NCBI RefSeq assembly: GCF_000009045.1
Contig: NC_000964.3
Coordinates: forward strand, 1,736,001 to 1,800,000
Direction of reading: 5' to 3'
Length of the DNA: 64,000 bases
DNA from: Bacillus subtilis subsp. subtilis str. 168
Lineage (GTDB): Bacteria > Bacillota > Bacilli > Bacillales > Bacillaceae
The notes under the pieces are model-generated. The model made no database searches, was not told the origin of the DNA, and saw nothing but the letters and a program-made list of their open reading frames with translations. Of the stretch, positions 1 through 64,000 are shown in pieces; the stretch's first letter is position 1, and each line of letters begins with the position of its first letter. Both the position numbers and the translations under genes were made by a program.

Positions 1-159
1 ATCTTTGAAGGCGAAGTAGATGTTCTGAAACGCTTTAAAGACGATGTGAAAGAAGTTTCACAAGGCTATGAATGTGGTATTACAATTAAGAAATACAATG
101 ACATTCGTGAAGGTGACATCCTTGAAGCGTTTGTCATGCAAGAAATTGAAAGAACGTGA
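1..159 (+). CDS. infB: Translation initiation factor IF-2, C-terminal fragment (5' truncated)
   Basis: Frame 1 reads [52 protein letters not shown], the IF-2 C-terminal motif; TGA 157-159 overlaps GTG of the next gene; precedes ylxP-rbfA. Confidence 0.97.
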
Positions 160-434
160 TCGGATTTGCGGAGTGTGAATGCATCATTTATGATGCAGGA
201 TCGCTAAAAGAAAAGCGTGCCGTTCTGAAGCGGATTTTAACCAGGGTTCAAAACAAGTTCAATGTTTCGATTTCGGAGATTGGCTATCAGGACACCTGGC
301 AAAGAACCAGCTTCGGAATCGCCGCTGTTTCTTCCTCTCGCGTTCAAACAGAAAAAGAACTGCAGCGCGTCCTAGCGTTTATCGATTCTTTTCCTGAAAT
401 TGAACGGACGATCACTAGGACAGAGTGGTTTTAA
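156..434 (+). CDS. ylxP: DUF503-family protein
   Basis: 92 aa ORF with SLKEKRAV and FNVSISE motifs; usual position between infB and rbfA; GTGA overlap. Confidence 0.9.
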
Positions 435-450
435 CTTAGAGGTGATTGAA

Positions 451-804
451 TTGAGTATGAGAGCAAACCGTGTCGGCGAGCAAATGAAAAAAGAACTCGG
501 TGATATTATCAGCCGCAAGCTGAAAGACCCGAGAATTGGTTTTCTGACAGTAACGGATGTACGTGTATCAGGTGATTTGCAAATTGCAAAGGTGTATATC
601 TCGGTTCTCGGTGACGAGAAAAAACGGGAAGAAGCGCTGAAAGGGCTGGCAAAAGCGAAAGGATTTATCCGATCCGAAATCGGCAGCCGCATCAGACTTC
701 GAAAAACGCCTGAAATTGAATTTGAGTTCGATGAATCAATCGATTACGGGAATCGGATCGAAACACTGATTCACGAATTACATTCAGAGAAACCATCTGA
801 ATAA
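451..804 (+). CDS. rbfA: Ribosome-binding factor A
   Basis: [16 protein letters not shown]...LKDPRIG...[11 protein letters not shown]...[15 protein letters not shown]; TTG 451 follows SD GAGGTG (start moved from the track's 400). Confidence 0.97.
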
Positions 805-844
805 AAAAAGAGAGGATAGGCGTATATCGTCTGTCCTCTTTCTT
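805..844 (+). terminator. Terminator-like hairpin between rbfA and truB
   Basis: AGAGGATAGGCG-TATAT-CGTCTGTCCTCT followed by TTCTT. Confidence 0.65.
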
Positions 845-885
845 CGTTTATAAGAAAAAAACTCAAAAGAAGGAGTGAAAGGCAA

Positions 886-1815
886 ATGGTTAACGGAGTT
901 CTCCTTTTACATAAACCTGTTGGCATGACATCGCACGACTGTGTCATGAAGATCCGAAAGCTGTTAAAAACAAAAAAAGTAGGACATACAGGAACGCTCG
1001 ATCCGGAAGTATCAGGCGTGCTTCCGATTTGTGTAGGAAGAGCGACAAAAATAGTCGAATACTTAACTGAAAAATCTAAAACGTATGATGCAGAAATAAC
1101 ATTGGGCTTTTCAACCACAACAGAGGATCAAACCGGAGAAACGGTGGAAACAAAGCCTGTCAATCACGACATTGATAAAGCGGATGTAGAAAAGGTTTTA
1201 AACAGTTTAAAGGGGAAACAAGAACAAATTCCGCCCATGTATTCCGCTGTAAAAGTAAACGGCAAAAAATTATACGAATACGCAAGAGCAGGGATTGAAG
1301 TAGAACGTCCGAAACGTATGATAACCATTGAAGACATTGCCCTGACAACAGAGATTAAACATCATGGAGAAACCGCAAGCTTCCGGTTTACAGTGACTTG
1401 CTCCAAAGGGACCTATGTAAGGACGCTGGCGGTCATGATCGGAGAAAAGCTCGGATATCCGGCCCATATGTCTCATTTAATCCGTACGGCATCCGGAGAT
1501 TTTTCTCTCGACGAATGCTTTACTTTTGATGAACTCGAAGCACAGGCCCAATCCGGAACCGTGGAAGAGCATACAGTTCCTATTGAACGTGCGCTCAATC
1601 ATTTGCCGAAATGGATCATAAGTGATACATTAGCTAAGAAAGTAGAAAATGGGGCTTTGCTTGAGACGCCCGAGCAGTTTTCTGAAATGACAAGTGGAGA
1701 CCGTATTGCCGTCTTTACTGAATCCGGAACCTGCTTGGCGATCTATTTCCCTCATCCTGCAAAAAAAGGGCTGTTAAAGCCGGCAAAAGTATTGATGCAA
1801 AAAAGCGAACAATAG
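886..1815 (+). CDS. truB: tRNA pseudouridine(55) synthase
   Basis: KVGHTGTLDP catalytic motif, QIPPMYSAVKVNGKKLYEYAR, CSKGTYVRTL; SD AAGGAG. Confidence 0.98.
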   Translation: MVNGVLLLHKPVGMTSHDCVMKIRKLLKTKKVGHTGTLDPEVSGVLPICVGRATKIVEYLTEKSKTYDAEITLGFSTTTEDQTGETVETKPVNHDIDKADVEKVLNSLKGKQEQIPPMYSAVKVNGKKLYEYARAGIEVERPKRMITIEDIALTTEIKHHGETASFRFTVTCSKGTYVRTLAVMIGEKLGYPAHMSHLIRTASGDFSLDECFTFDELEAQAQSGTVEEHTVPIERALNHLPKWIISDTLAKKVENGALLETPEQFSEMTSGDRIAVFTESGTCLAIYFPHPAKKGLLKPAKVLMQKSEQ

Positions 1816-1833
1816 AAAAAAGGTGACCGTTCT

Positions 1834-2784
1834 GTGAAGACGATACATATTACACATCCTCATCATTTAATAAAAGAGGAGCAGGCAAAATCAGTGATGG
1901 CGTTAGGTTATTTTGACGGCGTTCATCTCGGGCATCAAAAGGTAATCGGCACAGCGAAGCAAATAGCCGAAGAAAAAGGTCTGACATTAGCTGTGATGAC
2001 CTTTCATCCCCATCCTTCTCACGTGTTGGGCAGAGATAAGGAACCAAAGGATCTGATTACGCCTCTTGAAGACAAAATAAACCAAATTGAACAATTAGGC
2101 ACAGAAGTTCTGTATGTCGTTAAATTTAATGAAGTGTTTGCTTCTCTTTCTCCTAAGCAGTTTATAGACCAGTATATTATCGGCCTTAATGTGCAGCACG
2201 CAGTGGCAGGCTTTGACTTTACGTACGGCAAATACGGCAAGGGAACAATGAAGACCATGCCGGATGATTTAGACGGAAAAGCTGGGTGCACAATGGTAGA
2301 AAAATTAACGGAGCAGGATAAAAAAATCAGTTCTTCGTATATCCGTACCGCGCTTCAAAACGGAGATGTTGAATTGGCGAATGTCTTGCTTGGACAACCT
2401 TATTTTATTAAAGGAATTGTCATTCATGGTGATAAAAGAGGGCGGACCATCGGGTTTCCGACAGCGAATGTCGGTTTAAATAACAGCTATATCGTTCCGC
2501 CCACAGGTGTATATGCCGTAAAAGCGGAAGTGAACGGCGAAGTTTACAATGGCGTTTGCAATATTGGCTATAAGCCAACGTTTTATGAAAAGCGCCCTGA
2601 ACAGCCTTCCATCGAGGTCAATCTGTTTGATTTCAATCAAGAGGTATATGGAGCCGCTATAAAAATCGAATGGTACAAACGGATTCGGAGCGAGCGGAAA
2701 TTCAATGGCATCAAAGAATTAACTGAGCAAATTGAGAAAGATAAGCAGGAAGCCATCCGTTATTTCAGCAATTTGCGGAAATAA
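1834..2784 (+). CDS. ribC: Bifunctional riboflavin kinase/FAD synthetase
   Basis: GYFDGVHLGH, ISSSYIR, GRTIGFPTAN motifs. Confidence 0.97.
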   Translation: MKTIHITHPHHLIKEEQAKSVMALGYFDGVHLGHQKVIGTAKQIAEEKGLTLAVMTFHPHPSHVLGRDKEPKDLITPLEDKINQIEQLGTEVLYVVKFNEVFASLSPKQFIDQYIIGLNVQHAVAGFDFTYGKYGKGTMKTMPDDLDGKAGCTMVEKLTEQDKKISSSYIRTALQNGDVELANVLLGQPYFIKGIVIHGDKRGRTIGFPTANVGLNNSYIVPPTGVYAVKAEVNGEVYNGVCNIGYKPTFYEKRPEQPSIEVNLFDFNQEVYGAAIKIEWYKRIRSERKFNGIKELTEQIEKDKQEAIRYFSNLRK

Positions 2785-2817
2785 CTTGCAACGCACGCAA
2801 ATTTTATTCTAAAATAT

Positions 2818-2846
2818 TTGCATATAGGCACGATTTTTAGTATGAT
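2818..2846 (+). promoter_or_regulatory. SigA promoter of rpsO
   Basis: TTGCAT-17 bp-TATGAT. Confidence 0.75.
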
Positions 2847-2852
2847 AGTTTT

Positions 2853-3210
<358 letters not shown>

Positions 3211-3214
3211 TCGT

Positions 3215-3241
3215 AAAAAGCGGGAGGATTCCCGCTTTTTT
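3215..3241 (+). terminator. Intrinsic terminator after rpsO
   Basis: AAAAAGCGGGAG-GA-TTCCCGCTTTTTT. Confidence 0.85.
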
Positions 3242-3382
3242 ATCGTATTAAAGCGAAATTTCTTATAACAAATCATTGAAATCCTTTTACATACTACTTT
3301 GACATTGATATGTTCAATTCATTTCGTTCATAATAGGAGTAATTGATTATTTCACACAACGAAGAGAGGAGTTCGTAATTGT

Positions 3383-5500
3383 ATGGGACAAGAAAAACAT
3401 GTCTTTACCATAGATTGGGCCGGAAGAACGCTTACCGTTGAAACCGGCCAGCTTGCCAAACAGGCAAATGGTGCTGTGATGATCCGCTACGGTGATACAG
3501 CAGTACTTAGTACAGCAACCGCTTCAAAAGAACCTAAACCGCTTGATTTCTTCCCTCTTACTGTAAACTATGAAGAAAGATTATATGCGGTAGGGAAAAT
3601 TCCGGGCGGATTTATTAAAAGAGAAGGACGTCCAAGTGAAAAAGCGGTTCTTGCCAGCCGTTTAATTGACCGTCCGATCCGTCCTTTGTTTGCCGATGGA
3701 TTCCGTAATGAAGTTCAAGTCATCAGCATTGTCATGAGTGTTGACCAAAACTGCTCTTCAGAAATGGCTGCCATGTTCGGTTCATCTCTTGCACTTTCTG
3801 TATCGGATATTCCGTTTGAAGGACCGATTGCAGGGGTTACTGTCGGACGCATTGATGATCAATTTATCATTAACCCGACAGTCGATCAGCTTGAAAAAAG
3901 CGATATCAATCTTGTCGTTGCCGGCACGAAAGATGCGATTAACATGGTAGAAGCGGGAGCGGACGAAGTTCCTGAGGAAATCATGCTTGAGGCCATTATG
4001 TTCGGCCATGAAGAGATTAAACGCCTGATTGCATTCCAAGAAGAAATTGTTGCAGCAGTCGGCAAAGAGAAATCTGAAATTAAGCTCTTTGAAATTGATG
4101 AAGAGCTTAATGAAAAAGTAAAAGCTTTGGCAGAAGAGGATCTGCTGAAAGCCATCCAAGTTCATGAAAAGCATGCCCGTGAAGATGCCATTAACGAAGT
4201 GAAGAACGCAGTTGTGGCAAAATTCGAGGATGAAGAACATGATGAAGACACAATCAAGCAAGTGAAGCAGATTTTATCCAAGCTTGTGAAAAATGAAGTT
4301 CGCCGCCTGATTACTGAAGAGAAAGTAAGACCGGACGGCCGCGGTGTCGATCAAATCCGTCCGCTCTCTTCAGAGGTTGGCCTCTTGCCAAGAACGCACG
4401 GTTCAGGTCTATTTACAAGGGGACAAACTCAGGCCCTCAGCGTATGTACGCTAGGTGCTCTGGGAGATGTGCAAATCCTTGACGGCTTAGGTGTCGAAGA
4501 GTCGAAACGGTTTATGCATCATTACAACTTCCCGCAATTCAGCGTTGGGGAAACAGGACCGATGCGCGGACCGGGACGTCGTGAAATCGGACACGGAGCA
4601 CTGGGTGAGCGTGCGCTTGAGCCAGTTATTCCGTCTGAAAAAGACTTCCCTTATACTGTCCGTCTTGTTTCAGAAGTGCTTGAATCAAACGGTTCTACAT
4701 CTCAAGCAAGCATTTGCGCAAGCACACTTGCAATGATGGATGCCGGTGTACCGATTAAAGCGCCAGTTGCTGGTATTGCGATGGGTCTTGTCAAATCAGG
4801 CGAACATTACACTGTCTTGACTGACATCCAAGGCATGGAAGACGCGCTCGGAGATATGGACTTTAAAGTAGCGGGAACTGAAAAAGGCGTAACGGCCCTG
4901 CAAATGGACATTAAAATTGAAGGCCTTTCCAGAGAGATTCTTGAAGAAGCGCTTCAGCAGGCGAAAAAGGGCAGAATGGAAATCCTCAACAGCATGCTTG
5001 CAACATTAAGCGAATCAAGAAAAGAGCTTTCTCGATATGCGCCTAAGATCTTAACAATGACCATTAATCCTGATAAAATCCGCGATGTCATCGGACCAAG
5101 CGGGAAACAAATCAATAAGATCATCGAAGAAACCGGTGTTAAAATTGATATTGAGCAGGACGGCACAATCTTTATTTCCTCTACAGATGAAAGCGGCAAC
5201 CAAAAAGCGAAAAAAATCATCGAAGACCTTGTGAGAGAGGTTGAAGTCGGCCAACTTTACCTAGGTAAAGTGAAACGGATTGAAAAATTCGGGGCTTTCG
5301 TTGAAATTTTCAGCGGAAAAGACGGTTTGGTGCACATTTCAGAGCTTGCGCTTGAACGCGTAGGGAAAGTTGAAGATGTTGTGAAAATCGGAGACGAGAT
5401 TCTTGTCAAAGTCACTGAAATTGATAAACAAGGACGAGTGAATTTATCCCGCAAAGCGGTGCTCCGTGAAGAGAAAGAAAAAGAAGAACAACAATCTTAA
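3383..5500 (+). CDS. pnp: Polyribonucleotide nucleotidyltransferase (PNPase)
   Basis: Two RNase PH domains ([24 protein letters not shown]) followed by KH and S1 domains; 705 aa. Confidence 0.99.
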
Positions 5501-5510
5501 ATGAAAACAT

Positions 5511-5544
5511 AAAAGGAGCCTGGGAGACCCGGCTTCTTTATTTT
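5511..5544 (+). terminator. Intrinsic terminator after pnp
   Basis: AAAAGGAGCC-TGGG-AGA-CCC-GGCTTCTTT-ATTTT. Confidence 0.75.
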
Positions 5545-5617
5545 GAAGCTTTTCAAAAGCAGGCGGGTTCTACCTTGTCCTTCTCCTTCATAATGTGAGG
5601 TGAGGGGGGGACAGAAC

Positions 5618-6577
5618 ATGTACAAAAAATTTGTACCGTTTGCCGTTTTTTTATTTCTTTTTTTTGTCTCATTTGAGATGATGGAAAATCCGCATGCACT
5701 TGATTATATAGGGGCAATGAAAAAAGATACGGTGACTGTCACGGCGTCAAAAGACCCGTTATATGAAGAATTGCTTCAAAAAGCGCCGGAGTACGAAGTT
5801 AAGCCCCAGAATGCAAGAATTGATAAAGTGTGGAAAAGCATTCCAGGCTACAATGGATTAAAGGTCAATATTGAACAATCATATAAAAAAATGAAACAGC
5901 ATGGTAAGTTTCGGGAAAAAGATTTGGTGTACAGTCAAGTAAAACCAAGTGTTCATCTTGAGTCACTTCAGCCTGAGCCTATTTATAAAGGAAATCCTGA
6001 CAAACCGATGGTGGCTTTTTTAATCAATGTGGCATGGGGAAATGAGTATTTGGAAAAAATGCTTCCTATTCTGCAAAAGCACCAGGTTAAAGCTACGTTC
6101 TTTTTAGAAGGCAATTGGGTGAGAAACAATGTACAGCTCGCTAAGAAGATTGCAAAAGACGGACATGAAATCGGAAATCATTCATACAATCATCCGGATA
6201 TGAGCAAACTGACTACAGGAAGAATTTCCGAGCAGCTCGACAAGACTAATGAACAAATAGAACAAACGATCGGCGTTAAGCCAAAGTGGTTCGCTCCGCC
6301 AAGCGGAAGTTTCAGAAAAGCGGTTATCGACATTGCAGCAGAGAAACAGATGGGAACAGTCATGTGGACAGTTGATACAATCGATTGGCAAAAGCCGGCT
6401 CCGTCTGTACTTCAGACGAGAGTGTTAAGCAAGATACATAATGGTGCCATGATTTTAATGCATCCGACTGACCCTACGGCGGAAAGTCTTGAAGCGCTGA
6501 TTACACAGATAAAAGACAAAGGATATGCGCTTGGAACAGTCACTGAACTAATGGATGAAACAAGACTATTGAAGTAA
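5618..6577 (+). CDS. swsB: Polysaccharide deacetylase-family sporulation protein (YlxY/SwsB)
   Basis: N-terminal hydrophobic segment; NodB motifs GNHSYNHP, FAPPSG, WTVDTIDW, ILMHP; ATG 5618 after G-rich SD. Confidence 0.88.
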   Translation: MYKKFVPFAVFLFLFFVSFEMMENPHALDYIGAMKKDTVTVTASKDPLYEELLQKAPEYEVKPQNARIDKVWKSIPGYNGLKVNIEQSYKKMKQHGKFREKDLVYSQVKPSVHLESLQPEPIYKGNPDKPMVAFLINVAWGNEYLEKMLPILQKHQVKATFFLEGNWVRNNVQLAKKIAKDGHEIGNHSYNHPDMSKLTTGRISEQLDKTNEQIEQTIGVKPKWFAPPSGSFRKAVIDIAAEKQMGTVMWTVDTIDWQKPAPSVLQTRVLSKIHNGAMILMHPTDPTAESLEALITQIKDKGYALGTVTELMDETRLLK

Positions 6578-6616
6578 CAGATGAAGGCAGCTTGTCTTTG
6601 AATAGGAGGAACAAAT

Positions 6617-7846
6617 TTGATTAAACGATATACGTGTCAAAATGGTGTAAGAATTGTGCTGGAAAATAACCCGACAGTCCGTTCTGTTGCGATCGGCGTA
6701 TGGATCGGCACAGGTTCGAGACATGAAACGCCGGAGATAAACGGAATTTCTCACTTTTTAGAGCACATGTTCTTTAAAGGGACGAGCACAAAATCTGCAC
6801 GCGAGATAGCAGAATCTTTTGATCGTATTGGCGGCCAGGTCAATGCGTTTACTTCAAAGGAATATACCTGCTACTATGCAAAGGTGCTTGACGAGCATGC
6901 GAATTACGCGCTGGACGTATTAGCAGATATGTTCTTTCATTCAACGTTTGATGAAAACGAGCTGAAAAAAGAGAAAAATGTAGTATATGAAGAAATTAAA
7001 ATGTATGAAGATGCGCCGGACGACATTGTACATGATTTATTGAGCAAAGCCACTTACGGCAATCATTCTTTAGGCTACCCAATTTTAGGAACGGAAGAAA
7101 CGCTTGCTTCCTTTAACGGTGACTCTCTCAGACAATACATGCATGATTATTATACGCCGGACCGAGTGGTGATTTCGGTAGCGGGCAATATATCTGACAG
7201 TTTTATCAAAGATGTAGAAAAATGGTTCGGGTCATACGAGGCGAAAGGCAAAGCGACAGGCCTTGAGAAGCCTGAGTTCCACACGGAAAAACTGACGAGA
7301 AAAAAAGAAACAGAGCAGGCTCATTTGTGCCTTGGATTTAAAGGCTTAGAGGTTGGCCATGAACGTATTTATGATTTAATCGTCCTCAACAATGTGCTCG
7401 GAGGCAGCATGAGCAGCCGGCTGTTCCAAGATGTGCGTGAAGATAAAGGACTTGCTTATTCTGTTTACAGCTATCACAGCTCATATGAGGACAGCGGAAT
7501 GCTAACGATTTACGGCGGAACGGGTGCAAATCAGCTTCAGCAGCTGTCGGAAACAATTCAAGAAACCCTGGCCACATTAAAACGTGACGGCATTACCTCG
7601 AAAGAACTGGAAAACAGCAAAGAGCAAATGAAGGGAAGCTTAATGCTGAGCTTAGAAAGCACAAACAGCAAAATGAGCCGAAACGGAAAAAATGAACTGC
7701 TGCTCGGCAAACATAAAACATTAGATGAAATTATCAATGAATTAAACGCCGTGAACTTAGAGCGTGTTAATGGCCTTGCCAGACAATTGTTTACCGAAGA
7801 CTATGCATTAGCACTTATCAGCCCTTCCGGCAATATGCCGTCTTAA
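6617..7846 (+). CDS. mlpA: M16-family zinc peptidase (MlpA/YmxG)
   Basis: Inverted zinc motif HFLEH, NAFTSKEYT, GGSMSSRLFQ; TTG start after GGAGG. Confidence 0.92.
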   Translation: MIKRYTCQNGVRIVLENNPTVRSVAIGVWIGTGSRHETPEINGISHFLEHMFFKGTSTKSAREIAESFDRIGGQVNAFTSKEYTCYYAKVLDEHANYALDVLADMFFHSTFDENELKKEKNVVYEEIKMYEDAPDDIVHDLLSKATYGNHSLGYPILGTEETLASFNGDSLRQYMHDYYTPDRVVISVAGNISDSFIKDVEKWFGSYEAKGKATGLEKPEFHTEKLTRKKETEQAHLCLGFKGLEVGHERIYDLIVLNNVLGGSMSSRLFQDVREDKGLAYSVYSYHSSYEDSGMLTIYGGTGANQLQQLSETIQETLATLKRDGITSKELENSKEQMKGSLMLSLESTNSKMSRNGKNELLLGKHKTLDEIINELNAVNLERVNGLARQLFTEDYALALISPSGNMPS

Positions 7847-7854
7847 AAAGGAAA

Positions 7855-7884
7855 GCCTGCCCCATAATGGAGCAGGCATTTTTT
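7855..7884 (+). terminator. Terminator after mlpA
   Basis: GCCTGC...GCAGGC then ATTTTTT. Confidence 0.7.
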
Positions 7885-7923
7885 AATCCCTTTCATCATA
7901 CATAGTACAAGGGGGTGACAGAC

Positions 7924-8181
7924 ATGCGGCTCAGTGAATTATCGGGAAAGGAAATTGTAGACATCAAAAGAGCTGAACGGCTCGGAGTGCTCGGCCAGAC
8001 CGATTTGGAAATCAATGAACAGGATGGACAGATTACAGCACTCCTCATTCCCACAGTTAAGTGGTTTGGTTTGAGAAAGCAAGGTCATGACATTCGTGTC
8101 CCATGGCACCATATTCAAAAGATCGGTTCAGATATGATTATATTAGATGTACCTGAGGAAATGCCTCCTCGACAAGAGTAA
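7924..8181 (+). CDS. ymxH: YlmC/YmxH-family PRC-barrel sporulation protein
   Basis: MRLSELSGKEIVDI...GERLG-like...IPW-HI-KIGSDMII. Confidence 0.9.
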   Translation: MRLSELSGKEIVDIKRAERLGVLGQTDLEINEQDGQITALLIPTVKWFGLRKQGHDIRVPWHHIQKIGSDMIILDVPEEMPPRQE

Positions 8182-8224
8182 ATAGCCCAATTGACTGTGA
8201 AGCGGGCTCTAAAGAAAACATCTG

Positions 8225-8255
8225 AAACATCGGCTGCCGGAGCCGATGTTTTTTT
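8225..8255 (+). terminator. Terminator after ymxH
   Basis: AAACATCGGCT-GCCGG-AGCCGATGTTT-TTTT. Confidence 0.85.
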
Positions 8256-8282
8256 ATATGGAAAAAGCGCATCTTTTATATT

Positions 8283-8310
8283 CACCGGTATTTCCTTTTG
8301 ATCATAAGAT
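8283..8310 (+). promoter_or_regulatory. SigK promoter of spoVF
   Basis: CACC-16 bp-CATAAGAT matches SigK consensus mACm-N16-CATAnnnT; spoVF is an established SigK target. Confidence 0.8.
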
Positions 8311-8366
8311 GAAGGGGAGCTTAACAACTAGAGATCCAGTATATACAAAGAAGGTGAACGTTTAGA

Positions 8367-9260
8367 ATGTTAACCGGATTGAAAATTGCAGTTATCGGCG
8401 GTGACGCAAGACAGCTCGAAATTATAAGAAAGCTCACTGAACAGCAGGCTGACATCTATCTTGTCGGTTTTGACCAATTGGATCACGGTTTTACCGGGGC
8501 AGTAAAATGCAATATTGATGAAATTCCTTTTCAGCAAATAGACAGCATCATTCTTCCAGTATCCGCGACAACAGGAGAAGGTGTCGTATCGACTGTATTT
8601 TCGAATGAAGAAGTTGTGTTAAAACAGGACCATCTTGACAGAACGCCTGCACATTGTGTCATTTTCTCAGGAATTTCTAACGCCTATTTAGAAAACATTG
8701 CAGCTCAGGCAAAAAGAAAACTTGTTAAGCTGTTTGAGCGGGATGACATTGCGATATACAACTCTATTCCGACAGTAGAAGGAACGATCATGCTGGCTAT
8801 TCAGCACACGGATTATACGATACACGGATCACAGGTGGCCGTTCTCGGTCTGGGGCGCACCGGGATGACGATTGCCCGTACATTTGCCGCGCTCGGGGCG
8901 AATGTAAAAGTGGGGGCAAGAAGTTCAGCGCATCTGGCACGTATCACTGAAATGGGGCTCGTTCCTTTTCATACCGATGAGCTGAAAGAGCATGTAAAAG
9001 ATATAGATATTTGCATTAATACCATACCGAGTATGATTTTAAATCAAACGGTACTTTCTAGCATGACACCAAAAACCTTAATATTGGATCTGGCCTCACG
9101 TCCCGGGGGAACGGATTTTAAATATGCCGAGAAACAAGGGATTAAAGCACTTCTTGCTCCCGGGCTTCCAGGGATTGTCGCTCCTAAAACAGCTGGGCAA
9201 ATCCTTGCAAACGTCTTGAGCAAGCTTTTGGCTGAAATACAAGCTGAGGAGGGGAAATAA
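8367..9260 (+). CDS. spoVFA: Dipicolinate synthase subunit A
   Basis: MLTGLKIAVIGGDARQLE; GLGRTG; DLASRPGGTDF; LAPGLPG. Confidence 0.96.
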   Translation: MLTGLKIAVIGGDARQLEIIRKLTEQQADIYLVGFDQLDHGFTGAVKCNIDEIPFQQIDSIILPVSATTGEGVVSTVFSNEEVVLKQDHLDRTPAHCVIFSGISNAYLENIAAQAKRKLVKLFERDDIAIYNSIPTVEGTIMLAIQHTDYTIHGSQVAVLGLGRTGMTIARTFAALGANVKVGARSSAHLARITEMGLVPFHTDELKEHVKDIDICINTIPSMILNQTVLSSMTPKTLILDLASRPGGTDFKYAEKQGIKALLAPGLPGIVAPKTAGQILANVLSKLLAEIQAEEGK

Positions 9261-9262
9261 GG

Positions 9263-9865
9263 ATGTCGTCATTAAAAGGAAAAAGAATCGGGTTTGGGCT
9301 GACCGGGTCGCATTGCACATATGAAGCGGTTTTCCCGCAAATTGAGGAGTTGGTCAACGAAGGAGCTGAAGTCCGTCCGGTTGTCACATTTAATGTAAAA
9401 TCTACAAATACCCGATTTGGAGAGGGCGCAGAATGGGTTAAAAAAATTGAAGACCTGACTGGATATGAGGCCATTGATTCGATTGTAAAGGCAGAACCTC
9501 TTGGGCCGAAGCTGCCCCTTGACTGCATGGTCATTGCGCCTTTAACAGGCAATTCAATGAGCAAGCTGGCAAATGCCATGACGGACAGCCCGGTGCTGAT
9601 GGCGGCAAAAGCGACAATCCGGAACAATCGGCCTGTCGTTCTGGGTATCTCGACAAATGATGCTCTTGGTTTAAACGGAACAAATTTAATGAGGCTCATG
9701 TCAACAAAAAATATCTTTTTTATTCCATTCGGGCAAGATGATCCATTTAAAAAACCGAATTCAATGGTAGCCAAAATGGATCTGCTTCCGCAAACGATTG
9801 AAAAGGCACTCATGCACCAGCAGCTTCAGCCGATTCTAGTTGAGAATTATCAGGGAAATGACTAA
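9263..9865 (+). CDS. spoVFB: Dipicolinate synthase subunit B
   Basis: GFGLTGSHCT, APLTGNSMSKLA, STNDAL, PFGQDDP (flavoprotein fold). Confidence 0.96.
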   Translation: MSSLKGKRIGFGLTGSHCTYEAVFPQIEELVNEGAEVRPVVTFNVKSTNTRFGEGAEWVKKIEDLTGYEAIDSIVKAEPLGPKLPLDCMVIAPLTGNSMSKLANAMTDSPVLMAAKATIRNNRPVVLGISTNDALGLNGTNLMRLMSTKNIFFIPFGQDDPFKKPNSMVAKMDLLPQTIEKALMHQQLQPILVENYQGND

Positions 9866-9990
9866 ATTTACAGAAAATCTTTCCCAAACTAAAAAATTCG
9901 GTCATCACCCGCATATTCTATGGTAAAATAAAACGTAAAATCATAGTCAAATCAATTCAATGAAGCTGATTGGCGGAAGGAGTTTTACAG

Positions 9991-11031
9991 ATGGGAAGAG
10001 GTTTACACGTAGCTGTTGTCGGAGCGACAGGGGCTGTGGGACAACAAATGCTTAAAACACTTGAAGACAGAAACTTTGAAATGGACACACTTACATTGCT
10101 ATCTTCAAAACGCTCTGCGGGGACAAAAGTCACGTTTAAAGGCCAAGAGCTGACTGTTCAGGAAGCTTCTCCTGAGAGCTTTGAAGGGGTAAATATTGCT
10201 TTGTTCAGCGCCGGCGGAAGCGTATCACAAGCATTGGCACCAGAAGCTGTAAAACGCGGCGCTATTGTTATAGATAATACGAGTGCGTTCCGCATGGATG
10301 AAAATACACCGCTTGTTGTGCCAGAAGTGAATGAGGCAGACTTGCATGAACACAACGGCATTATTGCCAATCCAAACTGCTCTACAATCCAAATGGTTGC
10401 GGCACTTGAACCGATCCGCAAAGCATATGGCTTAAACAAGGTCATCGTATCAACTTACCAGGCAGTATCAGGAGCGGGTAATGAAGCTGTAAAAGAGCTT
10501 TACAGCCAAACACAGGCGATTTTAAATAAAGAAGAAATAGAGCCTGAGATCATGCCTGTAAAAGGTGACAAAAAACACTATCAAATCGCCTTCAACGCGA
10601 TTCCGCAAATCGATAAATTCCAAGATAACGGCTATACGTTTGAGGAAATGAAAATGATAAATGAAACGAAAAAAATCATGCACATGCCTGACCTTCAAGT
10701 AGCGGCTACATGTGTGAGACTGCCAATCCAAACTGGGCACTCAGAGTCCGTCTACATCGAAATAGACCGTGATGACGCTACAGTTGAAGATATTAAAAAT
10801 CTATTGAAAGAAGCTCCGGGCGTGACACTTCAGGATGATCCAAGCCAGCAGCTTTATCCGATGCCTGCTGATGCTGTCGGCAAAAACGATGTGTTTGTAG
10901 GCCGCATCCGCAAAGACTTGGACAGAGCAAACGGTTTTCATTTATGGGTTGTTTCTGATAACCTATTAAAAGGCGCGGCATGGAACTCTGTTCAAATTGC
11001 AGAAAGCCTGAAAAAACTAAACCTCGTATAA
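9991..11031 (+). CDS. asd: Aspartate-semialdehyde dehydrogenase
   Basis: [18 protein letters not shown] catalytic Cys, [10 protein letters not shown]; ATG 9991 after GGAAGGAG. Confidence 0.98.
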
Positions 11032-11122
11032 AAGAGAGAATTTTCTAAAGACGAATAGAAGAGAGTAAGGCGCTATCAGCCTGCTCTCTTCTGTTACGTC
11101 CGAATAATTTGGAGTGAAAACA

Positions 11123-12337
11123 GTGAAGATAATTGTTCAAAAGTTCGGCGGAACATCAGTAAAAGATGATAAAGGCCGCAAACTGGCTTTAGGGCATATT
11201 AAAGAAGCAATCAGTGAAGGATATAAGGTTGTCGTTGTCGTTTCAGCGATGGGCCGAAAAGGGGACCCGTATGCAACAGATTCTTTGCTCGGGCTGCTTT
11301 ACGGCGATCAGTCAGCGATTTCTCCTAGGGAGCAGGATTTGCTTTTATCTTGCGGAGAGACTATTTCCTCTGTCGTCTTTACAAGCATGCTGCTTGATAA
11401 CGGTGTGAAAGCAGCTGCGCTGACAGGGGCTCAGGCTGGCTTTTTAACGAATGATCAGCATACTAATGCGAAAATCATTGAAATGAAACCGGAGCGTTTA
11501 TTCAGTGTGCTCGCCAATCATGATGCGGTAGTCGTCGCAGGCTTCCAGGGCGCAACTGAAAAGGGTGATACAACAACAATCGGCAGAGGGGGCAGCGATA
11601 CGTCTGCAGCCGCACTCGGAGCAGCTGTTGATGCGGAATACATCGATATTTTCACCGATGTAGAAGGCGTGATGACTGCTGACCCAAGAGTGGTAGAAAA
11701 TGCAAAACCGCTTCCTGTTGTGACGTATACGGAAATCTGCAACCTGGCGTATCAGGGGGCCAAGGTCATTTCTCCGCGTGCTGTGGAAATCGCAATGCAG
11801 GCCAAGGTTCCGATCCGCGTCCGTTCGACTTATTCGAATGATAAAGGCACATTGGTGACATCACATCACTCTTCCAAGGTCGGCAGTGATGTTTTTGAAA
11901 GGCTGATTACGGGAATCGCCCATGTCAAAGATGTCACGCAGTTCAAAGTGCCTGCGAAAATCGGCCAGTATAACGTTCAGACTGAAGTGTTCAAGGCTAT
12001 GGCAAACGCTGGAATCAGTGTCGATTTCTTTAACATTACACCTAGTGAAATCGTCTATACGGTAGCCGGAAATAAAACAGAAACAGCTCAGCGTATTTTA
12101 ATGGATATGGGCTATGATCCAATGGTGACGAGAAACTGCGCGAAGGTATCGGCGGTCGGCGCGGGCATTATGGGTGTTCCCGGTGTTACGTCCAAAATTG
12201 TATCGGCTCTTTCAGAAAAAGAAATTCCGATCCTTCAGTCGGCTGACAGCCATACGACGATATGGGTGCTCGTCCATGAAGCGGATATGGTTCCTGCTGT
12301 AAACGCTTTGCATGAAGTGTTTGAACTTTCGAAGTAA
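11123..12337 (+). CDS. dapG: Aspartokinase I
   Basis: VQKFGGTSV, GRGGSDTSA, TDVEGVMTADPR; C-terminal ACT domains. Confidence 0.96.
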   Translation: MKIIVQKFGGTSVKDDKGRKLALGHIKEAISEGYKVVVVVSAMGRKGDPYATDSLLGLLYGDQSAISPREQDLLLSCGETISSVVFTSMLLDNGVKAAALTGAQAGFLTNDQHTNAKIIEMKPERLFSVLANHDAVVVAGFQGATEKGDTTTIGRGGSDTSAAALGAAVDAEYIDIFTDVEGVMTADPRVVENAKPLPVVTYTEICNLAYQGAKVISPRAVEIAMQAKVPIRVRSTYSNDKGTLVTSHHSSKVGSDVFERLITGIAHVKDVTQFKVPAKIGQYNVQTEVFKAMANAGISVDFFNITPSEIVYTVAGNKTETAQRILMDMGYDPMVTRNCAKVSAVGAGIMGVPGVTSKIVSALSEKEIPILQSADSHTTIWVLVHEADMVPAVNALHEVFELSK

Positions 12338-12367
12338 ATGTGATTGAATCATGATGAGGTGAATAAA

Positions 12368-13240
12368 ATGAATTTCGGAAATGTGTCTACAGCGATGATT
12401 ACACCCTTTGACAATAAAGGGAACGTAGACTTTCAAAAACTGTCTACACTGATTGATTACTTGTTGAAAAACGGAACGGATTCTTTAGTAGTAGCGGGAA
12501 CAACTGGAGAATCTCCGACCCTTTCAACTGAAGAAAAAATTGCGCTTTTTGAATATACGGTAAAAGAAGTAAACGGACGGGTGCCCGTTATCGCTGGTAC
12601 TGGGAGCAACAACACGAAAGATTCCATTAAGCTGACAAAAAAAGCTGAGGAAGCGGGCGTGGACGCTGTTATGCTTGTTACCCCGTATTACAATAAACCT
12701 TCTCAAGAAGGAATGTACCAGCATTTTAAAGCAATTGCGGCAGAGACATCTCTTCCGGTTATGCTCTATAATGTTCCTGGCCGTACGGTTGCTTCTCTTG
12801 CTCCTGAAACGACGATCCGTTTGGCGGCAGACATTCCGAATGTGGTTGCGATTAAAGAAGCGAGCGGAGACCTCGAAGCGATTACAAAAATTATTGCTGA
12901 AACACCTGAAGACTTCTATGTCTATTCAGGGGATGATGCTCTAACGCTTCCAATTCTTTCAGTTGGAGGTAGAGGAGTTGTGTCAGTGGCGAGCCATATT
13001 GCAGGCACTGATATGCAGCAAATGATCAAAAATTATACGAATGGGCAAACAGCTAATGCGGCACTGATTCATCAGAAACTGCTGCCGATTATGAAGGAAC
13101 TGTTTAAAGCGCCTAATCCTGCTCCAGTCAAAACAGCGCTTCAGCTGAGAGGTCTTGATGTCGGTTCTGTGCGTCTGCCTCTAGTCCCATTAACTGAGGA
13201 TGAACGTCTGAGCTTAAGCAGCACGATCAGCGAACTGTAA
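12368..13240 (+). CDS. dapA: 4-hydroxy-tetrahydrodipicolinate synthase
   Basis: GTTGES, YNVPGRT, IKEAS Schiff-base Lys, SGDD. Confidence 0.98.
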   Translation: MNFGNVSTAMITPFDNKGNVDFQKLSTLIDYLLKNGTDSLVVAGTTGESPTLSTEEKIALFEYTVKEVNGRVPVIAGTGSNNTKDSIKLTKKAEEAGVDAVMLVTPYYNKPSQEGMYQHFKAIAAETSLPVMLYNVPGRTVASLAPETTIRLAADIPNVVAIKEASGDLEAITKIIAETPEDFYVYSGDDALTLPILSVGGRGVVSVASHIAGTDMQQMIKNYTNGQTANAALIHQKLLPIMKELFKAPNPAPVKTALQLRGLDVGSVRLPLVPLTEDERLSLSSTISEL

Positions 13241-13261
13241 GAAAATTTCATACAGTGAAAC

Positions 13262-13306
13262 AAACGCGGTCATTCTCACATTCAGCTGAGTTTGACCGTT
13301 TCTTTT
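13262..13306 (+). terminator. Terminator after dapA
   Basis: AAACG(C)GGTCA...TGACCGTTT-CTTTT. Confidence 0.6.
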
Positions 13307-13417
13307 ACATATTGGTTTTCCCTAAACCTTCTGCTTTATCTTGTTTTCTAAATTTACTTTCAGTTATAATAGGAACAAGTGATGATGGACGGGTATGAGA
13401 CTAGGAGGATATAGATT

Positions 13418-15085
13418 TTGAAAAAGAAAAATACAGAAAACGTTAGAATTATCGCCCTTGGCGGTGTCGGAGAGATTGGGAAGAACCTTTATGTCATTGA
13501 AATTGACTCAGACATATTTGTCGTTGATGCCGGCCTTATGCATCCAGAAAACGAAATGCTCGGTATTGATGTAGTGATTCCTGACATATCATATTTGATT
13601 GAACGGGCTGACCGCGTCAAGGCAATCTTTTTAACGCACGGGCACGATGAAAATATCGGCGGCGTTTTTTACTTATTAAACAAGCTGTCCGTTCCAGTGT
13701 ACGGAACAAAACTGACGCTTGCACTGTTAAGAGAGAAATTAAAACAATACGGACATAACCGAAAAACTGATTTAAGAGAAATTCACTCCAAATCTGTCAT
13801 TACATTTGAATCAACAAAGGTATCGTTCTTTAGAACGATTCACAGCATTCCTGATTCTGTAGGTGTGAGCTTTAAAACATCACTTGGATCTATTGTATGC
13901 ACGGGAGACTTCAAATTTGACCAAACACCTGCACTTAATCAGACGTGCGACATTGGCGAGATCGCCAAGATCGGCAATAGCGGCGTGCTCGCTCTGCTTT
14001 CTGACAGTGCAAATGCGGAACGGCCGGGTTACACCCCTTCGGAAGCGGCTGTCAGCGGAGAAATTTCGGATGCGCTGTATAATTCACAGAACCGGGTGAT
14101 TATTGCTGTTTTCGCATCCAATATTAACCGGATTCAGCAAGTCATTCATGCAGCGGCTCAAAATGGCAGAAAGATTGCCGTAGCCGGAAAAAATCTTCAA
14201 TCTGTCCTGCAGCTGGCGAGAAAGTTAGGATATATTGAAGCAGATGATGAATTGTTTATTTCTGTACAGGATGTCAAAAAATATCCGAAGCGCGAAGTGG
14301 CCATTATTACAGCCGGAAGCCAAGGTGAACCATTAGCTGCTTTGACAAGAATGGCAAACAAAGCTCACAAACAGCTGAACATTGAAGAAGGGGATACGGT
14401 GGTCATTGCGTCAACTCCGATTCCCGGGCAGGAACTCATTTACTCTAAAACAGTAGATCTTCTTGCGAGAGCCGGTGCACAAGTCATCTTTGCCCAAAAG
14501 CGTGTTCATGTATCAGGCCACGGCTCACAAGAAGAGTTAAAGCTGATGATCAACCTGCTTAAACCAAAATATTTGATTCCTGTAAACGGCGAATACAGAA
14601 TGCAAAAAGCTCATTCAAAAATCGCTGAAGAAACCGGCATGAAGCGCAGTGACATCTTCTTAATTGAAAAAGGCGACGTCGTTGAATTCCGCGGCCAAAA
14701 CGTAAAAATTGGGGATAAAGTTCCTTACGGCAATATTTTAATTGATGGTTTAGGTGTCGGTGATATCGGCAATATCGTATTGAGAGACCGCCGCTTGCTT
14801 TCACAGGACGGAATTTTAATCGTTGTCATTACACTTGATAAACAAAAGAAACATCTTGTATCAGGACCAGAAATTATCACTCGCGGCTTTGTTTATGTAA
14901 GAGAGTCTGAAGGTCTTATCGTACAGGCTACTGAGCTTGTACGGTCCATCGTGACAGAAGCGACTGAAACATCAAATGTCGAATGGTCAACGCTGAAGCA
15001 GGCAATGCGGGATGCTTTGAACCAATTCCTTTATGAAAAAACGAAACGTAAACCGATGATCATCCCAATTATTATGGAAGTATAA
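13418..15085 (+). CDS. rnjB: Ribonuclease J2
   Basis: ALGGVGEIGKN, degenerate THGHDEN motif, GDFKFD, HVSGHG; beta-CASP fold. Confidence 0.95.
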   Translation: MKKKNTENVRIIALGGVGEIGKNLYVIEIDSDIFVVDAGLMHPENEMLGIDVVIPDISYLIERADRVKAIFLTHGHDENIGGVFYLLNKLSVPVYGTKLTLALLREKLKQYGHNRKTDLREIHSKSVITFESTKVSFFRTIHSIPDSVGVSFKTSLGSIVCTGDFKFDQTPALNQTCDIGEIAKIGNSGVLALLSDSANAERPGYTPSEAAVSGEISDALYNSQNRVIIAVFASNINRIQQVIHAAAQNGRKIAVAGKNLQSVLQLARKLGYIEADDELFISVQDVKKYPKREVAIITAGSQGEPLAALTRMANKAHKQLNIEEGDTVVIASTPIPGQELIYSKTVDLLARAGAQVIFAQKRVHVSGHGSQEELKLMINLLKPKYLIPVNGEYRMQKAHSKIAEETGMKRSDIFLIEKGDVVEFRGQNVKIGDKVPYGNILIDGLGVGDIGNIVLRDRRLLSQDGILIVVITLDKQKKHLVSGPEIITRGFVYVRESEGLIVQATELVRSIVTEATETSNVEWSTLKQAMRDALNQFLYEKTKRKPMIIPIIMEV

Positions 15086-15094
15086 TGACTGACT

Positions 15095-15126
15095 AAAGAC
15101 CGGAGCTGCTCCGGTCTTTATTTTTT
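15095..15126 (+). terminator. Terminator after rnjB
   Basis: AAAGACCGGAG-CTG-CTCCGGTCTTT-ATTTTTT. Confidence 0.88.
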
Positions 15127-15139
15127 GTCCTTCAAGCCG

Positions 15140-15169
15140 GGATTGAATGAAGTATCTTTGTTCATAATA
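15140..15169 (+). promoter_or_regulatory. Putative SigG promoter of tepA-ylzJ
   Basis: GGATT-18 bp-CATAATA resembles GNATR-N18-CATNNTA. Confidence 0.6.
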
Positions 15170-15200
15170 CAAAGAGAAACTCGGAAAGGATGAAAGCGAG

Positions 15201-15938
15201 ATGGATCATCGTATGGAAAACACAGAAGAAGAGCGTCCTGAAAAAAATGATGCGAAGGACAGCATTATGAATAAAATACAGCAGCTTGGTGAAACGACGC
15301 TTCCGCAGCTGCCCCAAGATACAAATATTCATTGTCTGACCATTATCGGACAAATTGAAGGCCATGTTCAGCTTCCTCCGCAAAACAAAACAACAAAATA
15401 TGAACATGTCATCCCGCAGATTGTGGCAATTGAACAAAATCCCAAAATTGAAGGCTTGCTGATCATATTAAATACTGTCGGAGGAGATGTTGAAGCTGGT
15501 CTTGCCATAGCGGAAATGCTTGCATCTTTATCGAAACCGACCGTTTCTATCGTGCTTGGCGGGGGGCATTCAATCGGCGTTCCGATTGCTGTATCCTGTG
15601 ATTACAGCTATATCGCCGAAACAGCAACGATGACGATTCATCCAGTTAGGCTCACCGGGCTGGTCATCGGGGTGCCGCAAACGTTTGAATACCTGGATAA
15701 GATGCAAGAAAGAGTTGTTAAATTTGTGACAAGCCATTCCAATATAACCGAAGAGAAGTTTAAAGAGCTAATGTTTTCAAAAGGAAACTTAACACGCGAT
15801 ATCGGAACAAATGTAGTCGGTAAGGATGCAGTTAAATACGGATTGATCGATCACGCAGGCGGTGTCGGACAGGCAATCAATAAACTGAATGAGCTCATCG
15901 ATGAAGCAAGGAAAGAAGAAGGACGGATGATTCAATGA
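15201..15938 (+). CDS. tepA: ClpP-like protease TepA
   Basis: [14 protein letters not shown] catalytic Ser, MTIHP. Confidence 0.93.
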
Positions 15939-16147
15939 TTCTTTATACCGTGATGCCTCAGGAAATTGTGTTTGCAGAACAGAACCAAGAGACAAGCGCA
16001 CATGAGCAAATTGAATATAAAGGTGTACCGCTTCTAGTCGAAATGAAAGGGAATGAAGCGGAAGTCATTCAAATCATGAGCACCAATCCAATGCATTTTC
16101 TGCATCCGGACATTTCACCGGGACAAAAGCTGAAATTAAACGTATAA
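15935..16147 (+). CDS. ylzJ: YlzJ-like small protein
   Basis: [13 protein letters not shown]...[10 protein letters not shown]; ATGA overlap with tepA stop. Confidence 0.88.
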
Positions 16148-16176
16148 GAATCCAACCCTTTTTTAAGGGCAAAATA

Positions 16177-16185
16177 TGCTATAAT
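16177..16185 (+). promoter_or_regulatory. Extended -10 SigA element upstream of spoIIIE
   Basis: TGCTATAAT; no good -35 at 17 bp. Confidence 0.6.
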
Positions 16186-16277
16186 AGGGGAATCCTACAG
16201 AAAAAACGCAGCCTGTAAACGGCTGCTTTCTTCATTATGTATGAACTTACATTTTTTAACGCAGTAAGGTGATGAGT

Positions 16278-18641
16278 GTGGCAAAGAAAAAACGAAAATC
16301 AAGAAAAAAACAGGCGAAACAGCTCAATATAAAATACGAGCTCAACGGATTGCTGTGTATAGCCATTTCAATTATCGCAATCTTGCAGCTGGGGGTAGTC
16401 GGGCAAACGTTTATCTATTTGTTCCGCTTTTTTGCTGGAGAGTGGTTTATTTTATGCTTGTTAGGTTTATTGGTGTTAGGAGTCTCACTGTTTTGGAAGA
16501 AAAAAACCCCAAGCCTTTTAACGAGACGAAAGGCCGGGTTGTACTGTATTATCGCAAGCATATTGCTGCTTTCTCACGTGCAGCTATTTAAAAATTTGAC
16601 GCACAAAGGGTCTATTGAGTCTGCAAGCGTGGTGCGCAATACGTGGGAATTGTTTTTAATGGACATGAATGGCAGCTCTGCTTCACCTGATTTAGGCGGA
16701 GGGATGATCGGTGCGCTGCTGTTTGCGGCTTCACACTTTTTGTTTGCGTCGACTGGTTCTCAGATCATGGCAATTGTCATGATTTTGATCGGAATGATTT
16801 TAGTAACAGGACGCTCGCTGCAAGAAACGCTAAAAAAGTGGATGAGCCCGATTGGACGTTTTATAAAAGAACAATGGTTAGCATTTATTGATGACATGAA
16901 ATCCTTCAAATCAAATATGCAGTCATCGAAAAAAACGAAAGCGCCGAGCAAAAAACAAAAACCGGCCCGCAAAAAACAGCAAATGGAACCGGAGCCTCCT
17001 GATGAAGAGGGGGATTATGAAACAGTATCGCCTCTTATTCATTCAGAGCCGATTATCTCAAGCTTTTCTGATCGTAATGAAGAGGAAGAGTCTCCAGTTA
17101 TAGAAAAGCGCGCCGAACCTGTGTCGAAGCCGCTTCAGGACATCCAACCGGAGACAGGTGATCAGGAAACTGTTTCTGCTCCTCCTATGACCTTTACAGA
17201 GCTCGAAAATAAGGATTACGAGATGCCGTCACTGGATTTGCTGGCAGATCCGAAGCATACCGGCCAGCAGGCTGATAAAAAGAATATTTATGAAAATGCG
17301 AGAAAGCTTGAACGCACATTCCAAAGCTTTGGCGTAAAGGCGAAAGTCACACAGGTTCATCTCGGACCGGCCGTAACAAAATATGAAGTATATCCTGATG
17401 TCGGAGTGAAGGTTAGCAAAATTGTCAATTTAAGCGATGATTTAGCGCTTGCGCTTGCTGCGAAGGATATCAGGATCGAAGCGCCTATACCAGGCAAATC
17501 AGCAATCGGAATTGAAGTTCCAAACGCAGAAGTGGCAATGGTTTCGCTGAAAGAAGTGCTGGAGTCTAAATTGAATGACAGACCGGATGCGAAGCTGTTA
17601 ATTGGACTCGGCCGCAATATTTCAGGTGAAGCTGTATTGGCTGAGTTAAACAAGATGCCCCACCTTTTGGTCGCAGGCGCAACCGGTAGCGGGAAAAGTG
17701 TCTGTGTCAACGGCATTATTACAAGTATTTTAATGCGGGCGAAACCGCATGAAGTGAAAATGATGATGATCGATCCTAAAATGGTAGAGCTAAATGTCTA
17801 CAACGGGATTCCGCATTTGCTTGCTCCTGTTGTAACCGATCCGAAAAAAGCGTCGCAGGCTTTGAAAAAGGTTGTCAATGAAATGGAGCGGCGGTACGAA
17901 TTATTTTCTCATACGGGTACAAGAAATATTGAAGGATACAATGATTATATAAAACGCGCCAACAATGAAGAAGGAGCGAAACAGCCAGAGCTGCCTTATA
18001 TTGTTGTCATTGTGGACGAGCTAGCCGATCTCATGATGGTCGCTTCATCTGATGTGGAAGATTCGATTACGAGATTGTCCCAAATGGCGCGGGCTGCCGG
18101 CATCCATCTTATTATTGCGACACAGCGGCCATCGGTGGATGTTATCACAGGGGTGATCAAAGCGAACATTCCGTCACGAATCGCGTTCAGCGTATCTTCA
18201 CAGACGGATTCAAGGACCATTCTTGACATGGGTGGCGCTGAGAAGCTTCTTGGCCGCGGCGATATGCTGTTTTTACCTGTAGGGGCTAACAAACCTGTCC
18301 GTGTGCAGGGAGCATTTTTGTCGGATGACGAAGTGGAGAAGGTCGTCGACCATGTGATTACTCAGCAGAAAGCGCAATATCAAGAAGAAATGATTCCTGA
18401 GGAGACGACGGAAACTCATTCCGAGGTTACTGATGAACTTTATGATGAAGCTGTTGAATTAATCGTCGGCATGCAGACGGCATCTGTTTCAATGCTGCAA
18501 AGAAGATTCAGAATTGGCTATACGAGAGCGGCGCGCCTGATTGACGCAATGGAGGAACGCGGTGTTGTCGGACCGTATGAAGGCAGCAAACCTAGGGAAG
18601 TATTATTATCAAAAGAGAAATATGATGAGCTCTCTTCTTAA
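16278..18641 (+). CDS. spoIIIE: FtsK/SpoIIIE DNA translocase
   Basis: N-terminal TM domain, Walker [19 protein letters not shown], gamma domain [15 protein letters not shown]; GTG 16278 chosen by SD spacing (16269/16272 in frame). Confidence 0.97.
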
Positions 18642-18784
18642 TGAAGGGAGTTCCGCTTTCTATAGTTGTCAATAATGATATTATGTAAACTGATCACCTT
18701 TCTATTTATTTTTTCGACAAAACATGATATAGTTGTCCCAATTGTTCAATAATTTTTATCGAAAGTGGTTTACGGAGGGGAAAC

Positions 18785-19510
18785 ATGTCTACAAAAGCTG
18801 ATAATCGGCACTTGTATTTGAAAGTAATTGAACGAATTAAAGAGGATATAAAAAATGGGATCTACACTGAGAAGGAAAAGCTGCCTTCTGAATTTGAGCT
18901 TTCCAAAAAGCTTGGTGTCAGCAGAGCGACGCTAAGAGAAGCCTTGCGGATACTGGAAGAAGAGCATGTGATTATCAGAAGGCATGGTGTAGGCACTTTT
19001 GTCCATTCTAAGCCGTTATTTCTTTCGGGTATTGAACAGCTGAACAGTGTAACCAAGATGATAGAACAGGCGAATATGACCCCTGGCACGATTTTTCTAT
19101 CATCACAAGTGCTTATGCCGTCTGAAGATGATACGAAGAGATTTCACTTGGCAGAAGGGCAAGAACTTTTTTACCTTGAACGAGTCAGGACAGCTGACGG
19201 ACAGCCGATTGTGTATTGTATAGACAAAATTCCGATGAATATTTTGCCGAATTCTTTTTCTCATCAGCAAGAATCTATGTTTGACCTGCTAGAGAAAAAT
19301 TCAGGCTCCGTAATCAGCTATGCAGTAACTGATATAGAACCGATCGGCTATCACGATACCATTTCTCCAGTGCTTGAATGCGATCCGGAAACAGCTCTTT
19401 TGCTGTTAAAACAAACCCATTACGATCAGCACGATAAACCGGTGCTTTATTCTTTAAATTATTTTAGAGCGGATAAATTCAGATTTCATGTTTTGCGTAA
19501 ACGATTCTAA
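18785..19510 (+). CDS. ymfC: GntR/HutC-type transcriptional regulator (wHTH + UTRA)
   Basis: [31 protein letters not shown]; C-terminal UTRA-like domain. Confidence 0.9.
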
Positions 19511-19540
19511 AAACGGACGCCTGTATGTGTCTGTTTTTTT
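19509..19540 (+). terminator. Terminator-like hairpin after ymfC
   Basis: AAAACGGAC...GTCTGTTTT-TTT (with G-U pair). Confidence 0.55.
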
Positions 19541-19648
19541 ATTTGCACTGATTCATGTTTCTTTGTACATACTTTCATTCCGGTTAACGCAATATATAAG
19601 GGATGACAAGAAAGTGAATGGGTGAAAATGTTGAGAGAGAAAAATGGA

Positions 19649-20857
19649 ATGAAAAATATTATTGCATTGTCTTCTGTCCCGCTTGTGATGACACTCGGGA
19701 ACTCCATGCTGATTCCTGTTCTTCCGATGATGGAGAAAAAGCTGTCTGTGACTTCATTTCAAGTATCTTTAATCATTACTGTATATTCAGTAGTAGCAAT
19801 TATTTGCATTCCGATTGCCGGATATTTGTCGGATCGTTTCGGGAGAAAAAAAATATTGCTTCCATGCCTCCTCATTGCAGGATTGGGGGGAGCCGTAGCT
19901 GCTTTTGCCTCGACCTATATGAAAAATCCTTATGCTATGATCTTGGCGGGGCGGGTTCTTCAAGGCATTGGTTCTGCAGGTGCCGCTCCGATTGTCATGC
20001 CGTTTATCGGCGACCTGTTTAAAGGAGACGATGAAAAGGTCAGCGCGGGTCTTGGCGATATTGAAACCGCCAACACGTCAGGGAAGGTACTGAGTCCCAT
20101 ACTTGGAGCCTTACTGGCTTCTTGGTATTGGTTTGTACCGTTTTGGTTTATTCCGTTTTTCTGTTTGATCAGCTTTTTGCTCGTATTGTTTTTGGTGGCC
20201 AAGCCTGAAGAAGATGAAGATGCGCCTGCTGTTTCTGAGTTTATTAAGAGTGTGAAGAAAATTTTTAAACAGGATGGTCGCTGGCTTTATACGGTCTTCA
20301 TTATCGGGTGTGTCATTATGTTTTTGTTATTTGGCGTATTATTTTATTTATCAGATACGCTGGAGAACAAGTATGCTATTGACGGAGTAGCTAAAGGCGG
20401 ATTACTGGCAATCCCACTTTTGTTTTTGTCAACCAGTTCTTTTATAGCTGGCAAAAAGATCGGTAAAGATAAAGGCCGAATGAAATTTTGCGTTGTTACA
20501 GGAATGATTCTGTTAACCCTTTCGTTTATTGCCTTGTGGTGGAACCACAGTTTTTATTTTTTATTTGTCTTTTTAAGCTTTGGCGGGATTGGGATTGGAA
20601 TGGCTCTTCCTGCTTTAGATGCATTGATAACCGAAGGGATTGAAAGTGAACAATGCGGAACCATTTCCTCCTTTTACAATAGCATGCGCTTTATAGGAGT
20701 AGCTCTCGGTCCACCTGTTTTTGCTGCATTAATGTCTAATGCAAACTGGATTATTTTCATACTCTCGGCGTTTTGCAGCATCGTTTCTTTATTTTTAGTG
20801 CTCTTTACTGTAGATGCTAAAAAAAGTGAAGAAGAAAAAAACTTAGGGACGGTCTAG
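19649..20857 (+). CDS. ymfD: MFS exporter (described as bacillibactin exporter)
   Basis: About 12 TM segments; GYLSDRFGRKK motif A; start MKNIIAL estimated; substrate from recollected literature. Confidence 0.85.
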   Translation: MKNIIALSSVPLVMTLGNSMLIPVLPMMEKKLSVTSFQVSLIITVYSVVAIICIPIAGYLSDRFGRKKILLPCLLIAGLGGAVAAFASTYMKNPYAMILAGRVLQGIGSAGAAPIVMPFIGDLFKGDDEKVSAGLGDIETANTSGKVLSPILGALLASWYWFVPFWFIPFFCLISFLLVLFLVAKPEEDEDAPAVSEFIKSVKKIFKQDGRWLYTVFIIGCVIMFLLFGVLFYLSDTLENKYAIDGVAKGGLLAIPLLFLSTSSFIAGKKIGKDKGRMKFCVVTGMILLTLSFIALWWNHSFYFLFVFLSFGGIGIGMALPALDALITEGIESEQCGTISSFYNSMRFIGVALGPPVFAALMSNANWIIFILSAFCSIVSLFLVLFTVDAKKSEEEKNLGTV

Positions 20858-20947
20858 CCAGCCGTCTTTTTTTGCGCTTTCTTGCACAGTTTACAACTGT
20901 ACCTATACAGCATGCGGAGGTTATTGTTTCCTTATAAATCCTACAGT

Positions 20948-20956
20948 TGCTATAAT
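20948..20956 (+). promoter_or_regulatory. Extended -10 SigA element upstream of ymfF
   Basis: TGCTATAAT. Confidence 0.55.
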
Positions 20957-21036
20957 TACATGAAAGAGTGTTTCTGCGGATGCTGAAAATTGGTCATAAT
21001 ACATACTAATTAAGAAATGAACGAAGGAGGTTCCAT

Positions 21037-22317
21037 ATGTCATATGTTAATGAACTCAAATCAAAGCACGGCGGTTTAACCGCACACATTGTAAAAACAG
21101 AAAAATTCAAAACCGTCTCGCTTATTTTTAAGATGCTTGCGCCGCTGACAAAGGATCAAGTCACCAAAAGAGCGCTTCTCCCGCATGTGCTTCTTCGCGG
21201 AACGAAAAGCCATCCGAAAACCGCAGGATTGCGTTCATACTTGGATGAGCTGTACGGCACGTCAGTATCGGCTGATCTTACGAAAAAAGGAGAGCGGCAT
21301 GTCATTACGTTCAGGCTTGAAATCCCGAATGAAAAATATTTAAAAGACCAAACGCCGCTTCTCGAGAAAGGGCTCCAGCTTCTCGCAGAACTCGTCTTTT
21401 CACCTGCTTTGGAGGGAGACGCTTTTCAGTCACAATATGTGGCTCAAGAAAAACGGACGCTTAAGCAAAGAATCCAAGCCGTCTATGATGATAAAATGCG
21501 TTATTCGAATTTAAGGCTGATACAGGAAATGTGCAAAAATGATCCTTACGCGCTTCATGTCAATGGTGAAATCGACGATGTCGATGACATTACGGCAGAG
21601 CAATTATACGAAACATACCAAAGCGCTATCCAAAAAGACCAGCTTGATCTATATGTTGTTGGCGACGTGGACAGTAACCAGGTACAATCGGCAATTGATA
21701 AGTATTTCAAAACAGAAGAGCGCACTCTTGGCATGATTGAAAACAATCACGCTGATGAAAAAGTTCAGCCAAAAGAAGTAATTGATGAAGAGGATGTCAA
21801 GCAAGGAAAACTGAATATCGGCTACCGCACCAGCATCACTTATACAGATCAGGATTATCCTGCTTTACAAGTGTTTAACGGATTGTTCGGCGGATTCTCT
21901 CATTCTAAACTTTTCATTAATGTTCGGGAAAAAGCCAGTCTTGCTTACTACGCGGCTTCGCGTATAGAAAGTTTTAAAGGCTTGTTAATGGTGATGTCAG
22001 GCATTGAAGTGAAAAATTTTGAACAGGCGGTTTCGATTATTGCTGAGCAATTCCAGGCAATGAAAAATGGCGATTTCAGTGAGCAGGATATAGCACAGAC
22101 AAAGGCCGTTATTCGAAATCAAGTGCTGGAAACGATTGATACAGCATACGGTTTATCTGAGTTTTTATATCAGCAGGCCGCTGCTCAAGTCGAGATTCCT
22201 ATCGAAGACTTTCTTGCCAATATTGAGAATGTCACAAAAGAGGATATCATTAAAGCCGGCGAAAAGATTCAGCTTGATACGACTTATTTCTTAAAAGGGA
22301 CGGAGGGTGCATCTTGA
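21037..22317 (+). CDS. ymfF: M16-family peptidase-like protein lacking the catalytic motif
   Basis: M16 fold (GGFSHSKLFINVREKASLAY) but no HXXEH. Confidence 0.88.
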   Translation: MSYVNELKSKHGGLTAHIVKTEKFKTVSLIFKMLAPLTKDQVTKRALLPHVLLRGTKSHPKTAGLRSYLDELYGTSVSADLTKKGERHVITFRLEIPNEKYLKDQTPLLEKGLQLLAELVFSPALEGDAFQSQYVAQEKRTLKQRIQAVYDDKMRYSNLRLIQEMCKNDPYALHVNGEIDDVDDITAEQLYETYQSAIQKDQLDLYVVGDVDSNQVQSAIDKYFKTEERTLGMIENNHADEKVQPKEVIDEEDVKQGKLNIGYRTSITYTDQDYPALQVFNGLFGGFSHSKLFINVREKASLAYYAASRIESFKGLLMVMSGIEVKNFEQAVSIIAEQFQAMKNGDFSEQDIAQTKAVIRNQVLETIDTAYGLSEFLYQQAAAQVEIPIEDFLANIENVTKEDIIKAGEKIQLDTTYFLKGTEGAS

Positions 22318-23600
22318 TCAAACCAATCGAATATGAACAGCTTCAGGAGACGCTGTATCATGAAAAAATGTCCAACGGCCTTGATGTTTACGTTTTGCCG
22401 AAAAAAGGCTTCAACAAGACATATGCGGTCTTTACAACAAAGTACGGCTCGATAGATAACCGGTTTGTCCCTTTAGGTAAAAACGAGATGGTTCACGTGC
22501 CGGACGGGATTGCTCACTTTCTTGAGCACAAGCTGTTTGAGAAAGCGGACGGAGACGTTTTTCAAGATTTCAGCAAACAGGGGGCTTCTGCCAATGCGTT
22601 TACGTCATTTACAAGAACGGCTTACCTTTTCTCAAGCACATCAAATGTTGAACGCAATTTAGAGACGCTTATCGATTTCGTACAGGACCCATATTTTACT
22701 GAAAAAACGGTTGAAAAGGAAAAAGGGATTATCGGGCAGGAGATTAATATGTACGACGATAACCCTGATTGGAGGCTTTACTTCGGGGTCATTGAAAACA
22801 TGTACAAAGAGCATCCTGTCAGAATTGACATAGCGGGAACAGTGGAAAGCATTTCACATATTACAAAAGACCTTCTTTATGAATGCTATGAAACGTTTTA
22901 TCACCCGAGTAACATGCTCCTTTTCATTGTCGGCCCTGTAGATCCTGAAGCGATTATTTCTCAGGTAAGAGAAAACCAGGGGAAAAAGCCGTATACTGAT
23001 CAGCCGGAGATCAAACGAGAAGAAGTGAAAGAGCAAGAAGCGGTTTTCCGAAAAGAAAAAGAGATCAAAATGAACGTGCAGGGACCGAAATGCCTTGTTG
23101 GGCTGAAATCCAAAAATCCGTTTAAATTAGGCAAAGAGCTCTTAAAGCATGAACTTTCAATGAACTTATTGCTTGAAGCTCTTTTTGGCAAAAGCTCTGC
23201 CCAGTATGAATCACTTTATGAAAAAGGATATATTGACGAAACGTTCAGCTTTGATTTTACTGCTGAATATGGGTTCGGTTTTGCGGCGATCGGCGGAGAT
23301 ACGCCTGAGCCTGATCAATTGGCTGAAGACATTTCAAGCATGCTTTTGCGCGCCGGTGAACTGATTACTGCTGAAAAGATTGAACTTGCCAGAAAGAAAA
23401 AGATCGGCACATTCTTAAAAGCGCTGAATTCCCCTGAATACATCGCCAATCAATTTACCCGTTATGCGTTCTTGGATATGAGCCTGTTTGATGTTGTAAC
23501 GGTACTCGAGCAGATTACCCTCGAGGATGTCCAGAACGTAATACAAGAGGAAATCGCTGCAGACAGACTGACTGTCTGCAAGGTTGTTCCTAAATCATAA
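22314..23600 (+). CDS. ymfH: M16-family zinc peptidase
   Basis: AHFLEHKLF, ANAFTSFTRT, EKEKGIIGQEI; TTG start overlaps ymfF TGA. Confidence 0.9.
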   Translation: MIKPIEYEQLQETLYHEKMSNGLDVYVLPKKGFNKTYAVFTTKYGSIDNRFVPLGKNEMVHVPDGIAHFLEHKLFEKADGDVFQDFSKQGASANAFTSFTRTAYLFSSTSNVERNLETLIDFVQDPYFTEKTVEKEKGIIGQEINMYDDNPDWRLYFGVIENMYKEHPVRIDIAGTVESISHITKDLLYECYETFYHPSNMLLFIVGPVDPEAIISQVRENQGKKPYTDQPEIKREEVKEQEAVFRKEKEIKMNVQGPKCLVGLKSKNPFKLGKELLKHELSMNLLLEALFGKSSAQYESLYEKGYIDETFSFDFTAEYGFGFAAIGGDTPEPDQLAEDISSMLLRAGELITAEKIELARKKKIGTFLKALNSPEYIANQFTRYAFLDMSLFDVVTVLEQITLEDVQNVIQEEIAADRLTVCKVVPKS

Positions 23601-23654
23601 ACAAAACATCCCTCCAGTGTGAGGGGTGTTTTTCTGCGGAAAGAAGGAAAGAGG

Positions 23655-24383
23655 ATGAACAAAACAGCACTAATCACCGGAGCAAGCGGCGGCATTGGCA
23701 AAAGCATCAGCGAAACCCTTGCAGCTAGAGGATACAATCTGCTGCTGCATTACAATACAAATCAAAACGCGGCAGCGGAGCTTGCTGAAAAACTAAGTCA
23801 GATGTTTGGCGTAAATGCGGAGATATTACAAGCTGACCTGTCCGCGCAAGATGGAGCAGATAAGCTGACAAGTTCAATTGTTCAGCCGATTGATGCGATT
23901 GTTTTAAACAGCGGACGAAGCCATTTTGGGCTGATTACGGATGTAGATAACGCAACGGTCCAGGAAATGGTTCAGCTTCATGTGGCGAGTCCGTATATGC
24001 TGACGAGAAACCTTCTGCCAGGCATGATTCGGAATAAATCGGGAGCGATTGTGGCTGTCAGCTCGATTTGGGGAGAGACTGGAGCATCCTGTGAAGTGTT
24101 GTACAGCATGGCAAAAGGAGCTCAGCATTCATTTGTAAAAGGATTGGCTAAGGAGCTGGCGCCAAGCGGAATCAGAGTAAACGCCGTAGCGCCGGGTGCA
24201 GTTGATACAAATATGATGAATCAATTTACCCCGGCTGAAAAAGAAGAGATCGCTGATGAGATTCCGATCGGCCGGCTGGCCCGGCCGCAAGAAATTGCGG
24301 ATGCAACAGCTTTTCTCCTGTCTGAAAAAGCGTCATATATCACCGGCCAAATTCTGTCGGTGAATGGCGGCTGGCACTGCTGA
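23655..24383 (+). CDS. ymfI: SDR reductase (EF-P 5-aminopentanone reductase)
   Basis: TGASGGIG, SSIWG, YSMAK (YxxxK), VNAVAPG; EF-P role from established knowledge. Confidence 0.88.
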   Translation: MNKTALITGASGGIGKSISETLAARGYNLLLHYNTNQNAAAELAEKLSQMFGVNAEILQADLSAQDGADKLTSSIVQPIDAIVLNSGRSHFGLITDVDNATVQEMVQLHVASPYMLTRNLLPGMIRNKSGAIVAVSSIWGETGASCEVLYSMAKGAQHSFVKGLAKELAPSGIRVNAVAPGAVDTNMMNQFTPAEKEEIADEIPIGRLARPQEIADATAFLLSEKASYITGQILSVNGGWHC

Positions 24384-24399
24384 TCCGAAAATATTCGGT

Positions 24400-24427
24400 G
24401 TATAGTTTCTTTTGCGAAGGACACAAT
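24400..24427 (+). promoter_or_regulatory. Putative SigF promoter of ymfJ
   Basis: GTATA-14 bp-GGACACAAT resembles GYWTA-N15-GGnnAnAnT. Confidence 0.6.
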
Positions 24428-24463
24428 AATCTTGTAACTTCACATGAAATGGAGGAAACAAGC

Positions 24464-24721
24464 ATGTCAGTATTAGAAAACTGGGATAGCTGGAAAAACT
24501 TCCTTGGCGACCGTCTGAACTATGCGCAAGATAAAGGTATGAGCCAGGATACGATTACAGATCTTGCGACAGAAATCGGCAGCTACTTGGCTAATGAAGT
24601 GGAATCTAAGAACGAGCAGGAAAAAGTGCTGGCAGATCTTTGGAGTGTAGCATCAAAAGATGAACAGCACGCCATTGCCAATATGATGGTTAAGCTTGTT
24701 GAAAATAACAGCACTCACTAG
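24464..24721 (+). CDS. ymfJ: Small conserved Bacillales protein (DUF3243-like)
   Basis: MSVLENWDSWKNFLGDRL...NEQEKVLADLWSVA; SD GGAGG. Confidence 0.85.
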   Translation: MSVLENWDSWKNFLGDRLNYAQDKGMSQDTITDLATEIGSYLANEVESKNEQEKVLADLWSVASKDEQHAIANMMVKLVENNSTH

Positions 24722-24722
24722 G

Positions 24723-24750
24723 AAGAGAGGGGATTTTTCCTCTCTTTTTT
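24723..24750 (+). terminator. Terminator after ymfJ
   Basis: AAGAGAGG...CCTCTCTT-TTTT. Confidence 0.75.
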
Positions 24751-24850
24751 ATGTTTTCCTCATCACAGCAACATTCTTCTTTCTAATTAGAGAAAAATGC
24801 TTTATGATAAAGGAAGGTAAAATTTTGCCACAATGAAGGGGGTATATCAT

Positions 24851-25640
24851 TTGGCAAAGCTCGAATGGTATTTTGAATATGAAATTCAAGTGAACCGCCC
24901 CGGACTGCTCGGGGATATTTCATCTCTTCTTGGGATGCTTTCTATCAACATCGTAACGATAAACGGCGTCGATCTTTCCAGAAGGGGAATGCTCCTCAGG
25001 TGCCGCCATATAGATCAAATTAAACGATTAGAATCAATCTTAAAAACGATGGAAACAATTAAAGTAACGAAGCTTAGAGAACCGAGGCTTCGCGACCGTC
25101 TTGCCGTACGCCACGGCCGTTATATTCAACGGGATGCCGATGACAAGAAAACGTTCCGCTTTGAACGGGACGAGCTTGGCTTATTAGTCGATTTTATGGC
25201 CGAATTGTTCAAAAAAGAAGGCCATAAATTAATCGGAATCAGAGGTATGCCGCGTGTCGGGAAAACGGAATCGATTGTAGCCTCTAGTGTGTGCGAGCAA
25301 AAGGTGGCTGTTTGTGTCATCAACCTTGCTGAAGCAGACGATAAGAAGCCAGCTGATTGCCGATGAATACAGCACTGAAAATGTCTTTATCGTTGACGGA
25401 ATTGTGTCAACACGAAGAGGGTCAGAACGCCATCTCCAGCTGGTCCGAGAAATCATGCGGCTGCCTGCAACAAAAGTGGTGGAGCATCCGGACATATTCG
25501 TTCAAAATACAGAGTATACACTAGATGACTTTGATTATATTATTGAACTGAGAAATGACCCTGATGAGGTTATTACATATGAACATGCCGAGGAACCCCA
25601 AATGTTTGATCAATCCGGGTTTTCAAGCTTTGATTTTTAA
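24851..25640 (+). pseudogene. ymfK: Frameshifted ACT-domain/P-loop protein (DUF3388-like)
   Basis: ORF1 (ACT-like N-terminus, Walker A GMPRVGKT) and ORF2 (CASKRWLFVSST...) overlap in different frames at AGTGTGTGC 25286-25294; restoring one GT gives a 263-aa continuous ORF. Confidence 0.85.
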
Positions 25641-25658
25641 AATTGGAAGGTGTTTGTT

Positions 25659-26573
25659 GTGACTGAACTAGGAATCCGGCTCAAAGAAGCCAGAGAGGAA
25701 AAAGCAATGTCATTGGATGATCTCCAAGCGGCAACAAAGATTCAAAAAAGGTATTTAACCGCCTTGGAGGAAGGAAACTATGACATTATTCCGGGGAAGT
25801 TTTATGTTCGGGCATTCATCAAGCAATATGCAGAAGCCGTTGGGCTTGATGCGGATCAGCTGTTTGAGGAGCATAAAAAAGATATCCCTAATACGTATCA
25901 TGATGATGTGTCTGAAAAGATCTCCGGCATGAATCTTCAAAAGGAAATGCCAAAGCCAGCATCTAAGGCGCTGGAGCTGCTGCCAACAATACTTGTTATT
26001 CTCGGCGTGATTGTCGTGATTGCCATTGTGTACGCGATCATTCAATTTGCCAATCACAAAAACAGTGATGATCACAATGCGGCATCAGAAAAAGCAATTA
26101 CGCAAAGTGAGAGCAAGTACGAAATCCCTAAAGATTCAACGCTGAAAGAGAATCAAAATAACAGCTCTGAAAAAGAGACAGACACTAAAAAAGAAACGAA
26201 AGAAAACGAAGATAAGAAAAAAGAAAATGACAGTGAGAAGCTGGAGATTAAAGCTGCTGGCACTGAAGGATCGTTAACGACTTATGAAGTGTCCGGCGCT
26301 GATAAAATCGAGCTGGAACTGAAGGCATCAGACAGCTCCTGGATTAGAGTGCGCGATGAAAACAGCAGCTCTTTAAAAGAAGGAACGCTGAAAAAAGACG
26401 AAACCTATAAAAAAGACATAACTGATCAGAAACAAGTTGATATCCGCACCGGATATGCACCTAATCTGAAAATAAAAATCAACGGTAAGGTTCTTTCATA
26501 TGAACTTGATCCGAAAAAAGTGATGGCACAAACCATAAAGATTGTAAATAAAAAGGAAGAAAAGTCATCTTAA
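25659..26573 (+). CDS. rodZ: Cell-shape protein RodZ
   Basis: HTH (LKEAREEK...TKIQKRYLTALEEG, FYVRAFIKQYA), single TM, extracellular C-terminal domain; upstream of pgsA; start 25659 or 25650. Confidence 0.93.
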   Translation: MTELGIRLKEAREEKAMSLDDLQAATKIQKRYLTALEEGNYDIIPGKFYVRAFIKQYAEAVGLDADQLFEEHKKDIPNTYHDDVSEKISGMNLQKEMPKPASKALELLPTILVILGVIVVIAIVYAIIQFANHKNSDDHNAASEKAITQSESKYEIPKDSTLKENQNNSSEKETDTKKETKENEDKKKENDSEKLEIKAAGTEGSLTTYEVSGADKIELELKASDSSWIRVRDENSSSLKEGTLKKDETYKKDITDQKQVDIRTGYAPNLKIKINGKVLSYELDPKKVMAQTIKIVNKKEEKSS

Positions 26574-26622
26574 TTACCAGATGACTTTTCTTCACGTCCG
26601 AGTATGAAATTGGAGGGGCTTT

Positions 26623-27204
26623 ATGTTTAACTTACCAAATAAAATCACACTAGCTAGAATCGCATTAATCCCAATCTTCATGATTATCATGCTGGCGCCG
26701 TTTGACTGGGGCAGGCTCGAAGTTGGAGACGAATCCATCCCGGTCGCACATTTGGCGGGGGCCATTCTATTTATTATTGCATCTACAACAGACTGGGTGG
26801 ACGGGTATTATGCCCGAAAATTAAATCTCGTAACAAACTTCGGGAAATTTCTTGATCCGCTTGCGGACAAACTGCTCGTATCCGCAGCGTTAATTATCCT
26901 TGTTCAATTTGATCTCGCTCCAGCTTGGATGGTCATTGTGATTATCAGCAGGGAGTTTGCCGTGACAGGTTTAAGGCTTGTCTTAGCCGGAACAGGAGAA
27001 GTCGTAGCTGCTAACATGCTTGGTAAAATCAAAACCTGGGCACAGATTATTGCGGTATCTGCATTGCTTCTTCATAATCTTCCATTTGAACTTGTGTCAT
27101 TCCCGTTTGCAGACTTGGCGCTGTGGGTAGCCGTCTTCTTTACTGTCGTCTCAGGCTGGGAATATTTCTCTAAAAATTGGGAAGCGTTAAAAACATCTAA
27201 CTAA
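26623..27204 (+). CDS. pgsA: CDP-diacylglycerol--glycerol-3-phosphate 3-phosphatidyltransferase
   Basis: [17 protein letters not shown]...[11 protein letters not shown]. Confidence 0.98.
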
Positions 27205-27221
27205 GAAAGAAGGACTTCGTC

Positions 27222-28472
27222 ATGGAATTTCCAAAAAAAGCAGAAATAATTGCAGTCGGTTCAGAGTTGCTGCTTGGTCAAATCGCCAATACAAATGCTC
27301 AATTTATCAGCAAACAGCTCGCTGAAATCGGGGTCAACGTATTTTATCATACAGCGGTCGGAGATAACCCGGAGCGGCTGAAGCAGGTCATCCGCATTGC
27401 TGAAGAACGCTCTGACTTCATTATTTTTTCAGGAGGGCTTGGACCCACAAAAGATGATCTGACGAAAGAAACGATTGCAAATACGCTGGGACGTCCGCTT
27501 GTGTTAAATGATGAGGCATTCCAATCCATTGAGGACTATTTCAAACGAACAAAACGCACGATGTCACCTAATAACCGAAAACAGGCGCTTGTGATCGAAG
27601 GCTCTGACGTGCTGGCGAATCACTTTGGAATGGCCCCGGGAATGCTCACAGAGCATGAATCGCGCTATTATATGCTTCTTCCTGGACCGCCGAGCGAATT
27701 GCGTCCAATGTTTGAAAACGAGGCAAAGCCTCTTCTGCTGAAAAAGATGGGTTCAAATGAAAAAATTGTGTCAACTGTTCTTCGCTTTTTCGGTATCGGT
27801 GAATCTCAGCTTGAAGCCGATTTGGAAGATATTATTGATGCACAAACCAATCCGACAATTGCGCCTTTGGCGGCTGATGGAGAGGTGACGCTGCGTCTGA
27901 CAGCCAAACACGCCGATGAAAAGGAAACAGAGCGTCTGTTAAAAGAAACAGAGGCCGTTATCTTAGAGCGTGTCGGTGAATTTTTCTATGGTTACGATGA
28001 TACTTCTCTTGTAAAAGAGCTATCTATAGCATGTAAGGAAAAAGGCATAACAATTTCTGCGGCAGAAAGCTTTACCGGAGGGCTGTTTTCTGAATGGCTG
28101 ACGGATCATAGCGGTGCCTCAAAATTATTTGCCGGGGGCGTTGTTTGCTATACAAACGACGTGAAGCAGAATGTGCTTGGTGTCAAGAAGGAAACATTAG
28201 ATCGTTTTGGGGCGGTCAGCAAGGAGTGCGCATCCGAACTGGCTAAGGGTGTTCAAAAACTCACTGGCAGCGATATCGGCATTAGCTTTACTGGTGTAGC
28301 AGGACCTGATGCTCAAGAAGGGCATGAGCCTGGGCATGTGTTTATCGGCATTTCCGCAAATGGTAAAGAAGAGGTTCACGAGTTTCACTTTGCGGGCTCC
28401 AGAACGGGGATCAGAAAACGCGGCGCTAAATACGGCTGCCATTTAATCTTAAAGCTTTTAGAGCAAAAATAA
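27222..28472 (+). CDS. cinA: Competence/damage-inducible protein CinA
   Basis: [33 protein letters not shown]; C-terminal AESFTGG...TGVAGP. Confidence 0.95.
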
Positions 28473-28511
28473 TATTTTCAGCACATTATCCTCCTAAGAA
28501 AACATGATTTC
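28466..28511 (+). promoter_or_regulatory. Putative ComK AT-box pair upstream of recA
   Basis: AAAATAATATTTT (28466-78) and AAAACATGATTTC (28499-511), starts 33 bp apart; ComK activation of recA is established. Confidence 0.55.
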
Positions 28512-28558
28512 TCTGATACATTATGATATTTTGATAGGAATCACGCCAAGAAAAAATC

Positions 28559-28572
28559 CGAATATGCGTTCG
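28559..28572 (+). promoter_or_regulatory. SOS box (LexA/DinR operator)
   Basis: CGAATATGCGTTCG matches CGAAC-N4-GTTCG with one mismatch, just upstream of the -35. Confidence 0.9.
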
Positions 28573-28580
28573 CTTTTTTC

Positions 28581-28609
28581 TTGGCAAATCCCTTCAAACA
28601 GGGTATAGT
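28581..28609 (+). promoter_or_regulatory. SigA promoter of recA
   Basis: TTGGCA-17 bp-TATAGT. Confidence 0.8.
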
Positions 28610-28644
28610 ATATGTAGTGGTAACATAAAGGAGGAAAAAATAGA

Positions 28645-29691
28645 ATGAGTGATCGTCAGGCAGCCTTAGATATGGCTCTTAAACAAATAGAAAAACAGTT
28701 CGGCAAAGGTTCCATTATGAAACTGGGAGAAAAGACAGATACAAGAATTTCTACTGTACCAAGCGGCTCCCTCGCTCTTGATACAGCACTGGGAATTGGC
28801 GGATATCCTCGCGGACGGATTATTGAAGTATACGGTCCTGAAAGCTCAGGTAAAACAACTGTGGCGCTTCATGCGATTGCTGAAGTTCAGCAGCAGGGCG
28901 GACAAGCCGCGTTTATCGATGCGGAGCATGCGTTAGATCCGGTATACGCGCAAAAGCTCGGTGTTAACATCGAAGAGCTTTTACTGTCTCAGCCTGACAC
29001 AGGCGAGCAGGCGCTTGAAATTGCGGAAGCATTGGTTCGAAGCGGGGCAGTTGACATTGTCGTTGTCGACTCTGTAGCCGCTCTCGTTCCGAAAGCGGAA
29101 ATTGAAGGCGACATGGGAGATTCGCATGTCGGTTTACAAGCACGCTTAATGTCTCAAGCGCTTCGTAAGCTTTCAGGGGCCATTAACAAATCGAAGACAA
29201 TCGCGATTTTCATTAACCAAATTCGTGAAAAAGTCGGTGTTATGTTCGGGAACCCGGAAACAACACCTGGCGGCCGTGCGTTGAAATTCTATTCTTCCGT
29301 GCGTCTTGAAGTGCGCCGTGCTGAACAGCTGAAACAAGGCAACGACGTAATGGGGAACAAAACGAAAATCAAAGTCGTGAAAAACAAGGTGGCTCCGCCG
29401 TTCCGTACAGCCGAGGTTGACATTATGTACGGAGAAGGCATTTCAAAAGAAGGCGAAATCATTGATCTAGGAACTGAACTTGATATCGTGCAAAAAAGCG
29501 GTTCATGGTACTCTTATGAAGAAGAGCGTCTTGGCCAAGGCCGTGAAAATGCAAAACAATTCCTGAAAGAAAATAAAGATATCATGCTGATGATCCAGGA
29601 GCAAATTCGCGAACATTACGGCTTGGATAATAACGGAGTAGTGCAGCAGCAAGCTGAAGAGACACAAGAAGAACTCGAATTTGAAGAATAA
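28645..29691 (+). CDS. recA: Recombinase RecA
   Basis: [35 protein letters not shown]. Confidence 0.99.
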
Positions 29692-29716
29692 AAATAAAAT
29701 AAGTTTCAAATGATAC

Positions 29717-29746
29717 AAAAGGCTGAGTGAAAAACTCAGCTTTTTT
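29717..29746 (+). terminator. Terminator after recA
   Basis: AAAAG-GCTGAGT-GAAAA-ACTCAGC-TTTTTT. Confidence 0.88.
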
Positions 29747-29783
29747 GTATTTTGCAAAAAAATGATAAAAATATTGCTTTTTT

Positions 29784-29811
29784 TGACAACTTTTTTAGGG
29801 CTTTATTCGTC
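29784..29811 (+). promoter_or_regulatory. ECF sigma (SigX/M/V/W-type) promoter of pbpX
   Basis: TGACAAC-17 bp (starting with a T6 tract)-CGTC. Confidence 0.75.
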
Positions 29812-29858
29812 TAACAAAACGTGTGCAAAATGGAATTTATTTTGGGAGGAAAAAATGA

Positions 29859-31034
29859 ATGACAAGCCCAACCCGCAGAAGAACTGCGAAACGCAGACGG
29901 AGAAAACTAAATAAAAGAGGAAAACTGTTGTTTGGTCTTTTAGCAGTGATGGTTTGCATTACGATTTGGAATGCTCTTCATCGAAATAGTGAAGAAAACG
30001 AACCATCTCAAGAAACTGCAGCGGTTTCAAATACCGATCAGAAAAAAGAGGTCAAAAAGAAAACTGCCAAAAAATCAGAGGAACAAATCAAAACAGTGGA
30101 TCGAAACCAAAAAATCAGCAATTATTTAAAAGAGATCGGTTTCAGCGGAACAGCCATGATTGTCAGAAATGGAGAAATCGTAACAAATAAAGGTTTTGGC
30201 TATGCTGACCGTAAACACTACATTCAAAATAATCCATTGACATCTTTTTATGTCGGTTCATCACAAAAAGCGCTGATTGCAACTGCTATTTTGCAGCTTG
30301 AGGAAAAGGGGAAACTTCAGACAAGTGATCCGGTAAGCACGTATTTACCTCATTTTCCCAACGGACAAACGATTACTTTGAAGAATCTGCTTACACATAC
30401 ATCGGGGATAAACGGACATATTGAAGGAAACGGCGCCATTACTCCGGACGATTTAATAAAAGATATAGAACTTCAGGGAATCAAACGTCAGCCGGGCGTA
30501 TGGGACTACAAGGATTCCAACTATTCTGTTCTTGCTTATATTATTGCTGAAGTAAGCGGTGAGCCCTATGAACAGTACATAAAGAATCATATTTTTAAAC
30601 CTGCGGGAATGACGCATGCAGGCTTTTACAAAACATATGAAAAAGAACCTTATCCTGCCGTCGGGTATAAGATGGAGGGCAGCAAAACAGTTACACCGTA
30701 TATACCTGATTTATCCCAGCTGTATGGAGCGGGTGATATTTATATGAGCGCTATAGATATGTACAAATTTGACCAAGCGCTGATAGACGGAAAACTGTAT
30801 TCGCAAAAAAGCTATGAAAAGATGTTTACGCCAGGGAGCAGCTCCACATACGGCATGGGATTTTATGTTGCTCCCGGAAGCTATTCAAACCATGGTGTTA
30901 TGCCGGGCTTCAATATCTTGAACAGCTTTAGCAAATCTGGGCAAACCATTGTTATTTTGTTCTCAAACATTCAAAATAATGCTAAATTGGGCCAAGTGAA
31001 CAATAAAATATACCAGCTTCTAAATCAAGAATGA
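29859..31034 (+). CDS. pbpX: Serine beta-lactamase/PBP-like protein PbpX
   Basis: Basic N-terminus plus TM anchor; SSQK (SxxK), YKDSNY, NHG motifs. Confidence 0.9.
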   Translation: MTSPTRRRTAKRRRRKLNKRGKLLFGLLAVMVCITIWNALHRNSEENEPSQETAAVSNTDQKKEVKKKTAKKSEEQIKTVDRNQKISNYLKEIGFSGTAMIVRNGEIVTNKGFGYADRKHYIQNNPLTSFYVGSSQKALIATAILQLEEKGKLQTSDPVSTYLPHFPNGQTITLKNLLTHTSGINGHIEGNGAITPDDLIKDIELQGIKRQPGVWDYKDSNYSVLAYIIAEVSGEPYEQYIKNHIFKPAGMTHAGFYKTYEKEPYPAVGYKMEGSKTVTPYIPDLSQLYGAGDIYMSAIDMYKFDQALIDGKLYSQKSYEKMFTPGSSSTYGMGFYVAPGSYSNHGVMPGFNILNSFSKSGQTIVILFSNIQNNAKLGQVNNKIYQLLNQE

Positions 31035-31110
31035 TTGGCGATCTTCTTTTGGATGAATTGCATTCGGCACGTGAAAAGAAGACTGGCCTGCAAACGTTAA
31101 GATGGCAAGC

Positions 31111-31139
31111 TTGACAAGTATTTCCGACACATTTACAAT
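31111..31139 (+). promoter_or_regulatory. SigA promoter of rny
   Basis: TTGACA-17 bp-TACAAT; implies about 165-nt 5' UTR. Confidence 0.85.
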
Positions 31140-31309
31140 GAAGTTGTAACATTTGTTTTTTTAACATGATTGTTAAACCATTTAAACTTGACAAGGGCGA
31201 TGAACACACTCATTCCCTGTGAAGGTTCTGTATGTTGAGAAAACTAGACAATGTACATGCCGACACTTTTTAAGCAACAACCAAGTTCATAGCAAGAGGA
31301 GGTGAAAGT

Positions 31310-32872
31310 ATGACCCCAATTATGATGGTTCTCATCTCCATTTTGCTGATTCTACTCGGTTTAGTTGTTGGCTACTTTGTTCGTAAAACCATTGCCGAAG
31401 CGAAAATTGCGGGCGCACGCGGTGCAGCCGAGCAAATTCTTGAAGATGCGAAGCGTGATGCTGAAGCACTGAAAAAAGAAGCTCTGCTTGAAGCAAAGGA
31501 TGAAATCCACAAACTTCGAATAGATGCTGAACAGGAAGTTCGTGAAAGACGAAATGAGCTTCAAAAACAAGAAAACCGTTTACTCCAAAAGGAGGAAAAC
31601 CTTGATCGCAAACATGAGGGAATTGATAAACGGGAAGCGATGTTGGAGAAGAAAGATCATTCTCTGAATGAACGACAACAACATATTGAAGAGATGGAAA
31701 GCAAAGTGGATGAGATGATTCGTATGCAGCAGTCTGAGTTGGAACGAATTTCGAGTCTGACTCGTGACGAAGCGAAACAAATCATTCTTGAGCGGGTTGA
31801 AAACGAGCTTTCACATGACATCGCCATCATGACAAAAGAAACTGAAAACCGTGCGAAAGAAGAGGCGGATAAGAAAGCGAAAAACATTCTTTCACTCGCC
31901 TTACAGCGCTGCGCAGCGGACCACGTTGCCGAAACAACGGTATCAGTTGTCAATCTTCCAAATGATGAGATGAAAGGACGTATCATCGGACGGGAAGGGC
32001 GTAACATTCGTACGCTTGAAACGCTGACAGGAATTGACCTGATTATTGATGATACGCCTGAAGCTGTCATTCTTTCCGGATTTGATCCGATCAGACGTGA
32101 GACAGCCAGAATTGCTCTTGATAAACTCGTTCAGGATGGCCGTATTCATCCGGCACGGATTGAAGAAATGGTTGAAAAATCTCGCCGCGAGGTCGATGAC
32201 TATATTCGTGAGATGGGTGAGCAAACGACATTTGAGGTTGGCGTTCATGGCCTCCACCCAGATCTCATCAAGATCCTCGGCCGCTTAAAGTTCCGTACAA
32301 GCTACGGTCAAAATGTGCTTAAGCATTCCATGGAAGTCGCATTCTTGGCCGGTCTAATGGCATCGGAGCTTGGTGAAGACGCAAAGCTTGCTAAACGTGC
32401 GGGTCTTCTTCACGACATCGGGAAAGCAATTGACCATGAAGTAGAAGGAAGCCACGTTGAGATCGGGGTAGAGCTTGCGACCAAATATAAAGAGCACCCA
32501 GTCGTGATTAACAGTATTGCATCACACCACGGGGACGAGGAGCCGACTTCCATTATTGCTGTACTGGTAGCTGCAGCAGATGCGCTTTCCGCTGCAAGAC
32601 CTGGCGCAAGAAGTGAGACGCTCGAGAATTATATTCGAAGACTTGAAAAACTTGAAGAAATTTCTGAGTCCTACGAAGGTGTTGAAAAATCATTTGCCAT
32701 TCAGGCTGGACGCGAAGTGCGAATTATGGTGAAGCCGGATTCAATTAATGATCTTGAGGCTCATCGACTGGCGCGAGATATCCGCAAGCGAATTGAGGAC
32801 GAGCTCGATTATCCAGGTCATATTAAGGTGACAGTAATCAGAGAGACTCGAGCCGTAGAGTATGCAAAATAA
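31310..32872 (+). CDS. rny: Ribonuclease Y
   Basis: N-terminal TM, coiled coil, KH ([13 protein letters not shown]), HD (LLHDIGK). Confidence 0.99.
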
Positions 32873-32903
32873 AGTGATGCGCTAAGCATCACTTTATTTT
32901 TTT
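32866..32903 (+). terminator. Terminator between rny and ymdB
   Basis: AAAATAAAGTGATGC-GCTAA-GCATCACTTTATTTT-TTT. Confidence 0.85.
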
Positions 32904-32940
32904 GACGGCAAGGAATTTTCAAGAAGAAAGGATTTACAAA

Positions 32941-33735
32941 ATGAGAATTTTATTTATCGGAGATGTTGTCGGTTCACCGGGCCGTGACATGGTCAAAGAA
33001 TATGTACCAAAGCTAAAAACAAAATATAAGCCTCACTTTACCATTATTAATGGTGAAAACGCCGCACATGGAAAAGGCCTGACGGAAAAAATTTATCACA
33101 GCTTAATCCAGTCCGGCGCAGATGCAATCACAATGGGGAACCACACATGGGACAAAAAAGAAATATTTGATTTTATAGATGACGTTCCGAACTTGGTTCG
33201 CCCGGCAAACTTTCCTGAAGGAACACCGGGGAAAGGGATCACATATGTGAAAGCAAACGGCAAAGAACTAGCAGTCATTAATTTGCAGGGACGTACGTTT
33301 TTGCCGCCGCTTGATGACCCGTTTTTAAAAGCGGATGAATTGATCGCAGAAGCTGCGAAAAGAACACCGTACATTTTTATTGACTTTCATGCCGAAGCGA
33401 CAAGTGAAAAGCTCGCACTTGGCTGGTACACGGATGGACGGGCATCGGCTGTAGTAGGAACTCATACACACGTGCAAACAGCGGATAACCGCATTTTGCC
33501 GAAGGGAACGGCATATATTACTGATGTGGGAATGACTGGCCCGTATGACGGTATACTGGGGATGGACAGAGAGACGATTATTAAGCGATTCAAAACGAAC
33601 CTTCCAGTCCGGTTTACTGTCGCTGAAGGAAAAACAACGCTCAGCGGAGTTGTCATTGACATTGACGATCAAACGAAAAAAGCCGTGAAAATTGAGCGTA
33701 TTTTAATCAACGATGATCACATGTTCTTTGAATAG
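32941..33735 (+). CDS. ymdB: YmdB metallophosphoesterase (2',3'-cyclic nucleotide phosphodiesterase)
   Basis: LFIGDVVG, NGEN, GNH, DFHAEATSEK, GTHTHV, DVGMTG. Confidence 0.96.
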   Translation: MRILFIGDVVGSPGRDMVKEYVPKLKTKYKPHFTIINGENAAHGKGLTEKIYHSLIQSGADAITMGNHTWDKKEIFDFIDDVPNLVRPANFPEGTPGKGITYVKANGKELAVINLQGRTFLPPLDDPFLKADELIAEAAKRTPYIFIDFHAEATSEKLALGWYTDGRASAVVGTHTHVQTADNRILPKGTAYITDVGMTGPYDGILGMDRETIIKRFKTNLPVRFTVAEGKTTLSGVVIDIDDQTKKAVKIERILINDDHMFFE

Positions 33736-33775
33736 TTGAACATATGGTTATTTTATAAAAATATTAAAAAGAAAA

Positions 33776-33803
33776 GCAGGAATATAGCAACTCCTTAGTG
33801 AAT
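33776..33803 (+). promoter_or_regulatory. SigH promoter of spoVS
   Basis: GCAGGAATA-12 bp-AGTGAAT matches RNAGGAWWW-N11/12-RNNGAAT. Confidence 0.8.
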
Positions 33804-33934
33804 ATAGTAAAAATGGAAGGTAGCCCGCTATTTTTGAAAAGCATTGTGGGGATGGCTTTTTGGATAGCAACATCTAATAATGATTGTTCTAATGAACACT
33901 CACTTATCCATTGTAAAACTAAGGGGGAGCAGAA

Positions 33935-34195
33935 ATGGAAATCTTAAAAGTTTCAGCAAAATCGAGTCCAAATTCAGTGGCAGGTGCGCTTGCAGGCGTG
34001 TTGAGAGAGCGAGGAGCCGCCGAGATTCAAGCGATCGGAGCGGGTGCATTAAACCAGGCTGTAAAAGCTGTGGCGATTGCCAGGGGATTTGTGGCGCCAA
34101 GCGGCGTTGATTTGATTTGTATTCCGGCTTTTACAGATATTCAAATCGATGGGGAAGAAAGAACAGCGATTAAATTAATCGTGGAGCCTCGCTAA
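33935..34195 (+). CDS. spoVS: Stage V sporulation protein S
   Basis: MEILKVSAKSSPNSVAGALAG...GAGALNQAVKAVAIARG. Confidence 0.98.
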   Translation: MEILKVSAKSSPNSVAGALAGVLRERGAAEIQAIGAGALNQAVKAVAIARGFVAPSGVDLICIPAFTDIQIDGEERTAIKLIVEPR

Positions 34196-34213
34196 AAACA
34201 AATAAAGCATTCT

Positions 34214-34247
34214 CAACCTGTTTGCGTAATGCAAACAGGTTGTTTTT
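34214..34247 (+). terminator. Terminator after spoVS
   Basis: CAACCTGTTTGC-GTAAT-GCAAACAGGTTG-TTTTT. Confidence 0.9.
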
Positions 34248-34395
34248 CATTTATTGTGATATTTTCTCCCGATAGTATTTTTAGCACATAAATGAGCGAA
34301 TATACAAAATCAGAAATGAGCTAAAACGTTTCAAAAAAAATTTCCGCCCATTTTTCAAGACAGATACTTTTGTCCTTCTGGAAAAGACAGTTCTG

Positions 34396-34424
34396 TTTAC
34401 GCTTATTCCATATCATGGTACAAT
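34396..34424 (+). promoter_or_regulatory. SigA promoter of tdh-kbl
   Basis: TTTACG-17 bp-TACAAT with TG extension. Confidence 0.7.
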
Positions 34425-34460
34425 CCGAATATAACAAGAATTTTTCAAGGAGGATTGTAC

Positions 34461-35504
34461 ATGCAGAGTGGAAAGATGAAAGCTCTAATGAAAAAGGACG
34501 GGGCGTTCGGTGCTGTGCTGACTGAAGTTCCCATTCCTGAGATTGATAAACATGAAGTCCTCATAAAAGTGAAAGCCGCTTCCATATGCGGCACGGATGT
34601 CCACATTTATAATTGGGATCAATGGGCACGTCAGAGAATCAAAACACCCTATGTTTTCGGCCATGAGTTCAGCGGCATCGTAGAGGGCGTGGGAGAGAAT
34701 GTCAGCAGTGTAAAAGTGGGAGAGTATGTGTCTGCGGAAACACACATTGTCTGTGGTGAATGTGTCCCTTGCCTAACAGGAAAATCTCATGTGTGTACCA
34801 ATACTGCTATAATCGGAGTGGACACGGCAGGCTGTTTTGCGGAGTATGTAAAAGTTCCAGCTGATAACATTTGGAGAAATCCCGCTGATATGGACCCGTC
34901 GATTGCTTCCATTCAAGAGCCTTTAGGAAATGCAGTTCATACCGTACTCGAGAGCCAGCCTGCAGGAGGAACGACTGCAGTCATTGGATGCGGACCGATT
35001 GGTCTTATGGCTGTTGCGGTTGCAAAAGCAGCAGGAGCTTCTCAGGTGATAGCGATTGATAAGAATGAATACAGGCTGAGGCTTGCAAAACAAATGGGAG
35101 CGACTTGTACTGTTTCTATTGAAAAAGAAGACCCGCTCAAAATTGTAAGCGCTTTAACGAGTGGAGAAGGAGCAGATCTTGTTTGTGAGATGTCGGGCCA
35201 TCCCTCAGCGATTGCCCAAGGTCTTGCGATGGCTGCGAATGGCGGAAGATTTCATATTCTCAGCTTGCCGGAACATCCGGTGACAATTGATTTGACGAAT
35301 AAAGTGGTATTTAAAGGGCTTACCATCCAAGGAATCACAGGAAGAAAAATGTTTTCAACATGGCGCCAGGTGTCTCAGTTGATCAGTTCAAACATGATCG
35401 ATCTTGCACCTGTTATTACCCATCAGTTTCCATTAGAGGAGTTTGAAAAAGGTTTCGAACTGATGAGAAGCGGGCAGTGCGGAAAAGTAATTTTAATTCC
35501 ATAA
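34461..35504 (+). CDS. tdh: L-threonine 3-dehydrogenase
   Basis: ICGTDVH, GHEFSG, CGECVPC...C zinc site, GCGPIG; ATG 34461 7 nt after AGGAGG. Confidence 0.96.
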   Translation: MQSGKMKALMKKDGAFGAVLTEVPIPEIDKHEVLIKVKAASICGTDVHIYNWDQWARQRIKTPYVFGHEFSGIVEGVGENVSSVKVGEYVSAETHIVCGECVPCLTGKSHVCTNTAIIGVDTAGCFAEYVKVPADNIWRNPADMDPSIASIQEPLGNAVHTVLESQPAGGTTAVIGCGPIGLMAVAVAKAAGASQVIAIDKNEYRLRLAKQMGATCTVSIEKEDPLKIVSALTSGEGADLVCEMSGHPSAIAQGLAMAANGGRFHILSLPEHPVTIDLTNKVVFKGLTIQGITGRKMFSTWRQVSQLISSNMIDLAPVITHQFPLEEFEKGFELMRSGQCGKVILIP

Positions 35505-35516
35505 AGGGGGATAAAC

Positions 35517-36695
35517 ATGACGAAGGAATTTGAGTTTTTAAAAGCAGAGCTTAATAGTATGAAAGAAAACCATACATGGCAAGACATAAAACAGCTTGAA
35601 TCTATGCAGGGCCCATCTGTCACAGTGAATCACCAAAAAGTCATTCAGCTATCTTCTAATAATTACCTCGGATTCACTTCACATCCTAGACTCATCAACG
35701 CCGCACAGGAGGCCGTTCAGCAGTATGGAGCCGGCACCGGATCAGTGAGAACGATTGCGGGTACATTTACAATGCATCAAGAGCTTGAGAAAAAGCTGGC
35801 AGCCTTTAAAAAAACGGAGGCGGCACTTGTATTCCAATCAGGCTTCACAACAAACCAAGGCGTACTTTCAAGTATTCTATCAAAAGAGGACATTGTCATC
35901 TCAGATGAATTGAACCATGCCTCTATTATTGACGGAATTCGACTGACAAAGGCGGATAAAAAGGTGTATCAGCACGTCAATATGAGTGATTTAGAGCGGG
36001 TGCTGAGAAAGTCAATGAATTATCGGATGCGTCTGATTGTGACAGACGGCGTATTTTCCATGGATGGCAACATAGCTCCTCTGCCTGATATTGTAGAGCT
36101 CGCTGAGAAATATGACGCATTTGTGATGGTGGATGACGCCCATGCATCCGGAGTACTTGGCGAAAACGGCAGGGGAACGGTGAATCACTTCGGTCTTGAC
36201 GGCAGAGTGCATATTCAGGTCGGAACATTAAGCAAGGCAATCGGAGTGCTCGGCGGCTACGCTGCAGGTTCAAAGGTGCTGATCGATTATTTGCGCCATA
36301 AAGGCCGTCCATTTTTATTCAGCACATCTCATCCGCCGGCAGTCACTGCAGCTTGTATGGAAGCGATTGATGTCTTGCTTGAAGAGCCGGAGCATATGGA
36401 GCGCTTGTGGGAGAATACTGCCTATTTTAAAGCAATGCTTGTGAAAATGGGTCTGACTCTCACGAAGAGTGAAACGCCGATTCTTCCTATTTTAATAGGT
36501 GATGAAGGTGTGGCAAAGCAATTTTCAGATCAGCTCCTTTCTCGCGGTGTTTTTGCCCAAAGTATCGTTTTCCCGACTGTAGCAAAGGGAAAAGCCAGAA
36601 TTCGCACGATTATAACAGCAGAGCACACCAAAGATGAACTGGATCAGGCGCTTGATGTCATCGAAAAGACGGCAAAGGAGCTCCAGCTATTGTAA
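35517..36695 (+). CDS. kbl: Glycine C-acetyltransferase (2-amino-3-ketobutyrate CoA ligase)
   Basis: SSNNYLG, NHASIIDG, DDAHA, GTLSKA PLP Lys; operon with tdh. Confidence 0.93.
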   Translation: MTKEFEFLKAELNSMKENHTWQDIKQLESMQGPSVTVNHQKVIQLSSNNYLGFTSHPRLINAAQEAVQQYGAGTGSVRTIAGTFTMHQELEKKLAAFKKTEAALVFQSGFTTNQGVLSSILSKEDIVISDELNHASIIDGIRLTKADKKVYQHVNMSDLERVLRKSMNYRMRLIVTDGVFSMDGNIAPLPDIVELAEKYDAFVMVDDAHASGVLGENGRGTVNHFGLDGRVHIQVGTLSKAIGVLGGYAAGSKVLIDYLRHKGRPFLFSTSHPPAVTAACMEAIDVLLEEPEHMERLWENTAYFKAMLVKMGLTLTKSETPILPILIGDEGVAKQFSDQLLSRGVFAQSIVFPTVAKGKARIRTIITAEHTKDELDQALDVIEKTAKELQLL

Positions 36696-36696
36696 C

Positions 36697-36724
36697 AAGA
36701 GGAAGAGTTTACTCTTCCTCTTTT
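36697..36724 (+). terminator. Terminator after kbl
   Basis: AAGAGGAAGAG-TTTA-CTCTTCCTCTT-TT. Confidence 0.8.
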
Positions 36725-36733
36725 GATTCCTTA

Positions 36734-36762
36734 TTGATTATTATTCTCAATGAGTGTACAAT
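36734..36762 (+). promoter_or_regulatory. SigA promoter of miaB-ricA
   Basis: TTGATT-17 bp-TACAAT. Confidence 0.7.
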
Positions 36763-36842
36763 GATAGGTTGCCAGTTGTGCAGAGCTTCAATAACCTTTA
36801 TACTGAAGGGTGGAAGTTTGGTTTGAAAGGAGAAAATATGAC

Positions 36843-38372
36843 ATGAATGAAAAACAAAAATTAGAGAGCGGACAAGTTCATCCATCGGACAAAAAATCCG
36901 AGAAGGATTACAGCAAGTACTTTGAAGCTGTTTACATTCCGCCTTCTTTAAAAGACGCGAAAAAACGAGGCAAGGAAGCCGTTACTTATCATAATGACTT
37001 TAAAATTTCTGAACAATTTAAAGGATTGGGAGACGGAAGAAAGTTCTATATCCGTACGTACGGCTGCCAAATGAATGAACACGATACAGAGGTTATGGCA
37101 GGGATCTTTATGGCGCTCGGTTACGAAGCGACAAACTCTGTTGACGATGCCAATGTCATTTTGTTAAATACATGTGCAATCCGTGAAAATGCTGAAAACA
37201 AGGTGTTTGGTGAGCTCGGGCACTTAAAAGCACTGAAAAAAAACAATCCCGATCTGATTTTAGGCGTGTGCGGCTGTATGTCCCAAGAGGAATCAGTCGT
37301 GAACCGTATTTTGAAAAAACATCCGTTTGTCGATATGATTTTCGGAACGCATAACATTCATCGCCTGCCGGAGCTTTTGTCAGAAGCATACCTTTCAAAA
37401 GAAATGGTTGTAGAAGTTTGGTCTAAGGAAGGGGACGTTATTGAAAACCTTCCAAAAGTCCGAAATGGAAAAATTAAGGGCTGGGTCAATATCATGTACG
37501 GCTGTGACAAATTCTGTACGTATTGCATTGTGCCTTACACACGCGGAAAAGAAAGAAGCCGCCGCCCTGAGGATATCATTCAGGAAGTGAGAAGGCTCGC
37601 AAGTGAAGGCTATAAGGAAATTACTCTGTTAGGCCAAAACGTAAACGCGTATGGAAAAGACTTTGAAGATATGACGTACGGACTTGGTGATTTGATGGAT
37701 GAACTGAGAAAAATCGATATCCCGAGAATCCGTTTTACAACGAGTCATCCGCGCGACTTTGACGACCGCCTCATTGAAGTGCTGGCAAAAGGCGGAAATC
37801 TGCTTGATCACATTCATCTTCCGGTTCAATCAGGAAGCTCAGAAGTTCTCAAGCTGATGGCCCGCAAATATGACAGAGAGCGTTACATGGAGCTGGTGCG
37901 AAAAATTAAAGAAGCAATGCCAAACGCTTCTTTGACAACGGACATTATCGTCGGATTTCCAAATGAAACGGACGAACAGTTTGAAGAAACGCTTTCTCTA
38001 TACCGTGAAGTGGAGTTTGACAGCGCCTATACGTTCATTTACTCTCCGCGTGAAGGCACTCCGGCTGCTAAGATGAAAGATAATGTACCGATGCGTGTGA
38101 AAAAAGAACGCCTGCAGCGTCTAAACGCACTGGTGAATGAAATTTCTGCTAAAAAAATGAAGGAATACGAAGGCAAGGTTGTCGAAGTATTAGTTGAGGG
38201 TGAAAGCAAAAATAACCCTGATATTCTTGCTGGCTATACTGAAAAAAGCAAGCTTGTCAATTTCAAAGGGCCGAAGGAAGCCATCGGCAAAATCGTCCGC
38301 GTGAAAATCCAGCAAGCGAAAACATGGTCGCTTGACGGAGAAATGGTAGGAGAAGCAATCGAGGTGAAATGA
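36843..38372 (+). CDS. miaB: tRNA-2-methylthio-N6-dimethylallyladenosine synthase
   Basis: TYGCQMN, NTCAIRE, radical [16 protein letters not shown] domain; start moved from 36810. Confidence 0.97.
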
Positions 38373-38373
38373 G

Positions 38374-38805
38374 ATGACGCTCTACTCAAAAAAAGACATT
38401 GTGCAGCAGGCTCGAAACCTTGCAAAAATGATTTCTGAAACAGAAGAGGTTGATTTTTTCAAACGGGCTGAAGCGCAAATCAATGAGAATGACAAAGTGT
38501 CCACAATCGTTAATCAGATTAAAGCCCTGCAAAAGCAGGCTGTCAATCTGAAGCATTATGAAAAGCATGAAGCGCTCAAACAAGTAGAAGCAAAAATTGA
38601 CGCGCTGCAAGAAGAGCTTGAAGAGATTCCTGTTATCCAGGAATTCAGAGACTCGCAAATGGAAGTAAATGACCTACTGCAGCTCGTTGCACACACCATT
38701 TCCAACCAAGTCACAAATGAAATCATCACATCAACCGGAGGCGACCTGCTGAAAGGGGAAACCGGTTCAAAGGTGAAGCATTCAAATAACAGCTGTTCTC
38801 TCTAA
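38374..38805 (+). CDS. ricA: RicA (YmcA), RicAFT/Y-complex subunit
   Basis: MTLYSKKDIV...EEVDFFKRAE; 143 aa; directly after miaB. Confidence 0.93.
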   Translation: MTLYSKKDIVQQARNLAKMISETEEVDFFKRAEAQINENDKVSTIVNQIKALQKQAVNLKHYEKHEALKQVEAKIDALQEELEEIPVIQEFRDSQMEVNDLLQLVAHTISNQVTNEIITSTGGDLLKGETGSKVKHSNNSCSL

Positions 38806-38836
38806 ACACGGTGCCTTTACAGGCCCGTGTTTTTTT
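38804..38836 (+). terminator. Terminator after ricA
   Basis: AAACACGG-TGCC...GGC-CCGTGTTT-TTTT. Confidence 0.75.
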
Positions 38837-38957
38837 ATCATTTGTGCGGTTAAAAATGAACTAAATAATCTATGTACCAAATGTTCAATTGGTTTTTCTG
38901 TGCTCAGCCGCGTATAAACTTTATCGCACTTATAAGTAAAGTTTCTAGGCACCCCTG

Positions 38958-38965
38958 CATACAAT
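38958..38965 (+). promoter_or_regulatory. SigE -10 element (cotE upstream promoter)
   Basis: CATACAAT is the SigE -10 consensus. Confidence 0.65.
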
Positions 38966-39007
38966 GGAACAGAAACTTTGTATTTTTATATTTTATTTAT
39001 AAAAATG

Positions 39008-39035
39008 CACACTAGACAAATGCCCAGCATAAGAT
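39008..39035 (+). promoter_or_regulatory. SigK-type promoter (cotE proximal promoter)
   Basis: CACA-16 bp-CATAAGAT. Confidence 0.7.
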
Positions 39036-39066
39036 AACACGAAGAAGAACAAGGAGGCATGCCGGA

Positions 39067-39612
39067 ATGTCTGAATACAGGGAAATTATTACGAAGGCAG
39101 TAGTAGCGAAAGGCCGAAAATTCACCCAATGCACCAACACCATCTCGCCTGAGAAAAAACCGAGCAGCATTTTGGGTGGTTGGATTATTAACCACAAGTA
39201 TGACGCTGAAAAAATTGGAAAAACGGTAGAAATTGAAGGGTATTATGATATAAACGTATGGTACTCTTACGCGGACAACACAAAGACAGAGGTTGTCACA
39301 GAACGGGTAAAATATGTAGATGTCATTAAACTCAGATACAGAGACAATAATTACTTAGATGATGAGCATGAAGTGATTGCCAAAGTGCTTCAGCAGCCAA
39401 ACTGCCTTGAAGTGACCATTTCGCCGAATGGAAATAAAATCGTTGTGCAGGCAGAAAGAGAATTTTTGGCGGAAGTGGTAGGGGAAACAAAGGTAGTTGT
39501 TGAGGTCAATCCTGACTGGGAAGAGGATGACGAGGAAGATTGGGAAGATGAGCTTGATGAAGAGCTTGAAGACATCAACCCGGAGTTTTTAGTGGGAGAT
39601 CCTGAAGAATAA
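39067..39612 (+). CDS. cotE: Outer spore coat morphogenetic protein CotE
   Basis: [16 protein letters not shown]...ILGGWIINH; acidic C-terminal tail. Confidence 0.98.
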
Positions 39613-39653
39613 AAAAGGGACTAGGGGAGACAGTACCCCCAAGTCTCTTTTTT
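39611..39653 (+). terminator. Terminator after cotE
   Basis: AAAAAAGGGACT-AGGGG...CCCCCA-AGTCTCTTTTTT. Confidence 0.7.
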
Positions 39654-39689
39654 ATATTGATATATCATTCTTTTATCACTTTTTGTTTA

Positions 39690-39698
39690 TGTTATAAT
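39690..39698 (+). promoter_or_regulatory. Extended -10 SigA element of mutSL
   Basis: TGTTATAAT. Confidence 0.6.
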
Positions 39699-39744
39699 GA
39701 AGGTTGGAAAATAGAAACGTTGATACATAGTGAGGGATTAAACA

Positions 39745-42321
39745 ATGGCCGGTTATACGCCTATGATACAGCAATATTTAAAAATAAAGGCAGAGCACCA
39801 GGATGCCTTTTTATTTTTTCGCCTGGGTGATTTTTATGAAATGTTTTTTGAGGACGCCAAAAAAGCGTCACAAGAGCTGGAAATTACGTTAACGAGCAGA
39901 GACGGCGGTGCGGCTGAAAAAATACCGATGTGCGGTGTGCCGTATCATTCTGCTTCCGCGTATATCGAACAGCTTATTAAAAAAGGATACAAAGTGGCGA
40001 TCTGTGAACAGACGGAAGATCCGAAAGCCGCAAAGGGCGTTGTGAAAAGAGAAGTAGTTCAGCTGATTACGCCCGGAACTGTAATGGACGGCAAAGGCAT
40101 CCATGAGTCGGAAAATAATTTTATCGCATCTGTTTCAGCCTGCTCGAACGGATACGGACTTGCTCTGTCTGATTTAACAACGGGAGAAAATTTGGCTGTT
40201 TTGATTGAACGGCTTGAAGACGTCATATCAGAAATTTATTCAGTCGGCGCACGGGAAATCGTGGTTTCAGGAAGCTTGGATGCCGATACAGTGGCACAGC
40301 TGAGAGAGCGGTGCGGTGCAACGATTTCAATTGAAGACGGAGAAACAGACGAACACGTAACGATCATTGAGCACTTAAATAATGAAGATATAACAAAAAC
40401 ATTTCTGCGCTTATATACGTATTTGAAAAGAACCCAAAAGCGCAGCCTTGATCATCTTCAGCCCGTGCAGGTGTATGAGCTTGAGGAAGCGATGAAAATT
40501 GACTTGTACTCAAAGCGTAATCTGGAGCTGACCGAAACGATTCGTTCGAAAAATAAAAAAGGCTCCCTTTTGTGGCTGCTGGATGAAACAAAAACGGCAA
40601 TGGGAGGCCGGCTACTTAAACAGTGGATTGACCGGCCGCTTATCAGAGTCAATCAAATCGAAGAGCGCCAAGAAATGGTGGAAACATTAATGTCCCATTT
40701 CTTTGAACGGGAAGATCTGCGTGAACGTTTAAAAGAAGTATATGACTTAGAACGCCTTGCCGGCCGCGTTGCATTCGGAAATGTCAATGCCCGGGATTTG
40801 ATTCAGCTGAAGGAATCGTTAAAGCAAGTGCCTGGCATCAAACAGCTGGTTGCTTCACTGGCTCATGACAAGGCCAAGGAACGTGCAAAGCGCATTGACC
40901 CTTGCGGGGATGTACTTGAACTGCTGGAAGAAGCGCTGTACGAAAACCCTCCTTTATCGGTAAAAGAAGGGAACCTGATTAAAGATGGTTATAATCAAAA
41001 GCTTGATGAATATCGTGATGCAAGCAGAAACGGAAAAGACTGGATTGCCCGCCTGGAACAGCAGGAGCGGGAATACACAGGCATTCGCTCTTTAAAGGTC
41101 GGCTTTAATAAAGTTTTCGGTTATTACATTGAAGTGACAAAAGCAAACTTGCATTTGCTTGAGGAAGGGCGTTATGAGCGGAAGCAGACGTTAACCAATG
41201 CAGAGCGCTACATTACACCTGAATTAAAAGAAAAAGAAGCGCTCATTTTAGAGGCGGAAAATAACATCTGTGAGCTGGAGTACGAGCTGTTTACCGAGCT
41301 GCGCGAGAAAGTGAAGCAGTATATTCCGCGGCTGCAGCAGCTTGCAAAACAGATGAGCGAGCTGGACGCACTGCAATGCTTTGCGACAATCAGTGAAAAT
41401 CGCCACTACACGAAACCAGAGTTCTCTAAAGATGAAGTCGAAGTGATTGAAGGCAGACACCCGGTTGTTGAAAAAGTCATGGACAGCCAGGAATATGTCC
41501 CGAACAACTGTATGATGGGCGATAACAGACAAATGCTTCTCATTACAGGTCCAAACATGTCAGGGAAAAGCACGTATATGAGACAAATCGCGCTCATTTC
41601 CATTATGGCGCAAATCGGCTGCTTTGTACCCGCGAAAAAAGCGGTGCTCCCGATTTTCGATCAAATTTTTACGCGAATCGGCGCTGCAGATGATTTGATT
41701 TCCGGACAAAGTACATTTATGGTAGAAATGCTTGAAGCGAAAAATGCGATTGTCAATGCGACGAAAAACAGCCTCATTCTGTTTGATGAAATCGGGCGGG
41801 GAACGTCCACTTATGACGGCATGGCGCTGGCACAGGCGATTATTGAATATGTTCACGATCATATCGGCGCCAAGACGCTGTTCAGCACACACTATCACGA
41901 GCTGACCGTTCTTGAGGACAAGCTGCCCCAGCTGAAAAACGTTCATGTTCGCGCTGAAGAATATAACGGAACGGTTGTCTTTCTTCATCAAATTAAAGAA
42001 GGTGCGGCTGATAAAAGCTATGGTATCCATGTAGCTCAGCTTGCCGAACTGCCGGGAGATCTGATTGCGCGCGCTCAAGATATTTTAAAAGAGCTTGAGC
42101 ATTCAGGAAACAAACCGGAAGTGCCGGTGCAGAAACCTCAGGTGAAAGAAGAGCCGGCACAGCTGTCCTTTTTTGACGAAGCGGAAAAGCCGGCTGAAAC
42201 ACCAAAGCTTTCAAAAAAAGAAAAGCAAGTGATCGATGCTTTCAAATCACTTAATATACTGGATATGACACCGCTTGAAGCGATGAATGAAATGTACAAG
42301 CTGCAAAAGAAATTACATTAA
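39745..42321 (+). CDS. mutS: DNA mismatch repair protein MutS
   Basis: [41 protein letters not shown]. Confidence 0.99.
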
Positions 42322-44220
<1,899 letters not shown>

Positions 44221-44232
44221 CGGGGGTGGTAG

Positions 44233-44270
44233 GCATTGATCCATTCTCTGAATGGATCAATGCTTTTTTT
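44233..44270 (+). terminator. Intrinsic terminator after mutL
   Basis: Perfect 14-bp stem GCATTGATCCATTC-TCT-GAATGGATCAATGC plus T7. Confidence 0.92.
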
Positions 44271-44368
44271 GTACTCCTTCGAGTGTCAGATTATAAGAAA
44301 CGGTTGTAAACGTGTGAGCAGTGTTAACGCATTATACTTCATGGTTCCTCCGTATAACAAAATTTCCA

Positions 44369-44397
44369 TTTACAGGCAATTGGGATTAATGTATATT
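44369..44397 (+). promoter_or_regulatory. SigA-like promoter of an intergenic small gene
   Basis: TTTACA-17 bp-TATATT. Confidence 0.6.
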
Positions 44398-44419
44398 TTG
44401 GGTGAGGGGGTGGAAACAT

Positions 44420-44503
44420 ATGGCATGTGGTCCGAAGATCATTATCTTTTTGGATGAACTTGATGATCCAAATGTGAGAATCATTTTAGAATGCAGAATT
44501 TAA
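44420..44503 (+). CDS. Candidate small protein, 27 aa (MACGPKIIIFLDELDDPNVRIILECRI)
   Basis: ATG 9 nt after GAGGGGG; upstream promoter; dedicated downstream terminator; below ORF-track cutoff. Confidence 0.6.
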   Translation: MACGPKIIIFLDELDDPNVRIILECRI

Positions 44504-44522
44504 ATTACAACATTGTGTTTTG

Positions 44523-44553
44523 CTCCCTGTTCGTGTGAACAGGGAGATTTTTT
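44523..44553 (+). terminator. + strand intrinsic terminator of the small gene
   Basis: CTCCCTGTTC-GTGT-GAACAGGGAG-ATTTTTT; U-tract only in + orientation. Confidence 0.85.
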
Positions 44554-44617
44554 CGTTTATATAACTGGTGATGTCCAAATATAGGGTGTTATGAATTTTC
44601 CATATCTGCCATCGGCT

Positions 44618-45073
44618 TTAAGCTGCTTCTCTATTAGGCTGGTTATCAAAAGCAAGTTCAATGATAGCCATGAAAGCTGATATCACAACAAGCAAGACAT
44701 CTGGAATATAAATAGACTGCATAAAGTAATCTGCAAAACAGATCGTTATAAGATTGCTGATAAAATACAGTATAAAAGCAAAAAGTGCAGTCTTTTTCAA
44801 TGAAAGTGATTTTGCCAAAATGATAGAGATAATCTTTGTGAGTGGGTCTATGATTAAACCTACAGCAAAGCAGGCTAAAATAAATAAAGCTAATGTTTGA
44901 TTGGAAGCGTATGTGATGCCAAGTATGGAGAATAAGCCTTTCATCCCGAAGAAAAAGCCGCCGAAGATGACTGCAAGCGCGATGGCCGCGATAAAAGTAA
45001 TAGATACAATTCCGATTAATTTTGATCTCAGGTTAAAATCTTTAGAGTGCTCGTTCTGTTCTTTTTGGTTCAT
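44618..45073 (-). CDS. ymzD: Membrane protein, 4 predicted TM (possibly YrvL-like regulatory family)
   Basis: 151 aa from ATG 45073 after SD AAGGGAG; four hydrophobic stretches; family assignment from recollection. Confidence 0.8.
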   Translation of the reverse strand: MNQKEQNEHSKDFNLRSKLIGIVSITFIAAIALAVIFGGFFFGMKGLFSILGITYASNQTLALFILACFAVGLIIDPLTKIISIILAKSLSLKKTALFAFILYFISNLITICFADYFMQSIYIPDVLLVVISAFMAIIELAFDNQPNREAA

Positions 45074-45185
45074 GTATGACACTCCCTTCACCTGCTTACT
45101 CATACAAACAGCACCCTTGAATCAGCCCAAAATATCTATAAGTCTGTTTTCTGACGAAAATAGTATAGCATATTTTAACAAAACC

Positions 45186-45220
45186 AAAAAAGGCCCTTTC
45201 CACTGGGGAAGGGCCTTTTT
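45186..45220. terminator. Bidirectional terminator between ymcC and ymzD
   Basis: AAAAAAGGCCCTTTCC-ACT-GGGGAAGGGCCTTTTT. Confidence 0.85.
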
Positions 45221-45227
45221 CATCATG

Positions 45228-45785
45228 TTAACTCCTGAGATTCGCCGAAGCTTTCTCTTTTTTTGGCCAAATAAAATAGCTGGCTGTAATGAGAAAGTCA
45301 ATGCCTATAATGACAGTCCACAGTTTAAGAATGCCGCTCAACGCCTCGGTTCGGGAAGAGTCATTGATAAAATAGATCATCCCTGCCAATAGTCCCGCAC
45401 CAATTAAGTAGGCCAGCACATGTCTTAGCCAGCCTTTCGCACCGTGCTTGGCATGGTCCATTCCAAAACGTTTCAGCGGTTTTGTTCCTTTTTTTGTCAC
45501 ATAATATTGAAACTTTTCATCTGCCCATTGAATCATTTGTTTCCCATAAGCGATCGATATACCGATGTAAACAGCTGCAATCCCATGGGCTGCGGTCGCT
45601 GAGGCTCCGCGGTAAAGGTCCACACCAGTTGCCGCTAACAAGATCAAATCGATAACTGGAGTTAAGGCAAGGAATAGCAGTCCTAATGTATGTCGTTTGA
45701 ATACGTAGCGTACAGCAAGCCCCAAAACAATGACAACCCAAAACGCAATTTCACAGAAAACAATCATCCATGCGATACCGTTCAA
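45228..45785 (-). CDS. ymcC: Integral membrane protein
   Basis: 185 aa, several TM segments (IVFCEIAFWVVIVLGL..., HGIAAVYIG); SD AAAAGAGGGG; divergent from pksA. Confidence 0.85.
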   Translation of the reverse strand: MNGIAWMIVFCEIAFWVVIVLGLAVRYVFKRHTLGLLFLALTPVIDLILLAATGVDLYRGASATAAHGIAAVYIGISIAYGKQMIQWADEKFQYYVTKKGTKPLKRFGMDHAKHGAKGWLRHVLAYLIGAGLLAGMIYFINDSSRTEALSGILKLWTVIIGIDFLITASYFIWPKKEKASANLRS

Positions 45786-45802
45786 TCCATTCCCCTCTTT
45801 TC

Positions 45803-45863
45803 AATACAGTTGTATTATTTAAATAATATGTTACCATCTTTGTTTTTGTAACACAACTGTATT
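45803..45863. promoter_or_regulatory. Two palindromic operators (likely PksA/TetR sites) around the ymcC promoter
   Basis: AATACAGTTGTATT (45803-16) and AACACAACTGTATT (45850-63); minus-strand promoter TTGTGT(45856-51)-17-TGgTAACAT(45833-28). Confidence 0.7.
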
Positions 45864-45870
45864 ATAAAAA

Positions 45871-45899
45871 TTGCCCTCTCATTTTTTTCTTGTTACAAT
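45871..45899 (+). promoter_or_regulatory. SigA promoter of pksA
   Basis: TTGCCC-17 bp-TACAAT with TG extension; predicted +1 coincides with ATG at 45906. Confidence 0.75.
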
Positions 45900-45905
45900 A
45901 AAGCT

Positions 45906-46523
45906 ATGCCAAAACAAATTGACCATGAGAAAAGAAGAAAACAAATTGCAGAAGCAACGTGGCGCGTCATTTTAGAACGAGGGATGGAGGGAGCATCAGC
46001 CAGAAATATTGCAAAGGAAGCAGGATTGTCATTAGGTGCGCTGCGCCATTATTTCTCTACACAGGATGAATTGCTTGCTTTTGCAATGAAACTTGTCCAA
46101 GAAAAGGTAACGGACCGAATTAAGGACATTGCAGTGAGGGATTTGCTCCCTAAGGAAAAAGTGTTGCAAATTTTGCTTGAAATGGTCCCAACGAATGAAG
46201 AAACGATTAGAGAGATGGAGGTTTGGTTTGCTTTTACTGCTTACGCCAGACATAAAAAGGATATGTTTGATGCGAGTCATGACGGGATTTTCAGCGGCAT
46301 GCGGAATCTGATTGCCTATTTAGATGAATCCGATTTACTGAAGCAGAATGCTGATAAAGACATTGAAGCTGAGAGACTTTACGCGCTTGTTGACGGCTTG
46401 GCTTTACATGCCATGCTTGACCCTGTGCGCGTGAATAAAGACCGAATCAAGCGGGTCATTATGCAGCATGTAGAGTCAATTTGCGTGGAAGATACACGTG
46501 AGACACAAAAACGACATCCTTAA
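45906..46523 (+). CDS. pksA: TetR-family transcriptional regulator
   Basis: RRKQIAEATWRVI...SARNIAKEAGLSLGALRHYF HTH; no SD upstream. Confidence 0.93.
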   Translation: MPKQIDHEKRRKQIAEATWRVILERGMEGASARNIAKEAGLSLGALRHYFSTQDELLAFAMKLVQEKVTDRIKDIAVRDLLPKEKVLQILLEMVPTNEETIREMEVWFAFTAYARHKKDMFDASHDGIFSGMRNLIAYLDESDLLKQNADKDIEAERLYALVDGLALHAMLDPVRVNKDRIKRVIMQHVESICVEDTRETQKRHP

Positions 46524-46535
46524 GGCACTAGTGTG

Positions 46536-46580
46536 AAAAGCGATTCTTGTTGGGCATGCGTCCAAAAGAGTCGCTTTTTT
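46536..46580 (+). terminator. Terminator after pksA
   Basis: AAAAGCGATTCTT...AAGAGTCGCTTTT-TT. Confidence 0.75.
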
Positions 46581-46712
46581 ATTTTCAAAGAACAAGGATC
46601 TCTGAAAAAAATGGAAAACAATCATGCTGTTTGGTAAAGTGGAATGAAAGACGGACTGAGGGGTGAACACTGGTCCATCGTTTAAGAACTTTACATGATA
46701 GGGATGGTATAA

Positions 46713-47390
46713 ATGAATCTTACTTACAAGGTGCATCCAATTAAAACAAGGTATCAGGGCTGGACGAATTATTGCTATATCATTGAAGATATTGTAAGCA
46801 GATCTGCAATTGTTGTTGATCCCTCATGGGAATTGAGTAAGATAACCACTACACTTTCCGAACTCGAAGCGGAATTAAAGGCAGTCGCATTGACACACTC
46901 TCATTATGATCATGTAAATCTGGTAGACCCGCTGACGAAGATGTTTAACGCTCAAGTTTATATGTCGAAAAAAGAAATTGATTATTATCAATTCCGATGC
47001 AGAAATTTAATTAGCCTAGATGATCATCAGACGATCAGCATAGGAAACACAAGAGCACAGTGCCTTCTCACACCGGGGCATACAGCCGGCGGAATGTGTT
47101 ATTTGTTTTCTGAGAGTATTTTTACCGGAGATACGGTGTTTACAGAAGGGTGCGGCATATGTGAGGATGATGGCAGCTCTGCGGAAGAGATGTTTGATAG
47201 CATTCAAAGAATAAAGTCGGAGGTTTCACCCCATGTACGGGTGTATCCTGGTCACTCATTTGGCAAATCGCCCGGCCATTCGATAAAGGATCTTTATCAG
47301 CATAATATTTACTTTCAAATTGATAAGAAAGAATATTTTGTGAAATTTCGCACTCGTAAAAACCAAAAAGGTATTTTTGATTTTAAATAA
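46713..47390 (+). CDS. pksB: Metallo-beta-lactamase-fold hydrolase of the bacillaene cluster
   Basis: THSHYDH, TPGHT, FTGD, YPGH. Confidence 0.92.
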   Translation: MNLTYKVHPIKTRYQGWTNYCYIIEDIVSRSAIVVDPSWELSKITTTLSELEAELKAVALTHSHYDHVNLVDPLTKMFNAQVYMSKKEIDYYQFRCRNLISLDDHQTISIGNTRAQCLLTPGHTAGGMCYLFSESIFTGDTVFTEGCGICEDDGSSAEEMFDSIQRIKSEVSPHVRVYPGHSFGKSPGHSIKDLYQHNIYFQIDKKEYFVKFRTRKNQKGIFDFK

Positions 47391-47637
47391 TCCTTCTGAA
47401 TCTATTATCCTATTTTTCTTCGAATATCTAAATGATTTTTATTTTCGAAAATGATTACATAGAAGGTGTTATTTATTTTGAAAACTCATTTGAAAGAAAA
47501 TGAAGCGCATTATCATGATATGGCGCCCTATATGTAATCCGGGTCTTTTTTCTTATGTTCTGTTATATCTCCTGATCCTTTATTCCTCAATGGAAAAAAG
47601 CAGAAAAACAATGGAGCAAACTGTAGGAAAAATTAAC

Positions 47638-47667
47638 TTGACGGATAATATTTACAGAGGTTACCAT
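47638..47667 (+). promoter_or_regulatory. Possible SigA promoter of pksC operon
   Basis: TTGACG-18 bp-TACCAT. Confidence 0.45.
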
Positions 47668-47762
47668 CAACATGAACATGCTACTATTTATCCGGTCATC
47701 ACTATTATAAAATCATACAGAAGTGAAACACATCTACTAATCGGAAGGGTGGCTTTGAGAGA

Positions 47763-48629
47763 ATGATCACATATGTTTTTCCAGGTCAGGGTTCACAAAA
47801 ACAGGGAATGGGCAGCGGCCTATTCGATGAATTTAAAGAACTGACGGATCAGGCAGATGAGATCTTAGGATATTCTATCAAACGTCTTTGCCTGGAAAAT
47901 CCTTATTCCAATTTAAACAAAACGCAATTTACTCAGCCGGCATTATATGTGGTAAACGCACTAAGCTATCTGAAAAAAATCAGGGATGAAGAAGTTAAAC
48001 CTGACTTTGTCGCCGGGCACAGCTTGGGTGAATACAATGCGTTATTTGCAGCTGAAGCCTTTGATTTTGAGACAGGTTTACAGCTTGTCAGAAAAAGAGG
48101 CGAGCTGATGAGTCTGATAAGCAACGGCGGTATGGCAGCTGTTATGGGACTAAATGAAGAGCAGGTTGCAAAGGCTCTGAAAGAATATCATTTACATGAT
48201 GTTGATATCGCTAATGTGAATGCCCCATATCAAATTGTAATTTCAGGAAAAAAAGATGAGATTGAAAAAGCCGCATCTCTTTTTGAAACGATGACTGAAG
48301 TTACAATGGTACTCCCCTTAAACGTAAGCGGCGCGTTTCATTCCAGATACATGAATAAAGCAAAAGAAGAATTCGAGGAGTTCCTTCATGCCTTTTATTT
48401 TTCGCCTCCGTCTATCCCGGTTATTTCTAATGTGTATGCCAAACCGTATACATACGAATTCATGAAACAGACGCTGGCTGATCAAATTAATCATTCAGTG
48501 AAATGGACTGACAGCATAAGCTACTTAATGAAAAAAGGCCATATGGAGTTTGAGGAGGTAGGGCCTGGAAATGTTTTAACTGGGTTAATTCATCGCATAA
48601 AGAAAGATGCGGAAGCAATGCCCCGCTAA
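47763..48629 (+). CDS. pksC: trans-acting malonyl-CoA:ACP acyltransferase
   Basis: FPGQGSQ, GHSLG, KRG, GAFHS. Confidence 0.96.
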
Positions 48630-49132
48630 AGCATTTGCCCCTATGGCCATGTATCTCATCAATCAGGTCTAAACACAGATTTCCTTTCATTTAAGGTATA
48701 AAGTTTTAAAGATTCAATCGTTCGATTGACACTGTTTCTAATTGAATAACTTTATATACTGTTACATAAAGAGGCTGATAAATTAAGTTAGACATTTGAA
48801 CTATGTCAGCCGGTCTGTCAAACCATCGCTCCCACATCTAGATGGTCCATTTTTAAACCGCACCCACCAATCATAGAGTCGATGTTCTTTGCTGATCCTG
48901 TTATCATGTTACATCAATTTTGAGATATCAACATACATCTACGATCACGTCATAAATGAACCACATCCAGAGCACCAATAGCAATCCTTCCAAGTTGAAT
49001 CTCCTTTACTTTTTCACATATGTCTTTTCCATTTATTAATTTCATTTCAATCGCTGCTATGTGCTTTAACAACATGCATGGAAATGAGAAATCCAATAGC
49101 CGTCATAAATATAAAAAAAGAAGGTTATACAC

Positions 49133-50107
49133 ATGAATGAACCGCTTGTTTTTATGTTTTCCGGGCAAGGTTCCCAATACTATCACATGGGGAAAGAACT
49201 ATTTAAGGAAAATACCGTGTTTCGCCAATCAATGCTTGAAATGGATGCCATTGCAGCACGGCGAATCGGCACATCCATTGTTGAAGAAATCTACCATCCA
49301 GGTAAACGTGTGTCAGATCCGTTTGACAGTATTCTTTTTTCCCACCCCGCCATTTTTATGATTGAGTATTCCTTATATAAGGTTTTGGAAGACAGGGGAA
49401 TTTATCCTGATTACGTATTGGGATCAAGTCTGGGAGAATTCGCAGCAGCGGCAGTTTCTGGTGTGTCAGACGCAGAGGATATGCTGGATTGCATACTTGA
49501 ACAGGCTATTATCATCCAGAATTCCTGCGATAAAGGAAAAATGCTGGCCATTCTTGACAAACCGCAATTGCTGAATGATCATCCGCAACTGTTTGGAAAT
49601 AGTGAACTCATTTCTATCAATTATGATTCGCACTTCGTCATTTCTGGTGAAGAAGATCATATAAGGAAGATTATGGAGGATTTAAAGGAGAAGCAGATTC
49701 TTTGCCAGCTGCTTCCTGTGTCCTATGCCTTTCATTCTTCGCTTATTGATCCGGCAGAGAGTGCCTATGCAGAATTTTTAAGATCAAAATCTTTTCAAAA
49801 ACCGTCAATACCGATTGTATCGAGCTTAACGGGAAGCTGCCTTCACGTAATGGACGAGAATTTCTTTTGGAATGCGGTCAGAAAGCCAATGATGTTTCGT
49901 GAAGCGATTCGATATTTGGAAAGCCAGCATACATGCAAGTTTATCGATTTAGGGCCATCCGGCACCTTAGCTGCTTTTGTGAAACAGCTGATTCCGGGTG
50001 ATTCAGCTGACCGTTGCTGCTCAATCATAACACCATTTCATCAGGAGCTGAAAAATCTGAATACGGTTGAGTATTTCCGTACACCAGAAAGGAAGTTTAC
50101 AAGATGA
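49133..50107 (+). CDS. pksD: Acyltransferase-like protein / acyl hydrolase (proofreading)
   Basis: FSGQGSQ, GSSLG, YAFHS; substrate Arg replaced by Gln (ILEQA). Confidence 0.9.
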
Positions 50108-52407
50108 TTACATATGTCTTTCCAGGGCAAGGCTCCCAGCAAAAGGGGATGGGACAAGGGCTATTTGAACAGTATCAGCATTTGACAGATCAAGCAGATC
50201 AAATATTGGGCTATTCAATAGAGAAGCTATGTACCGAAAAATCATATCTGGATGTAAATCATACTGAATACACGCAGCCGGCTTTGTATGTTGTTAATGC
50301 ACTCAGTTACTTGAAGAGAGTGGAGGAGACCGGCAGAAAACCTGATTTTGCGGCAGGACACAGCTTAGGAGAATACAATGCGCTGATGGCAGCCGGTGCA
50401 TTTGATTTTGAAACCGGATTAAGGCTCGTCAAAAAAAGAGGAGAATTGATGGGACGAATTACAGGGGGCGGAATGGCTGCTGTGATCGGCCTGAGTAAGG
50501 AACAAGTTACAGCCGTTTTAGAAGAGCACCGTCTTTATGACATTGATGTGGCAAATGAAAATACGCCCCAGCAAATTGTGATTTCTGGCCCGAAAAAAGA
50601 GATTGAAAAAGCTCGGGCTGTTTTTGAAAACACCAAGGATGTAAAGCTGTTTCATCCATTAAATGTGAGCGGAGCTTTTCATTCCAGATATATGAATGAA
50701 GCCAAACAGGTATTTAAGCAATATATTGACTCATTCCAGTTTGCACCTTTGGCGATCCCGGTTATCTCCAATGTCTACGCAGAGCCATACCATCAAGACA
50801 GATTAAAAGATACATTATCTGAACAAATGGACAACACAGTGAAATGGACGGACAGCATTCGTTTTCTGATGGGAAGAGGAGAAATGGAGTTTGCAGAGAT
50901 TGGGCCTGGAACTGTTTTAACCGGTCTCATTCATCGGATTAAAAATGAAGCTGAACCATTGACATATATACCGAAAAAGAACCCCGCGATCAGTGCGCAT
51001 CTAAAGGAGCAACGCAATGTTCAAGCCGGGATTACGGCAGAATCTTTAGGAAGTGCTGAATTTAAACAAGATTATCATCTTACATATGCTTATCTTGCAG
51101 GAGGAATGTACCGCGGCATTGCTTCGAAAGAAATGGTAGTAAAGCTGTCAAGAGCGGGAATGATGGGGTTCTTTGGCACAGGAGGTCTGAGCCTGAAAGA
51201 GGTTGAAGATGCGATCCATGCTATACAAGGTGAATTAGGAAAAGGACAAGCCTACGGCATCAATCTGGTCCACAATATGAAACATACTGAATCAGAAGAA
51301 AAAATGATCGATCTTTTATTGAGGAATCAAGTGAGCATTGTGGAGGCTTCAGCATTTTTAAGTGTCACTCCTGTATTAGTAAGGTATCGCGCAAAAGGAG
51401 TGAAACGAAATCAAAATGGTGACGTTATATGCTCAAATCGTCTCATAGCAAAAATATCACGGCCGGAAGTTGCAGAATCATTTCTGAGTCCTGCGCCTGA
51501 GAATATGCTGCAAAAGCTTTTAGGAGAAAATAAAATCACTATGAACGAAGCTGAGTTGTTGCGGTGCATTCCGATGGCTGACGATATTTGTGTAGAAGCT
51601 GATTCAGGCGGTCATACAGATGGCGGTGTGGCATACAGCCTGATGCCGGCGATGACATCTTTAAGAGATGAAATGATGAAAAAATATCAATACCGGAAAA
51701 AAATAAGAGTTGGTGCAGCTGGAGGAATTGGAACACCTGAGGCAGCGATGGCGGCTTTTATGCTAGGGGCTGATTTTATTCTAACAGGCTCAATCAATCA
51801 ATGTACGGTTGAGGCGGCAACAAGTGATAAAGTAAAGGATTTGCTTCAGCAGATGAATGTACAAGATACAGCCTATGCGCCTGCAGGTGATATGTTTGAA
51901 TCGGGCAGTAAAGTGCAGGTGCTAAAGAAAGGCGTGTTCTTTCCCGCACGGGCAAACAAGTTATATGAACTGTATCAGCGGTATGGGTCTATACGTGAGC
52001 TGGATGCAAAGATGCTGGCCCAGCTTGAGGAGAAATACTTTAAACGCAGTATAGAAGACATATATAAAGATATTGCATTGCATTATCCCGCGGCAGACAT
52101 TGAGAAGGCTGAACAAAACCCGAAGCATAAAATGGCTTTGATTTTCCGATGGTACTTCAGATACAGTTCAAAATTGGCAATCAGCGGAAGCGAACATTCG
52201 AAGGTCGATTATCAAATTCACTGCGGTCCCGCGCTGGGAGCCTTTAATCAATGGGTTAAAGGGTCGCAATTAGAAAATTGGCGAAACCGCCATGTGGATG
52301 AAATCGGGAAAAAATTAATGACAGAAACGGCAGTATTGCTTCATGAACGGATGCAATCGATGTATCAGCCGTCGCATGAAACAGACAACATAAAAATAAA
52401 AGTTTGA
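50104..52407 (+). CDS. pksE: Acyltransferase plus FMN-dependent enoylreductase (PfaD-like) fusion
   Basis: N-terminal AT (GHSLG, GAFHS); C-terminal [26 protein letters not shown]. Confidence 0.95.
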
Positions 52408-52468
52408 ATATTATGAAAATATACCTATAAAAATCATTAAAATAATCCCTTGAAGGAGAGAGCGCATT

Positions 52469-52717
52469 ATGGATAAACAGAGAATCTTTGAAGTATTAAT
52501 CACCAATATTTGCGAGGTGCTTCCTGAATTAGACGGACACAGATTTGAGCCTGAAGATCAGTTAGTTGAGCTAGGAGCTGACTCTGTAGACAGAGCTGAA
52601 ATTATCACGATGGTGCTAGAGGATTTATCGTTAAAAATCCCTCGCATTGAGCTATCCGGGGTGAAAAACATCGGTGAATTAGCTGAGGTGCTTTATGACA
52701 AAGTGCAATCTGCCTGA
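52469..52717 (+). CDS. acpK: Free-standing acyl carrier protein (beta-branch donor)
   Basis: LGADSVDRAE phosphopantetheine site; 82 aa. Confidence 0.95.
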   Translation: MDKQRIFEVLITNICEVLPELDGHRFEPEDQLVELGADSVDRAEIITMVLEDLSLKIPRIELSGVKNIGELAEVLYDKVQSA

Positions 52718-53942
52718 GGTGGTGGTGACCGGTGTAGGCGTTACGGCCTCTATCGGTCAAGGGAAAGAGGACTTTGCTTCCTCGCTGCTGTCCGGCAGAC
52801 ATGCCTTTGATGTCATGAAGCGTTCAGGCAGACAAAAAGACAGCCGGTTTATCGGAGCCGAAATTGCGTCATTGTCTTATCCTGACCGACTCTCTAAAAA
52901 AATGTTGCGAAAAGCATCATTCTCCAGCCGCGCTGCATTGGTAACTCTCACAGAGGCTTGGGAGGAGGCTGAATTGGACGATGCAGATTCCTCACGTATC
53001 GGACTGGTTGTTGGCGGATCAAATTTTCAACAGAGAGAAAACTTTGAAGTTTATGAAAGGTATCAAGACCGCTCCGGTTTTATTTCTCCGGCGTATGGTC
53101 TGTCTTTCATGGACAGCGATCTTTGCGGGATATGTACAGATCAGTTTGGCATCACGGGATTAGCATATACGGTGGGAGGAGCTTCGGCCAGCGGCCAGTT
53201 AGCAGTCATTCATGCGATTCAGCAAGTCCTGTCAGGCGAAGTTGATACTTGCATAGCACTTGGTGCTTTAATGGATCTTTCTTATATGGAATGCGAGGCG
53301 CTAAGGGCTTTAGGCGCTATGGGGACGGACAAATATGCTGATGAACCTGAAAATGCGTGCCGTCCCTTCGATCAAAACAGAGACGGGTTTATCTATGGAG
53401 AATCGTGCGGTGCATTGGTAATAGAACGAAAGGAGACGGCTTTACGAAGAGGTCTAAAACCTTATGCAGCATTGTCTGGCTGGTCAATCAAACTGGACGG
53501 AAACCGGAATCCTGATCCTTCATTAGAAGGAGAGATTCATGTCATCCAGAAGGCACTGGAGCGTGCCAGGCTTTTACCAGAAGATATTGATTATATTAAT
53601 CCTCATGGAACAGGCTCTTTTATTGGAGATGAAATAGAATTAAAGGCGCTCCGTGCATGCCGGCTTTCCCATGCTTATATCAATGCAACAAAATCGATAA
53701 CCGGACACGGGCTTAGTGCGGCGGGCATCGTAGAGATTATTTCTGTTTTGCTGCAAATGAAAAAATCTGCCCTGCATCCGAGCAGGAATTTGGATCATCC
53801 AATCGATGATTCCTTTCATTGGGTAAATGAGAAATCGATTTCATACCGCATCAAAAATGCGCTGAGCTTAAGCATGGGGTTTGGCGGAATGAACACCGCG
53901 GTTTGTATACAAAACATTGAGAAATGTGGAGGCGAATCATAA
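52695..53942 (+). CDS. pksF: Decarboxylating ketosynthase-like protein (Cys to Ser)
   Basis: TVGGASASG instead of ACAS/T; NPHGTGS, KSITGHGL. Confidence 0.94.
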   Translation: MTKCNLPEVVVTGVGVTASIGQGKEDFASSLLSGRHAFDVMKRSGRQKDSRFIGAEIASLSYPDRLSKKMLRKASFSSRAALVTLTEAWEEAELDDADSSRIGLVVGGSNFQQRENFEVYERYQDRSGFISPAYGLSFMDSDLCGICTDQFGITGLAYTVGGASASGQLAVIHAIQQVLSGEVDTCIALGALMDLSYMECEALRALGAMGTDKYADEPENACRPFDQNRDGFIYGESCGALVIERKETALRRGLKPYAALSGWSIKLDGNRNPDPSLEGEIHVIQKALERARLLPEDIDYINPHGTGSFIGDEIELKALRACRLSHAYINATKSITGHGLSAAGIVEIISVLLQMKKSALHPSRNLDHPIDDSFHWVNEKSISYRIKNALSLSMGFGGMNTAVCIQNIEKCGGES

Positions 53943-55205
53943 ATGGTTTCAGCCGGAATAGAAGCGATGAATGTCTTTGGCGGAACGGCATACCTTGATG
54001 TCATGGAGCTGGCCAAATACAGACACTTAGATACTGCGAGATTTGAAAATTTATTAATGAAAGAAAAAGCGGTAGCACTGCCTTATGAAGATCCCGTGAC
54101 CTTCGGAGTCAATGCAGCTAAGCCGATTATTGATGCTTTATCTGAAGCAGAGAAGGACCGGATTGAATTGCTGATCACTTGCTCTGAATCCGGGATCGAC
54201 TTTGGGAAATCGTTAAGTACATATATCCATGAATATTTAGGTCTCAACCGCAACTGCCGTTTGTTTGAGGTTAAACAGGCGTGTTATTCAGGGACAGCGG
54301 GATTTCAGATGGCGGTGAATTTTATATTATCCCAGACTTCTCCGGGTGCCAAAGCACTGGTTATCGCCAGTGATATTTCACGTTTTTTAATCGCTGAGGG
54401 CGGAGACGCTTTAAGCGAAGATTGGTCTTATGCGGAACCGAGCGCCGGAGCGGGAGCGGTGGCCGTTTTAGTTGGCGAAAATCCCGAGGTGTTTCAAATA
54501 GATCCCGGAGCAAATGGTTATTACGGCTATGAAGTGATGGACACGTGCCGCCCCATTCCCGACAGTGAAGCGGGAGATTCTGATCTGTCTTTAATGTCAT
54601 ATTTGGATTGCTGCGAACAGACTTTTCTGGAATATCAAAAGCGTGTACCGGGTGCCAATTATCAGGACACGTTTCAATATCTTGCTTACCATACGCCCTT
54701 TGGCGGGATGGTGAAAGGTGCGCACCGGACAATGATGCGTAAGGTAGCGAAGGTGAAAACATCCGGGATTGAGACGGATTTTTTAACTCGGGTAAAACCA
54801 GGTTTAAACTACTGTCAACGGGTTGGAAATATTATGGGGGCAGCCTTGTTTCTGGCATTGGCCAGCACGATAGACCAAGGGAGATTTGATACGCCTAAAC
54901 GAATTGGCTGTTTTTCCTACGGATCCGGCTGCTGTTCTGAATTTTACAGCGGAATTACAACTCCGCAAGGCCAGGAGCGTCAGCGAACATTTGGTATTGA
55001 GAAGCATTTGGATCGCCGGTATCAGCTCTCCATGGAAGAGTATGAGCTATTGTTTAAGGGGAGCGGGATGGTGCGGTTTGGGACGCGCAATGTAAAGCTG
55101 GACTTTGAGATGATACCGGGCATCATGCAGTCCACTCAAGAGAAGCCGCGCTTGTTTTTAGAAGAAATTTCTGAGTTTCATCGGAAGTACAGGTGGATCT
55201 CGTGA
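53943..55205 (+). CDS. pksG: HMG-CoA synthase-like beta-branching enzyme
   Basis: YEDPVT, KQACYSG, YHTPF, VGNIMGA, FSYGSG. Confidence 0.96.
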   Translation: MVSAGIEAMNVFGGTAYLDVMELAKYRHLDTARFENLLMKEKAVALPYEDPVTFGVNAAKPIIDALSEAEKDRIELLITCSESGIDFGKSLSTYIHEYLGLNRNCRLFEVKQACYSGTAGFQMAVNFILSQTSPGAKALVIASDISRFLIAEGGDALSEDWSYAEPSAGAGAVAVLVGENPEVFQIDPGANGYYGYEVMDTCRPIPDSEAGDSDLSLMSYLDCCEQTFLEYQKRVPGANYQDTFQYLAYHTPFGGMVKGAHRTMMRKVAKVKTSGIETDFLTRVKPGLNYCQRVGNIMGAALFLALASTIDQGRFDTPKRIGCFSYGSGCCSEFYSGITTPQGQERQRTFGIEKHLDRRYQLSMEEYELLFKGSGMVRFGTRNVKLDFEMIPGIMQSTQEKPRLFLEEISEFHRKYRWIS

Positions 55206-55972
55206 CCTATCAAACGATAAAGGTCCGCTTTCAAGCATCGGTTTGCTATATTACCTTTCACCGTCCTGAAGCGAATAATACGATTAATGACACGCTGATA
55301 GAAGAATGCTTGCAAGTGTTAAACCAATGTGAAACATCAACGGTGACGGTTGTCGTTTTAGAGGGGCTTCCCGAGGTGTTTTGTTTCGGAGCGGATTTTC
55401 AAGAAATCTATCAGGAAATGAAAAGGGGCAGAAAACAGGCAAGCTCCCAAGAGCCTCTCTATGATTTGTGGATGAAATTGCAGACCGGCCCTTATGTCAC
55501 GATTTCGCATGTCAGGGGAAAAGTGAATGCCGGCGGTCTTGGATTTGTATCTGCCACAGATATTGCCATTGCTGATCAGACGGCGTCATTCAGTCTCTCT
55601 GAGCTGCTATTCGGCCTGTACCCTGCTTGTGTTTTACCGTTTCTGATCCGCCGTATCGGCCGGCAGAAAGCGCATTATATGACGCTTATGACAAAGCCGA
55701 TTTCCGTTCAGGAAGCCAGTGAATGGGGGTTAATAGATGCTTTTGATGCTGAAAGTGACGTGCTGCTGAGAAAGCATTTATTGCGTTTGCGGAGGCTGAA
55801 TAAAAAAGGAATCGCACATTATAAACAGTTTATGAGCTCACTTGATCATCAAGTCAGTCGTGCGAAAGCCACCGCTTTAACTGCAAATCAAGACATGTTT
55901 TCTGATCCTCAAAACCAAATGGGAATCATCAGGTATGTTGAAACAGGACAATTCCCATGGGAGGATCAGTAA
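55193..55972 (+). CDS. pksH: Enoyl-CoA hydratase-like dehydratase
   Basis: Crotonase fold: FCFGADF, AGGLG, SELLFGLYP. Confidence 0.94.
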   Translation: MDLVTYQTIKVRFQASVCYITFHRPEANNTINDTLIEECLQVLNQCETSTVTVVVLEGLPEVFCFGADFQEIYQEMKRGRKQASSQEPLYDLWMKLQTGPYVTISHVRGKVNAGGLGFVSATDIAIADQTASFSLSELLFGLYPACVLPFLIRRIGRQKAHYMTLMTKPISVQEASEWGLIDAFDAESDVLLRKHLLRLRRLNKKGIAHYKQFMSSLDHQVSRAKATALTANQDMFSDPQNQMGIIRYVETGQFPWEDQ

Positions 55973-56011
55973 CCGTTTAAAAATGACAATCAGAACCGTT
56001 AGGAGGACATC

Positions 56012-56761
56012 ATGACGCATTCTGTTGTAGAGCTTATCGAAATTGAATCCGCCATTATTCAGGTAAAGATGCAAGATCGCACTCATAAAAACGCGTTTTC
56101 ACAAGAACTTACAGACGATTTAATTCAAGCGTTTGAATACATACGGCAGAATCCCAAATACAAAGCGGTCATTTTGACAGGATATGATAATTATTTTGCT
56201 TCAGGAGGAACGCAAGAAGGACTGCTTCGAATTCAACAGGGATTGACCAAGTTCACTGATGACAATCTTTATTCTCTGGCGCTGGATTGCGAGATTCCAG
56301 TTATTGCGGCAATGCAGGGCCATGGAATTGGAGGCGGCTTTGTCATGGGGCTCTTTGCTGACATTGTCATTCTGAGCAGAGAAAGCGTGTATACGGCTAA
56401 TTTTATGAAATACGGATTTACGCCTGGAATGGGCGCTACCTTTATCGTTCCTAAAAAACTGGGTTTCAGCCTGGCCCAGGAAATATTATTGAATGCGGGC
56501 AGCTACCGCGGAGCTGATCTTGAAAAAAGAGGGGTTCCTTTTAAGGTGCTGCCCCGTGCAGAAGTGTTAGATTATGCAGTGGAGCTGGCGCAAGAACTGG
56601 CGGAAAAGCCGAGAAACTCACTGGTTACACTGAAAGATCATTTGGTTGCCCCGCTTCGCGATCAGCTGCCGCGCGTCATTGAACAGGAATTGATGATGCA
56701 TGAGAAAACATTTCATCATGAAGAAGTCAAAAGTAGAATCAAAGGTTTATATGGTAATTAA
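56012..56761 (+). CDS. pksI: Enoyl-CoA hydratase-like decarboxylase
   Basis: FASGGTQ, GHGIGGG, YGFTPGMG. Confidence 0.94.
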   Translation: MTHSVVELIEIESAIIQVKMQDRTHKNAFSQELTDDLIQAFEYIRQNPKYKAVILTGYDNYFASGGTQEGLLRIQQGLTKFTDDNLYSLALDCEIPVIAAMQGHGIGGGFVMGLFADIVILSRESVYTANFMKYGFTPGMGATFIVPKKLGFSLAQEILLNAGSYRGADLEKRGVPFKVLPRAEVLDYAVELAQELAEKPRNSLVTLKDHLVAPLRDQLPRVIEQELMMHEKTFHHEEVKSRIKGLYGN

Positions 56762-56805
56762 CTGAAAATATATATAAATTTTGCAGGTGAAATGGAGGCA
56801 GCGTG

Positions 56806-59800
56806 ATGAGAAATAATGATAATATCCGCATATTAACTAATCCTTCTGTCAGTCATGGGGAGCCTTTACATATATCTGAAAAGCAGCCGGCAACAATACC
56901 TGAAGTTTTATACAGAACGGCGACGGAGCTTGGGGATACAAAGGGAATCATTTATTTGCAGCCGGATGGAACTGAAGTTTACCAATCATACAGACGATTA
57001 TGGGATGATGGATTGCGCATTGCGAAGGGGCTTCGCCAATCAGGCCTGAAAGCAAAACAAAGCGTGATTTTGCAGCTTGGTGACAATTCACAGCTTCTCC
57101 CTGCGTTCTGGGGGTGTGTGTTAACAGGGGTTGTTCCGGCTCCATTAGCCGTTCCGCCAACGTATGCTGAATCGAGCAGCGGCACTCAAAAGCTGAAAGA
57201 CGCATGGACGCTTCTTGATAAGCCAGCGGTGATTACGGACCGGGGGATGCATCAGGAAATGCTCGATTGGGCAAAAGAACAAGGGCTTGAAGGGTTCAGG
57301 GCAATTATTGTAGAGGATCTGCTCAGCGCTGAAGCGGACACAGATTGGCATCAATCCAGTCCTGAAGACTTAGCGCTTTTATTGCTGACTTCAGGCAGTA
57401 CGGGAACGCCCAAAGCAGTTATGCTTAATCATCGTAACATTATGAGCATGGTGAAAGGGATTATTCAAATGCAAGGCTTCACCAGAGAGGATATTACGTT
57501 TAACTGGATGCCGTTTGACCATGTCGGAGGGATCGGAATGCTGCATTTGCGGGATGTTTATCTTGGCTGTCAGGAAATTAACGTCTCAAGCGAAACGATC
57601 TTAATGGAGCCGTTGAAATGGCTGGATTGGATTGATCATTACCGAGCTTCTGTTACGTGGGCGCCGAATTTTGCGTTTGGTCTGGTTACTGATTTTGCAG
57701 AAGAAATAAAAGATAAGAAATGGGATCTGTCTTCAATGCGATACATGCTCAATGGCGGTGAAGCAATGGTAGCCAAGGTAGGGCGTAGAATACTTGAGCT
57801 TTTAGAACCACATGGACTGCCTGCTGACGCCATCCGACCTGCCTGGGGAATGTCCGAAACTTCATCGGGCGTTATTTTTTCTCATGAATTTACCCGGGCT
57901 GGAACAAGTGATGATGATCATTTTGTTGAAATAGGCTCTCCAATCCCCGGCTTCTCTATGAGAATTGTGAATGACCATAATGAATTGGTTGAAGAGGGTG
58001 AGATCGGCCGTTTTCAAGTCTCGGGTCTTTCTGTTACTAGCGGTTATTACCAGCGGCCTGATTTGAATGAGAGTGTGTTTACAGAAGACGGCTGGTTTGA
58101 AACCGGAGATCTTGGCTTTTTGCGAAACGGGCGCTTAACCATAACAGGCCGTACGAAAGATGCAATTATCATTAACGGCATTAATTATTACAGTCATGCA
58201 ATTGAGTCTGCAGTTGAAGAATTACCTGAAATTGAAACTTCTTATACTGCTGCTTGCGCTGTCCGTCTGGGCCAGAATTCAACAGATCAGCTGGCTATCT
58301 TCTTTGTTACTTCCGCAAAATTAAATGATGAGCAGATGTCTCAGCTTCTTAGAAACATACAATCCCATGTCTCACAGGTGATCGGAGTCACCCCGGAATA
58401 TTTGCTGCCTGTACAAAAAGAAGAGATTCCAAAAACGGCTATCGGAAAGATCCAGCGCACCCAGCTAAAAACTTCATTTGAAAATGGAGAGTTCGACCAC
58501 TTGCTACATAAACCCAATCGGATGAACGATGCAGTCCAGGATGAGGGGATACAGCAAGCAGACCAGGTGAAAAGAGTAAGGGAAGAAATACAGAAGCATC
58601 TGCTCACCTGTTTGACTGAGGAGCTGCACGTTTCCCACGATTGGGTGGAGCCAAATGCAAATATCCAAAGTCTTGGTGTGAATTCTATCAAGATGATGAA
58701 GCTCATTCGATCGATCGAGAAAAACTATCATATCAAACTAACAGCTAGAGAGATACATCAATATCCTACAATTGAACGCTTAGCCAGCTATCTATCAGAA
58801 CATGAAGACCTCAGCAGCTTGTCTGCTGACAAAAAGGGCACGGACACATATAAAACCGAACCGGAAAGGAGTCAGGCAACTTTTCAGCCTCTCTCTGAGG
58901 TTCAAAAAGGATTATGGACATTGCAAAAAATGTCACCCGAAAAAAGTGCATATCACGTACCTCTCTGTTTTAAATTTTCGTCAGGGCTTCACCATGAAAC
59001 ATTCCAGCAGGCTTTCGGCCTTGTATTGAATCAGCACCCAATCTTAAAGCACGTCATCCAAGAGAAAGACGGAGTGCCATTTCTTAAAAATGAGCCAGCA
59101 CTTTCAATTGAAATCAAGACAGAAAATATCTCAAGTTTGAAAGAGTCTGATATTCCTGCTTTTCTTAGAAAGAAAGTAAAGGAACCGTATGTAAAGGAAA
59201 ACAGCCCGTTAGTGCGTGTCATGAGCTTTTCCAGATCTGAACAAGAGCATTTTTTATTAGTTGTCATTCACCATTTGATTTTTGACGGAGTTTCGTCTGT
59301 CACATTTATACGCAGTCTGTTTGATACCTATCAGCTTCTTTTAAAAGGACAGCAGCCGGAAAAAGCTGTTTCTCCTGCCATTTATCATGATTTTGCGGCA
59401 TGGGAGAAAAACATGCTTGCCGGCAAAGACGGTGTGAAGCACCGTACATATTGGCAGAAACAGCTATCGGGAACTTTGCCGAATCTTCAGCTGCCTAATG
59501 TCAGCGCAAGTTCAGTCGATTCTCAGTTTAGAGAGGATACATACACCAGGCGGTTGTCCAGCGGCTTCATGAATCAGGTCAGAACGTTTGCGAAAGAGCA
59601 TTCTGTAAATGTCACGACGGTATTCTTAAGCTGCTATATGATGCTGCTTGGCCGTTACACAGGCCAAAAAGAACAGATCGTCGGCATGCCGGCCATGGTG
59701 AGGCCGGAAGAAAGATTTGATGATGCCATTGGACATTTTCTCAATATGCTCCCGATTCGGAGTGAGCTGAACCCGGCAGACACTTTTTCTAGCTTTATAT

Positions 59801-62800
59801 CAAAATTGCAATTAACGATATTGGATGGGCTTGATCATGCAGCATATCCTTTTCCAAAAATGGTGAGGGATCTGAATATTCCTCGCAGTCAAGCAGGTTC
59901 ACCGGTATTTCAAACCGCTTTTTTCTATCAGAATTTTCTTCAATCCGGAAGCTATCAAAGCTTGCTGAGCCGCTATGCTGACTTCTTTTCTGTCGATTTC
60001 GTTGAGTATATTCACCAAGAGGGCGAATACGAATTAGTATTTGAACTGTGGGAAACAGAAGAAAAAATGGAGCTGAACATCAAGTACAATACTGGGCTGT
60101 TTGATGCGGCTTCTATATCCGCCATGTTCGACCATTTTGTTTATGTAACAGAGCAGGCGATGTTGAATCCTTCTCAGCCTTTAAAAGAGTATTCTTTATT
60201 ACCTGAGGCAGAGAAGCAGATGATTCTCAAAACATGGAACGCCACAGGAAAAACGTATCCATATATAACTTTTCATGAGTTGTTTGAGCAGCAGGCGAAA
60301 AAGACGCCTGATAGAGCGGCTGTCAGCTATGAAGGTCAAACATTGACGTATCGGGAGCTTGATGAGAAAAGCACACAGCTGGCCATTTATTTGCAGGCGC
60401 ATGGAGTGGGTCCTGACCGTCTGGCGGGGATCTATGTGGATCGATCGCTGGACATGCTAGTGGGTTTATTAGCGATCCTCAAGGCTGGGGGAGCGTATGT
60501 GCCGCTAGACCCGTCCTATCCGGCTGAACGATTAGAATACATGCTTGAGGACAGTGAAGTTTTCATTACACTGACGACATCGGAATTAGTAAATACGTTG
60601 AGTTGGAACGGTGTCACAACAGCCCTTTTAGATCAAGATTGGGATGAAATTGCTCAAACAGCCTCTGATCGAAAAGTGCTTACACGCACTGTCACGCCAG
60701 AGAACTTGGCATATGTCATTTATACATCCGGCAGCACAGGAAAGCCAAAAGGTGTCATGATACCACATAAAGCTTTGACAAACTTTCTCGTTTCGATGGG
60801 GGAAACACCAGGTCTTACGGCAGAGGATAAAATGCTTGCTGTCACAACCTACTGTTTTGATATTGCAGCTCTGGAATTATTTTTGCCTTTAATAAAGGGC
60901 GCACACTGCTATATTTGTCAAACGGAGCATACAAAAGACGTTGAAAAACTGAAACGGGACATCCGCGCGATCAAACCGACAGTGATGCAGGCAACCCCCG
61001 CTACGTGGAAGATGCTCTTTTATTCAGGCTGGGAAAATGAAGAGAGCGTGAAAATTTTATGCGGTGGCGAAGCATTGCCTGAGACATTAAAACGATATTT
61101 CTTAGATACGGGCAGCGAAGCCTGGAATATGTTCGGGCCAACCGAAACAACTATCTGGTCAGCGGTTCAGCGCATTAACGTTGAATGCTCTCATGCCACG
61201 ATAGGAAGGCCAATCGCCAATACACAAATCTATATTACGGATTCTCAGCTCGCGCCAGTGCCGGCAGGTGTTCCGGGTGAGCTGTGCATTGCAGGAGACG
61301 GTGTGGCGAAGGGCTACTACAAAAAGGAAGAATTAACGGATTCGAGATTCATTGACAACCCTTTTGAGCCTGGGTCTAAGCTTTATAGAACGGGAGACAT
61401 GGCCCGTTGGCTTACGGGAGGGCGAATTGAATATATAGGCCGCATCGATAATCAAGTAAAAATCCGCGGATTCCGTATTGAACTTGGTGATATTGAAAGC
61501 AGGCTTAGTGAGCATCCCGGCATTCTGGAATGCGTTGTGGTCGCAGATATGGATAACCTAGCTGCCTATTATACAGCTAAACATGCAAATGCTTCTCTCA
61601 CAGCGAGAGAGCTGCGTCATTTTGTGAAAAACGCTTTGCCTGCCTATATGGTGCCTTCTTATTTTATTCAGCTTGATCATATGCCGTTAACTCCGAACGG
61701 AAAGATAGATAGAAACAGCCTTAAGAATATCGATTTATCAGGGGAGCAGCTAAAGCAAAGGCAGACCTCTCCTAAGAACATTCAGGATACTGTTTTTACC
61801 ATTTGGCAGGAAGTGCTGAAAACGAGTGACATTGAATGGGATGACGGATTTTTCGATGTGGGCGGGGATTCGCTTCTCGCGGTCACTGTGGCTGATCGTA
61901 TCAAACATGAACTATCCTGTGAGTTTTCTGTCACAGACCTGTTTGAGTATTCAACGATTAAAAATATCAGCCAGTACATCACTGAACAGCGAATGGGCGA
62001 TGCAAGTGACCATATACCGACAGACCCGGCAGCTCATATAGAAGATCAGTCTACCGAGATGAGTGATCTCCCGGACTATTATGACGATAGTGTGGCGATT
62101 ATTGGCATATCGTGTGAATTTCCAGGGGCAAAAAATCATGATGAATTTTGGGAGAACCTCAGAGACGGCAAGGAAAGCATTGCGTTTTTCAATAAAGAAG
62201 AGCTTCAGCGCTTTGGCATTTCAAAGGAGATAGCGGAGAATGCCGACTATGTCCCTGCTAAAGCTTCAATTGATGGGAAAGACAGATTTGATCCAAGCTT
62301 CTTTCAAATCTCTCCTAAAGACGCTGAATTTATGGACCCTCAGCTTCGGATGCTGCTGACTCATTCATGGAAAGCAATAGAAGATGCCGGTTATGCTGCG
62401 AGGCAGATTCCGCAAACCAGTGTTTTTATGTCGGCAAGCAATAATTCTTATCGCGCGCTGCTGCCGTCAGATACAACAGAGAGCCTGGAGACGCCGGACG
62501 GCTATGTTTCGTGGGTGCTTGCACAGAGCGGGACGATTCCGACAATGATTTCTCATAAGCTCGGGCTGAGAGGGCCAAGCTATTTTGTCCATGCCAACTG
62601 CTCATCCTCTCTGATTGGATTGCATTCTGCCTATAAGAGCCTCCTGTCGGGTGAATCTGATTATGCTTTAGTTGGCGGTGCAACGCTGCATACCGAGTCA
62701 AATATCGGATATGTGCATCAGCCTGGGCTGAACTTTTCGAGTGATGGACATATTAAAGCTTTTGACGCTTCAGCTGACGGAATGATAGGCGGTGAGGGCG

Positions 62801-64000
62801 TTGCTGTTGTATTGCTGAAAAAAGCAGCTGATGCAGTAAAGGACGGGGATCATATCTATGCCTTGCTGAGAGGCATTGGTGTAAATAACGACGGCGCTGA
62901 CAAAGTCGGCTTTTATGCTCCAAGCGTTAAAGGCCAGGCTGACGTGGTCCAACAGGTCATGAATCAAACGAAGGTACAGCCTGAATCCATCTGCTATGTA
63001 GAAGCACACGGGACCGGAACGAAGCTGGGGGACCCGATCGAGCTGGCGGCTTTAACAAACGTTTACAGGCAATATACAAATAAAACGCAATTTTGCGGCA
63101 TTGGGTCGGTGAAAACCAATATCGGACATTTAGATACAGCCGCCGGTCTTGCGGGCTGCATTAAGGTTGTGATGAGTCTTTATCATCAAGAGCTTGCACC
63201 GAGTGTCAATTATAAGGAGCCGAATCCAAATACAGACTTAGCCAGCTCTCCTTTTTACGTCGTCGATCAAAAGAAAACGTTAAGCCGTGAGATCAAAACG
63301 CACAGGGCTGCACTTAGCTCGTTCGGGCTTGGCGGGACAAATACCCATGCCATTTTTGAACAATTCAAAAGGGATTCAGATAAGGGAAAGATAGACGGAA
63401 CCTGCATCGTCCCGATCTCGGCGAAAAATAAAGAGAGGCTGCAAGAGTATGCAGAAGACATTCTGGCCTATTTAGAAAGAAGAGGGTTTGAGAACAGCCA
63501 GCTGCCTGATTTTGCGTATACCCTTCAGGTGGGGCGCGAAGCGATGGAGCATCGCGTTGTCTTTATTGCCGATCATGTAAATGAGTTAAAACAGAGGCTC
63601 ACAGATTTTATCAATGGAAATACAGCGATTGAAGGCTGTTTTCAAGGAAGTAAGCACAATGCCAGAGAGGTTTCATGGCTGACGGAGGATGAGGACAGCG
63701 CTGAACTCATACGTAAGTGGATGGCCAAAGGAAAAGTAAACAAGCTTGCAGAAATGTGGAGCAAGGGAGCGCATATAGATTGGATGCAGCTTTACAAGGG
63801 AGAGCGCCCAAACAGAATGAGTCTGCCGACTTATCCATTTGCAAAGGAACGATACTGGCCGTCGCAGGATGACCGCAAACCGGTGGCGCAGATATCCGGA
63901 AATCAGACAGGGATCGGCTCTATTCATCCATTGCTTCATCAGAATACATCTGATTTTTCTGAACAGAAATTCAGTTCGGTTTTCACTGGTGACGAATTTT
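56806..64000 (+). CDS. pksJ: Hybrid NRPS/trans-AT PKS PksJ (3' truncated): A-PCP-C-A-PCP-KS-...-DH start
   Basis: Frame 1 open from ATG 56806 to window end (frame spot-checked): TSGSTGTPK 57388, GVNS 58675, HHLIFDG 59269, YTSGSTGKPKG 60721, GGDS 61861, ANCSSS (Cys 62599), HGTGT 63007, HPLL 63925; absent from ORF track. Confidence 0.96.
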   Translation, partial: MRNNDNIRILTNPSVSHGEPLHISEKQPATIPEVLYRTATELGDTKGIIYLQPDGTEVYQSYRRLWDDGLRIAKGLRQSGLKAKQSVILQLGDNSQLLPAFWGCVLTGVVPAPLAVPPTYAESSSGTQKLKDAWTLLDKPAVITDRGMHQEMLDWAKEQGLEGFRAIIVEDLLSAEADTDWHQSSPEDLALLLLTSGSTGTPKAVMLNHRNIMSMVKGIIQMQGFTREDITFNWMPFDHVGGIGMLHLRDVYLGCQEINVSSETILMEPLKWLDWIDHYRASVTWAPNFAFGLVTDFAEEIKDKKWDLSSMRYMLNGGEAMVAKVGRRILELLEPHGLPADAIRPAWGMSETSSGVIFSHEFTRAGTSDDDHFVEIGSPIPGFSMRIVNDHNELVEEGEIGRFQVSGLSVTSGYYQRPDLNESVFTEDGWFETGDLGFLRNGRLTITGRTKDAIIINGINYYSHAIESAVEELPEIETSYTAACAVRLGQNSTDQLAIFFVTSAKLNDEQMSQLLRNIQSHVSQVIGVTPEYLLPVQKEEIPKTAIGKIQRTQLKTSFENGEFDHLLHKPNRMNDAVQDEGIQQADQVKRVREEIQKHLLTCLTEELHVSHDWVEPNANIQSLGVNSIKMMKLIRSIEKNYHIKLTAREIHQYPTIERLASYLSEHEDLSSLSADKKGTDTYKTEPERSQATFQPLSEVQKGLWTLQKMSPEKSAYHVPLCFKFSSGLHHETFQQAFGLVLNQHPILKHVIQEKDGVPFLKNEPALSIEIKTENISSLKESDIPAFLRKKVKEPYVKENSPLVRVMSFSRSEQEHFLLVVIHHLIFDGVSSVTFIRSLFDTYQLLLKGQQPEKAVSPAIYHDFAAWEKNMLAGKDGVKHRTYWQKQLSGTLPNLQLPNVSASSVDSQFREDTYTRRLSSGFMNQVRTFAKEHSVNVTTVFLSCYMMLLGRYTGQKEQIVGMPAMVRPEERFDDAIGHFLNMLPIRSELNPADTFSSFISKLQLTILDGLDHAAYPFPKMVRDLNIPRSQAGSPVFQTAFFYQNFLQSGSYQSLLSRYADFFSVDFVEYIHQEGEYELVFELWETEEKMELNIKYNTGLFDAASISAMFDHFVYVTEQAMLNPSQPLKEYSLLPEAEKQMILKTWNATGKTYPYITFHELFEQQAKKTPDRAAVSYEGQTLTYRELDEKSTQLAIYLQAHGVGPDRLAGIYVDRSLDMLVGLLAILKAGGAYVPLDPSYPAERLEYMLEDSEVFITLTTSELVNTLSWNGVTTALLDQDWDEIAQTASDRKVLTRTVTPENLAYVIYTSGSTGKPKGVMIPHKALTNFLVSMGETPGLTAEDKMLAVTTYCFDIAALELFLPLIKGAHCYICQTEHTKDVEKLKRDIRAIKPTVMQATPATWKMLFYSGWENEESVKILCGGEALPETLKRYFLDTGSEAWNMFGPTETTIWSAVQRINVECSHATIGRPIANTQIYITDSQLAPVPAGVPGELCIAGDGVAKGYYKKEELTDSRFIDNPFEPGSKLYRTGDMARWLTGGRIEYIGRIDNQVKIRGFRIELGDIESRLSEHPGILECVVVADMDNLAAYYTAKHANASLTARELRHFVKNALPAYMVPSYFIQLDHMPLTPNGKIDRNSLKNIDLSGEQLKQRQTSPKNIQDTVFTIWQEVLKTSDIEWDDGFFDVGGDSLLAVTVADRIKHELSCEFSVTDLFEYSTIKNISQYITEQRMGDASDHIPTDPAAHIEDQSTEMSDLPDYYDDSVAIIGISCEFPGAKNHDEFWENLRDGKESIAFFNKEELQRFGISKEIAENADYVPAKASIDGKDRFDPSFFQISPKDAEFMDPQLRMLLTHSWKAIEDAGYAARQIPQTSVFMSASNNSYRALLPSDTTESLETPDGYVSWVLAQSGTIPTMISHKLGLRGPSYFVHANCSSSLIGLHSAYKSLLSGESDYALVGGATLHTESNIGYVHQPGLNFSSDGHIKAFDASADGMIGGEGVAVVLLKKAADAVKDGDHIYALLRGIGVNNDGADKVGFYAPSVKGQADVVQQVMNQTKVQPESICYVEAHGTGTKLGDPIELAALTNVYRQYTNKTQFCGIGSVKTNIGHLDTAAGLAGCIKVVMSLYHQELAPSVNYKEPNPNTDLASSPFYVVDQKKTLSREIKTHRAALSSFGLGGTNTHAIFEQFKRDSDKGKIDGTCIVPISAKNKERLQEYAEDILAYLERRGFENSQLPDFAYTLQVGREAMEHRVVFIADHVNELKQRLTDFINGNTAIEGCFQGSKHNAREVSWLTEDEDSAELIRKWMAKGKVNKLAEMWSKGAHIDWMQLYKGERPNRMSLPTYPFAKERYWPSQDDRKPVAQISGNQTGIGSIHPLLHQNTSDFSEQKFSSVFTGDEF

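Follow-up and report, generated by a model that had tools for sequence, protein, structure and literature searches.

The small RNA S612 (ncr952) of Bacillus subtilis contains a conserved 27-codon reading frame and is probably a dual-function RNA

The gap between mutL and ymzD of Bacillus subtilis subsp. subtilis str. 168 holds a transcription unit of about 150 nt, which is the published B. subtilis small RNA ncr952/S612; the transcript itself is not new. Comparison of homologous loci indicates that a 27-codon frame within this RNA is conserved and under purifying selection, and that S612 probably also makes a small peptide. The initial annotation of this DNA had described the locus as a real mini-gene, which the comparative evidence (a frame open throughout, omega 0.41) supports, and had named a dual-function sRNA as one alternative. 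The latter is the best reading. It is probable that S612 is a dual-function RNA, one that serves as a very small mRNA and, in addition, pairs with mRNAs of other genes. The conserved ORF, the Shine-Dalgarno (SD) site and the pattern of selection are discussed in neither of the two papers studying S612, and coding by this RNA appears to be unreported.

The transcription unit between mutL and ymzD

Coordinates refer to the window, the whole stretch of 64,000 nucleotides that was analysed (positions 1,736,001 to 1,800,000 of contig NC_000964.3). The features of the unit and of its surroundings are the following.

44231-44270, + strand: intrinsic terminator of mutL, with a 16-bp stem (stem-loop to 44265), a 3-nt loop and a T-run
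44369-44397, + strand: SigA-type promoter TTTACA-17-TATATT, matching the consensus at 10 of 12 positions
44404-44554, + strand: whole transcript, sRNA ncr952 = S612, 151 nt (Rfam match, northern blot, Hfq co-immunoprecipitation)
44404-44413, + strand: Shine-Dalgarno site GAGGGGGTGG at the extreme 5' end of the RNA, its GGAGG-equivalent 9 nt from the ATG
44420-44503, + strand: 27-codon ORF MACGPKIIIFLDELDDPNVRIILECRI, from the ATG at 44420 to the TAA ending at 44503, open in all complete homologous loci
44489-44499, + strand: GAATGCAGAAT (codons E24-C25-R26-I27), the most conserved nucleotide block in the alignments
44523-44553, + strand: intrinsic terminator of S612, with a 10-bp stem (44523-44546), a GTGT loop, then A and T6
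44618-45103, - strand: ymzD, YrvL-family membrane protein gene convergent with S612 (ORF list, profile match)

The mutL gene ends at 44220, and its terminator sets it apart from the S612 unit. The RNA starts at 44404 (genome position 1780404), 7 nt 3' of the -10 box, and the promoter block ATGTATATTTT is unchanged in 15 of 16 distinct homologues. The S612 terminator folds at -20 kcal/mol (z = -4.8), and 99% of its cells are paired across the homologues. Read on the minus strand, the hairpin runs into CAAAACAC and thus lacks a U-tract. S612 is an autonomous transcript whose promoter and terminator are both its own and conserved. The promoter, the SD site, the ORF, the hairpin with its T6, the separate terminator of mutL and the restriction of the U-tract to the plus orientation had all been read in this gap by the initial annotation, and each was recovered at the position given above.

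The 16-nt leader of S612 consists almost wholly of a very strong SD site. The site (GAGGGGG at 44404-44410) has a duplex energy of -16.6 kcal/mol with the 3' end of 16S rRNA; just 0.24% of the window's 2537 ATGs reach an SD duplex energy of -14 kcal/mol, and the site is stronger than the SD of every neighbouring annotated gene. In the program-made ORF list the same frame figures as a 33-aa ORF started by GTG (44402-44503). The start at GTG 44402 was rejected, being unconserved and devoid of an SD. Length alone gives an ORF of 27 aa no significance, since the 5.5 kb examined are overlapped by 85 ORFs of 20 aa or more; the signals combined, together with their conservation in relatives, are far beyond chance.

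As was found by the Rfam comparison, window positions 44406-44550 match the family RF02453 'Bacillus sRNA ncr952' over model positions 1-143 of 143, with 170.3 bits (gathering score 100) and an E-value of 1e-41. Irnov (2010) detected ncr952 by northern blot as an RNA of 151 nt at 1780404-1780554, between mutL and ymzD, and stated that the sRNA candidates were not screened for ORFs. Thus, the independent plus-strand transcript of about 150 nt postulated in the initial annotation exists, and the surmise that it might already be catalogued was correct. In the study of Dambach (2013), ncr952 co-precipitated with Hfq (RPKM ratio 45, co-IP peak at 1780422-1780527), as did bsrE, RatA, as-bsrG and as-bsrH.

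S612 was characterised by Peng (2024) under a title that calls it a small non-coding RNA. According to that work, the promoter is off in LB and on in DSM, glucose and NaCl repress it, and the efficiency of the terminator is about 90%; a review describes the promoter as active early in sporulation. Overexpression of S612 led to extreme cell elongation (filaments), slight growth retardation and the absence of spores. Six mRNAs were repressed in GFP reporters, and the S612 point mutants M1-M4 relieved the repression. The knockout of ylmD was less filamentous than the S612 overexpression, and the authors could not fully account for the blocked sporulation or for the degree of filamentation. The text of Peng (2024) mentions no ORF, start codon or SD. 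The overexpression construct begins at the transcription start site and would therefore carry both the SD site and the ORF.

The convergent gene ymzD encodes a protein of the YrvL family (PF14184, E-value 4e-34), which also weakly matches the NCBIfam model of the anti-sigma factor RsiO (E-value 0.008, far under the cut-off). The gene lacks a canonical terminator ahead of the S612 hairpin, so its read-through would be antisense to S612. An antisense RNA named SurX (BSU_misc_RNA_89) is annotated on the minus strand at 44404-44554; the 2018 re-annotation puts surX at 1780554 as 'sigW-dependent', and the paper cited for this names S613 only, which sits 5' of ymzD. Peng (2024) treated SurX as antisense to S612, without northern blot verification. 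SurX may be the 3' read-through of ymzD. Between ymzD and ymcC, a GC-rich hairpin (45195-45213) gives weak, sub-threshold matches to leader-type Rfam models (Thr_leader, trpB, RefA9); it is flanked by T-runs on both sides and is thus most simply a bidirectional terminator serving ymcC.

Conservation of the reading frame and the predicted peptide

Homologues were collected from mutL loci, from the surroundings of YmzD homologues, by an HMM search of 1.84 billion representative proteins and with a metagenome pattern. The complete ORF was found at 27 loci, in 14 different sequences, and five types of peptide are distinguished; at a 28th locus (L007) the homologue is cut by the locus end and is open as far as the sequence reads. 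Types A, B, C and E are known from DNA, and type D only as a called protein.

Type A, 27 aa: MA[CGY]GPKI[IV][IV]FLDELDDPN[VG]RIILECRI; variants in B. rugosus (L002), MSCGANIVIVLDELDDPNVRIITECRI, and B. spizizenii TU-B-10 (L006), MACGPNMIIVLNELDDPNVRIIVECRI
Type B, 27 aa: MTF[END]PNRIILLDELEHEIEGII[YF]ECRI
Type C, 28 aa: M[AT][LF]SPKIVIILDEL[TA]IENEGILVFECRI
Type D, 27 aa: MTFDQHVIIILDELANENEGIIAECRI
Type E, 27 aa: MNKESKVIIVLGEFENEAEGIILECRI

The family is limited to the B. subtilis clade (subtilis, spizizenii, inaquosorum, cabrialesii, vallismortis, tequilensis, rugosus) and one divergent outlier, type E. Beside ymzD of B. mojavensis and B. halotolerans the S612 homologue is missing, and B. 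mexicanus (L005) lacks both S612 and ymzD. In the atrophaeus, amyloliquefaciens, licheniformis and pumilus groups, the sequence up to 3 kb from mutL yielded no homologue, and neither regular expressions nor tblastn revealed a paralogue in 80 mutL loci or elsewhere in the window. None of six peptide forms was present as an exact match in a collection of 15 billion proteins. The blastn search of phages gave no match, the tblastn search of plasmids gave chance matches only, and the 34 matches of a 17-mer scan of viral contigs were all due to chance. In metagenomes, the first pattern had no matches, and the second retrieved one true homologue and two chance matches.

Type E was found in Logan assemblies (L136:600-905, and also L137-L139), at a locus unrelated to mutL-ymzD, where it is convergent with a split oatA-like acyltransferase/SGNH gene. 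The host is a Bacillus; the nearest named relative of the neighbouring protein belongs to B. pumilus (55% identity). The promoter, the SD and the 27-codon ORF are kept there, and the hairpin of the S612 terminator has decayed. The mini-gene persists in type E as an autonomous module outside the mutL-ymzD context. According to the initial annotation, frameshifts or stops in loci that keep the hairpin would favour a pure sRNA; type E presents the opposite picture.

The frame of the ORF contains no stop in any homologue, and the other two plus-strand frames contain one to six stops each; 0.37% of column shuffles stay open in all sequences (p = 0.0037). The ATG and the TAA are invariant. The sole indel inside the ORF is one whole codon (3 nt), as against indels of 1, 2 and 3 nt in both UTRs and in the loop of the terminator. 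The SD duplex energy ranges from -12.3 to -17.0 kcal/mol in all homologues, which corresponds to the top 0.24-1% of the window's ATGs; the site is kept or improved, and in types B and C it reads AAGGAGGTG.

Substitutions point in the same direction. The window sequence and that of B. cabrialesii (L115) differ by 10 synonymous and 2 non-synonymous changes (p = 8e-6). Pairwise dN/dS lies between 0.03 and 0.6 in the compared pairs, except L002 versus L006 (0.96), and changes within types fall on codon positions 1, 2 and 3 in the numbers 12, 5 and 19. The codon model gives an omega of 0.41 and rejects omega = 1 (2dlnL 11.95, p = 5e-4). Mean pairwise amino-acid identity compared with column shuffles is marginal (p = 0.056), and the peptides of type A share 48-59% identity with those of types B and C. 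The constraint is only moderate, and the short peptide evolves fast between types.

Constraint on RNA structure was considered as the cause of the ORF conservation and rejected. In the three Rfam helices located within the ORF, covariation does not exceed that of shuffles; 79%, 70% and 44% of their cells are paired, and they are broken in many homologues. RNAalifold retains the terminator and an invariant GCAGAAU/GUUUUGC helix only.

The residues M1, I/V9, L11, E13, I21, E24, C25, R26 and I27 are invariant or nearly so, and the C-terminal ECRI motif is almost invariant. The initial annotation had named a conserved ATG, SD and cysteines along with a synonymous bias as what to test for, and had suggested, noting Cys3 and Cys25, a small peptide closed by a disulfide or binding metals or thiols. 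The ATG, the SD, the stop codon and the synonymous bias (10:2) are borne out, and so is Cys25, which is invariant; Cys3 is replaced by G, Y, F, L or K in homologues. An intramolecular disulfide or a two-Cys metal site was rejected on account of the variability of position 3.

The peptide is acidic, with a net charge of -2 to -5 in the family. Its longest hydrophobic run is 5-6 residues, and it has no transmembrane segment. Two hydrophobic strand-like segments (residues 7-11 and 21-25) are accompanied by an acidic loop. AlphaFold2, run on a 33-aa surrogate with six non-native N-terminal residues, predicted with low confidence (pLDDT 55) a beta-hairpin in which residues 7-11 and 21-25 of the native peptide form the strands. 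Profile searches of Pfam, NCBIfam and the PDB gave no relative of the peptide, and the 1.84 billion representative proteins contained none beyond the family itself; a function can therefore be suggested from phenotype and context only.

A natural allele of the B. subtilis type, P0072 (33 aa, MACGPKIIIFLDELDDPNVRIILDAEFKLQHCV), is present on seven contigs from NCBI, Logan and ENA. It equals the window peptide through residue 23 and continues as DAEFKLQHCV, which resembles a frameshift with loss of the ECRI tail. This indicates that the C-terminus is dispensable in at least some strains.

Some B. subtilis annotations (P0071, P0075-P0078) call an 88-aa 'hypothetical protein' ending in the S612 peptide (window 44236-44503). 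The call reads through both the terminator of mutL and the promoter of S612, and it arises in sequences whose T-run behind the -10 box differs by 1 nt, which fuses a 73-aa ORF (44236-44457) with the frame of S612; it appears to be an artefact of annotation. Gene calls that hold the exact peptide are limited to such artefactual upstream extensions (P0071 and relatives) and to variant alleles.

The 3' end of mutL was also found to be a hot spot of insertion. In B. tequilensis an insert of about 2.7 kb lies between mutL and the S612 homologue (L007:3880-6760), and at its far junction the last mutL codons and the mutL terminator are duplicated. Phage-integrase fragments and several small genes without a known role occur at the mutL 3' end in L124/L125 (about 8280-8468) and L132 (6012-6227).

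RNA pairing and alternative explanations

The principal alternative is that S612 is a purely non-coding, trans-acting base-pairing sRNA with an incidental ORF, the SD-like 5' end being a ribosome-binding 5' stabiliser or a pairing element. The repression of the six mRNAs and its loss in mutants M1-M4 agree with this explanation, as do the co-immunoprecipitation with Hfq and the existence of allele P0072 without the ECRI tail. It leaves unexplained the open frame (p = 0.004 after rounding), the omega of 0.41, the 10:2 synonymous bias and the confinement of indels to a whole codon, and the internal RNA helices are not conserved. We consider it rather improbable that pairing is the whole function of S612.

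Peng (2024) reported that the 3' end of the ORF (GAAUGCAGAAU...) pairs with target mRNAs, and the legend of their Fig. 5 gives S612 nt 91-100 (window 44494-44503) as the region pairing with yycS. The block GAATGCAGAAT overlaps this region and is conserved at the nucleotide level even in the distant type E, which also speaks for the pure sRNA. The two observations make a function of this end at the RNA level plausible, and for this reason 'dual-function RNA' is preferred to 'mis-annotated mRNA'. Mutations at nt 91-100 would at the same time alter the invariant C25, R26, I27 or the stop codon, and the text of Peng (2024) describes mutants on the sRNA side only. It follows that the published mutant data would not separate effects of the RNA from those of the peptide.

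It is very unlikely that S612 is an orphaned 5' leader, composed of a leader peptide and an attenuator, of a co-directional gene for a CPBP/Rce1-like intramembrane protease lost from B. subtilis 168. A gene of this kind (PF02517, 250 aa) starts 77 nt past the S612 terminator in L004, L122-123, L127-129 and L134-135 (in L127 at 4473-5225, - strand), and no sigma-70-like promoter dedicated to it was detected in a simple scan. S612 is followed in the window by the convergent ymzD, the co-directional CPBP gene being present in some relatives only. A co-directional gene downstream is absent from B. subtilis and from every type A locus, yet these show the strongest synonymous bias; B. mojavensis (L130-131) has the CPBP gene without S612; and type E lies at an unrelated locus. 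Furthermore, the terminator has no competing alternative structure and an efficiency of about 90%, and the conserved GCAGAAU/GUUUUGC helix is stacked on it. In L118 the CPBP gene occupies two frames and is apparently a pseudogene. The presence of an invariant Cys three residues from the peptide C-terminus next to a 'CAAX-protease-like' gene is curious.

Least probable of all is a pair similar to type I toxin-antitoxin systems, with a toxin encoded by S612 and an antitoxin supplied by the convergent antisense RNA (SurX or read-through of the ymzD 3' UTR): a small ORF-bearing RNA convergent with an annotated antisense RNA, the Hfq co-precipitation shared with bsrE, RatA, as-bsrG and as-bsrH, the perturbation of cells on overexpression and the position next to a hot spot of island insertion would fit, but the peptide is acidic (-2 to -5), has no hydrophobic run above 5-6 residues and no transmembrane segment, and matches no toxin family in Pfam or NCBIfam, its overexpression retards growth only slightly, SurX lacks verification by northern blot, and the downstream context, and hence any antisense promoter, is not conserved (the CPBP gene in many relatives, another place in type E). 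The joint deletion of s612 and surX is viable, which is uninformative on this point.

Possible mode of action and relation to known systems

The dual-function RNA would act in the following way. According to the literature, the SigA-type promoter fires in sporulation medium and early in sporulation, and an RNA of 150 nt ending at its own terminator is made. Judging from the conservation, ribosomes would load on the strong SD site and translate an acidic peptide of 27 residues. Known B. subtilis biology suggests that a ribosome bound at the 5' end should in addition protect the transcript from 5' exonuclease. Target mRNAs would be paired by the last part of the ORF, as reported by Peng (2024). 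More speculatively, the peptide may bind a protein partner and is a candidate cause of the filaments and the lack of spores on overexpression.

The reported RNA targets do not account for the phenotype of filamentation and sporulation. It is conceivable, if somewhat doubtful, that the peptide rather than RNA pairing causes the filamentation and the complete block of sporulation; S612 would then represent a new family of developmental micro-proteins, confined to the B. subtilis clade, which inhibit division or the entry into sporulation and whose last codons double as the seed of the sRNA.

S612 can be likened to SR1/SR1P and SR7/SR7P of B. subtilis, which, as reviewed, are small independent transcripts that combine pairing to mRNA with a 39-aa cytosolic peptide acting on a protein partner. 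Profile searches reveal no relationship to these systems, the predicted S612 peptide is shorter (27 aa), and in S612, unlike SR1 and SR7, the reported pairing region overlaps the last codons. By phenotype only, S612 resembles MciZ, a 40-aa inhibitor of FtsZ whose excess results in filaments and fewer spores and which forms beta-strands on binding its partner, as described in a review; the S612 peptide is weakly predicted to form a beta-hairpin. No sequence relationship between the two was found, and MciZ is regulated by sigma-E, in contrast to the SigA-like promoter of S612. The type I toxin mRNAs of bsrE/SR5, bsrG/SR4 and txpA/RatA share with S612 a small ORF on a transcript of sRNA size, a convergent antisense RNA (for S612 the annotated SurX) and the association with Hfq, but S612 differs from these toxins in its acidic peptide, in the absence of a transmembrane segment and in the only mildly deleterious overexpression. 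The closest counterpart is ncr952/S612 as published, which has the same locus, strand, ends and sequence but is titled non-coding.

In the recent publication S612 figures as a non-coding RNA that regulates morphology and sporulation, in what is the main model organism among Gram-positive bacteria, and the most pronounced of its phenotypes were left unexplained. The coding evidence obtained here by sequence comparison would correct the label 'non-coding'; the class of dual-function RNAs itself is already known. If S612 is translated, its phenotypes and the data on its point mutants would need re-interpretation, B. subtilis would gain a third dual-function sRNA, and a family of 27-residue peptides, for which genome annotations contain no separate gene, would join the catalogue.
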